Assembly: GCA_904063045.1 (NCBI GenBank)
Contig: CAJFCJ010000007.1
Location: forward strand, 926,819-990,818
Length of the DNA stretch: 64,000 nt
Source of the DNA: Dimorphilus gyrociliatus
Taxonomy: Eukaryota > Animalia > Annelida
Direction: 5' to 3'
This document shows, piece by piece, positions 1 through 64,000 of this stretch; the first letter of the stretch is position 1; each line of letters begins with the position of its first letter. Below the pieces are notes generated by a model. The model had not been told where the DNA came from, ran no database searches, and saw nothing but the letters and a program-made list of their open reading frames with translations. The position numbers and the translations under genes were made by a program.

Positions 1-1452
1 CAATTTTTATTACTTGCATGATTTTTTATGATGAATTGCAAATATTTTTACAGATGCAATGTAAATACATATTTTCTTGTTTGTTTTTTTTATTGAATAC
101 ATTACTTGCCAAGCAAATTGGAAACCACTTTGTATTGTTGTATATGCATAGTGTAGGATATTAATAAATTATCTACACTGAAAGTTAATCTGACAGCGTA
201 ACAGACAATAAAAAATTACCTATTGTTTACTCTTTTTACGAGTTAACATTAACAATAGCACTGACAAACACCAGACAGAAATTAGCTCTAGAATTACCCG
301 TGCAAGAGCTTTAGGCCTATATCTAACCTATCTTTGAACCCCAATGCCCCCCTGTCTTTCCCTTACCAACTAATTCCCTATCTCTATTACTATCCAGTAT
401 TTTTTTCCCCCTCCATCATTTCTATTGATTGATTACTATTTATGGAGATTCATATTTAAGCAGTTTCATTAAGTAGAAGATAAACATACAAAAAGGATAT
501 TTTAATGATCTATCAAACTTATTAAATTTAAGTATTTATAATAAAAGCAACATTAATATAAATAAATGTTATTGAAATGAGAGTAGAGAGAATAGAAGAA
601 AGTCTTCTTTCAAAAGCTATGTTAAACTAAAAACCTAGTAATAATAAAACTAGTAGTCATTCATTATTCTCCTTCCGTAATTTTTCAAATATTGTAGACG
701 AAATAGTGATTTCGTAGATATGTTATTTGTTGTGCAAATAGGCTTGAAGATTAGTTATTTAATAAGATATTTCAAGTGCCAACGCAGAAGATTTTGTTGT
801 TAAGTGGACAAAAATAGAAAGAAGTAGATAGAATGATTACAAATATAAAGCAATATGCATAACTACAAGTTTTAAGTATCTATATTTAGGATGCTTTAAG
901 GCTGTTGTCTTTGTTCTATAAATGAGGCGTAACATTTGACTAATATGTTCATACAATATCTTTATTAAAGTAAGATTATTAGTTTGAAGAATTAATGAAT
1001 ATATATATATATTATATATAAAAAAGACGTATACATAAGTAAGTATATACGAATTATTATCATTGTTACACATATATATATATATATAAAATAATTAGGT
1101 CATGCTTACTGAGAATAGGAAAGTTTTTTTGACCAGAAACAAGACAAAAAACTGAACAACAATTTTTTCACGGCAAAAATTGTATAAAAAATACTGTACA
1201 AGTAAAGTGTAAAACAGGTAATGTTTTTCGCTACTTTCCAGAACAGCAATTTCCTTAAAATTAAAAGAAATAAAGTAGTCAAAGTATTAAAAAAGAGCCA
1301 TTACAATGATGAATATGAATATATATATATATATATATATATACAGCTGTATATATATATATAAATTTATATATAGCTATCACTTAGCACCGAAAACACA
1401 AATTTTGGTCTATCTGTTGGAGAGCTTTAAAAAAAAAATAGAGTTAATTTTG

Positions 1453-4400
1453 TCAACGATCCATTTGACGAGCTGAGTACATATCGGCCAACCGCTGGAA
1501 TCTAGGTCCCCATTCTCCCAAATAATCGTAGCAATGTTCGGTTTCGTCTGAAGCAGCTGTTGAGGCTAAGGACGAAAGTGAATCACAAACTGATCCCTCA
1601 CCCTCGTAAGCATACGGCCTAAGGCTGTCGTGTGGGGGAGCTGAGACGTCCTGATCCGCCTCTGCTACTCGAGCACATATAAAATCAGCTACGTCCGCTC
1701 CCGGTGGTGGAACACGTGGCTGTCTTCTCCTTGGAGGATATTCCTCATTCGGTACATCTATACTCTTTGGTTTTTGCATTTTCTTCAAGGGTATACTCTC
1801 TAATGACGGTTTATAAGCGTTTTGATCTTCATCCCCAACACCATCTTCTTCATATCGAATTATATTCTCTCTAACATCGTCGTCTGGATCAACTCCGTGC
1901 ATATATGTTTTACCATTGACATGGTTAGCTTTGTAATTGCGGTGTTTGTACCTAGAATAGACTATAAGGATGAGTATAATCACTAATACGGCTATTGCGA
2001 GAATGCAAAATATAATGCCAAATATTGCACCCGTCGTCATTAAAGAGCTATCCATAAGCTCTTGCCTATTACATTCTTCGCCGGTCCATCCTGGATCGCA
2101 ATCACATTTATAAGACCCTATGGTATTTCGACAAGTACCGTGGAGACCACAAGGTCGGAAGAGTGTTTCGCATTCGTTAATATCCGTACAAGTCGTTACT
2201 GATTCTTGCTTATAGGATTCGTATCCATCTGAACATAAGCACTTTCCAGCCCTCCACAAATCTTTACAATGTAAAGGATCTAAGCACATTAACTTTTTAC
2301 ATCCGTCACTTCTGCAATGATCTTTAATCTCATTTTCCGAAGCAATATATGCGGCGAGGTCACTCATGCTCTCTGAAGTGGTCATCTGGAGAGGTTCTCC
2401 ATCGTATCGAACGTCGTCAATGCAAGAATTTTGCAAATCATATTCAACGATTATTTCAAATTCTCTAGGAAATTTTACCAAACCACCAGCGAAAAAACTC
2501 CCCTGACTCAATAGGATATGAATACGGCCTGAAAAATGACGGTGGACCACGTGAATGTCATCTAAACTGAGCCAGACGTCCCCGGAGTACCGTTCCACTT
2601 TGGCTACATGCCAGACGCCATCTGCGACATCAACATCGTCAATCCTAACATTTTTCTCACCAGATCCAGCATTAAATTTAAATCTCAATCTCCCTCTATC
2701 AATTTCTAAGATTACGTATTGAGACTTGTGGATATTTGATGCCATCCATAAAACTCCTCTTGTGCTTCTTGTGCGGAACCTCAATTGCAGTAATGTGCGT
2801 TCAGTGAAGCGTCGAACAATTGACTCGTAGAATGAATCGGTGAATCGCCATTCGATAAAGCTCTTTTCTCCAAAATCTCTGACCATAGTAGGAGTTTGAC
2901 ACTGATTACCACGCCACCCAGGTTCACATTGGCACTTGAAGCTGCTCTTTATAAAAGATCCAACACATTTTCCATTTTTACCGCAGTAGCCTAGCTCATT
3001 CTCTGCTGTCCTACCGCAAACGGAATCCTCGCGATAGCAACCATCTTCGGCGTTTTCCTGTTTTCCAGTATCTCCAATATAAAGGTCATATAGTTTTCCG
3101 TTGTGCTGAAGCTCCTTGATGCATCCTTTAAATCCGTACTTATAAACCTGGTGCGGATATGAAGGTGTCCTGTGATCTGTAGCTCTTCCTCCTAATTGCA
3201 ACGGTGTATTAACATTTAGCAGTTTCATTGTACCGGGTAGTCGGGCGGATTGTTCGCAAATAGAGTTAACAACTTCGTTATCAAAATCATTTTTTTCACC
3301 AGTTAGCGCACGACAGGAATCAATAATGACCCGGACGAACGGATGCTCTATAAACGTATCTAATCGATGCCAATTTCCGTCATTCAACGTTTTACCATTG
3401 GTGAAATGGATTTTTGCTTCGCCCTGACCAAGGTTAACACGGACTTTTGGAAGCCCATCTACAAGTTCAATAATTACATAATCATTCGGTTCAGCATTTG
3501 ACTGGGTAGGCCCATTGTAAAGCAAGAGACCATCAGGTGAGGTAGTTATAAATTTGAAATTAATGTGAGATTTATCGCATTGTAGAAGAGGGCTGTACCA
3601 TGCGAAAGAAGATTGACCAGAGAAAGAATGAGCAGTCTGTTCACATCTTGGCCCATCAAATCCTTTGGGACACCGACACCTAAATCCTTTAACCTTTTTA
3701 TCGTATGGTTGAACGGGTACACACACTCCTCCATGTAAACAAGTATCGTATTCGCATCCTGTTTTTTCAAAAGATTTCTTGCATGCACAAATTGCTTTTG
3801 TGATGGCGTTTACCCCAATCATAGACGTCGTATTTGTATTGACCAAAAGAGGCCGTTCCTTATCGATTATTATCTTGTTAAAGCAAGCTTCTCCGCCGCA
3901 AACGTTTTCAGAAGAACATTCATCGACCGGAGATTGCAGAATTTTTACATTTAAAGACTTTTCTAAGTGCTCCCGATGTTTGTTGACCAATCCGTTTAAT
4001 TTCACAGGGGAGTACCATGGACTTCCGTGAGCCGCCCAGAAAACGTCAGTAGTACGAAAAAGTTTGTTGTGATTTTTAACACTGAATATTAGAACATTAT
4101 CGAGGGCTGTATTCACGACTGTGGCCAAGCGATGTCTCAGTTTATCATAAAGACTATATTGTCGACTAGAATCGTCCACTTTGTCAATCAATTCTTCGGC
4201 TGTTATTCCAGAGAGACGGATAGAGCCTGCAGAATCGACCGCCTCAATGGGAATATCGAGGATACGCACATGAGCCGTTGAAGTAACGCTTAAGTCCTTT
4301 CTGCGATCTAAAACTTTAACCTTTAACTTATAAAGGCCCTTTCCTAATGACTTTTTTAAGTTCAATTGACCCGTCCTTTTGTTCAGGCTAAATATCAAGA

Positions 4401-7400
4401 TATAAATATTAATTTTTTGAAGAACAATCAATAATCATTCAAAACTCACTCAAACCATCGTGACAAAGACCGGTCAATCAATTCAAATTCTTTATCATCT
4501 CTATCCCAATCATCCTCGTCTCTGGCATAGACGTGTCCTAGAGGCGTGTCTATATAGGCATCTATTAACAATTTAACAAAAATTAGTAGAATTTCTTTTA
4601 TAGATTATTCTTATAAAAAAAAAGTGCTAATGATTGATAGTGAGATTTCCCCGCATTAAGTTGATTATTAATATTTCATGCTGAGATATAACCCCATAAA
4701 TAAGTCTGACGAGATTTAAAGTAAATTCGGTATTCGGTTTCTCTATAAATAATCTTTGATGACAAAATCCTTTAGTAATAGGGGAGAAATTCCTTACAAA
4801 ACGTTTTCTGTAACTAATTTAACGAACAATTATTACCTCAAAGGAAAAACGTATTCCTTAAAAATCGGAAATTGTTTATCACTAATGATAGAACTTTTCA
4901 GAACATGTACTAAATCAAGTACTCTAAAGAAGTACAAAATTAAAAAAAGAGAATAAAGCTTATTTGTGCTATTTATGAAATATAGACTAAAATTTTCTTG
5001 TAATATTTAAACAAATGCGGAAAGTTGTGTTTTTGCGGAGTCAAGTAAATAGCCAAAGTGTCGAAATTTTACGTCAACAAAATCCAATAACTGGTAAACA
5101 AGTTTTTTTAGACTAAAAGGAAAAAAAGTACTTAGACAAAGTAAAAACACACTTTAAATGAAAAAATAGTGAGAAAAGGAGAAAGAATAATGCTATAAAA
5201 CGTTTATAAATAAAGTGAACTATAGCTTTAAAAGTGTCTTTCACCGCATTCTACCCAAATATGCAAGATTCAGTGATGGGAGCTCATGAATATTTATACA
5301 TAACCAACTTCTATTGAAGCTATACAGTTAAAAACGTAGATGAATGTTTTCTTTTTCGCTTCGTGAATCGTTTCGAAGAGCGAGATAAAGAAAACAATTC
5401 ATTCGCGTTTCAATACGACATTTACCACTTTAATGCATTTATATACAGAGATAGAGCCTTACCCTTTTTCCAGCCTATTGTATTATCGAGAATAATAAGA
5501 AGATATGATAATATTTACTTAAAATTAAAATATTCTTGAAATACGAACCTCCATAGCTATACATAGTAATGTCCTTATGTCCTGGATAGTGATCATTATC
5601 GTTTACATCTCCAATCGTTACGGTTAAAGTGTTTGTTCCAGTTTGGGGAGATTTGCCGTTGTCTACCATAACGATAGGAACCAGATAATATTTTTGGCGT
5701 TCACGATCGAACTGTTTCTTCGTGCTCAGAATTCCCATTCCAGATCGGCCAGAGCATTTATCTAGAACGGTAAAGGCGTTAGTGACATAAAATATTCAGG
5801 ACCTGCCTCTGAGACTACGAAATAAACGACTCACTGGGATGAAATTCAAGAGCAAAATCATCAGCCGTAGGATTCTGAGCCGATGGTGGTAAATAAAATT
5901 TAAAAGGAGGTCCATTTTCGGATGAGTCCTTGTCAATTGCACTAAACCGAACAAAAAAGAATCAATATAATGCGTGAGGTAATTTAAAAAAGGAATTTTA
6001 AGATGCTTTATTTTTCTGTGAGAGTGCCGCCCCATTGGTTTTCACGGGTATCAATTAAGCTCTAATCTCTCAAAGGAGTTTACTGTAAAATTGATTAATT
6101 CTGCGTTCCAGAATCTTAAAATTCAAACAAATTTCGCCAATCTTTTAAGAATGAATAATATTTTGTTTTTTTTGTTTTGTTTTAATTATGTCTAAAAATT
6201 ATACACTGACAAAAATTCAGTGTATTTGTATTCTCTCTGCCTACAGTTCAAATGAGCTTCGAGAATGGATGCATTAATTGCTATTATTTCCTATAATTAC
6301 ACTGGAATCAGGTTAATGTAAATCGAATGCTTACCAGAATCTCAATACTTCTATTCCTATACCCTGGTTTTCCATAACGACCGGCTGGTAATCCTTCGCA
6401 AATTGTGGTGGATTATCATTGACGTCTTCTAAAATTATATTTAATTGAGAGGTTCCCGTCCTGCGGGGCGTACCTCTATCAACCGCAAGGATGTTAATAA
6501 AGTAATGCGTGTGAAACTCTCTATCCAAATTTTTAGCTATTCGAACTTTTCCGTCTTGACTTATATTGAAAAAACCTTTTGGATCTCCGTTTGCCTCATA
6601 AGATCTTCCTCTTTCAACCCTATATTCAATTTCTTTATTCCGACCGCTATCCCTGTCTTCGGCCTCAAAAGTAGCGATGATTGAGCCAACTGATTTATCC
6701 TCTTTAAATTCTCGTTTTATTATTCGAGGAGGTAAAAATACGGGCGTTTCATCATTGGCGTCCTCTACTTTAATAGTAATGAATGCTTTGTCAGAATGAG
6801 ATGGATCGTTATCAGTGACTTCAACAGTTAAATTAAAGTGAGAAGAGTACTTTTGTGACAATTCTTCATAATCGACTTTACGATGAACTTTCAAGACTCC
6901 CGTATTTGTAGCTCGAATTGTGTCAATTTTAAAGTAAGTTCTATCTTTTTGAATTAATTCGTAATGGAGTTCAGCGTTAGCTCCTATGTCGTCATCTATG
7001 GCTGAAACTGATATAATACTCGTTCCTATATCATAGTCTTCGCTCATTGTTGCATAGTATTGGCGTTTAACAAACTTTGGAGCCTTATCGTTAATGTCTT
7101 TGACATTAATACGAAGCAACATTGATGACTTTTGCTTGGGTCGTCCATTATCACTAGCTTCAACAGTTATTTCATAATAATCTTTTTTCTCTCTATCGAT
7201 TGTATCACCGACGTTTGTGCGTACGTCTCCCGTGGTTGGGTCGATACTAAACATTTGTCTAGGGCCTCTCATTATATTTTTCCTGATCATGTAGTCAATT
7301 TTGGCATTCATTCCACGGTCTGCATCAGTCGCTCTAATAGTTGTAACAATTTCATTTCGCTTTCCATTTTCTCGAACCCAGGCTTCCGGGTATTCCTGGA

Positions 7401-10400
7401 ATACTGGCGGATTATCGTTCACGTCCAAGGGCCAAACTTGAACCTCAGCGTAACCTGTCAAAGAAGTTGGAGAGCCAGACTCATCGTGAGCTAAAACGTT
7501 GAAACTCCACATTTCTCTTCCTGGTGGTTCTCTATCCAAAGGTTTTGTCAAATACAAATAGCCATTTTTTCGGTCAATTGAGAAATACCCCTCATTAAAA
7601 AATTGACCTGTAATGCCGTACGTAATTTGCCCATAATGTCGACCTCTGTCTGGGTCTGTGGCACGAACCCTACCAATTCGAAGAGGTCTCGATTTTGATG
7701 CTTTAGCATTTTCATAAACATGAGTTATGTTATATAGTAATCTGTCAAATACTGGTGGATTATCGTTTACATCTTCTACTTTAATCTCAATGTGGGTGTT
7801 GCTCATATGTTTGCCGTCAAAAACTCTATATTCTAGTTGATAGAACTCTTTCTTTTCGTAATCTAATGAATTTCTTACTCTGATTTCGCCCGTATGAGAT
7901 ACAACCTCAAAGACATTATTGTCGTTTCCACTCACTATAGAATATGATAGTTCTGGATCAACGTCTCTGTCGTCCGCCGTTACCCTCATAATAGTATGAT
8001 TTGGCTCGACATTCTCTTTAACAACAGCCCTTTCCATTCTCTTTCTAAAGAAAGGAATTTCATCATTCTGATCCGTGATGTGAATAACGACTTCGGCGTC
8101 CACCCTATTTGGAGAATTCATTACTTTAGGCCTATCTGACATTGCTCCATCAAGGGCGGTCACTGTTATATAATACAAATGTTTCGTTTCTCTATCGAAA
8201 GTGTCTTTTGTTGTTATTAATCCAGTTTTTGTATCTATGTCAAATAAATGTACATCTTGGTGTAAGTTATAGATAGGCTTCTTTAATGCGTAAGTGATCT
8301 CTTTGAATGCTGGAGTTGAATCACGATCGGTTGCAGTTACACTGATAACGGGAGTGCCTGGTTTCGAATTTTCGGCTACAGATCCTTGATACCGTCCATT
8401 TTCATCTAAGCCTATGAATTGAGGGATTTCATCGTTCTTATCACGAACATGTATCTCTATTCTGGTAACATTACGCAACGCATGAGTTGCTTTGTTTACA
8501 GCTCGAACTGTGAGTGTATACTTCGGTACTGTTTCATAATCTAATGCTTTATACGTTAAGATCTCTATAGCATTTTGCGTATCATCTGGTCGAGAGAAAA
8601 AACTTCGAGGGTTATTTGTTTCTGGAGAAACTCCTTCCTCCAAGGTGTAACTGACCAGAGTATTTTGGCTTCCGGAAGTTGCCTTTAACGTGCATACTAG
8701 ATGATTTTGTTCGACGTTTTCATCAACGTAAAATTTACCGCTGATGGAATCCTCATTCCATTGCGGATATGTATTCTCACCAGACCGAATGATTTGGATT
8801 GATACTCTAGCAGTGGAACTTCTCTGTTCTTTGCCTTTATCTTCAGCAACAACTGTAATATTTTCGTATTGCCCTGGTATTCCTATAATTGGTTCTTTCA
8901 AGGTTATCCATCCCGTTTGAATGTTGACACGGAAGTATCTAGAGTGCGACTTCAATAAATATCGCACTCGGCCGTTTTCATTAGCATCCTTGTCAGTTGC
9001 ATGCACTTGTATGATCTTTGATCCAACTCGCCTACTCTGATCAATCGTTGCTTCATACCTTGGCATATCGAAAACGGGCTCATGGTCATTAATATCATCA
9101 ATTCTTACGCGGAATGTACAAAATCCAGCTAAACTTGGTTTACCCTTATCGACAGCCTTAACGGTAACACCTAAATCATATACTCCAGTCTGTTGTTCTC
9201 TATCAAAAATCTCCTCTGTTTTTAACGTACCAGTTATCGAATCTATAGAAAATTGAGCATTTTTTGTACTTTTTACAATGGAATATGTCACTTCGCCATT
9301 TTCTTCCCAGTCCTTATCCGTAGCCTTTACTTGAAATACAGTTGTTCCAACTTTACTATGTTCTTTCACAGAAGGCCTATATTGAGAGCACTGTTCAAAT
9401 TTTGGAGCATTATTATTAACATCCTTAAACTTGATTTTGACTATTCCATAAGATGTCAATCGGCGTCCACCTTTACAGCATGATCCATCATCTGTCGCCG
9501 ATACATTTAGCGTATATTCGTTTCGGCTTCGTTCAGCTAAAGGCTTCTCCAGAGTAATTTTGCCACTATTTTTATCAAGTTTAAACAAGCCATCGTAAGA
9601 ATATAGAGAAGTTTGTCCGGCGAATCCAAATGTTATGTTATCACCATCTGGATCGTAAGCTTGAATGACGTGTATATCAGTGTAGGGTGGGGTATCTTCA
9701 TTCACTTGAACTGTTTCGACCCTCTGCGAAAATTTATTGCATCGATTACTAAAGTGAATAATAGATGACGACCACCGCCTATGAAGGAGGTTACATAATT
9801 ATTATTCGTTGCACGAATCGACAAAATTTTCTCCAAACAAAACTAATCAGAGCATAAATTTCGCCTATCGATTTCCATCGCGTCGTCGAGATGTTTATTT
9901 TCGTGAAAAATTGGAACGGCCTCCGAGATAAACTAGTATTTATGGGCTACAGGCTGTTTGCACACTACACTATCTTTTAGTTTGTTGATTTGGCGAAGGC
10001 TAGTGGAAAAATAATTCTCTTCAAATGTTCACCAATCAACCTTTTAATGCATTTAGCTTTTTACGCTCAGTAAAAAAACCTTTATCAGTGTTCAGCTGAG
10101 CGAAATGTCACAAAACAAAAATAATGTTAAAACAGGTAATGCGATCGGAGTTTGCAAAAGAAAATTCTAGCACTTTGTGTAATCTTTCATCAGAGTTGCT
10201 ACAACAATATTTACCAGTACATTAGACATCAGTTGCCTAGCTTTTAATATTTCTCAGATGAATCTGTATGTTTTCCAGTTTGTAGTACCGACACTCGTGT
10301 CTATCTGCTTTTATAAGATCTACCTTTCTTAAATCAGCATTAATCACAATTTATAGTACAGGTGCATATTATAATCTGCTTTTATTTTTATAACTACTTT

Positions 10401-13400
10401 TTAATTGAATTTAACGATATAATTAACGTTTTTGCTTTTCAATTGAGCATGTCCTTCACTAATCGGTTAGTGTAATTGACATAAAGCTTTGGAAGGCTAG
10501 TGTAAACCCAGCGTGACTAGCTCAAAGCTAAAATTAATCTTACTTTGTTTATAAAGAGGCCGTTACCTAGGTGGCGTTACTGAAAGCAGTGGTCTTAAGT
10601 ATATTATCTATGATATTTAATACCCTTTATCTTAGAGAAAAGCACCACCCTCAGATGATATACCATGCATTAATCAAAAGTCCCATAAGCAAAACCAATA
10701 GTTAAGATATTAATGCTCTTAATTAGAAAAAGACATTTAGTTTCATTTAAATACTTCAATAAAATTGTCAATATTAATAGAAATTGGAATCAGAAATCCG
10801 TTAAATTGAGCGAGCTGTAAAATAAAGCCACAACATGAAAAATTAAACAAAGCAAGCACAAATTTACCTCGTTCATGAACTGAAAAAGATACGTCAAACT
10901 ATATCATAAAGGTTTTTGATAAAGTAATATAACGAAGGCGAGACAATCGCTGACTGTGACATTTACAATATTTATTATGTTAAAAGTCGTGCGAAAAAAA
11001 ACTGACAGAAATTGAATATAATTTCTATACATCTAAGACATTTTGCCTATTTCCTATTATTAATATAAGAGTTGTACCTGGAAAACTGGAGCTTCGTCGT
11101 TTATATTAATAACCTTAATTCGAACCATTGCCTCTCCCGACAATCGGGGATTTCCGTGATCCCTTGCTGTAATAGTAAAATTATAGACGTGGTTTGGCAG
11201 CCGGTCATAATCTAGTCGCCTGAATGGGAAAAAAAATGATATTTATTTATTAATATATACAGTCTTATATTAATGGTTGCGTATGGGGTATATTGTATAT
11301 AAGGACAATTTTCGGCTTTATCTGCTTGAGGATATTGGTTTCAAGATGCGTTTGAGCGGATAAAGTTTCGAATTAAAGCAAATGCTTAAAGGCATCTGAA
11401 TAGTTTTGACACCTTTCTCCTTGAAAGTGCACGCAAATATTTTGCTGCCTAATCCTTACGTTTGCAATTCGAGAAAGTGAATATTTATCTTTCGAGTAAA
11501 CAACAAAGACTTTATTCCCTTAAACCGCTTGATATTTAGGTAATATGCACAGAGTTATACGCTTGAAGACGAATTGTCTTTTATTTGTATGCCTTGGATA
11601 GTTTTAACTTACTATCTGCCAGTATTTACTTATGTACGCTATACTCTATTTATGAATCATAGAATGAAGTCTTTTAAGGCTCAGTCTGCGATAAAAAGAA
11701 TGTAACAACTTGTTGATAAACGTAATTTTAATGAACATTTTACGGTCAATAAATTCTTATTAATATTTAATGGTCGATTTGCTATTTTATACAATGTAAT
11801 GAATACTTACTCTTTTGTAACAATTCTGCCCATATTGTTCCTAGAGATCACACTGAAATTTGGGTCACTTACAGAATATTCTAATTGAGCATTCGTTTTC
11901 GAGTCGGCATCGTAGGCGGACACTGGAGAAAAAACAGCTTTGTACAAGAAAACATCAAAAGAATAGCGTAATTGCAGGGCAAAGAGACCCCAAGAGGGTC
12001 GTTATGCGTGCTTTTTCATCTGTGAAACACTTCGATACAGCGTTATAGTCAATCAGAGTTGGCCTTTTTTTGTGTTAACAAAAGTCAAAGAAGAATGGGG
12101 GATGAACTTACCCACAAGTATATTTTTCTTTAACTCAGCGTTTTCGAATACTGGTGGTGGCGTATATTGAGAAAGTGGAAAAATAGGCGAATTATCATTG
12201 ACGTCGATAAGTGAGACGATAAGAGATACTTGGCTAGTTCGAGGCGGACTAGAAGATTCCGTCGCCATTACTTTCATTACATACTTATGAGGATCCTTCT
12301 CGAAATCTAATGACTGCATTAACTTAACTGTACCAGTTGTTCGGTCTATAGAAAATTCTGTTGGATGTCTATTTTTTTCTGAGAATAGTTCGTAGGAAAT
12401 GCGCTCATTCTGGTGAGAAAAAGCCCTAACAACAATCACGACGTTTTGTTTGGGATCATTATGGTCAGTATTTTCTTTTATGCTGGCTTCGTACGAAGGT
12501 TCATAGAACTGAGGATCTAACGTTCCAACGTATATCGATAAGGCTTCAATATTAGATTTTTGCGTTTGATTTAACGGAGCAGATATATCCTGAGCTGAAA
12601 CGCCGATTTGATACATTTCAGCAGAAAAAACTCCGTCTCCGATGGTTGTGACAACTCCAGTAACTGGATCCAAAACGAATCGATCGTCACCACCTGTGTT
12701 GAAGAGGTGTATGAATAATAGTAAAATGACACTACACTATAGATGAAACGACGCCGCTTAATAACAGCGTAAACCCTCAAAATAGCTATCGAGCATTCAA
12801 ATTGCCGCCATAAAAGTCGGGGAGCAAACAATTGTCCATAAGAATGGGCTCTACAATTAAATATTTCAAGTTCAGGGCTGTCCTCTCCTATTACAGGGTA
12901 TTATTAACATTGTATCCTTTCTAAACTGTTCTTTTCCCCAGCTAAAATTAAATATTAACATGTCGAGCTTATTATTAATTGTCCATACTACTGCCCACTA
13001 CTCAAGAATTCAATGATGCAGAAATTTAACGATCAATACTGCCCAAGTTTAATGAAATCGTTCTATGGCGTGTATACTGCAATAGAAAATCTGTAAAAAG
13101 GGTCGAAGTCTTGTATGCTACTTTTAAACGATTAAGTGCACTCCTACACTAGCGCCATAGAGTTAATACACTTTTTCGCATCAATCAGCACGATTTCTAG
13201 TGGAAATTCATACTTAACGAATAAGCAAAACTATCATGGCTAATTATAAGTAAGTCTTTGCTAATTGTCGCGTGGTAAAAACTTTGCATGTCTGATAAAT
13301 ATTGGAGAATAAATTAGTGATAAATCGATTACAAGAAATAATTCTCTTTTTGACATAAGGTAATTCCCACGAAATTAACAAGATGCCGTCGTAATTCAGA

Positions 13401-16400
13401 CGAATAAAAGCGTTTGACAATTTTCACCTACCTGATTCCATCACGTATCTTATCTCAGAACCTCCGTCGGGATCTTCAGCCATAAGCTGATATACACTTG
13501 TACCCGGAGCTGCATTGTGAGGTACAGTTGCACGAAACGGATAGGGAGCATTTTTAAATACAGGAACTTCGTCATTTTCATCTTTGATAGTAATATAAAC
13601 TTCTTGATTGTCGAATACTGCAAATAAAACGTAAATGCATAAGTAATGAAGAATTTTTATTATTTATCATTGCAATAATTGTAACAGAATTTAATAATAA
13701 TTGATAAATTTTTGACAATTGGCTGACTCGCTTTGGGAAAAATCTAAAAAAAGCACAGTCACCTGCTTCCTTCAATATACTAGGGTACACAAAATACACA
13801 GGCGTCGTAAATCAAACAAAGTAACGCTTGCCGAACAAAGGCATCTGAGCGTCTAGTTTAACTGAGTTCCCCTTGGCACTGTTAATACACATTGTCTCGG
13901 AGAACAAAAGCCGTTTGAATAATGTTATCATTAAGCCGGTAAATTATTTAACGAACCGAATTCATCTGGTTTCTATAAGAGAAAAAAATCGAATGGTATC
14001 TATCCAATCAAATATTGTTTATACGATTCGAAAAGCTGTTTAACAGTGAGCTCAGCGCCTAACTTTACTCTGTTAGAACCACACTCTAGGCGAGAATTCA
14101 GAGAACAAGCTATACAGATGGTGTTGACACGTTCCATTGGTGTTTCCCGCAGTGTCAATCGTTCTTTTTCTCTGGATGAAATCGAAAGACGCGAAAAAAA
14201 TCGATTAACGGTACAGTAAAAAAAATACATATTTATTCTATAAAGAACAATCGAGTGCATACAGCCAATTTGCAGCAGACTCGGCGTGGCGCATTTCTAA
14301 CTCTGGGTCGACAAACGCGTGCAGTAGCATACACTGCTGCTGCAGTTACTGTAAGTCTGCAAAACTCTGCGTAATATCAAGCTGAGGGCGAACTTTTTCT
14401 CAAATAATTGGTAATAGGAGGAATAACTGCTCATCAATCTCTCACTTTAGTAAAAGAGGGGAGGACGGCTATTTAATTATCAATTACGGGATTACAGATA
14501 AACTAGATTGAGATTAATGATCGATTGCGTAATGAATAGAAGGGAAAAGAGAGCATCAATATCTCGGACAATAATAAGAAGGCAACAAGTTCTCTTAAGC
14601 ACTTATTTCTTGTATTTCGTAACTTGAGGCGAATCGCTCACGCATTTCGTTATAATATGTAGGTTAAGAGCGCGCAAAGTAAAGCTAGTTCATTAGTCAC
14701 CATAGAGACGGTCGCCGACGCCCGGTTGCGTAACGTACGAATTTCATTACTATGTCGAGTACGTTCGTACGAGCTCCTCCTCTTCAATACTGAACTTTTC
14801 ACCTCTTTGTTGTTTAATTAAAGTAAAGCCTTGCGCGAGAAAGGGTTGGCCGATAACGACCAGTAATAGCGCGTGTCACATTCTTATTATGCTGTTTACC
14901 TTTGGATTAACGGGTGAAAAAGAATAAGCGAGAATAATGATTATTTTCTCACATGCGAATACAGACGGCTCATTAGCCAAATATTAACAGCTTCTTCCTT
15001 TTCAATGTCAATGTAAGCGTCGGGAATCGGCAATTTAATAAGTCTGCTGTAACAAAAACAGGTGCCACATTATTGCAGTCGCATCAAAGGCGGTCATTCA
15101 GAGGTCATGGTCGTGACGCTACATAGAAAACGGAACCCCTGGGACTGCGCTCTCGGCACCTGTCTTTAGCAAGAGCATCTGAAATATCGATTATGCAGAC
15201 AATCCTTAACGCCCGAAATCCTACTACGCGCACGGCATAGACGGTGCATCGTTATCGATTTCTTTTTAACGCGACCGCCGTACAAAATCAAAGTGACGCC
15301 AGAGATTTCTGGACCGTAGCGCGAAAACAGCTAAGACAAAGTACCCACTTTCGTATGATATACGAAAAATTTAACGCCGTCGGCATCACTTACGCTTTCG
15401 TTACCATAGCAACTAGACGCCTACACTGGCAGCGCCACTGCGAAAAATCGCATGGAGGACATTTTCTACGCTAATTACGGAGAGCGTCACGTGATCTGAA
15501 TCGATCGCTGTTTCTATAGGTCAAAGGTGAACGAAGACTGCCCCAAAACAGGTCTCCCTTTAATGTATAAAGTAGAGAGGAACAAAGAGGTGCAATTTGT
15601 TAGAAGTATGTTTTCATCCAAATAGGATTGCGTAACTTGGTTCATTTGAATCGACTGCAACTTATGCAGACACGTGCTATAAACAGTTCATAACTAGTAT
15701 GTGGAAAGCAAATACTCTCGGACTCTATAAAATCTATATATATGTATCGATTTGTTTATACTCCCGCACGTGTCTACAAACATACCAAACACGTCCGATA
15801 GTCCGAGGATATCGATTCAAAACGGAAACATATTAATAAACTTTACTTACTGGAAGGTACACCCCTCTGAGATATTTTCACGGTGAAATTGATTGCTTTT
15901 TTTGTTTCATAATCTAGATAAGATTTCTTGGTTCTTTTGTCAATCTCAACAGATATTTTTCCTGTCATGGGATCAATGCTAAATTCTTTAGGAATCGGCT
16001 CAACAAACTGATACTGCTCCAATTCGGCATTTGTAGGTCTTAAATCAATCACTTCTCCAACATGAGTTTCGCTTATTACCTTTGTCTTTCTCTCTCTTGT
16101 TCCTCGTTTTGATCTTGAACGATCTCTCTTTTCGTTAGCTACCTTAAGATGGATATAGGAAGTACTGCTAGATCGACCAGTATCAGTGCTGGCGTGCACG
16201 GAAAGTAAATACTCCTCATTTTTAGTTAATCCTTTCTGTGCCAAGCGAACAGTACCTGTGTAGCTGTCTATTTCAAACAAAGAATGTTGAGGTCTGAGGG
16301 AATAATAAATTTTAACATCATCAGCGTCTTTTGCTCGCACAGTGATGATTTCACTTTTAATAGGAAGGTTTTTGGGAATGGTTCGATAATAGTCACTCTT

Positions 16401-17036
16401 CTCAAATACTGGTTCGTTGTCTTCTACATCATCAACAGCCACGATAATATCCGAAGAGGCCTCCAAGCCTTCTTCATCTAGATAAGCGAATATTTGAAAA
16501 TTATAAAGTTTTTTCTGCTCTCTATCGAGAGATTTTGTTGTTTTGATTGAGACGCAGCCATTTTCTCTGTGTAAGAAAAAGGAATGAGAATCCTTTTTAA
16601 GCAGTTCATACTTTATTCCGTCATTTTGATTACGATAAGAAGCGCAAACGTTCTCTAAGTTAGCAACAAGGCTATTTCTGGGCTCATTTTCGTAAATATG
16701 ACCAGCGTACACCGTCTGTGGGAAGACTAGCATATATCTAGCATCCTTTACTGTTATATGTAGCTCTTTGAACCAATTCCGACCATTCAATGATTTTCGA
16801 ATAATAACTTTAAAACTTTCGCCTTTAAGATGGCTTATATCTTCTATAATCCTAACAATTCCATCAGGAGAAATATCCACTCGACGACCTATATCCGAAT
16901 CGTGTATATAGAATTCCTCGCTCCAAGAGAAAGGGTATCTTATAACTTCATAACCGTAGCCGGCTGTATGCGGAACGTCTACTTGTTCGCAGAAAGTTCT
17001 AACAGCTAAAAATAGCAGCAAAGCGAGACGGTTCAT
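1453..17036 (-). CDS. CadN: Neural cadherin (DN-cadherin / type III classical cadherin), about 2987 aa, 10 coding exons
   Basis: Hand-spliced GT-AG exons with consistent phase: 17036-15851, 13617-13432, 12693-12112, 11922-11811, 11219-11078, 9723-6335, 5941-5835, 5761-5549, 4561-4450, 4387-1453 (8964 nt). Contains a signal peptide, an RSKR furin-like site and many EC repeats (DxNDNxP, LDRE, DxD). These are followed by a non-chordate domain, EGF-LamG-EGF-LamG-EGF, a TM segment (IFGIIFCILAIAVLVIILILIVY) and a beta-catenin-binding tail (YAYEGEGS...YDYLGEWGPRFQRLADMY). Confidence 0.93.
10868..10879 (-). other. Candidate 12-nt in-frame micro-exon (FMNE) in cadherin intron 5
   Basis: Minus strand reads tttgacgtatctttttcag|TTCATGAACGAG|gtaaat: branch-point-like TTGAC, pyrimidine tract, CAG acceptor and a good donor. 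The host intron is phase 0. Confidence 0.45.
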
Positions 17037-17320
17037 GAGCGATAAATGGCGAGAGGCGTCTAATTGCGTTTAGTCATTCGAAATTGTTCTTTTTACCGAA
17101 TAAAACAAACTTATCGTAGATTCTTTTATAAAGCAATCTTGAATATCCAACAATTTTCATTTCATGTATATATCCGGATAAAGAGGAAAAATTTAACAAA
17201 AAAAAATCTTCGTATCCTTTATTGTTCGTGCCGCGAACAGTGAGCGCACACTGCTTAGCTGCGCGCGGGTATAATTTACTCCCTTCTGGTGTTCCAGCGC
17301 ACGGCTACTCCCTCTTACAG

Positions 17321-17329
17321 CGCCATCTA
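17321..17329 (-). promoter_or_regulatory. TAGATGGCG(CTG) CTCF/YY1-like motif upstream of cadherin
   Basis: Exact copy of the recurrent 9-mer, about 285 nt upstream of the cadherin ATG. Confidence 0.5.
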
Positions 17330-17710
17330 TGATGTTTGGATGTTATATTTAATTAAAAAGAATGCTCTCTTTTTCGTCTACGTCAACTATTGAAATATAC
17401 ACTTTCATTAAGATCTCTTACACATAAATATTTATTTTCGTTAATACTATATATATATATATTATATGAGATAGCGAGAATTATATATTGTTTCTAAAAA
17501 ACAAAAGTAAGGCATCACTCCAAATGAAGCACGTATAAAAAAGAACTTGTAAACAAATGAATAAGTTTAGCATTCTAAAAGTACAAATATAAGCAAGCAC
17601 GTAAAAAGCTCAGGTGAAATAGATAAAGGTAATAAGATTGGGTTAGAGATAGATAAACTATGTCCATACGAATTCCAAAGAGTATTGACAACAAGCAAGA
17701 GTAGGATTAT

Positions 17711-20700
17711 TTATCCGGATTTCGTTTGATGTAGAGCCTGTATAATATATATACATATATAAAAAGTTTTAGTAATAGATTTATAAGACATAAAAAAACT
17801 ATAAATTTACCAAATGTATATTTAAAATACAATAAAATTAGAAATGTGCTTGCTTAAAAGAGAGTGTTAACTTTCACTCATTAACAATATATGGAAACTA
17901 TCATAATAAATAATTGCTGAATAATAAAAAAAAATAATGAAAATAGTAGATGAAAGATTTTCTATCTTTATATTTATGATTAAGAAAATAGGCCAATTAA
18001 AATATCTATATTCTATATAAATAGTAATTAACTTTTGTAAGAGAAAAAAGGAAATTTCTTTTTTTTATATGTTGAACGGATTTGATTGATTTTTTTTTAT
18101 ATATATATATTTAGGTGTAAAAAACCTATTAATTTTATATTTTAATATGATAAATAATTGAATAGATGGAGAAAACTTTATCAGAAAAATATATTATAAA
18201 AATAGAATAGTTATACAAACCGTTGTAATATCGACACCAGTCATAGATTTAATAACTTTGGGTAACTTTTCTACAATATCTATAACTTCTTCAGTCAGTT
18301 TGGATGCGCCCACTTCGCTGTTTCCGCTGGAAACCATAACTACTTTTTTGGTTTTTGTCAGCGGTTGCGCAATTTCTTCAGCAACTTTTGGCAGCGTTTC
18401 AAGCATCATCTCCACAAGAGCAGCATCCTTGTATTCTTTCCAAGCTTCCGCTTTCTTCGCCATCTGCTCAGCTTCCGCCTTAGCTTTTACCTGTATAGCG
18501 TAAGCTTTTGCTTCACCCTTTATTCTAATCGATTCGGACTGGGCCTGTGCTTCGAGTACAACTCTACTCTTATTAGCAGAGGCAATTTTCTCTAGACGAT
18601 ATCTTTCGGCTTCGGCAGGCTTTCTAACTGTGGCGTCTAATTCTCTCTCCCGTCTTATAATTTCCTGTTCTTGAACGTGAATCTCTCGATCTCTTTCAAT
18701 AACCTCGACCTGTTTATTTTCCTCTCTACATTTGATAAAAAGAGGATTATTGTAATAACGCTAAAAGCTTTATAGGAGATTAAACTTACCTGATTAGTTG
18801 TTTTGTTTTAGCAGCTTGAAGACTATAGCTTAATTCAGATTTAGCTTTCTTTCCTTGAATTTCCATATCATATTCAGCATTTTTAATCTTAAAGTCCCTT
18901 TCCGCCTTAGCAATGTCGATATCATTCTTATAGCGAGCAGCCATTTTTAGTTCGTTTGCTTCTGCTTCCTGTTTTCGAGTAATATTTATATTTAATAACG
19001 AGTTTTACATGGAAGCGTAAAGAACAGATAGGAGAAAAACGGTTTCCAAATGATTTTAGGTATAAATTATTGCGTAGCATTAGGCTTTGGGAATCATACA
19101 AATAAAATCAAGAGTTGTTGAGTTGTCCAATCATTTATTTTTAACTACTTAAAAACAAGTTTTTTAATATTTACACGAAATCTATCCACTTAATTATTTA
19201 CACACACATCTAGAAGCTCGTAGTGATAAACAATTCTGTTGCTTAATATCTAATTATTGCTTCAAATGTTGTACGGTATCAGGAACACTTTATTATAAAC
19301 TATATGCGTACAAGGGGAGACTATTCATATTATATTAATTAAAAAGTATTTAAGAAATACAAGATATTTCTTTATAATCGTGATTTTTAGAATACAAGCG
19401 TGGAAAAAATCCCAGAGAAAATATTATATCTTCATTACATTAGTCATTAAAACAGCTGCGTCGGCAAGTGTTTTTCTGATACACAATTAGCAAAGTACCA
19501 ACACGATTAAATATTCATAGTTACTTTAATATAACTATCTCAATAGGTGCTGGCAATGGGATCTATTTTATGGAAAATAGAAACCTTCTTTTTTAAGGAA
19601 GTAAATTACATTCACAGCTATTTCTCTCTTACAGATAGGAAAATGCCTTCAATCCTTACAATTAATAAATATATTGACTAGTTAATAACAAATAACAGCA
19701 TCTTATAACTAATATCATTTTCTCGCTTTTCCGGAGCAAAACACTTTTCCTTACAGGAAATTCATTCAGAGGAATAATCCAATTAGAATGAATGACATTG
19801 ACTACAGGCGAGAGAGTACTATTGACTAAGAAAATTCTTTCTAAGCCTATTGGTCATCAGAATCACTTATCAAGGCAATATATTTACTAGGTGATACTAT
19901 TACAAATTGTATAATCAATTTGGATATGTCAGAGCTTGTTTTTAAAAATTGAAAGAAATCAAATATTAATTGTTATTGGCAAAAAAACCGGATAAGATAC
20001 AAGTAATTATACTTAATTAGATAAAAAGAACATTCGATATATTATTTTAAGACTAAGACTATAATCTTAAGATTTGTTTGTTATATTTTTTACTTATCAA
20101 AGATTGGTATGTCGCATGTAGTACTCACTGTATACAGTATACTCAAGCACTAATCTAAAGATAATAGGATAGTTTTCTTTTCTTAATAATATAATCAAAT
20201 TTAATTAGTTCTATACAAGACTGGTAATTTGCACCGTTTTATCTACTAACAGACAATTTTGTAAATCTTATTAAAATTTAGTTTAGTTTTCTTTTACAAT
20301 GTCAGCTGGCTGTCATTCACTTTAAACAGCGTTTCAATCAAGTATTCTGTGTGCTGCTGGTCAACATATCTTAAAAAATAGAACTCCTTATTAAGTGTAG
20401 TGATTGACGCTGAAAACTATTCTAAACAAGAAGTTACTAAATAACTGAAAAATACATTTTGTTTTCAACTCAACACTCTGTAATAGTAATATATCTTATT
20501 TCCATTCATTTAGCATTGTAAGCTTAGTTTTGAATGGTCGTTTTTTATTGATGATGGCGTAAACAGATTCTTAAGCTCTGTAAAATTCTATTTCTAATTT
20601 GTGTCATTCCATTGACCAGGCTAATGATAACTTTGTTAACTAAGTACAGTAATAAGATTAATTGGGATTAATGAAATATTTATATACTCTCTATATAAAA

Positions 20701-22952
20701 TACTTTTACAGCGATTTTCAAAGATTAAATTTAGTTTAAAACATTATTTTTACTAATATGTCACCTTAATTGTGGCATCTCTAAGAGCTTCAGCTTCACC
20801 GATTTTAGCGTCACGTTTAACTTGAGCCGTCCTGGCCTGACCCAAGGCTTTCAAGTAGCCCTAAGAAGCAAGAAAAAACACAAAAATTTTATACAACAAA
20901 TCTAGGCAAATCAAAAAAGCAATAGTATAGCAAAAAAAAAATAAAACGTATGGTGGTGGACTTAATTTTAAGGAAAAAAAACTAGACTTTAATGGCAGCG
21001 TCCCTCCTCGAAATAGCTTCCCCTATTAAAGCATCTCTTTTAACTTCAGCTGTTCTTTTCTTTCCTAAACTTTCGATATAGCCCTGTATAGTTTTGCTAA
21101 AATCTTAAAAAATGCATTTATTATATAATTTATAAATTTTAAATGATGTTTATAGTTTATCGTTAGATTTCTTTGCTAAGAATAAAACATTAATTAAGAA
21201 TAACAAAATTCTATGAGAAAAAAAATAATTCAACATTAAACGTATAGATAATATTACCTCGTCGTCTCGAATATCTTTGATAGTGTAACTGACAACCATA
21301 ATTCCCATTTGGATCAGATCGGACGAGGCTTCATCGAATACTGATTTCGAAAACTTTTTTCTGTCCTTGTATATTTCCTAGAATGAGGGGGAAAACGAAG
21401 ATTTCATTAATATTAAATCTTCCTGTTGGACAGAAAAGGCGGAAAATGAAGTCCCTAATAGATGAAAATTTGCTCTAGATATAATTTACAAAATGACTGT
21501 AATCTATCATCTATTAGAAACAATGTTTTAACTACTTGCAGGAGAATTTACAAAGCAAAAATAATGAATGAAAAAAAATTTAGAAGCTGGCTGACACACC
21601 TCCACTGTCATGTTACCCATAATTGCTCTTTGATGACCTTCCAGGGTTTCTTGGGAGATTGAAGCAACTTCTCTTTCAGATTTTCCAAGAAAGTGTTGGC
21701 AGGCTGCCTCTAACATGTCTCTGTTACTTCCCTGAATTTTTACCTGAAATATTTTGGATGCAGTAGACAAAAAAAGACAGCTATAACTAAAGAAGGGTGG
21801 AATTGAACACGAACGACGGAAAACAACAAATTTGTCGAGCAATTGGCACCTTGACCGACATATTTCCCATTATAGCTCGTTGATGTCCTTCAAGAGTTTC
21901 TTGGGCTATTTTTCTAATTTCAACATCAGGTTTGCCAAGAAATAGCTGGCAAGCAGTTGCTAGCATGTCACGATTTTGACTGTGAATCTTGACCTTAATT
22001 AGTGCCAATTATTTAATATAACAATTGCCGATATTTTTGTTGTAGAGTGTAGTTCAGCGTAATAATAATTAAAATTAGTTTAAAGATAGTATACAGTATA
22101 TACCTGAGCAATGCCCGTAACTGATACGGCAACGCCATGTTGTGTGTAAACTTGAGGCGATTCAATCGTCAGAGTCATGGTATTCAGGGATATTCTGTGG
22201 ATGAATGATGTTCATTAGTTATAATTCAAGTTTACAGCTTTTATTGTATTTATAGTATATAGTAATTTCTTTAATAAAGATCTTGTTGGTATTATAGTCT
22301 AATTAAAAACAAAGTATGTGCATAGCATAGCAAAATTCTTATCAGTGGGAAAATATTAGTAGTAGCTTTAAGTTAGAGATTTGGAAAATATGAATCATAA
22401 TATCGAATTTAGAGTTTGCAAGAGAATTTTACCTCTGAATCTGTTGTATTATCGGCCAAACGAAGACTCTCCCTCCTGGCACCAATTGGGGTCGATCTAG
22501 GCAGCATCCTCCTGTACAAATTAGAAAAATTGTTCGTTAGATTGTTTTGGTCGAATTTCAATTTAAAAAAGCCTCTTTATTGTACCCGATTTCACCAAAA
22601 CTTCGTTAGGACCACTAGAATGACAACACATACATTGGCCCATTTTTGCAAATAGTATTGATAAGCAATGAACCCTTTATGTTTAATGTAACCTCGGTTA
22701 AGAAAATAAGTATTGAAATGATAACAGAATAGTCTGGTTGTGAAACGGATTACTCCATATAAGCTGAAAACCTGTTTATATATTGTTTGATGGGCAGCAT
22801 GATAAGAAAACAGGTATTTTAACAGTTTATCTTGAAGAAACCGATAATACTATCGCGCCGCCATGTTGTTTAAATATTTGAGCATTTTTAGACGATTTCC
22901 TACCTGAAACTACCATTGCTTCATTGGGACCGCAGACATGGAAAAGAGGCAT
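17711..22952 (-). CDS. FLOT1: Flotillin-1 (SPFH + flotillin domain), about 430 aa, with three duplicated exon pairs
   Basis: Exons: 1a 22952-22904 or 1b 22643-22586; 22511-22433; 22194-22104; 4a 21993-21850 or 4b 21743-21600; 21377-21258; 6a 21083-20988 or 6b 20860-20765; 18968-18790; 18725-18221; 17737-17711. FLOT1-diagnostic motifs: [47 protein letters not shown]. Confidence 0.93.
20765..20860 (-). CDS. FLOT1: Flotillin exon 6b ([32 protein letters not shown]), 96 nt
   Basis: cttag|GGC...AAG|gtgaca; phase 0-0; paralogous to exon 6a. Confidence 0.88.
20988..21083 (-). CDS. FLOT1: Flotillin exon 6a ([32 protein letters not shown]), 96 nt
   Basis: tacag|GGC...AAA|gtctag; same length and phase as 6b; open frame; weak donor. 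Confidence 0.8.
21600..21743 (-). CDS. FLOT1: Flotillin exon 4b ([48 protein letters not shown]), 144 nt
   Basis: ttcag|GTA...GAG|gtgtgt; phase 0-0; visible within ORF 21528..21842. Confidence 0.88.
21850..21993 (-). CDS. FLOT1: Flotillin exon 4a ([48 protein letters not shown]), 144 nt
   Basis: ttaag|GTC...AAG|gtgcca; same length and phase as 4b; visible within ORF 21787..22008. Confidence 0.85.
22586..22643 (-). CDS. FLOT1: Flotillin alternative first exon 1b ([20 protein letters not shown])
   Basis: ATG at 22643; ends TCG G|gtacaa (phase 1), which joins exon 2 in frame; GPNE motif conserved. Confidence 0.78.
22857..22868 (-). promoter_or_regulatory. YY1-like motif CAACATGGCGGC between flotillin exons 1a and 1b (candidate internal promoter)
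   Basis: Near match to the YY1 consensus CAARATGGCGGC, in a CpG-rich patch about 215 nt upstream of the exon 1b ATG. Confidence 0.45.
22904..22952 (-). CDS. FLOT1: Flotillin alternative first exon 1a ([17 protein letters not shown])
   Basis: ATG at 22952; ends TCA G|gtagga (phase 1); matches the canonical FLOT1 N-terminus [11 protein letters not shown]. Confidence 0.88.
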
Positions 22953-23845
22953 CTTATTGTAGGTTAATGATATCTTGTTTAAGAGATGATTTATAAATAT
23001 GTAATATTTGGGAAAAATTTAGTAAGGAAAGGGGTCAAGGACAGTTTGCGTCATCTAGTGGGCAAAAAATTTCAGAATAAATTTGCTCCATATTCCATAC
23101 TTATACGCCATCTGTATCAATGAATACTATAGCAGCTTAGTAGCAGGGAGAGAGAAAGAGAGAAAGGTAAAGAAAAATCGAAGAATAAGAAGTAAGAATA
23201 TTTAGAAAACATTTTCGCTGTATTCTCTAAAATATATCAGAACAACATCTGGTAAAACAATATACTACAGAAACGACACAACTTATACTGAGCAAAATTT
23301 TCCATTTTTTTTCCCTACCCCAAGCTTTCTCAAAAAATTGTTCTTATTGAGTTCTATTTACTTTTTTTGCCCTGTAATTGTTATTTTATTCCCCTATTTT
23401 CTCCCCTCTCCCTTCCAACAAGAAAAAAACATTTCATTTTCACAGCAAAAAACGTGCCAAAATGTATAATAACTATTTGACATAATTTTACCATTATTCT
23501 ATCCTTTTTCCGAAACAAACAAGTTCCTCTTCTCCTTCAAATCCTACTTTTGTTTATTCATTATGAAAAATTTATGAAAAAATATAAATCTTTTATTTAT
23601 ATTTTATATTTTTTTAAAAAAAAAAATAATAAAAAATAAGATTTTGATTTATTGTTTTTGTTTATTAACTTCATTATTATTATTATTATTATTTAGCTGT
23701 AAATAACAAGTTATTTTCCCTTTTCTTTTCCGAATAGGAAAATTGAACGGAAGGATAAAAAAATGGTAAAAAAATCGAAAATAGTAAGCCGATACCATCC
23801 CTACCCTGAGGGGGACTTTAAAACGATTTCTCTTTTCTTTTATTT

Positions 23846-25594
23846 TTAAAGTAAATCCGTAACATTGTTCTTCGAACCGAACACTTTAGCTAATTGCTCT
23901 TCATAGGCTGCTGCATTTCTCTTCATAATATCCTTGCAGGGTCCCAATAACCGCGTAAAATCGTCTCTTGGTAATTTTGCCACCCTAGTCGATCCGACTG
24001 CGATGACCGTTGCTGCTCGAGGTTGGTCAGTGATAAGAGCTAATTCTGTTGATAGAAATTCAGGAATCGTAAAAAGCTTTCCACACGAAATTGAAAGTGA
24101 TTTGAGTATTTAAATAAAACTGTTTTAAATCATCTTAACTATTTAATCAGAATAAAAATAGTACGTTTTATATCTTTCTTATAGTGAGACGTTAATGACA
24201 ATGTAAACACAAGTAAATCTATTAACTATAAATAGTATAAACTACATACCTCCAAAATAGCCTCCCGGTTGCACCCTGCTAACTTCTTTCTGTTCCGCTT
24301 GATGCTATTAAAGAAAGAGTATTTCCTTTTATAATGCGAAGATTGGAAGAAAGAGAAACCTCTTAAAAAACTTACAGCCTGCTTAACCAGGCACCTGACG
24401 GCGCCCTTTTCAACGAAGTACATAGAATCCGCCTCATCATCCTGTTTTATAATCACTTCACCATCTAAATAATCTTTACTTTGTAATGCGTAAGCCACGT
24501 TATTTCGTTCATAAAGCGTCAATTCCTGGAAGAGAGGAACCTTTTGCAGAAGATCTTCATACTGCTTTAATTTTAAATGAGTAGATTTGATAACTATCCT
24601 TCTAAATGTTTGTCTGTCCATAGCCCATAGCTTGCCAGCGGTTTTTGATAGAATACAAACTGCCCTGGGAGTATTATACATCAAGGCTAATTCTCCAAAA
24701 AAACCTTCATTATCATAAATCTTTGGAGGTTCTGTTTCTTTAAATTCACCATTCTCTTCACTTAACCGAAAAGCAGCAAAGACCCCCTTTTCCACAACAT
24801 ACATATAGTCGCCGTCGTCATCCTCTTTAATTATAACTTCTTCGGGACCTTCGACAACCTTTTCAAACATAGCATCAATAAGCTGTTCCATTTGCTCTGT
24901 ATCTAAATGTCTGAAGTAGAAGCAGTTTTGAAGCGTCGCCTTAAGACGTTGTCGTTGAGAATCAGTTTTTGGATAGACTGTCAAAGGCGTCTCATCCGTA
25001 TCAGTTTCGGGGTCATAGCGTTCGGCAGCAACTGATTTACGTCGACCTACTGTTCTAGCTGGACCTAAAAAGAGAGATAAAAACGAATGTGAGTAGGAGG
25101 AGGAACAAAGCATTTTAACAAAAAAAAAATTGAAAAGAAAAAAGGGTAGAAGGAAAGAAAAGAACTAGAACGTTGAACTTTCTAATTGAGGTTGCAGGCG
25201 TTACTTATTCTTTGTTATACTTATATATGCTTTTGGCACGTTTTTTTCAATAGCGAAGGGCTACAAAAACTCGGATATTTAGAACGGACTTTAATAGCGA
25301 TACTTAAACAACCCTTAATGTAATTCATATACTATACTAAAACTAGGTTTAGAATTTCTAATTACAACATCAACTACATAATGAAGTTTGCTTTATACAA
25401 TCTTTCTCTTTATAATATTTTATGCGGCTCATATTCTAATTCAACTTTAAAAGAAATATATTCATTAAGAAATCTCCGCCTTCATATTCTATAAATAAGT
25501 TAATTACTGCTCATTACAAAATAACATATATACATATTTCTATATGCTGAGCTAAGCGAAAATAGATGTTTTCCAAAATGTTTACAAATAAATT

Positions 25595-25628
<34 letters not shown>

Positions 25629-28600
25629 CTGTATATACTTAATTAATTTTATTTATATATTTCTATTTACCTCTATAAATACCAAAAAACAGTATACAGG
25701 ATTATCTTTGATATATCCCACATAAATAGTATATAAGAGGGATAAAAATTAACTATCACCCTCAGTTTCTTACTCCCCCTCAACGCCATAAATATACGCT
25801 GTATGCAAATTGTATATAAATATAGGCTTACATTGTCTTCCTGAACTCTACTGCTAAAACGGTGTATAAAATTTCAATCCGTATTACTGGAATTACAGCC
25901 GCAAATAGACTTGCAGTTTTTTTTTTATTTTATTTTTTACTTCTTGCGCCTTTCGAAATTCACCTTTCATGTTGAAGGATTTTCGTATTTTAATCCTCTT
26001 GAAAGAAATGTAGTAAGTAAGACTTGTCTCGAGGATACAGAAAAATTGGGACAATTTTCAAACTTGTCCTTCCTGCCGTAAAACTCCCTTACAGCTCAAT
26101 CTACCTTCATTTCCGTTCCTATTTATAGGTAATGAAAAACGTCCAATGGTATATACGAAAAAAAAAGAGCGTCACCTACTCAATGCCGACGTCACTTCGA
26201 ACCGAAAAAAACGTACGTGCGACATATAATAATGAAAGAGTATATCTTCCACATCTTCCAATCAATATATACATAGGTACTCATGTAGACGAACGTATCA
26301 TTCATAAATTTATTCAAGTTCAACTTTGATAGCAATATTTTAAAGGTTATGGGCTTATTATTCGCTGCTTTTGTTCGACAATTGTTCGATATATCTAAGC
26401 AATAGCTTACCGTTCTCACCATTTACTATATTATAATCGGTCCGTCGGCGCTGTCTCATAAAAGCGCCTAAAATAGTTGCCGCTACGGTGCTTATACAAT
26501 CCGCAACCGACGCCATCTTCTACAGTAATTAGTCGCGATTTTCAACCAGGAGAGAATATTGCAGATGCGTGTACAAACGTCGACATCTATCGATTCGACA
26601 GAAACGCTCGCAGCGTCACCTCGTATCGTATAAACGAGGTTTACGGGCATGCATGAGAGATATTGGGTGGCTTTTGATCAGTAAAAAAACAGTATTACCT
26701 GTATAGCCTTTTATTCTACCTATTTTGTCAGATGTCTACAAATTATTGAATAGGATGCGCTACATTTGCTACAAGCATGCAATGTATTTAATATTAGGTT
26801 ATAAATATTTATAGTTACATATAATAAACTATTGTACTGTGATATAAAGTCTATAAACTGTAAATGAAGAAAATATGTATATTCTAGTTTGCACCAGTGT
26901 TACCAACTACGTTTGTCACGATATGCAGCTGGAAAAATTCTAAAATTAAGCACGTATCCCTTCAAGATGCAACTAATTCCATAGTCTTGGCCTATCTTGC
27001 ATACTCGAATGAGCGATACTGGTAAAGATAAGTGCATAGATGAATTATAATAATTTTATGAATATTGTATCTCTTTTAGCACCCAACTAAAGCAAACAGT
27101 TATTAGATCTATAGTAAAAAAAAGACTGGAAATTATATAGATCAATTTTTCTCCCTCTTCTCTTCTTTATTCCCTCGATTTCTTTTTCTAAAATTGTGCT
27201 TTTTAATAAGACAAAAAGTTCCGTCGATCATTAAATTGCTCTCTTAGTAGATTGACAGCTTTAAATTTTTTAACAAAAATATATTAGCCTCTTTTTATAT
27301 GCGTTAAAACATTGCAGATTGTCTCAATTAGAGAATTATCACGTGATGTGGGCAGTAATTTACATCAAAGTCTGATTTGACCTTTTTTATCAGATGAATT
27401 TCACGCAGACAACCTGTTAAATCACGATTGTAGGTGTCGCTATCTTAGAAGTTTAAGAAGCTCTGTAGATTTTCTGTATTGCCCATAAAAGGTCAAGCTG
27501 AACTCGAATGTCTATAAACCATGAATGTTGTCGATACTACAAACTAGAGAAGTTGACAATTTGTCACGTTTTTAAAAAAAACCTGACAAACACATTTGAA
27601 GTAAAGAAAAAAAAAAGACTACTCATGATTAACTTCAAACTGTGATTTTTTTTTCTAAAATATAAATACAGCTATAAGACAAAAAGGATGGTAGTAATTA
27701 GATTAAATTACGTAATATTACATAATTAGAGAGTATGAATAAAGTACATTTTTTTGTAAAATTGAAAGGCATCATAATAGAAATACCCATTTACTATTAT
27801 ATTTAATTAAACTATCATTTATAGAAAAATAGAGGAGTAGGAGGAGTAGGGATTAGAGGGAAGGGTTAGAAGACTGGCAGAGTTGTGTGAAAAGAGGACA
27901 GAAAATATCCAATTAATAAAATTAATAATATGCTTTTTTTATTAAAAAAATAAATATTAAATACTTTCTTTGCATACAAAGCTAAATTTTATACTTTGAA
28001 TATGAAAGTTTACAAAATAAATAACAATACTATAATGTTTCATTGTTAATTCCCATTTTCAAATCAATAGATTTTAATATTTTTAAAATCAGTCAGGTTA
28101 CTTTGTTTTTCTTAAATTATTAATCACAATTGTAATGAGAAGTCATGAAATTTCTAACAATTTCCTTACTTGTGCATTTTGTATCCATTTATTAGACTAG
28201 ATCCAGTCTTCGCTGCGTATTTATCTTATAGGCCTTATGTCGCCTTCTGCATGCTGATTTTATATTGATCACTGCTAAAACCTTATTATTTATCCAACCG
28301 TACTAACAATTGGATTAGTAAGAATAGATTAAATATCTAAAGCTAGTGGCCTTTCTTATTCGTACGTGATAATATACGTACTGTATTTATAAAAAATACG
28401 GTATTTTTTAGCATACTATAAGATCTACATGCAAATCTATTATTTGAATATAAACTAAATACCGAAAATGGTATAGACAGTATGTTGATAAATACTAATA
28501 CTTTATAATTCATGTTTAATCTTGACAAAAAATTTATTTTGAGTGTTGAAGCATGTTTCTTTCTTCTTATCCTGCCCTTTTATAACGGGATAATAAGCTA

Positions 28601-29927
28601 AAAGTGACGGTAGATATTCTTTCAAATAAAGAATTAGACTTAGGAAAGGGTCAGGGAGGGTGTTTTAACGTGAGCAGACTATCTAATCAAGAAACCAATG
28701 CAGAAGGAGAATAGAAAGAGAAAGTATAGAAAAAAAATCATCTATTTACAATCATTCTTTTCCCCTAAATTAAATATTGTAAAAGCGTTTTTTTTTCTTT
28801 TTTAAAAAACATTTCTTTTCTAAAAGTTAATAAAAGCAGTAGTTTCTGACTTCCGCCATCGATCATAAACACTCTCTTCAAATCTAACAAGATATAAAAG
28901 ATTAATAAAAAAGAAAAACCAATTTTATTGACATTTCACGATTATTTTTTTTTTCACTTTTTTTCTTTCTTTTTTAAAGGGAAATTTTTATTTCTAAGTA
29001 AATTCTATGTTCAGTTATATTAAGTACAATGGACAAAATACTTTATATGTATATAATTAATAATTAATTAAATGAAAGAAATAACCAATTACGATTATTG
29101 TAAATCATTGGTGTGACCTGAAACTCTCTCATAGATTTGAATTACTCATTTACACTATGGATCTTGTAAGCATACATTGTACAGCAAACAATTTTGCATT
29201 TGTTATCTTGACATGCACTTTTGTTATTTATTCCACGTGAAATACTATTCGGGGTTTGCAATTCCTTCTTTATTACTGGCGTATTTCAATACTTAATAAC
29301 TGATTGATTATTAATTATTATTAAGATGTATAGAAAGATAAATGTATATATAGGAATCATATTGTATTGTTAACATATATATTCTCATCTATAAAGGTAA
29401 ATACATAGGCGAAATGGATAAATACTTTAGTAAATACTATAAAAGATATATTATTATATACTTGAGCTGCTTAACTAGTTAGCTTTTAATAAAATTTCTA
29501 CATTAAACTAAGAGTGTATCGTTAAAAATATACACATTTGAACAGGTGTATATACAGGTATATTGGTATGTTTAATATAAGGATTAGACGCCTTACAAAA
29601 CGTTCAATAAGGATTTATTGATGAAATAATGATTATCAATAATACCAATATTTTACCTATATAAAATATAAAAAGAGAAATAACATTTAGCCTTTTTATC
29701 ATCATCATTAAAGATATTCCTTTTTTTCTCTTTTATCTCTTTCTCTTTCTCAAAAACTTAACTAATTAGCACTGGTTTCTCTTTTGTCAAGTAATCCATG
29801 TTTTCCTTTTAATAATAAACCTACAGCAAAAAAATGGAAAGAACGAAAATAAATTAGGCCTATAAACCGGAAGATTTGCTTTGAAAAATTTAAGAATAAG
29901 TTCCATCGATTTGAGAGGGAGAGACTT

Positions 29928-29980
<53 letters not shown>

Positions 29981-30477
29981 GTGAGTGAGTGAGTGAGTGA
30001 GTGACACATAGATAGGCAGAGAGCGAGCGAACACGAGAAAGAGCGAAGGAAAAGAGGTTTGGTAGATATGTAATTTGTTTTTCGCAAAGTGCCTTAACTG
30101 ATTAATACTTCAATTAACGACTGATTTAAAGCCTGGACAATACAGCTAAAGGTATTGATCATTCCAATCTACGATTGGCCGAATGAATTATCAACCACTT
30201 TAGAATAATAAAAAGAAATAAATGGGAAGGAAAAACATAACAAACCTGAGTAAAATTCCTCTTCTGAATCAATATCCTCGTCCAATTGACTTGCTTGGTA
30301 ACTCTCCATTCCATCGTGAAAACGAGTATTGATAGCCGAACCGTCTCTGTTCACTAATTGAACATTAAAATAGTCGGCGGCAAATTGTAACAAATCTCCT
30401 GGACGCTCTCGTAATACTTGAACCGTAAAGTTTTGCAGTAGATCTGTTAATCCTTCTGGAATCTCGAAAACGCTCAT
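23846..30477 (-). CDS. PRKAR2: cAMP-dependent protein kinase type II regulatory subunit
   Basis: Exons 30477-30246 (D/D domain [34 protein letters not shown]), 25064-24376, 24304-24250, 24045-23846. Has the RRKS autophosphorylation site typical of RII and two intact cNMP cassettes ([28 protein letters not shown]). First intron is 5.2 kb. Confidence 0.92.
29913..30004. repeat. Compound (GA)n/(GAGT)n microsatellite in PRKAR2 intron 1
   Basis: Directly visible run of GA repeats changing to GAGT repeats; it generates the spurious SL-repeat ORF 29762..30034. Confidence 0.95.
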
Positions 30478-30962
30478 TATTTCTTCAAGATCTTTTTCGA
30501 AAATCCGCCGCTGTTCGTCGTCAGGTTCTATTCGCAATGTATTCTTGCGCAGTTATCGGAAAGATTACTTCAAAGATTATTCAACGTCTATTGATTTGAT
30601 ATAAAAAAATTCCTACACTTGCCTATATAAAATTCTCATAACTTTAAAGAAATTTATGACGCCTTATTTATGTATTTTTTAAGTAATTTTAAAAAATAAG
30701 TACGCCTTGTACTACTTTTAGTTGGATAGTAGCTTTGCAGGAAATTTGCGGTATTGTTATTGATATCGACCTCAAACCGCATTCTTACTCAAATATTTAA
30801 AGTTATTTCTTATCTTTTGCATTTTAATCGTTTTATTCGCAAATAAGAACTTTAAAGGCTTTCTCTTAAAATCCATTTTAAATATTTTAGAAGTTTATAC
30901 TAACAGGATTAAAGGCGGCAAATCCTCTTTAGTAGAAAGATTTGTAAAATATTTCTAACCTG

Positions 30963-30971
30963 TAGATGGCG
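30963..30971 (+). promoter_or_regulatory. TAGATGGCG motif in the PRKAR2/CFAP69 divergent promoter
   Basis: Exact copy of the recurrent 9-mer, 9 nt from the X-box. Confidence 0.5.
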
Positions 30972-30979
30972 TTTAAAAA

Positions 30980-30993
30980 GTTGTCATAACGAC
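30980..30993 (-). promoter_or_regulatory. RFX X-box GTCGTT-AT-GACAAC
   Basis: Perfect match to GTHNYY-AT-RRNAAC, about 160 nt upstream of the ATG of the ciliary gene CFAP69. Confidence 0.6.
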
Positions 30994-31154
30994 GATTGAA
31001 AATGGCGCTTTAACAACATAAATAATCTTTTTCAATTAATTTCTAAAGATTTCATTTTCTCTAAATTAGTTTACGAATTAGTTAATAAATGAAAATTGAT
31101 TAAATTGTCTCTTTTAAAACGGATTATTGATGGTAAAACGTTCTTAATCAAAGC

Positions 31155-34100
31155 ATGGCAACTGAAACTATTCAATTAAATTCGTCAACAAATCCAACAA
31201 GTATGATGAAAACATTTGATGGGCAGACGAATAAAAATGTTCCAGTCGTTAATCATACATTTACGGATGAAGAGCTTGGACTACTTAAAGTATATGAGAA
31301 ATTAGAATTACGATTATTTTGATATATATAATATATTTTGCATTTATTTATTTCTATTATAGGGTACCAAGCTGGAGCCTTTAAATTTAAGTAAAGTTGT
31401 AAAGCTGTTAAAGGATCCACACTCTGTAAGTTGTTACATAATTCGCCTACAGAGATACTCTTTATCCTGCTTAATTATAATTCTCTTAACGCTTTAGGCA
31501 ATGTTATATGATCGTCATCTGCATATCCTTCGGAAAATATTAAGACATTATAAGAATGGCTTCCTAATGAAAGATTTAGTTCAAGTATTTAAGATATTGA
31601 ATTTGTGTGCAGATAGGGTTGATACACAGCCGTTCTACGTTGAACCAATGGTAGAACTAATTGCACTGTGCGATCGCCCCTTTCTAAACGAGCGAGCCTC
31701 AGATGAATTGACATTCGAACAGATTTCCATTGAAAGTATTTCTCAGTTAGGTAGGAAATTACTTCTTTCTACTACCTTTTGCTGCTAATTTAAACCGATA
31801 GTATCGATAATTCTTTTGAATCTTTTCAAAGCCTACCTAATGAGAGTTCCGAGTAAAGAAGTTCGAGAGCAAATATGCAAAACATTACAGAATTTTTACA
31901 CCCAGGAGGAAACAAGAAAGCAAGAAGTTCAAGGTTAATAAGATTTTAGTTAATAAATCATCTATTTTATATTAACATTCCTATCTACTATTATTCATAA
32001 AACAAATTAGGTCATAAAGCGAATCGATTAGAATTTAATAAGAAAGTAATAGAAGAAAGTGATGTTGCAGAAACTCTCATAAAGGTGAGACAATAATTAA
32101 TTTTGTCTAATTTATTTGATTATTAATATAATGTTTCAGTCTCTTACATTGCTTGAAAATGACTTAGAAACGAGAATTACTGTACTCAAAGTTTTACAGA
32201 AAGTTTCAAAGACATCTGGTATAGTAAAAATCGAATTAGAATAAGGGAATTATCTATTTTATTCATTCTTCTCAATAGCGAAAAACTGTAATAAAATGCT
32301 GAATGCCAACGCCGCCTATAATCTAACTTCACGTCTAATGGATTTTAACGATCACGAGGGGCAAATTTTATTTAGATCAACTGAAATTATATGGAATCTT
32401 TTGGAGAATGGGGACACATCAATTGTTGCCAACCAGTTAAATAATTTCGAATGCATCGGGTTAGTGATTATGTTAATTATACATATTACTAATTAATAAT
32501 TATACAAAACAAGTTTACTTATTAATAATTCAAATAATTTTCGAATAATTTACAGTCAACTACGAGATGGCTTTTTAACGCAACTCAATCACGGCTACTC
32601 TCATTACGATCGTCAATTAAGGAATGATTTATTAGTTGTTTGCTCACTAATTGCTGAGCATTGTCCAAATGCCCCATTCATAGAGACAGGTTTTTGTAAA
32701 CAGCTTACTTTATTGGGTACTTTTCAAGAAGGTTAGTTAAATCAGGCATTATTTTTATTAATTGATAAATCACTATACAATTTCCTTTGTTTACTATCCT
32801 TTAAAACGATTTAGTTAAAAGCTACAACGCTCTAGTTAAACATCTAAAATTAGGAACAAATCACGAAGACTTCGAATTAAAGAAGATCATCTTAAATTTG
32901 CTTGTTCTAATTAGCAGAGACAGTTCTGTCCTTCCCGTTTGTATATCTGTTAAGTCGTTGTTTTGTTCGCTCAATTTCTTCCATTTCCATTAGATATATA
33001 CGGATACTCGACTCTTGTTATCACTCTTTCACTATGTTCGTCCTAGTGAAAAGGAAACCTTACCAAGGGAATGGACACCAGCTCAATTAGAAGAAATTCA
33101 ATTACATGCGATGTCCTGTTTGGTGACACTATCACCTCTTTTGCTAGATGATTTTATGCTTTGCCAAGGTTCTACCAGATTGCTCTTACTCTTAGAGTGG
33201 TGCGTTGGCCCTGAAAATTATAATGGCGCTGGAAATAGTTTACACGGAGTAGGTGGGCGTGGTTCTAAGAAATCTCAAATGAGATATTGCCTTAGAATAA
33301 TGAGAGCGATGACAGCAACAAATAGTGACAAAATTCTCCAGGACTTTGTTGACCAAGGGGCTATAGGTCAAATCCTAGGCGTCCTGGATAAGTTTTGGCT
33401 ATACGGTTGGATAAAAGAGGAAATAGACGTTTGTATGCAAACAGACATGCTCAGTATTTTATCAGTGCTCTGTGAAGGAGAAGTTCACCGACAGGAAATA
33501 GTCGGACAGGAAGGAGTAAAGTCCCTAGTTCCATATTTAACAGTCGATTTAGGAACTTTACAATCTGGTTTAGGACATCATCAGCTGCTTGTCTCTGCTG
33601 TAGATTGTATTTGGGCAGCTGTTGTAGGATGTCAAATTACTGAAGATGCCTTCTTAGAACTTGAAGGAGCCTACCACCTCCTTGATTTACTGGAAAATGC
33701 TCCTTCGGGATTCAGGAATATGATATTAGGCTGCTTGTTAGATTTAGCTGACAATCCCAAGACGTCAGTCCACATAAATTCTTGGAGAGGAAATAGAGAC
33801 GATACGGCAGCTCATTTATTTTGTGAACTTTGGAGACAAGAAGAGGCTCAGATGGGAGTTTCCCGAGATGATAAAGCTGGCGTCTCTGATTTCCAAAAGC
33901 CATTGATGGGATCTCTACAGGCTGAAAGAGGGACAATACCAGCCCCCGCCATCTGCCCATCTCCTGCAATAGTAGATATATCTGAGAATATACGAGCTAA
34001 AATTTATGCCCTCTTCTGTAAAATGGGATTTGGAGAGTTAGCCGGACTTACAACCGAGGATCATATAACTTTAACGATTATAGAGCATTACTTAGACTTT

Positions 34101-34809
34101 AAATTAGGAGAGGTTTGGGGTGAAATTGTACAGGAGCTTAAGGCAGAAGATCTTAGACCAGTAACACCTGACAGGGAGGCCATTGAAGCAATCTGCAGAA
34201 TCTGCGATGACAGGGTTCAACATGTCAGAGCAGTACAAAATCAACTTGTTGAGGCTGAGAAGCAGCAAGATAGCATGGATGAACAAGAATACTTTAATGA
34301 AATAAGAGATAATCAACGTCAAAAGGAAAAAGCTCTCAAAGATTTCGAAGAATATATCACGAGAACTTCTAACTATTCGTATTTAAGAGAAGCCAAATGG
34401 AAGCAAGAATCATCGATTGATGCATCAAGAATCCAATTGAAGCCCAAAGCAGGGTGAGATTAAATAAATTAAATATTTAATTAAAATTTTAATTTATTTA
34501 CAATATTCTTTTTACAGTGAAACACAACATCCGACGAATATCAAAAATATAGGATGTACTGTAAGTAAAGGCTATTTATTTTTCTATAGTATAGCTTTAT
34601 TACATTTAAATAATTCATCAATTAAATATATAGAGAGTAAAATTAAACTTATATAAATAAATTAAATACAGACTTTTGGGGGTAAGAATGTACAAGTTCA
34701 CAGTACACCTCAAGATATAACTGGCGGTCCACTAGCACGATACGATCCCTTAGAGGGAACGCTCTACCCAAGAAGGACATCTTTCACTCCCATATCAGAA
34801 TTGGCATAA
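31155..34809 (+). CDS. CFAP69: Cilia- and flagella-associated protein 69 (ARM-repeat protein), multi-exon
   Basis: Start MATETIQ at 31155. Exons encode KLEPLNLSKVVKLLKD, NGFLMKDLVQVFKILNLC...RPFLNERASDE, YLMRVPS...EQIC and the 480-aa ORF 33015..34457. The last exon TFGGKNVQVHSTP ends with TAA at 34807-34809. Confidence 0.88.
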
Positions 34810-35064
34810 TAGGAGGGAGTTGTTTGTGTACATAAAAAAAGAGATAGCCTATTTAAAAATATTTCTATATCTTTCATGAAAATGTTTCTCTAATTACTTT
34901 AATAAATAGAGGAAAAGGATAATTTAATAAAAAAAAAACATTAGTTGAGCAAATGAAATCTTTATTTCGTCCCACCAATATAAATGATAAAAACTTATTA
35001 ACAATTAATATTTTTGTATATAAATAGAATATATATTATGTGCCATTTTAATAATTCAATGGTT

Positions 35065-38000
35065 TCACTCTTTAAATATTTCGGAATCAACTTTAATAAA
35101 AGTTTCATCCAATAACTCTTCTGCAGTTGCTCTCTTCTCTGGATCCATTTCGAAGCAGTGTTCTAAGAATTTTCTTAGATCATCGCAAGCATTTTCAGGC
35201 ACTTTAGGAGTTTGATTTGCCGTTGCAATATGATACATCATCTGAAACTCATTAATAATGTTTAATTCTGACCATGGCAACTTGCCAGTAAGCATTTCTG
35301 TAACTACACATCCAAGACTCCAGATGTCAGCAGCAAATCTGTAACGCAATTCCAAAGATGAATTTTTTACAACTTCTGGAGGCTGAAAGCGAATAGTTGT
35401 TCCTCTAGCCGAACTCCTATCGTCAGCCTTTGTCTTTTGTTCCCTTAATTTAACGGCAGATCCAAAGTCGCCAAGTTTAAGACCACATTTTGTGAGAAAG
35501 ATATTGTCACCTTTAATATCCCTGTGAATTATCTTATTTTCATGCAAAAAGGCAACGGCGTGCACTATTTTGTTAGTATAAAAGCGTGTAGTTGCTTCAT
35601 CTAATCCAACTTTTGCGGCTTCATGTAAGGTACCGCCTTGGCAGTATTCCATAAATATCAACATCTGATCATGATGGATTTCTACTCCAAAATATTTAAT
35701 GATACCTTCGTGATTTAAACCTTCAAAGTTTTTAAGTTCGTCCGCAACATCCATTACAAACTGATGATCATTAGGTTTAACAGTGATCTCTTTCATAGCC
35801 ATCATTTCTCCAGTTTTCAATTTAACTGCAGTATAAACTTTTCCAAATCGACCTTCGCCAATTTTAACTCCCCTTTGCCAATTGAAAGTCACCTCTCTAA
35901 GAGACACGCCATAGCGAGTTTTATTACAGACGTCGGTTACGCGACCAATTATCTTTTCCTTATAGAGCTGTTCCTCTCTCTCTTTTTCTACTCTATTTAT
36001 TGCTATAATCCTTCTCTCAAAAATATCATCAGTACTCCAAGTTGTTTCGACGCTGGATAAATGTGCAAAAGAGTTCGTTTCCGAAGAACCGCTAACTGGA
36101 GATATGAAAGAATCACTTGTGTCTGATAGTTTTCTAGAATCTGAATAAATAGAACGTGATGAAACTGAGTGTCTATCTTTACGTTTTCTCGTCTTGTGAT
36201 CAAATTCTCCACTGGATTTATCACCAATTATATGATTTATGCACTCTGTATACTTTTCTTTAAATAGATGATACTTTTCTTCGCTAATGTGATACGGAAT
36301 TTCAGAATATGACACAAATCGAAGATACTCAAAAAATTTTGCTGTCCATCTTGGTTTAACTCCTCTTCCTTTTTCAAAATTCTTGCAAGCTAAGGACATC
36401 CATTCCAGCGCAAAATCAATAACATCTACGCTTAAGTCAACTTTCTGTTTCCCTGACATCAGTCTATATAAATCAGTGTGAAAATCAAAGCCAAAGTTAT
36501 AAATTCTTTTCATTGTATCAACGACTTTTGGCTTTAGAGTAAAACATTTCGAAAATTTATCCGTAGCAGTTTGTATTTCCTGAATATACTCTTTAATATA
36601 AGTTCTAAATTCTAATCCAGCTTTTTTCATATCAACTAAGGATTCATTTACAGCCTTATGACATGCAACTTGATCTAGAATCATTTCAATGCAACTTGGT
36701 CCCAACTCAGATTCAATTTCACAGCGAACGTTTGTTAATTGACGGGCGTGTGTAACGATAAGTAAACCTTTTAAGAAAATTGAAATATATATAAATACAT
36801 ATATTAGTATATATATATATATATAACAAAAAGAGAATGTATTTAAACATTCTACCTTCAATATTTAAATGCGACCAACATATTTCAGTCTCGACATCAG
36901 CCTTGATCCTCATAGTTTTTCCAGTCCACTTTGGAGCTGTCTTTGATTCATCAAACTTTACCATTATCAGATAACCCTGATTCTCTTCACAATCTACTAT
37001 TCCTAGACTACTCGTTGCCCTAAGAAGTGTAACTATTGATTCTGTGTCACTTGTCATTGATTCTGGTACTAAAACGATAAACTCGTCAAAAATCGTCAAT
37101 TCAATTTTCATATGATTAGATTTTTTTAATTTACGAAGTAAAACATCAACACTACAAACGACGCGGTACTGAGCAGCTATTTCTAGGTCGTTTCGTAACA
37201 TTTTAGCTAATCCCATAACTCTTGCTGTCCTTTCTTTCGTCTCATCAAAAACCTCCTTAATTTCCCTACATATCCTAGAAGCATCTTCATAAAATCCACT
37301 AGGGGACTCTTTCTCTGATTCAGAGGGCTGCTCATCCAAAAATTGTAAATTGCCAGTTATTTTGTCCAAACGTGTTATAAAAAAATTTTGTATAATACTT
37401 AATAAATGGTTGACCATGTCACAATAACCGTTTCCAGCTTTAGCGTCTCCTTGACGTACGTACGGACAAACTGTTCTTGTAAAATTCCACTCTCCTTCCA
37501 ATCTTATGAGATATTTGGATAGATGAGGCTCATGTTCGATCTTCTGTACATAGAATCGCATATATTTTATATGCTCACTTAACATATTATCCATATCGGA
37601 ATCAAATTCCTCTATATTAACCTTCCTAACGATATCACAGACCATTTTTAAAAAGAATTTCTTGACAGTTACCGAAGCTTTTAATATCTCGCCACATTCA
37701 CACATTAGCTGATTAATGGACAACAGAGATGTTGTCGTCTTATCAAAACAATTTTGGCTGAATTGCTCCCTTGATTGTTCAAGACGACAACGAAGACACT
37801 CGTGAATAACATCAAGAATAACTCGAAGGCTAAATAGAAATAAATCTTTTAGAGAAGGTAGATTCATATCTCTCCAAAGTTTAGAATGTTCACCAAAAGT
37901 TATTAATTCTTGTCTTGCGTGTAACTTCTCAATATGTTTCTGAGCATTCATTTGTAGTATACAATCTTTTCTGTCATCCCTGTCAGTTTTGGTTGCCTTC

Positions 38001-39469
38001 GCTCTGTTTTCGTTCTCATTTTCCATAGCAATTTCTCGTTTATATCGACTAAGTTCTTTTTTAGCCTTATCTATCGGCAATAGAATCATTCTCACTTTGG
38101 CAAGTATAGAATCTGAGGAAAATATGGAATTTTTGGCCATATCTTCTACTTTCTTTAATCCACTCTTTCTCAAAGTTCTTTCAACGAATATCCTATATAT
38201 GTAAGTTGATCCATTAGCAGAATACATGGAACTTTTGATATTTGCAATAGATTGGGAATGTCTTATATGGCAATGCTTATCGGATTTTTCTTCCGCTGGA
38301 TCTCCAGCATGAAATTCGACTTTCTGTTTATTCTCAACTTTCTCTTCTGCATGCACGTTTAACTTTAAAGGACAAATAGAATGTTCAGCCATTGTTTTAG
38401 GCATATAATTCAGGAATGGCCATTTCAAATCAGGTATCTTATCTACGAACAATTTGTGAGCGAACATATGTAATTCAAAAGCCATCTGAGAAACAAGATT
38501 TTTCCAAATGCATAAAACTTTTATTCTCTCACTAACTTCTTTATATTTCTCCTTATCTAAACTAGCTTGAAATTTTTCTTCAGAGAAGAATAATTCCTGC
38601 ACAGAACTCATTTCTTCTAATAAATATTCAATTTCATCCATAGCATCTTTAACGAGTACTTCCTTTGCGGATAATTCTTCACATCTGCGAAATATTGACT
38701 GACACGAGAGGGTAGATTCTTTAGCATAATCGGATCTTGTTGGTTTTGAATTAGGAATTTCACCATTAAATTTAAAATTTAATATTTTCATTGATACTTC
38801 ATCCAATCTTTCTTTTCGTGTCTTCATCAAGTTGTCATACGCTTCTTCAACTTCTAAAATTCCTTCACTTTTCATAAATTTGAAGTTTTGTATACAGTAT
38901 AAAATTTGGTCCTTATGGCTCAATTCTGATTGGGAGGAGCAAGATCTATTGGAGACTTGATCGCTCTCCGGTACATCGTGTGGTAAGTTCGGATTAAGTT
39001 TATCAATTTTCAAAGAGGCTGACTTGAAAAAGTTAACCCGATCCTCTAAATCTTTCATTTTCTCTGCAGAAGTCAAAGTTACTGACTTTTTATTTAATTT
39101 TCCTAGTTTTGTGCGACATGCAGGATAATTTGGTGAGGACCTTAATCGATGGTCTGAATAATCTTTACTCTTTAGATGTTTTACCAAACTATCTTTATTG
39201 TTTACTTTTACAGGGGTGGATGAGGAATCCGATTCACTGAGATGAACATTTGAAGCACGGGTCTTTTGCCCGAGACTTTTGCTCATTTTATTTAATTTAT
39301 TCTTAATCTGTCTGAAACCTTTACTTCCTGCAGGAGGGGTTACTCCATACTTGTAAGAAGGTTCATCACCACTCTCCTCTGAGGTACTCTCCCCTTTAGA
39401 AGAGGAGTCACTACAGTCTGAATCATAGGAACCCTCGTCGAAGGAATCTTCATCTCTGCAAAAAAGCAT
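35065..39469 (-). CDS. MAP3K4: MAP kinase kinase kinase 4 (MEKK4/MTK1), about 1438 aa, single coding intron
   Basis: join(39469-36856, 36767-35065), phase consistent. MEKK4-type N-terminal region (MNLPSLKDLFLF, CPYVRQGDAKAGNGYC) and C-terminal STE kinase domain (WQRGVKIGEGRFGKVY, MAMKEI, HRDIKGDNIFL, DFG). Confidence 0.9.
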
Positions 39470-41102
39470 CGTTTTTCGATATTCAAGTTCACGTTAGACG
39501 TACAGACTAAAATATAACTACCAACATCTTATGGGTGACATAACAGTTATTAATTAAAAGTTTTAGAACAGCATAAATATTGACTATTTAAGCAAAACTA
39601 CACGAAACGATACAACGAATATTTTATGCATATACTTTAGCACAGTACGATTATAAACTCACCCTAGATCGTTAATAGTCAGGGAAAAATTAATATTATT
39701 ATCTTTTCTACTAGAATCAGCCATTGACACATTTTTTTAGCAAATCGGCCTGGATAAGTGCTCCGTTCAAGAACATGCAATACAAAAGTAAATTCTTGAC
39801 ACACGACCAGATAATACCGGTTTCAATTAAATACTACTAGAGGTCCAAGATACGCATCTGAGGTTGACAGGTCAATAAACTTTTTTACCGAAAGATTAAA
39901 TTACAGATGTATATGAAAAAAGTATGAAGAAAAGGGAATTTACCTTTATCCAATTAAATTTAAAGCTAAAAATCGTATTCTGTTATTTGTATTATATTGG
40001 ATTAGAGTCCTACACAGTTATTAATCACGTACTTTGGTACTTGTACATATGTTTGCATATATAAGCTTTATCGTATGCATTATACTATAGTATCTTATCT
40101 TTAAGGCTCACAGGTATAATTATCACACCATCAAACTACTTCATATTTTAATCTATTTCTGCATATGTGGAAAACTTGTCACTTTTCATCAGCAGAGAAC
40201 AAAGTGTCTCAGTGATCTTTCCAATTTTACTACAATGTTCCGCCTGAGGTGTAACAAATTATTAAAAGCAAATAGGGTTGCGATAACAGCAGTAAAGTTT
40301 ATATGTTATCGTTACGTAACCTTTTTGATGAAGTTGCATCCTATGTACAATTATGCTACTTTTATATAGCTATTATCTTATCTCAGAAGCTGATTCTTTT
40401 TATGTCATATATATTTACTTTATACATTGATGTTTATATGCTGTGATTACTTTAAAGCATATTTCATTTATTCTGTAATTCCATTGGCGTGTTTTCAGAA
40501 ATAGCAATGGCAAGCAGATGCTAAGACGGGGGAGAGTATTATTGACAATATTTTGTTTTTAATTTGAATCAAATGAGTTGAGAAACATCTCAAGATATAA
40601 GAATAAAAGTTAATCCTTTGGCCAAAATAGTCATAATCGAATCGTAAACAAGTGATAAAAATGTTGTTTGGACTCGTTTATCTCAGTAATCTAGAACTAT
40701 TTAATATGAGATAGGACTCATTTTGTCGCAAAAGTTAATTAGAGGCCGAGTAGGATTTTCTTGGTCTATATCAGCTGGTATACTACTAGATTTCACCTCA
40801 TTCCATATTTTAGTTAGACCGCTCCAGCGACCCCTACAAATATTTTTTTTCGTAAAAAATTTAATAAACTCATTTAATACTTATTAACTAAAGGATATAT
40901 TTATCATAAATTTATATTATTTAACAATATTTTTGATTATACATTTCTGTTTACGAAAAAAATATTAATATGGTTGCCATCATCGTTGAAATTCCCGGAA
41001 TCCTTTAAGATATTGTAAATTTTTCTATATTTTAGATATTATAAGCAATCTTTTTTATTCGAAATATACTAATAAGATATTACTTTATGATTCAACAACA
41101 GA

Positions 41103-44100
41103 ATGAGTAGTCCTACAAACTCATTCACCAATTCAGCGACATCGGCTTACATCGAACGCTCACTGAGCACTTCCAATGATAATTTAAATCGTAAAACTAC
41201 AGGTTGTTAGAGAAGTAGTCAAAGAAAATTTCTAATTATATATTTGCAGAAAGTAATATAAAACAAGTATCGGCTTTTAAAAGGTTTGTATTTGCAGGAA
41301 TGAGATTTTAATATTTACTCACGTAGTATGTTTCAGGTATGACGCTGACCAAATGAAGCCAAGTATGAATGGGGATAGTTTAGGACAAGCAATGTAACTA
41401 TTTTACAGAATATATGACAAAATCTTACATAATTTGTCTTTCAGACGCCTTAGCGGCAATGATAAAATATCCACTCATAAAATTCCTCCACACGAAGAAG
41501 TAAAAATTGTGTTAAGCGATTATGGTAATATTGAACGACAAACCTCTGGCAGCAGCAAGGTATAAAAAGACGATAATATTCAAAACTATTCTCTTATTGC
41601 TTACTTCCTGCAGGTTAAAATTTCTACCGTTTCTAAATACGACTGGGAGCATAAAGTATATACGGGAAAGATCGTTGCAGTTCATAAGAATCTTAATTAC
41701 CTCGCTTATGCTCTAAAAGGTTTGCTAAAGAAATTATAAATCTGAAATGAGTTATTATCTACGTTATCATACAAATAGGTAGAGAAGGTGGAATAGTTAG
41801 GGTCCTCAACACATATACATCAGAACGCATGGTTTTGAAAGGTTTCGATGGAAGTATTCAAGACTTGGCATTTTCTTATTCTGAAAGTGCCTACCTGGCT
41901 TGTTGCGACTCAAGAGGAAATGTGCATGTTTATTTGATATATAACGATGGAAATGATAGATCCATGCAGTTAGTACTTTTATATAAAAAATTTAGCGCTT
42001 TTATTGACAACTACTATGATTATTTCAGATTTGACTTTATTACAAAGTTTAAATCAAACGGTCCGATGAACATAGTTTGTCGAGTCATCTGGTGTCCTTA
42101 CATACCCGATTCTGATGAGAGTCTTTCTACTGTATCTTCTTCTGAAGATTGCGGTACACTTCTCTTTATTAGCTATGACACAAAGGTGAATAAACAATTT
42201 TGTTATTAAAACATAGAAATTTATTTTTATTTATCCCAATAGGGTTGTATGTTTAAAGTTGACCAATGTATCAAAGCTGGCATCGCAAAAGAAATTGACA
42301 TTGAAACGCAAGATATTCCCACTATACGAATAAGTCCTCACGAACAAGTAAACTTTTCTACTACTTCTTCAATTCAAAAATTTCATATTTACACTTGATA
42401 ACAGGTAATAACTGACGCTAGTATTTCCCCCGATGGAACAGCAGTTGCAACGGCAAGTAAAGACGGAGAAGTTAGATTTCATCAGGTTTATTTACCAGAA
42501 AGAGAGCCAGCAAAGTGAGTTTTCCCAATCAACATATTATACAGCCTTTAATTAATACATTGTTTCAGAATTTTGCATACTATTGTGCCTTATGCTGGAT
42601 TATCAGTTAATGCCATTTGCTTTCTTGATAATCACAAAAGGAATAATGAGTGAGTAAACGACATCTTCTGTTGACGTTAATGTTCACTCAAGATGTCTAA
42701 TTTAACATTTATTTTCTTCTAGTGAGGCATTTTGGCGTTTCATTCTTACAATGGGAGGTCCCAAAAATAACGTAGTAAAACTCTGGAATTGTGAAAAGTG
42801 GTCTTGCTTGCAGACCATTACTTTTGATTCTAGTGCAGATAACATGCGATTAATAGGACAAACAGATTTCTCATCTTCTCATCTTGTACTAGCAGACGTT
42901 TACAGTAGAGTATGTATTAATCATCATTAATTATCTATTCCAAACTTTACTGAGTATTTCGTAAATAGACTCTTATGGTTCTTGATATACAACAACATAG
43001 AAATGAAAGCAGAGCGGGATTCACCGCGGTTTCCGAATTCTTACTTACTTCGCCTTGTCTGAACATTGCTGTAAAAGATGCATATAAGAAACCGCTGCGT
43101 CCAAAAACTGAAGAAACTCACCCTGACATCGCTAGCGAGGATGAGAGTGATGGAGAGCCTAGTGAACGCGACGACATTGGAACATTTGTGGACCTGTACA
43201 GCGTTCAGCCAAGGTATGCTTTTTAGATATTTTTTAATAGGGAACAACTAAAACTGGCTACGAGCTTTTTTATCTGTCTCGCAAACATCTAACAACAACT
43301 CATTGTGAATATACTCACTTATTATTATTAAACAACACTTGTTTTGTTTTTTAGAGCATTGGAAGAACTGAAAATTCGATATAGGGAAAGTAGTGCTAAT
43401 CACACACCTATGTCTTCTTTCAATGGAGAAAGTTTGTAGATATTTTACATTCTTTCAGTCTTAAATCACTTCAAATTTTCAGACTCATCTGGATTACGGG
43501 ATGGTTTGTCCGATTTTCAGGATATGACCCCTCCATCCTCTCGCCATTCGCTTCTAGAAGGCGGTGACCCGGATGGTAGATTGAGCTACCACAGTAGTTT
43601 ATCAGGAGCTGAAAAGCCTGTTTTGTTAACGCCCGATGCTTTTACATCTCCACCACCTAAAAGCGATGTCTCTAGTACATTAACTAATGTGACATCCATG
43701 CCTCCAGAGCCGATATCAGACTTCCCTCGTCCCCCGGTTGTACAGGAAAATTCGAGCTCTAGTTCCTCAGCAAGTCTAGAGGTCAATGAAATTATGGATA
43801 GAGCAAAGGATCCTGACCCTGGAGAGATAAGCGATGATGAAGAAGAAGAAGAAGAAGAGGAAGAAGGTACAATTGACGAGGGAAGTTGGCACTCAACACC
43901 ATTAGAGAAACAAGCTCAAGTAAGGCGATACTCTTCTTGCTTGATTAGCAATTTTCGCTCACAGCTATAAAATAGTTTTCTAGATAATTTTTTAGAATTT
44001 TTTCCAGGTTTTGGCTAAAAAAGCCATTGGGCATGCTGTTTCAAATGATTCTGAGGATGGTGTTGAAAAGGACGAAATGAATCTAGCTTCAAACGGTCAC

Positions 44101-45507
44101 GAAGCAGATGACAGTAGCTCTTGTGAAATACCTGCTGCTACTCGTATGGGATTGCAAAACTTAATGCTCACTGACGAAAACAAACGATTACTAGATATTC
44201 AGCACGAAATGAAAGAACTAAAAGCTGTTGTATTTAGTCAGCGAGAGCAATTAAATACGATGCAGGCATCTCTCTTTGAAGAGTTTATGGGTTCAAGAGA
44301 AAAATCTGCTAATTTGCACAAACAATTGCAACGTATTGAAAGTACAATTGTATCTCGTATTGATAAACAAACCAATTCTCAGGAAAAGAAATTATCATTG
44401 CTAACAACTGAGAAACAGAAACAAGATAAGGCCTCTCAACAATTAAGCTCAAGTTTAGAGAAAGCCTGTAAGACAAAACTTGACACTATAGTTGCTCCCT
44501 CCATAATGCAAGCCCTTGACCCTCTGAAGGCTAGAATTCTGCAAGAAATGACTCACCGTTTAATAGCCACCGAATCAACCTTAAAAGAGTCCATACAGAG
44601 ACTCATTAAACAACAAAGTACGATTGATAATATAAGTCAAGCTACAGCCGCTTGTCTTCAATCTACAATACAAACTGCTTATAAAGATGCTTTCACTTCT
44701 ATCGTTATACCGACTTTCGAAAAGACTATTCAAAGATCCTTAGAGCAAGTCAATACCATATTTGTCAATGGCGTTAAAGAGTACGTCAATAATGTTGAGA
44801 ATCACGTGGACAAATTACGTAAGAAACAAGAAGATGGAACGGATCCAGTTATGCAGCAATTGCGGCAAATTAGTCAACAACTTTCGGAACAAAAGCTAAC
44901 CCTGTCAGATTCTATTAAATCTGAAATGGCATCTACTAAGGCTGATTTACTCAAACAAATGAAAGTGCTTGTTCAAAGTGAGGTTGAAAATGCTATGAAG
45001 GCTCATGTCAATGAAATAAACGAAAATGTTGTTACTGCGTTACGATCAAGAGCATCGACACCTACTTCAGTTGTTAGTGTGGAGAAAATAGACACCGAAA
45101 ACAGAAAGAGAAGCATTCATCAACAAATCGTCAGGGGACAAGTTGATATGGCTTTTCAAAGTGCTCTCTGTGCCTGTGACATAGACTTGGTGTTGTATGT
45201 ATGCGAATCATTTGAGCCAACTATGTTGTTCTCCCCAAGTTGTCCTTTGCAACAGCCAGTTTTATTATCATTAATTCAGCAGCTTTCCGCCGATTTTGGT
45301 ACAAATACCAAATTAAAAGTGGCTTATCTTGAGGAGGCCATCACACATGTGGAATCTGGACACGCCGGAACAGCACAGCACGTTCCCGTTGTGATGAAAG
45401 CTGTTCGCGACGGAGCTACTGCATTCTTATCCAGAAATCAAGGATTTCCCTTATCCAAGAATATTCGTATGATTCGTATGGCCGCCGAATCTTTTTTGAA
45501 AAAATAG
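41103..45507 (+). CDS. EDC4: Enhancer of mRNA decapping protein 4 (Ge-1/Hedls)
   Basis: WD40 region (GSSKVKISTVSKYDWE, LAYALKG, RVIWCPYIPD, ASISPDGTAVATASKDGEV), Ser/Pro/acidic linker, coiled coil, and Ge-1 C-terminal domain (DLVLYVCE...PLQQPVLLSLIQQLSAD). The start codon and first two exons are uncertain. Confidence 0.88.
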
Positions 45508-45993
45508 TAAATTTGGTTATTTTAAAAACGTTTTAGGTGGAAATTTTTTGTTTAAGTTTATGTATCGTAAAAGTGTTTTATCTGACGTTTTATTTCGTCT
45601 GCAATATTCGAAAAAAGATGAAATTTTTTTTCATATTTCATATTGTGTCGTTTCATTTTTGACTCAACTTTTTCACGATATTAAGTCGAAATGTAAAATA
45701 TTTATAGTTATACTATTAACCCTTTAGGTCTATTTAGTTTGGAATCTACAGTATATAGGTCATTCTCTGATTGCCTCTTCGATTTTTGTTAATAGTCTCA
45801 AGAATAATCATGGCTGCTGTAAAATAAAGTATTCAAACTGTTATTTGAAATTTCTTACGTTTTATATTATATCATAAAAATCATTCAATAGGTTCTAAGG
45901 TACTACTCTAATGTCCACGCTACTGATAAAGCCTGCGAAGGGTAAACTTTGTACAAACAAATTTTCATTACATTATTAACAATAAAAAACATA

Positions 45994-47671
45994 TTATGTC
46001 GGATTAGAGGATCGAGCAATTTGTTCCCTCAAAATTTGTATGCTTTGCCTTTGCTCGGGAGGTAGCATAGCAATTTGGTCTTCTGATAATTGCAGAACTT
46101 GCATGAGAACAGCAGTTTTATCGTCGCCTTGCTGAGTAGGGTAATCTGTTCGCAAAGTTGTTGAAGCTCCAGACCAAGATCTAGGATCCACCGAGGAAGC
46201 TGATCTGGGATCCACTGAGGAAGCTGATCTAGGATCCACCGAGGAAGCTGATCTAGGATCTACCGAGGCAGCTGACCTGGGATCCACCGAGGCGGCTGAC
46301 CTAGGATCTACAGAGGAAATTGACCTAGGATCTCCAGCCAAGGCTGATCTTCGATCTGCTGTCAGAGCTGCTCTTGGATCAGCTAAAAGAGGTGGTCGTG
46401 GATCAACTGAAGCGGTTGTTCTTGGGTCTGTTGAGATGGCTGATCTCGGGTCGTTCGTCATATGCGATCTAGGATCCGTTGAAAGGGTTCTTCGAGGATC
46501 TGAACAATTTAAATTGTTAATCAAGTCTGTATTAAAATTTAAGGGGTGGTTCACCTCGGGATCCAATCACTCCAGCTTGGAAAGGAGGTTTAATATCTTC
46601 TGTCTTAAGCCCTTTTTGAGGCCATGTTTGAGCAGAATTCTAAATGAAAGTATTAATAAAATAAAATATATTATTAATTTGACGTATTAAATTACCATAG
46701 TTATTTCTGAAGAATTTTTTAGTGGTCCTGTAGTTCTAGATGAAGTGCTATTGGTATCAAGTGCGGGTGGTATAAGTTCTGTTTCTCTATGTAACATTGC
46801 TATTGCAAACTGAAAATACAGTTGATTAAAAGATAGTAAGATTAATAATAAAGAGTTCTTACTTGTGGATCAACAATTTTCATTACTATTTGAGCTTGTA
46901 GTAAAGCATATGCTAGTTGCGGATTTTGCAACAACATGTTTCGAGCTTCATTGGGGTCATTCTGTATACATATTTTCATTTGCTTCATCAATTCGAACAT
47001 TTGTTCTGGTGGTAATGATGCAACAGCCCTAGAAATTGTTTCTGGAGTTTCACCCGTTTCGGCAGGAGGTGGCTTTTGAGAAGGGGGTTGTCTTCTACGT
47101 AAATCGTCTGTATGATTTCCTTCATTCTTAACTGATCCAACATGCAATGGTCTTCCGCAATAATCATAATTATTAAGATTTCTCATAGCTGATTTAGCTA
47201 TTTCTGGATCGTGATACTCGCAAATTGCATGACCAATAGCACTTCCCTTTTCCCGATCGAAAAAAATCCTAAAATTAAAAGAAAAAAGACAACAAAAAAT
47301 AAATTGATTGGCTTTTTTTTTTAATACACTTAAAATGGCACTATAATATTGAGATAAAAAGATTCAACGAACTTAAAGCTTACGATAGGTCCAACTTGTT
47401 CAAAAATATTCCTCAGATGATCCTCAGAGGCTTCAAACGTCAAATTGCCAACTGAAAAAAAGATCAGAATAAAAGAACCGCTCGAAGAATGCAGAATTTG
47501 AGTATGCGGAATAAAAAATTCATATAAATTACATTTTAAAACAATAAGCTATCAATCTGATATGAAATTAAACTATAACGTGAACTATTTTTGCTTACTA
47601 TAAACTGATCTTGATATCTTATCTTGCAGAAATTTCGATGATTTTCCCCTCACGAAATCACTCATCGCCAT
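45994..47671 (-). CDS. CSTF2: Cleavage stimulation factor subunit 2 (CstF-64)-like, about 420 aa
   Basis: Exons 47671-47599, 47451-47373, 47268-46863, 46809-46696, 46639-46555, 46499-45994. N-terminal RRM (RSVYIGNL...SAMRNLN), hinge (PETISRAVASLPPEQMFELMKQMK...NPQLAYALLQAQ) and C-terminal domain (DKTAVLMQVLQLSEDQIAMLPPEQRQSIQILREQI). Confidence 0.9.
46164..46499 (-). repeat. 24-nt coding tandem repeat, 14 x octapeptide DPR(S/R/T/P/A)xxxx
   Basis: DPRRTLST DPRSHMTN DPRSAIST DPRTTASV DPRPPLLA DPRAALTA DRRSALAG DPRSISSV, then (DPRSAASV)2, (DPRSASSV)3 and DPRSWSGA. The DNA units are near-identical toward the 3' end. Confidence 0.92.
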
Positions 47672-47869
47672 GTTAGACGTTTCGTATAAAAATGATTGAA
47701 ATCATTAAATATGATAGAATCTACTAGTTTGTAGTTATTTTTCTTTATTAAATTGAAAAAAATTTTCTGTATTAAAATTTTAATATTATTCGAAACTAAC
47801 CATTATAGTCAACTCGCCAACCTTTTAACCGAGTAACAAAATTCTACATTCTGAGCAAAATCCTAAAAC

Positions 47870-48830
47870 ATGGCGGGTTTGTCATGGGGTCAATATTTTA
47901 TGAGGTAATTAGTAATATTTTTTAATACAGAGACAGATAAATCTGCTGAACTTAACACATATAATTCGATAGCGAAAATGTTATCTAATATTATTTATTC
48001 ATTTTATGAATAAATGATTGAACGATAAGTATTTAGTTTTACTTATAACCATAAAATTATATTATTGCCATAAAACCATTTAATAAGATATTTTTACTTC
48101 CTTTCGCCTTTCTCAATATTCCAATGTTATCTAAAAATACAGCACGGTATGTACTTGAATATTAAACTCAATTCAAAATTACTTGACATGATTAATTTCA
48201 CTCATTAGCACTTCTGGGGCCCAGTAGCAAATTGGGGGTTACCATTAGCTGCCATAGCCGATGCTAAAGATAACCCGGAAAAAATCAGTGGCAATATGAC
48301 AACTGGCAAGTAACTTAAATAATTTGCATTGATTAATAATAAAATAAGAAGCGAACTAAATCAATTTTGTTTCTTTTTATAGCTTTATGTATTTACTCTG
48401 CTTTGTTTATGAGATTTGCTTGGAAAGTAACGCCAAGAAATAAACTTTTATTTGCTTGTCATTTAACTAATGAAGTAACTCAACTATATCAACTTGCTCG
48501 TTGGTATGACTTTCAGTAAGTTTACTTATATATACACAAATGACAAAATACAACACAGTCTATATAGGTTCAAAGTATTATCACTTCTAAGACGTATGTA
48601 CTATATACGTATAAGTTTCAATTACATTAAGCCTATTCATACTTTAAAAATCTATACATATTAAAATTTTATATTTGCATAATACATTCAATACATTCTT
48701 TTTTCTTTTAAGCCATCGAAAAACACCCGAACAACAGAAAGAAGTTAGGAATTTCTATTTGAAAAAAGCCGCTGAAGAACGTTTAGCAAAGCAAGCTAAA
48801 AAATTAGCGAAAGCATCAACAACATCATAG
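47870..48830 (+). CDS. MPC1: Mitochondrial pyruvate carrier 1, 128 aa
   Basis: Exons 47870-47904, 48143-48146, 48209-48305, 48383-48515, 48713-48830. Protein [23 protein letters not shown]...[31 protein letters not shown] matches MPC1. Confidence 0.93.
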
Positions 48831-49366
48831 TTTAATGTACAAAATAAACAAACAAACAAACTAATAATAGTTTAAGAATAGCAAGTAAGATGAAAATTTT
48901 GCTTTTATTTTGTTTTTATAAATGATCATTTTTCTTTTATAATTGTCTTTTTAGAGCTTTAAAAACATAATGAAAGTTAATGTTGAAGATGAACAAGTTT
49001 TGTTATTATTGTTTGTTTTTTTTTTCTTCCAATATATCAATGTTATAACATATCTATTGAAGTGTTTTTGTGATATTCTCTATCAATCAGTATCTTTTTA
49101 TCACTCTTTTCTCTCTCTCTCTCTCTTTTCACTTTTCCTCTTATGGTATTAGTAATAAGTCGAATTATTGCTCATCTCCTAGCCAACATTTGTTTGTTGC
49201 TGATGGTATATTATCAAAATTTATTGTTTTCTTCTAATAAAGGTTTTTTTTTCAATCAATGACTTAATTCAAAAATTTCCACTCTATTATTCTTTTAACG
49301 ATTTGCTAAATAAATAAATAATAAGTTTGAAAGAGGATGCCGTGCCTCTATATCAGCCATAGCTCA

Positions 49367-49423
49367 ATATGCAAATGAGGTACGAATCGCGTACCATTTA
49401 TCGCTCGAGTTAGGTTATATAAA
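49367..49423 (+). promoter_or_regulatory. Type 3 Pol III promoter of MRP RNA: 21-nt element (49367-49387) plus TATA (49416-49423)
   Basis: ATATGCAAATGAGGTACGAAT is 18/21 identical to the U6 upstream element; TATATAAA lies downstream at U6-like spacing. Confidence 0.75.
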
Positions 49424-49447
49424 CAAACTTTACTAGCATAGTAAGTT

Positions 49448-49710
49448 GTGTGTCAGTTAAGAGATTCGCTTTCGAAGTTACACACGGGTCCTTTGTGACT
49501 CTGAAAAGAACTTGGGGGAAAGTCCCTGGACATTGGGCAGAGAGTGCCCTGCGCGTAAGCGTGGAAGGTGGCTGCTCTATAACGTTCCTATCACAGAGAT
49601 GCTATAAAAGCTAGTGGAAGGGTACGGCTTTAGAGTGGATGCCTCTCGTCTAAGCAAAGTTATGCGAATGCTTTCCAACTGGACAGGGCTTATTCCTTGA
49701 CTGACGTTTC
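49448..49710 (+). ncRNA. RMRP: RNase MRP RNA
   Basis: GGGGGAAAGTCCCTGGACATTGGGCAGAGAGTGCC closely matches the CR-I/P4 and GARAR-loop P8 segment of metazoan MRP RNA. Also present: TACACAC in P3, a 3' CAAC...GGGCTTATTC CR-V segment, a P1 helix GTCAGTTAAG(49452-61)/CTTGACTGAC(49696-705), a downstream T-run and an upstream TATA. Confidence 0.9.
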
Positions 49711-49724
49711 TTTTTTTCTTTTAT
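49707..49724 (+). terminator. Pol III oligo-T terminator of MRP RNA
   Basis: TTTCTTTTTTTCTTTT immediately after the P1 3' strand. Confidence 0.75.
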
Positions 49725-50082
49725 CACGCAAAAATGAAAAAGAAATAAAGAGAATATATGATGAGTGAAATCGTTAATATTTATTAAGTTATTTCTCTCG
49801 CGCTCTCTCTCTCTCTCTTCTATAGTCTTGAGATAAAAGAAGGCGTGATATTCCCTTTCAAAGGAAGGGAAGCTTACCACTAAATAACAAAAATACCTTT
49901 TGTCAATTAGTGACAGATCAATATATTGACAAGAATATTCTATCCATATTCATAAGGATAAAAAAGGAATTTATAAGATGATGTTCATGAATTTTCCATT
50001 GTGATAGTTCTACTCAGGTGATGAATTTGAATACTTAGCTTAAATCGAAAGATTCCTTTTATCCTAATCGATAGTTTTTCCT

Positions 50083-51219
50083 TTATGAGAATGAAGGGGT
50101 TCTGGGAATATCGCAGTAATTAATTCTTACGCTCTTCAGAGGTATTGAATTTCTAGAGCTTCTTCTACCTTCCCATGTTGGCCATAGTTCGCTCGAAGAG
50201 CTGGCTGATGAACTAGTCTTGCGAGTAAGTTCTGGGCTTGGTAGAGGAGGATGTGGGGGACTTTCAGCCCTTGGGATATAAACGTTTATTTTCTTAGCTG
50301 TTCTCTCTCTATTATTTGAGATTGTATCCTCAGATTCTGCTATAGAAACAACCTTGGTTTCCTTTGGAGCTACAAGTATTTTCCTCTCCGTCTTCCAGGC
50401 GTCTTTGTGGCAAGTTCCGGTTGTTAGCAAATCAGTTAATGATTTCGCTTTTTTCCCTTCCGTCCTGTTATTATAAATTCCTGTCATAATTTCCTGTTCA
50501 CCTTTGGTAATGGTATTTTTTCTTTGCCTAAAGAATCTTCCATTCGTCGAATGATTACGACTTTTAGGAACATAATCCGTCCAGTCAAAAACAGTTGAAA
50601 TACTGATAGAACGACCAGTCATTTTCTTCCTACTAATCACAGAACAAGCCTTCTGTAGCCGTATAATATTAATATATATACAGTATATATATTCTAATAA
50701 AAGAAATTAATTACGAAAGGTTAATTAAACGAATATTAAGGAAATAAACGGACAAACGTCTGTCTATAGGATGAAAAATATAGAATTTTCTTACACTTTG
50801 ACAAACTTTTCGATGATATATATATATATATAAAAAGATTAATTCAGTTTAAAATCGTCTAAACGGCATTTTTTCCCCAAAGTAAATCGATAATATTGAT
50901 TTCGCGACAAACGGTACAAAATAAATAATTGCGTTATCTTGTATTAGAACGAAAAAATAGATGATTCTTTTGAAAGGATTATAGATAATTACAGTAATTT
51001 ACACTTTTCCGATATTAGAAAATAAAACAAATTTTATGAGAATAGTCAAAAGTAGCTTTTACAGTGTTAAAAACATCTTAATGATTTATTATTAATCTAG
51101 AAAAACTATCCCCTCTTTCTCTTCTATTTCCTTTAACATTGAAATAGTTTGTTAAGCTTTCTTCTCTATTTCGATATTGATAAAGAATTTACGGATTTTG
51201 GCAAGTATAAAATATTCAT
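50083..51219 (-). CDS. Uncharacterised basic, Ser/Pro-rich protein (about 198 aa)
   Basis: 570-nt open exon 50652-50083 behind a ctacag acceptor. A putative phase-0 exon 51219-51193 (MNILYLPKS|gtaaat) supplies an ATG. Promoter-like motif at 51831. No recognised domain; the 5' structure is uncertain. Confidence 0.5.
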
Positions 51220-51830
51220 CTGGTAAAAGACGAAGAAAATCATAGAAAAGGGAGGAACATTTTATCATATAATTAATTACTTGAAGAAAAAAAAAAACAA
51301 GAAAGAATGATAGAGAAATCTTTCTATTCCGAAATCCGGCGTGTGATTGAAAAGTAAATTATTCAAGAGAATAATCCATTTTGTTTAATCTTAATAAAAA
51401 ACATGGGTATATCTTCTCTCTCTATCTCTATCTCTATCTCTACTTTTCTTTACATTAATTGTTCTTCTAGTATTTTAAAGATAAAACATACTTCAGTTGA
51501 AACTATATCTTTATCAGATATAGTTTATTTATAAAAATAACAAATTTAACTACCTTAGAAGTACTTCTTCTTCTTCTTCTTCTTCTACCTCTTGCACCTT
51601 TTTACTGAATAATTTCTTCTTCTTCTAAATATGTTTATTAATTTAAGCATAAAATAAATACATTGTTTGTAAAATACTTAGCAACATACCTGAGAAAGAC
51701 ATTATGAGTTATTGATCTAGTGTATGCTTCTAATCATTCATTTAGTTTGATGTCAAATGAGGCATATAGTATGTATAGCTATCTTTCGTTACCGACACCT
51801 ATTGTTTCGTAGGTGATAAAATAGCGCCAC

Positions 51831-51839
51831 CGCCATCTA
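51831..51839 (-). promoter_or_regulatory. CCAATAGATGGCGG CTCF-like motif
   Basis: Recurrent 9-mer with CCAA flank, resembling the CTCF core CCACTAGATGGCGC. Confidence 0.5.
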
Positions 51840-63520: not shown

Positions 63521-64000
63521 CTTAACCGTCAAAAATTGGCCTGTTCAAAGTACAAGAATCGACAGAATCAAATCATTGCGTTATAAGACAAATAGATATC
63601 ATTTATCACACAAAATTCTATACATTAATAAATAATTGAATTGCTTGAAAATCAGTTACATCTATTGATTCAAAAAACTAGTTATTTAACCGACGAAACG
63701 GAACGTTTTTGATAGGATTTCTGGTAGTCATAGAAAAAGGAATTTTTTTTTAAATTTCTTTCATTCGCAATAATTTATTGGACAGATTTATAGATGAGAG
63801 AATATATTGTTACCTTGTTTAGCTATATGTTCATACTGATCAAGTTGAAAAAAGGTTTTCTTGATTTTTCTCACTCTTTTCGATCCAAAAGTGCCGATTG
63901 CGCGCTCTAGTTTCACGCAGACTGGTATATGCTTCCGCACAATCTGTGATGTACCGTTTTACGTCACGTGCCGAATAACACAACAAATAAACTCTTTTCT

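Follow-up and report, generated by a model that had tools for sequence, protein, structure and literature searches.

Introduction

Mutually exclusive exons that are tandem duplicates of each other are familiar from Dscam, 14-3-3 zeta and ion-channel genes. In this class, neighbouring homologous exons have the same length and phase, each has splice sites of its own, purifying selection acts on both copies, and one copy serves as the default. All of these features are shared by the gene described here, which is a new example of this exon-pair type. The anchor of flotillin-2 (reggie-1) combines myristoylation of Gly2 with Cys palmitoylation, and the human FLOT1/FLOT2 cage has been solved as a 44-mer (PDB 9BQ2, 9L3G). 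Flotillin cages consist of alternating FLOT1 and FLOT2 subunits, with the rules of assembly placed at the SPFH2 surface, the hinge tyrosine and the start of the wall helix; charged SPFH2 patches set subunit alternation and human Y160 sits in the SPFH2-CC1 hinge (PMC11260169, PMC13000311). Literature searches linking flotillin to either mutually exclusive exons or exon duplication in tandem returned nothing relevant and no description of the present arrangement, and no paper was found that reports mutually exclusive pairs of exons for the flotillin-1 of vertebrates or insects.

We have analysed a 64-kb window, the whole stretch of DNA under study, from Dimorphilus gyrociliatus, a tiny marine annelid, following up an earlier note on a flotillin-1 gene with three duplicated exon pairs. 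The gene probably uses alternative first exons and two mutually exclusive internal pairs to tune the lipid anchor, SPFH2 surface and hinge of flotillin-1.

Gene anatomy and identity

Six-frame translation and inspection of splice sites placed the flotillin-1 gene on the minus strand of 17711-22952 with the exon order 1a, 1b, 2, 3, 4a, 4b, 5, 6a, 6b, 7, 8, 9, all introns being of the GT..AG type. The coding part of exon 1a (22952-22904) provides the canonical flotillin-1 start of 16 residues, with an ATG and a phase-1 donor. Exon 1b (22643-22586) is an alternative first exon, likewise with an ATG and a phase-1 donor, encoding a 19-residue start with Gly2 and three Cys; it has no AG acceptor upstream and would therefore need its own transcription start. 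Constant exons 2 (22511-22433, with GGCC at its start), 3 (22194-22104), 5 (21377-21258), 7 (18968-18790) and 8 (18725-18221, carrying the Flot C-terminal domain) are followed by the coding part of exon 9 (17737-17711), which supplies the last eight residues, ALHQTKSG, and the stop TAA in a frame that was checked. Between the constant exons lie two pairs of twins. Exons 4a (21993-21850) and 4b (21743-21600) are both 144 nt long and are identical at 68% of nucleotides and 69% of amino acids, 4a being the more diverged and 4b the conservative SPFH2 version. Exons 6a (21083-20988) and 6b (20860-20765) are both 96 nt long, with 61% nucleotide and 66% amino acid identity; 6a encodes the hinge Tyr and the start of the wall helix, and 6b is the conservative version. 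All four are phase 0 and have an AG acceptor and a GT donor, conserved in a related worm. Exon 4a has a weak acceptor, which lacks a pyrimidine tract, and a weak donor (GTGCCA), and the 6a donor is also weak (GTCTAG). A tblastn search of the whole window with every exon recovered exactly these copies and no others.

The order, coordinates, phases and lengths in the earlier note thus stand, as does its reading of the locus as one gene rather than a tandem gene duplication. Its estimate of up to eight isoforms also holds, all eight exon combinations giving an open frame of 429 or 432 aa. Because 144 and 96 are divisible by 3, including or skipping both twins would keep the frame, and the introns that separate them, at 106 and 127 nt, are long enough for splicing; anatomy therefore does not enforce exclusivity. 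In this the gene differs from the Dscam and 14-3-3 zeta class, as exclusivity is imposed neither by frame nor by a too-short intron and no conserved docking/selector pairing was found.

The locus is the single flotillin-1 orthologue of Dimorphilus. Its exon 8 peptide matches DgyrCDS5824 of this species at 100% identity, locus L008 reads as the window's exact reverse complement, the best named protein matches of the locus are mollusc flotillin-1, and precomputed Pfam assignments place PF01145 (Band_7) on the public N-terminal CDS and PF15975 (Flot) on the C-terminal one. The exons align over the full length of carp FLOT1, with SPFH/Band_7 on the N-terminal side and the coiled-coil flotillin domain on the C-terminal side. 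Exon 8 shares 96/170 residues (56%) with carp FLOT1 versus 71-77/170 (42-45%) with five FLOT2 proteins, exons 3 and 5 point in the same direction, and identity to FLOT2 is below that to FLOT1 for every exon except 1b. FLOT1 character is clear in the constant exons 2, 3, 5, 7 and 8, and constant FLOT1 sequence accounts for 278 of about 430 residues. The two exon 4 versions match carp FLOT1 at 29 and 33 of 48 residues versus 17-25 for FLOT2, and both contain the FLOT1 motif EGHQRAIMG rather than the FLOT2 motif EGHLRAILG. Constant exon 2 likewise has the FLOT1-type sequence. A FLOT2-type SPFH core, exemplified by EGHLRAILG and the Trp-rich GGWAWAW loop, is not what the locus encodes. As in animal flotillin-1 (reggie-2; the human cage), domain order, length, the SPFH/Band_7 and Flot C-terminal domains and the hinge Tyr are all present, the last in both 6a and 6b, which open with Gly-Tyr where the human protein has D-Y160.

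In the public annotation a single 226-aa CDS contains the two copies of each internal pair in series, which is most easily explained as an error of prediction. Public flotillin-1 models are wrong in Dimorphilus and in several snails, either split in two or with twin exons strung together.

Conservation in a related worm

The flotillin-1 gene of a related worm (contig L001), which shares a cadherin neighbour with that of Dimorphilus, repeats all 11 exons, 1a through 8, in unchanged order and ends with a matching exon 9 (ALQQSKSG and a stop). All six alternative exons are kept, a exons being orthologous to a and b to b, and the GT-AG sites are retained, the weak ones included. Between the two worms dS is above 1, which excludes a single species with sequencing noise and places synonymous sites near saturation. 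The alternative exons nevertheless evolve like constant ones, with pS of 0.58-0.73, pN of 0.03-0.09 and omega of 0.02-0.09. Exon 1a keeps 15 of 16 residues (omega 0.02), exon 1b 17 of 19 (pS 0.73, pN 0.09) and exon 6b 31 of 32; omega is 0.08 for 4a, 0.04 for 4b, 0.07 for 6a and 0.02 for 6b, with pS at about 0.6-0.7. The a versions thus evolve two to three times faster than the b versions, still under strong purifying selection. No difference in net charge between a and b versions is conserved in both worms.

Retention of six alternative exons at such low omega, with synonymous sites near saturation, indicates functional coding exons and not assembly artefacts. The extra copies could otherwise be dead duplicates or an assembly or haplotype artefact, with one functional member per pair, a reading that gains something from the sufficiency of the b exons to account for the bulk message and from the absence of exon 1b from RNA. 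However, identity between the internal copies is no more than 61-68% in DNA, the second species has all six exons intact together with their splice sites, the 6a acceptor is used and 4a occurs in RNA without its upstream intron, and we find this reading scarcely credible. Copies this diverged, together with the same six exons matching a to a and b to b in a second species, exclude chance and misassembly as well as haplotype collapse, the outcome that the earlier note had allowed might undo it.

Transcript structure

RNA contigs from three studies (runs X1, X2 and X3) were examined; in contigs of this kind rare variants are lost and exons lying far apart cannot be phased. The main message is 2-3-4b-5-6b-7-8. 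One 710-nt contig in X1 reads 2-3-4b-5-6b-7, and long spliced contigs show this form only. The 2-3 and 3-4b joints occur in all three runs and 4b-5, 5-6b and 6b-7 in both X1 and X3, while X3 further contains 7-8 and 1a-2, the sole joint found upstream of exon 2. Depth at most X3 joints is 2000-3100, with 1a-2 at 344. A contig in X2 joins 18220/1 to 17736/7, that is, exon 8 to exon 9. Exon 1b has zero depth in all three runs.

The a exons are also present in RNA. A 5-to-6a joint occurs in X3 at a depth of 278, roughly a tenth of that of the main message, and its contig retains the 127-nt intron and reads on into 6b, with an in-frame stop directly after 6a. An X3 contig over exon 4a (21797-21995, depth 291, again about a tenth) starts exactly at the acceptor, the upstream intron being without coverage by arithmetic on depth bins, and reads 53 nt past the donor into the downstream intron. 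No contig of the three runs contains a 4a-5 or 6a-7 joint, in which an a donor would be spliced to the constant exon that follows. As both a contigs are unspliced past their donors, productive messages containing a exons are not demonstrated. The joints 4a-4b, 6a-6b, 3-5 and 5-7 are likewise absent among contigs, and because contigs lose rare variants and do not phase distant exons, neither exclusivity nor a lack of coordination is proven by this pattern.

These contigs raise the alternative that the a exons are regulated unproductive cassettes, in which retention of the next intron would introduce a premature stop and lower flotillin-1 output or yield an SPFH-only truncated protein. The read-through at both a donors, the first intron codons GTC TAG after 6a, and the weakness of both donors in both species are in keeping with this, as is the capacity of the 4a flanks in Dimorphilus to pair, 9 nt spanning the donor among them (-34.7 kcal/mol for the duplex, z -4.6). 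Against it, the amino acid sequences of 4a and 6a are under strong purifying selection (pN 0.09, pS 0.6), which a poison cassette would not need, and the stop after 6a is not kept in the related worm (GTC GAG). Unspliced intermediates are expected in total RNA, other introns being covered at a depth of 30-76. The flank duplex is not conserved (z 0.0 in the related worm), and shuffled sequences fold as well as the whole 360-nt region does (z -1.0). We therefore regard unproductive cassettes as unlikely. Docking/selector RNA pairing was also rejected as an established mechanism for exon choice: window-by-window duplex folding with shuffle controls, covering all introns of both clusters in both species, singled out only the 4a flanks in Dimorphilus and nothing in the related worm.

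We favour instead coding alternatives. Each of the two first exons has a start codon, and so presumably a promoter, to itself, and they give either an ordinary N-terminus (1a) or one beginning MGQCMCC (1b). Choice between 4a and 4b would exchange 48 residues of the SPFH2 domain, and choice between 6a and 6b would exchange 32 residues, which start at the tyrosine of the hinge (human Y160) and reach the initial turns of the long helix of the wall (CC1). As the conservative default, the b exons supply the bulk of the message, and the a exons, with their weak splice sites, are included at a low level in the bulk RNA examined; most likely the a versions are used in particular cells, stages or sexes. 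We infer that use of the twins is strictly mutually exclusive. All products are flotillin-1 subunits and would differ in membrane anchoring and in the cage surfaces that contact neighbouring subunits.

Placement of the alternative exons in the flotillin cage

As the earlier note had proposed, what varies is the N-terminal region with the lipid anchor, a portion of the SPFH domain, and the hinge joining SPFH2 to the coiled coil; exon 6 starts at the Y160 equivalent. The lipid-anchor end, the SPFH2 surface and the hinge with the start of the wall helix are thus all swappable in Dimorphilus flotillin-1. The start of exon 1b, MGQCMCC, is a Met-Gly myristoylation motif with nearby Cys and is kept as MGQCMCC in the related worm, a match at the level of the motif. 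By analogy with flotillin-2, this start should be N-myristoylated and multiply palmitoylated. The resemblance includes three Cys within seven residues and a GCC motif added by exon 2 (compare SGGCCG in FLOT2). Unlike flotillin-2, however, only 9-10 of 20 N-terminal residues match FLOT2 and the rest of the Dimorphilus protein is FLOT1. The gene also departs from ordinary flotillin-1 in this region, having the exon 2 GCC motif and the optional flotillin-2-like 1b start and lacking the Cys34-type site (VWPIIQQ).

The earlier note went further, suggesting that coordinated choice of a-a-a or b-b-b lets one locus make the two paralog-like subunits of the hetero-oligomer, replacing or supplementing flotillin-2. 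Location of the variable exons in subunit-contact regions (the charged SPFH2 patches and the SPFH2-CC1 hinge) and the flotillin-2-like MG/Cys start of 1b speak for this idea, and no Dimorphilus flotillin-2 was among the best 120 matches of two flotillin-2 protein searches, in which four other annelids appeared. These match lists were, however, limited to 75% identity and a length window, so that absence from them proves nothing, and genome-paper supplements looked through for Dimorphilus flotillin-2 were blank and uninformative on its absence. The idea of two partners is not supported. Both members of each internal pair are flotillin-1-type, within a protein whose constant residues are FLOT1, and the abundant RNA combines 4b and 6b, with its only first-exon joint from 1a and exon 1b unseen, a mixture of a and b. 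The exon-6 pair also occurs in gastropod flotillin-1, other gastropods having a normal flotillin-2. These results indicate variants of flotillin-1 and not both flotillin partners, and make two partners from one locus very improbable.

Functional consequences of the exon swaps, we infer, would lie in the anchor and in subunit contacts. In a broader and improbable extension, old exon swapping at the SPFH2 surface and hinge of spiralian flotillin-1, joined by a myristoylatable dinophilid N-terminus, would produce different cage subunits, possibly in FLOT1-only or isoform-alternating cages without flotillin-2, the Dimorphilus flotillin-2 perhaps being lost or strongly diverged. With so little separating them, the naturally occurring exon versions offer subunit variants with which to test what sets membrane anchoring, the behaviour of the hinge and the choice of neighbour.

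One further element was observed in the 1.8-kb intron between 6b and 7, a conserved non-coding block (19835..19897, minus strand) in which 38 nt are identical in both worms. Scanned against Rfam, the gene produced only a chance match below threshold, the conserved intron blocks corresponding to no known RNA family.

The exon-6 pair in other animals

The comparison with another worm and with molluscs called for in the earlier note recovered all six exons in the related worm, as described, and the exon-6 pair in gastropods. In Biomphalaria and Elysia marginata the two copies are equally long and have their splice sites, and protein models of Bulinus and Elysia crispata contain both exon-6 copies in tandem. 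A single cockroach, with single-copy exons at the locus, and two compact metagenome eukaryotes lack the pair. All versions in the worms have been under selection since the two worm lineages diverged to synonymous-site saturation, and the gastropod exon-6 pair lies at the same position. A tree of exon 6 (32 columns) does not separate one shared duplication from several. Exon 4b is closer than 4a to exon 4 of snail, slug, cockroach and carp.

In the four gastropods (Biomphalaria glabrata, Bulinus truncatus, Elysia marginata and Elysia crispata) both copies are 96 nt long and, as in Dimorphilus, the diverged copy lies upstream and the canonical copy downstream. Their public models are mis-built in the same manner, tandem-strung or split. 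Unlike Dimorphilus, these gastropods have a single exon 4, and Biomphalaria has a duplicated exon 3 instead.

Flotillin-1 is one gene with three exon pairs

Three-frame translation of the minus strand (17600-23100), combined with inspection of the flanks and splice sites, resolves flotillin-1 as one gene with twelve exon bodies, all on the minus strand, and GT..AG is observed at every intron. Exons 1a (22952-22904) and 1b (22643-22586) both open with ATG and have phase-1 ends. No AG lies upstream of exon 1b, which is therefore usable only as a first exon and needs a start site of its own. The constant exons 2 (22511-22433) and 3 (22194-22104) precede exons 4a (21993-21850) and 4b (21743-21600), each 144 nt in length, followed by constant exon 5 (21377-21258), exons 6a (21083-20988) and 6b (20860-20765), each of 96 nt, constant exons 7 (18968-18790) and 8 (18725-18221), and exon 9 (17737-17711) with TAA at its end. 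Exons 4a and 4b are identical at 98 of 144 nt and 33 of 48 residues, and exons 6a and 6b at 59 of 96 nt and 21 of 32 residues. No exon copies beyond the twelve were detected when all exon peptides were compared by tblastn with the whole 64-kb window. Translation, flanks and tblastn thus bear out the exon order, coordinates, phase and lengths of the earlier note, and every one of the eight a/b combinations behind its figure of up to eight isoforms yields an uninterrupted frame (429 or 432 residues). Both the tandem duplication of exons that are used alternatively and alternative first exons are well-known phenomena; no relevant account of mutually exclusive or tandemly duplicated exons in a flotillin came out of full-text literature searches. 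The arrangement is of moderate interest, as the swaps fall within the freshly solved structure of the FLOT1/FLOT2 cage and gastropods share the position of the exon-6 pair.

The peptide of exon 8 matches DgyrCDS5824 from Dimorphilus gyrociliatus at 100% identity, and the public locus on CAJFCJ010000007.1 (L008) is the exact reverse complement of the window. An exon 8 query against 1.8 billion representatives retrieved flotillins exclusively, and the closest named matches are mollusc flotillin-1 proteins. Public annotation divides the gene into two CDS, at 20753-22178 and 18194-18944. The upstream CDS (Band_7, 226 aa, spanning 22178-20753) has a length that can be accounted for only with 4a+4b and 6a+6b all joined in tandem; the tandem CDS, when rebuilt, gives 228 aa, and an alternative GT located six bases into 4a would match the 6-nt gap to 226 aa. 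The downstream CDS (228 aa) consists of part of exon 7 plus exon 8, the exon 8 donor being read through to an intronic stop (VCITILFL stop) and exon 9 left unused. Two 3' ends may exist, at 18194-18221 (read-through) and 17711-17737 (exon 9), and a contig of RNA run X3 breaks off at precisely the donor of exon 8 (18220), as it would if the assembly graph forked there into a spliced and a read-through form.

All six alternative exons are conserved in a related worm

An orthologous flotillin-1 is carried by L001, a Logan contig of a related worm (run SRR23372228 and three sister runs), in which it adjoins the same 397-aa cadherin neighbour as in Dimorphilus. Exon order is identical (1a, 1b, 2, 3, 4a, 4b, 5, 6a, 6b, 7, 8), and exon 9 was also located. 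Exons match a to a and b to b across species, 4a-4a being 85% identical versus 62-67% for 4a-4b, and 6b-6b 97% identical. All splice sites are kept, including the weak ones, which in both worms are, for 4a, the acceptor poor in pyrimidines and the donor GTGCCA and, for 6a, the donor (GTCTAG/GTCGAG). The proportion of synonymous differences between the two worms is 0.52-0.83, near saturation, and pN and omega are 0.03 and 0.02 for exon 1a, 0.09 and 0.04 for 1b, 0.09 and 0.08 for 4a, 0.08 and 0.04 for 4b, 0.09 and 0.07 for 6a, and 0.03 and 0.02 for 6b, with both values of all six within the range of the constant exons. Low omega at near-saturated synonymous sites indicates that the six alternative exons are maintained as protein-coding. 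The twins are thus real exons: misassembly and haplotype collapse, raised in the earlier note, are ruled out by exon order, splice sites and omega in the relative, and dead duplicates are likewise excluded, the six exons being conserved there under purifying selection. The b copies are the conservative versions: they are nearer than the a copies to the exons 4 and 6 found in snail, slug, cockroach and carp, and their rate of evolution is two to three times lower.

The abundant message combines 1a with 4b and 6b

The RNA data are assembled contigs only, which show presence, not absence, and come from three runs of three studies: X1, a coral metatranscriptome; X2, a marine metatranscriptome; and X3, labelled 'organism A', of unrecorded kind and with many spliced joints. 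One unbroken 710-nt contig in X1 reads 2-3-4b-5-6b-7, and in X3 joints 2-3, 3-4b, 4b-5, 5-6b, 6b-7 and 7-8 are observed at contig depths of about 2000-3100. The 1a-2 joint lies on a 1965-nt X3 contig (mean depth 344) extending upstream past 23300, and the 8-9 joint was found in X2. The abundant message is therefore 1a (at least in part)-4b-6b. Exons 4a and 6a are present at roughly a tenth of the main-message contig depth, with candidate downstream joining only. A 5-6a joint is observed in X3 (depth 278), the contig then running on into 6b with the intervening intron of 127 nt unspliced; the joints listed for the contigs of X1, X2 and X3 do not include 6a-7. Exon 4a is found on X3 contig 21797-21995 (depth 291), which starts exactly at the acceptor and reads through the donor for 53 nt. 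As calculated from bin depths, nothing else covers the intron ahead of 4a or the 56 nt that precede 4b; the contig start and the empty intron in front of it show that RNA is present which carries 4a but lacks the intron upstream of it. For exon 1b, the contig data of all three runs give a depth of zero. Coordinated choice of a-a-a versus b-b-b had been envisaged; neither pattern is visible in the contigs, the main form mixing the letters.

The 1a-2 contig reaches about 1.5 kb further upstream, towards a same-strand cNMP-binding gene (23846-26516), an extension for which a long 5' UTR, read-through and the fusion of two transcripts during assembly are possible explanations. A further contig of X3 terminates at position 23166, with letters that are unlike at an AG|GT on the plus strand. 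The loose end of an X1 contig touches an AT-rich stretch at about 18186-18203 and then runs on as GGGGTTTT repeats, a telomere type of spirotrich ciliates; it is most likely a chance AT-rich match to ciliate sequence in the coral sample and not part of the worm gene.

Exons 4a and 4b are both of FLOT1 type

The exon peptides were individually compared by alignment with flotillin-1 of carp, cockroach and lobster and with five flotillin-2 proteins, those of Capitella, Owenia and Helobdella among them. Of the constant exons, 3, 5 and 8 are plainly of FLOT1 type, exon 8 matching at 96 of 170 positions versus 71-77 of 170 for FLOT2. Exons 4a and 4b match carp FLOT1 at 29 and 33 of 48 residues, respectively, versus 17-25 of 48 for FLOT2, and both contain the FLOT1 motif EGHQRAIMG, not EGHLRAILG of FLOT2. 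The short exons 6a and 6b resemble both families to about the same degree, and the FLOT2 'DIGVAEA' was found in neither exon peptide alignment. The sole exon leaning to FLOT2 is 1b, through Met-Gly and cysteines alone (9-10 of 20). At most about 40 of 430 positions separate any two isoforms, compared with an identity of about 48% between FLOT1 and FLOT2 in human (PMC13000311). The FLOT1 affinities of the exons and the few differences between isoforms argue against a FLOT1-like/FLOT2-like subunit pair from one locus, and the suggestion that this gene might supply both hetero-oligomer partners is not upheld.

Flotillin-2 queries returned FLOT2 of Capitella, Owenia, Helobdella and Enchytraeus, and no Dimorphilus protein, among the best 120 matches listed, in lists that go down to 75% identity and leave out models that are short or split, so that a Dimorphilus FLOT2 could be missed; the supplements of the genome paper hold no mention of one. 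A Met-Gly start is also observed on other flotillin-1-type genes (L005 9182-9240; proteins P0494, P0495 and P0497). In L005, a nearly intronless metagenome eukaryote, the sole N-terminus is MGNCC, with a start, MGNCCFTTGPNEVMVKSGCC, close to exon 1b, and the gastropod flotillin-1 start is MGFETCG (MGFETCGPNEVMVVSGCC). Thus, Met-Gly on a FLOT1-type protein is not exclusive to 1b.

Gastropods share the exon-6 pair

Comparison of the same locus in molluscs, as the earlier note had advised, recovers the exon-6 pair in gastropods but not the exon-4 pair. In Biomphalaria glabrata the exon-6 pair occupies the same place, both copies being 96 nt with AG/GT, the diverged copy upstream and the canonical copy downstream, and exon 4 is single. 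The slug Elysia marginata also has the exon-6 pair. For Bulinus truncatus (493 aa) and Elysia crispata (459 aa), the protein models place both exon-6 copies in tandem, the same modelling error as in Dimorphilus. Single copies are observed in the cockroach Blattella and in two compact metagenome eukaryotes (L005 and L012). Dimorphilus 6a has 25 of 32 residues in common with the upstream snail copy versus 20 of 32 with the downstream copy. An exon-6 tree of 32 columns leaves the branching unresolved, so that one old spiralian duplication and repeated duplication are indistinguishable. Among the loci compared, the exon 4 and exon 1 pairs have so far been seen only in the two dinophilid-like worms. 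Unexpectedly, exon 3 is duplicated in Biomphalaria glabrata (L009 4399-4488 and 5160-5249), each copy having 90 coding bases, AG/GT sites and 83% identity to the worm exon; this is a candidate exclusive pair, which the worm does not have.

Position of the swapped parts and exon choice

Alignment to vertebrate FLOT1 places exon 4 in SPFH2 and the beginning of exon 6 at the equivalent of human D159-Y160, from which it extends into the wall helix (CC1) of the cage; the nearest solved structures are entries 9BQ2 and 9L3G. Y160 lies within the SPFH2-CC1 hinge and is described as a target of Fyn through which assembly may be switched, FLOT1/FLOT2 alternation is dictated by oppositely charged SPFH2 patches, and the cage is held on the membrane by FLOT2 Gly2 myristoylation and cysteine palmitoylation (PMC11260169, PMC13000311). 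A fair inference is that anchoring, the behaviour of the hinge and contacts with neighbours are tuned through the three variable sites; a comparison of the a and b versions revealed no charge difference that is conserved.

Introns of 106 and 127 nt separate the twins, the gene also has a 64-nt intron, and inclusion or omission of both twins would preserve the frame; exclusivity is enforced by nothing structural. Most economically, the strong splice sites of b would compete with the weak sites of a, and cell-specific factors would shift the balance. Conserved intron pieces are observed before 4b (about 35 nt), before 6a (19 nt) and immediately after 6a (the first 13 nt), with several further blocks in the 1.8-kb intron downstream of 6b. 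No intron pairing conserved across both worms was found. In Dimorphilus only, the 4a flanks are able to pair strongly, covering the donor, through an inverted repeat (21994-22040 and 21810-21849) that is absent in the relative. Here AATTGGCAC upstream of the 4a acceptor pairs with GTGCCAATT at the donor, a second arm lengthens the pairing, and the duplex reaches -34.7 kcal/mol, a value equalled in 0 of 300 shuffles; the fold of the whole region is unremarkable.

Non-coding blocks in the 6b-7 intron are conserved at 19765-19921 and 19414-19511 (minus strand) between worms whose synonymous sites are saturated, and include 38 identical bases, with TGATAAG (GATA-like) and CCAAT within. They have no match in Rfam; an enhancer, a promoter internal to the gene and an RNA of no known family are all conceivable.

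Follow-up and report, generated by a model that had tools for sequence, protein, structure and literature searches.

A candidate alternative first coding exon predicted to supply a flotillin-2-like lipid anchor in the flotillin-1 gene of Dimorphilus gyrociliatus

Flotillin-1 and flotillin-2 differ mainly in how they are fastened to the membrane. Flotillin-2 (FLOT2) carries myristate on Gly2 and palmitate on Cys4, Cys19 and Cys20, and flotillin-1 (FLOT1) is palmitoylated on Cys34 (PMC7177705). In the KChIP proteins, alternative 5' exons give rise to myristoylated, palmitoylated, transmembrane or cytosolic forms (PMC3973911). Variants of flotillin-1 itself are found among the NCBI isoforms of Lingula anatina, Haliotis and Mytilus, whose lengths are equal and whose differences fall in blocks corresponding to exon 2, 3 or 6. 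Our literature search found no description of duplicated or alternative flotillin exons, and no alternative first coding exon was seen among the approximately 150 proteins surveyed. Flotillin is absent from the Dimorphilus gyrociliatus genome paper and its supplements (PMC7854359).

The flotillin-1 gene of D. gyrociliatus appears to offer both kinds of membrane fastening through a choice of first exon. Very probably, its exon 1b, which lies downstream of the canonical exon 1a, is a genuine first coding exon used in place of 1a, and its choice changes the membrane anchor. If this is true, the gene would be a simple natural genetic system for studying the part that a myristoyl/palmitoyl head plays in the targeting and assembly of the flotillin cage. 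Exon 1 is also the fifth exon position at which duplicated exons have been found in spiralian flotillin-1 genes.

The gene lies on the minus strand of the window (the whole stretch of DNA analyzed, 64,000 nucleotides), running from 22952 down to 17711 in window coordinates. Its identity was assessed by domain and protein searches run singly, exon by exon, with full-length queries taken from natural database or locus sequences. Exon 8 (18221-18725) carried the flotillin C-terminal domain PF15975 (31.9 bits against a cutoff of 27) and, in comparison with human proteins, scored 179.8 bits against FLOT1 and 123 bits against FLOT2. Exons 4a, 4b, 6a and 6b each scored better against FLOT1 than against FLOT2 as well. 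For the SPFH/Band 7 domain, exon 5 on its own gave E=0.003, which was below the cutoff, and PF01145 was present in the annotated protein of 226 residues that is described below. The gene body was not that of a flotillin-2 orthologue, and the resemblance to FLOT2 was confined to the 1b head. A search of Rfam over 22400-23900 gave no match.

The annotated D. gyrociliatus protein DgyrCDS5824 was reached via a fragment matched by exon 8; that search of representative proteins yielded no full-length protein from the same species. Window positions 11194-25944 are identical to CAJFCJ010000007.1:938012-952762 of GCA_904063045.1, where the public annotation was found to cut the flotillin-1 gene into two models. 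One of these, of 226 residues, has its first Met inside exon 3, spans exons 3-6 and carries PF01145; its length is as expected if 4a and 4b, and likewise 6a and 6b, had been strung together. The other, of 228 residues, covers exons 7-8, and exons 1a, 1b and 2 lie outside every annotated gene model. The exon map given here corrects this public gene model, which consists of two fragments without the first three coding exons and with the duplicated exon copies in tandem.

All the exons are on the minus strand. Exon 1a (22904-22952, 49 nt) and exon 1b (22586-22643, 58 nt) each start with an ATG and encode 16 and 19 residues, respectively, plus a split G. Exon 2 (22433-22511), which is common to both first exons, has the acceptor tacag (GAGGATGC at 22511), and exon 3 (22104-22194) is constitutive here. 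There are further duplicated pairs downstream, the members of each being equal in length and phase: exons 4a (21850-21993, the derived copy of the pair) and 4b (21600-21743, the canonical copy) are 144 nt each, and exons 6a (20988-21083, the minor form) and 6b (20765-20860, the major form) are 96 nt each. Mollusc flotillin-1 also has two exon-6 variants, and these are of the Dimorphilus 6a and 6b types. Exon 5 (21258-21377) lies between the two pairs, and exon 7 (18790-18968), exon 8 and a last coding exon (17711-17737) that encodes ALHQTKSG and the stop complete the gene. The flotillin-1 of a third relative ends in ALQQSKSG.

Three RNA runs were compared with this map as contigs: X1 and X2, which are marine metatranscriptomes, and X3, a D. 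gyrociliatus run that resembled RNA-seq in having an exon depth of 2000-3000 and an intron depth of 30-76. The contigs confirmed the joints 2-3 (in three runs), 3-4b, 4b-5, 5-6b and 6b-7 (both in X1 and X3), 7-8 and 8-9, the last of these in an X2 contig that joins 18220 to 17736. In addition, a minor 5-6a joint was identified only in X3, at a depth of 278. Of the exon 4 pair, 4b was the copy found in joined RNA contigs, and an X3 contig spanning 21797-21995 covered 4a.

The preliminary description of this locus had proposed that two alternative first exons switch flotillin-1 between a canonical and a myristoylatable, Cys-rich N-terminus. The arrangement of two alternative first coding exons was confirmed: both are ATG-initiated, both end in phase 1 with a G/gt donor, and each fits the one shared acceptor of exon 2 at 22511. 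With either first exon joined to exon 2, the protein reads ...SGGCC. The acceptor in the window is cag/GAG, and both the related genomic contig (L081) and an RNA contig of the third relative (L086) splice at a site lying 3 nt deeper in the exon (SGCC). The proposal that exon 1a encodes the canonical flotillin-1 N-terminus was likewise upheld, with 15 of 17 residues identical to the flotillin-1 of the annelid Ridgeia. Exons 1a and 1b are homologous, sharing GPNE.(M/L)V..SG and the same phase, and the 1b peptide matched the FLOT2 N-terminus at 10 of 20 positions and that of FLOT1 at 7 of 20.

These two exons were not found to be mutually exclusive tandem duplicates of the kind known from spiralian flotillin-1 genes, as they are unequal in length (49 versus 58 nt), are both 5'-terminal and call for a 5' end each, not for exclusive splicing at an internal position. 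The presence of both in one mRNA was ruled out by frame. Read-through from 1a stops after 41 codons, and joining the 1a donor to the sole AG of the stop-free region that precedes 1b leads to a frameshift and a stop inside 1b. Since no single mRNA could carry 1a and 1b in a common frame, each needs a 5' end of its own. Ahead of the 1b ATG there is an in-frame stop at a distance of 12 codons in the window and of 4 codons in L081. Met1 of 1b has an optimal start context (A at -3, G at +4). The second in-frame ATG from which a non-myristoylated form had been suggested to start, at Met5, is present, but its use is speculative given its poor context (T at -3, T at +4).

Comparison with a related species provided the evidence that 1b is a coding exon. 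The 22-kb genomic contig L081, which encodes the protein fragment P0001, is colinear with the window and has approximately 70-75% nucleotide identity to it at the orthologous locus. Eleven exons were checked in L081, including all three duplicated pairs, and the frames and splice sites were intact in all of them, exon 6a included. Identity to L081 was 86% in exon 1a, 38% and 52% in the first and second halves of the 1a-1b intron, 79% in exon 1b, 55% in the 1b-2 intron, 71% in exon 2, 50% in intron 2 and 84% in exon 3. Exon 1b is found at 755-812 of L081 with its ATG, phase and G/gt donor all retained, and the sequence conservation around it begins at the ATG.

Between the window and L081, 12 of 57 bases in 1b had changed but just 2 of 19 residues. 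When 12 changes were placed in 1b at random, so few replacements without a stop did not arise once in 200,000 trials (P<5e-6). The same random-substitution test applied to exon 1a (L081, 481-529), which had 7 nucleotide changes and 1 amino acid change, gave P=5.6e-4. The head of the 1b peptide, MGQCMCC, was invariant despite four synonymous changes. The small number of replacements among many base changes argues that the 1b peptide is under purifying selection, and thus that 1b encodes protein; judged by this pattern of substitution, selection has kept 1b as a coding exon in both species.

The 1b peptide carries Gly2, Cys4, Cys6 and Cys7. Its sequence GQCMCC fits the PROSITE myristoylation pattern PS00008 (G-{EDRKHPFYW}-x(2)-[STAGCN]-{P}) in both the window and L081, and vertebrate FLOT2 fits this pattern too. 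When the same pattern was tested on 1a and on the MGFE heads of molluscs, neither fitted. These data bore out the earlier view that 1b has a Gly2 and three nearby Cys resembling FLOT2. The further suggestion, that exon 2 begins with the SGGCC of FLOT2, held only as far as the letters, which are present; a CC pair after VVSG is the norm among invertebrate flotillin-1 proteins and, being standard there, is no special flotillin-2 trait. At the position of FLOT1 Cys34, Dimorphilus flotillin-1 has Ile. Because the 1a form has no Gly2, it could be palmitoylated only on Cys7 and on the CC pair of exon 2. The 1b head, based on its fit to the pattern, would be a substrate for acylation.

The first exons themselves were bare in all three RNA runs, as there was zero contig coverage of 22625-23022 in X1, X2 and X3, and neither a 1b-2 junction nor a 1b start site was seen in them. 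Exon 2 was present in X3 only as 30-nt overhangs of neighboring contigs, as if short pieces lying between branch points had been lost from the data. This suggests that the hole in coverage over the first exons is technical and not biological. An X1 contig of 710 nt, unbroken across five junctions, extends to 22512, a single G past the edge of exon 2, and this G is the one letter common to the ends of 1a (...CAG) and 1b (...CGG). Had the branch been between 1a and unspliced RNA, the shared letters would have numbered three (CAG) and the contig would have ended at 22514. The end of this contig is suggestive of a branch between 1a and 1b; X1 is a mixture of strains and the contig's last piece has one mismatch near its end, so the end is ambiguous and carries little weight.

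In the third relative, the RNA contigs L086 and L087 represent the full canonical mRNA, 1a-2-3-4b-5-6b-7-8-9, in which the 1a-2 junction is seen directly. The RNA-derived flotillin-1 forms of this relative in the protein database are all 1a and none 1b, and word searches of the protein database identified no dinophilid protein whose head is of the 1b type. Any 1b form that is made may be minor, or may be limited to one stage, sex or cell type. A protein from a more distant species (P0284) shares a stretch of 10 residues with 1b and has no partner isoform.

The consensus for binding of YY1 is AANATGGCGGC. A YY1-like promoter motif had been attributed to exon 1b, and a sequence matching this consensus, AACATGGCGGC, does lie on the minus strand at 22857-22867, in the 1a-1b intron and 214-224 nt upstream of the 1b ATG, as the single match in the window. 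It aligns to ACAATATGGCCG in L081 with 10 of 12 bases kept, and forms an island of identity in the half of the intron that is at 38%. For the YY1-like 11-mer with at most one mismatch, 0.17 matches were expected and 16 of 100 shuffles contained at least one, so the motif is not significant by itself. Its presence and partial conservation stood, and the motif is a candidate promoter element. A start site near the motif would place several upstream ATGs in the 1b leader. A TATA-like sequence upstream of 1b was not kept in L081.

Upstream of 1a, the promoter-proximal elements at 23034-23061 (minus strand) comprise CCACTAGATGACG (23061-23049) followed by the conserved AACTGTCCTTGAC (23046-23034), and these align to AAGATGGCGC...AACTGTCCTTGAC in L081. 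The element AACTGTCCTTGAC falls in the first 30 nt of the L086 5'UTR. The 1a leader in L086 and L087 is at least 113 nt long, unspliced and colinear with the genome, which places 1a directly behind its own start site. The element CCACTAGATGACG, which adjoins AACTGTCCTTGAC, is a variant of a AGATGGCG-type copy, and other copies of this type were found upstream of 1a (23113), upstream of a cadherin gene (17328) and in the intergenic region at 30.9-31.0 kb. The hexamer ATGGCG occurs 36 times in the window against 11.2 +/- 3.4 expected, a threefold excess. A CTCF-like motif is the commonest promoter motif in the D. gyrociliatus genome paper (PMC7854359), and the ATGGCG/AGATGGCG-type copies may be that reported motif. 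Taken as sequence patterns, the motifs would support a regulatory role, short of a proven promoter. The same paper reports that D. gyrociliatus is without spliced leaders, trans-splicing or operons (PMC7854359), and on this basis an origin of the 1b 5' end by spliced-leader trans-splicing was rejected.

Based on these observations, we consider it probable that exon 1b arose by tandem duplication of exon 1a within a single flotillin-1 gene, has its own 5' end, and encodes a myristoyl/palmitoyl head that would switch the membrane anchor. Transcripts beginning with 1a would yield the canonical flotillin-1 N-terminus. We infer that 1b is also transcribed, joined to exon 2 and served by a separate promoter. 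Its transcripts would begin most likely within the 1a-1b intron and close to the conserved YY1-like motif, and would be spliced from 22586 to 22511 in the same phase to encode a protein beginning MGQCMCC. Removal of the initiator Met would then allow N-myristoylation of Gly2, with Cys4, Cys6 and Cys7 as substrates for palmitoylation, and the predicted outcome is a dual lipid anchor of the flotillin-2/Src type on a flotillin-1 body. As the 1a and 1b forms would have different anchors, the choice of first exon would set how, and probably where, the subunit binds the membrane.

A second start site inside the 1a-1b intron would be the simplest reading of the 5' ends. In an alternative arrangement, with a shared start and alternative splicing, a single promoter upstream of 1a could give rise to the same 1b protein if the 1a donor were skipped, or if the leader were spliced to a site near 1b. 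The leader of at least 113 nt in the relative leaves room for a leader donor, and the YY1-like motif, as noted, carries no significance alone. We nevertheless regard this arrangement as unlikely, because skipping of the 1a donor would put the read-through from 1a, an upstream ORF of 41 codons, before the 1b ATG and result in poor translation of 1b, the window and L081 have no acceptor upstream of 1b at a matching position, and in the relative's RNA contigs the 1a leader runs colinearly with the genome. It seems quite unlikely to us that 1b is used and Gly2 is not myristoylated, with the head acting through palmitoylation alone or through metal or redox chemistry, possibly from Met5. The case for acylation is a pattern match, and many mollusc flotillin-1 proteins begin MGFE... 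and fail PS00008, so that the presence of Gly2 is not in itself a sign of myristoylation in this family. Against this, all seven residues of MGQCMCC stayed the same across the four synonymous changes, Gln3 and Cys6 are residues that the pattern allows, the layout matches the anchors of FLOT2 and the Src family, and it is Met1 and not Met5 that has the favorable start context.

That 1b is an unused relic of the duplication (a pseudo-exon) or a chance ORF is highly improbable. It has neither RNA coverage nor annotation, and the database proteins of relatives include no 1b-type form, as would be expected of a relic. However, 1a lies in the same coverage gap although its use is certain, 1b retains its ATG, frame, phase and donor in two species between which the introns are close to saturation, and the excess of synonymous change in 1b would be difficult to reconcile with disuse (P<5e-6). 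Under the preferred reading, in which 1b is a maintained exon encoding an acylated head, we can speculate further that the dinophilid flotillin-1 gene produces a canonical subunit (1a/4b/6b) and a flotillin-2-like anchoring subunit that is myristoylated and carries several palmitates (1b, perhaps with 4a/6a), which together would form a hetero-oligomer from one gene. We judge this extension decidedly unlikely; exons 4a and 6a are of flotillin-1 type and not of flotillin-2 type.

The closest counterpart of the 1b head is that of vertebrate flotillin-2 (reggie-1), in which MG.C is likewise followed by GPNE.LV.SG and then by a CC pair, with the same N-myristoyltransferase (NMT) pattern. The Dimorphilus gene differs in being a flotillin-1 by every other exon, in having an anchor that would be optional, via an alternative exon, and in having three Cys within the first seven residues rather than one. 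The likeness of 1b to the FLOT2 head looks convergent, having presumably been acquired after the duplication of exon 1a. The KChIP proteins resemble Dimorphilus flotillin-1 in having a common core whose membrane motif is picked by the 5' exon; they belong to an unrelated family, none of their 5' exons is a tandem duplicate of another, and their forms are experimentally documented.

A metagenome search with exon 4b identified 80 loci, with no close relative among them and none with two first exons in the available sequence. In five genomic metagenome loci with a first exon, no second one lay downstream in the available sequence up to the exon-4 match. Two marine metatranscriptome contigs (L052 and L068) were flotillin-1-like by exon 4 (75% identity) and had a constitutive MGNC head, with a myristoylation consensus and Cys4. 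Unlike the Dimorphilus gene, they had a single N-terminus per contig and no switch was seen; some of the flotillin-1-type marine transcripts begin with MGNCATS.

The flotillin-1 gene, on the minus strand of the window, is publicly annotated as two pieces, a 226-aa model (window 22178-20753) and a 228-aa model (DgyrCDS5824; window 18944-18194). The 226-aa model starts at a Met within exon 3, and its length agrees with its containing both copies of exons 4 and 6 in tandem (4a+4b and 6a+6b). The actual gene has nine exon positions, three of which are duplicated.

The exon 4 pair (window 21600-21993) and the exon 6 pair (window 20765-21083) both lie on the minus strand. RNA contigs from a marine metatranscriptome run (X1) and from an RNA-seq-like run of D. 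gyrociliatus itself (X3) joined the exons as 3-4b-5-6b-7. The joint from exon 5 to 6a was minor (a depth of 278 vs 2030 in X3), and the coverage of exon 4a in the RNA contigs was ~290. The copies closest to other flotillin-1 proteins were 4b and 6b, with 4a and 6a being the derived copies, and all four were conserved in the orthologous genomic contig of a related species (L081).

Comparisons with spiralian flotillin-1 proteins from Lingula (P0276-P0283), Haliotis (P0310-P0337) and Mytilus (P0303-P0365) identified mutually exclusive exon clusters, which we did not find described in the literature searched. There were two variants at exon 2 in Lingula, and three to five at exon 3 and two at exon 6 in the spiralian proteins. 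The exon 6 variants correspond in type to 6a and 6b of Dimorphilus, and on this basis the duplication of exon 6 seems to be older than the annelid-mollusc split.

At the N-terminus, a 428-aa flotillin-1 from a JGI contig (P0284) had a 10-residue stretch in common with alternative first exon 1b and was without the Cys-rich head of that exon, which hints that a 1b-type exon may predate the MGQCMCC motif. The exon 2 acceptor is cagGAG|GATGC (window 22506-22514). The protein at this junction reads SGGCC in D. gyrociliatus vs SGCC, from the inner acceptor position, in both relatives (L081 and L086, an RNA contig of a third species), a NAGNAG-like difference of 3 nt. The vertebrate FLOT1 palmitoylation site is Cys34 (PMC7177705); the equivalent position is Ile in D. 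gyrociliatus (window 22445-22450) and Gly in the relatives. These worms are without the vertebrate anchor site.

A non-coding block (window 23197-23301), which precedes the start codon of exon 1a by 245-350 nt, was conserved, with 86% identity to L081 127-233 and ~62% in its surroundings. The block is ~60-100 nt beyond the inferred poly(A) site of a PKA regulatory-subunit gene, and had no match in Rfam.

ATGGCG was in excess in the window (36 observed vs 11.2 +/- 3.4 expected), with copies of this type at 17328, 23113, 26518, 30964, 31000, 51838, 55293 and 59707, among others. The (T)AGATGGCG(C) copies were mostly near 5' ends and on the gene strand, and may represent the CTCF-like promoter motif reported for the D. 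gyrociliatus genome (PMC7854359), or a YY1-type site.

One X1 metatranscriptome contig departs from the locus at window 18203 into TATAAACGGGGTTTTGGGGTTTTGGG, a G4T4 repeat resembling ciliate telomeres, and is probably chimeric.
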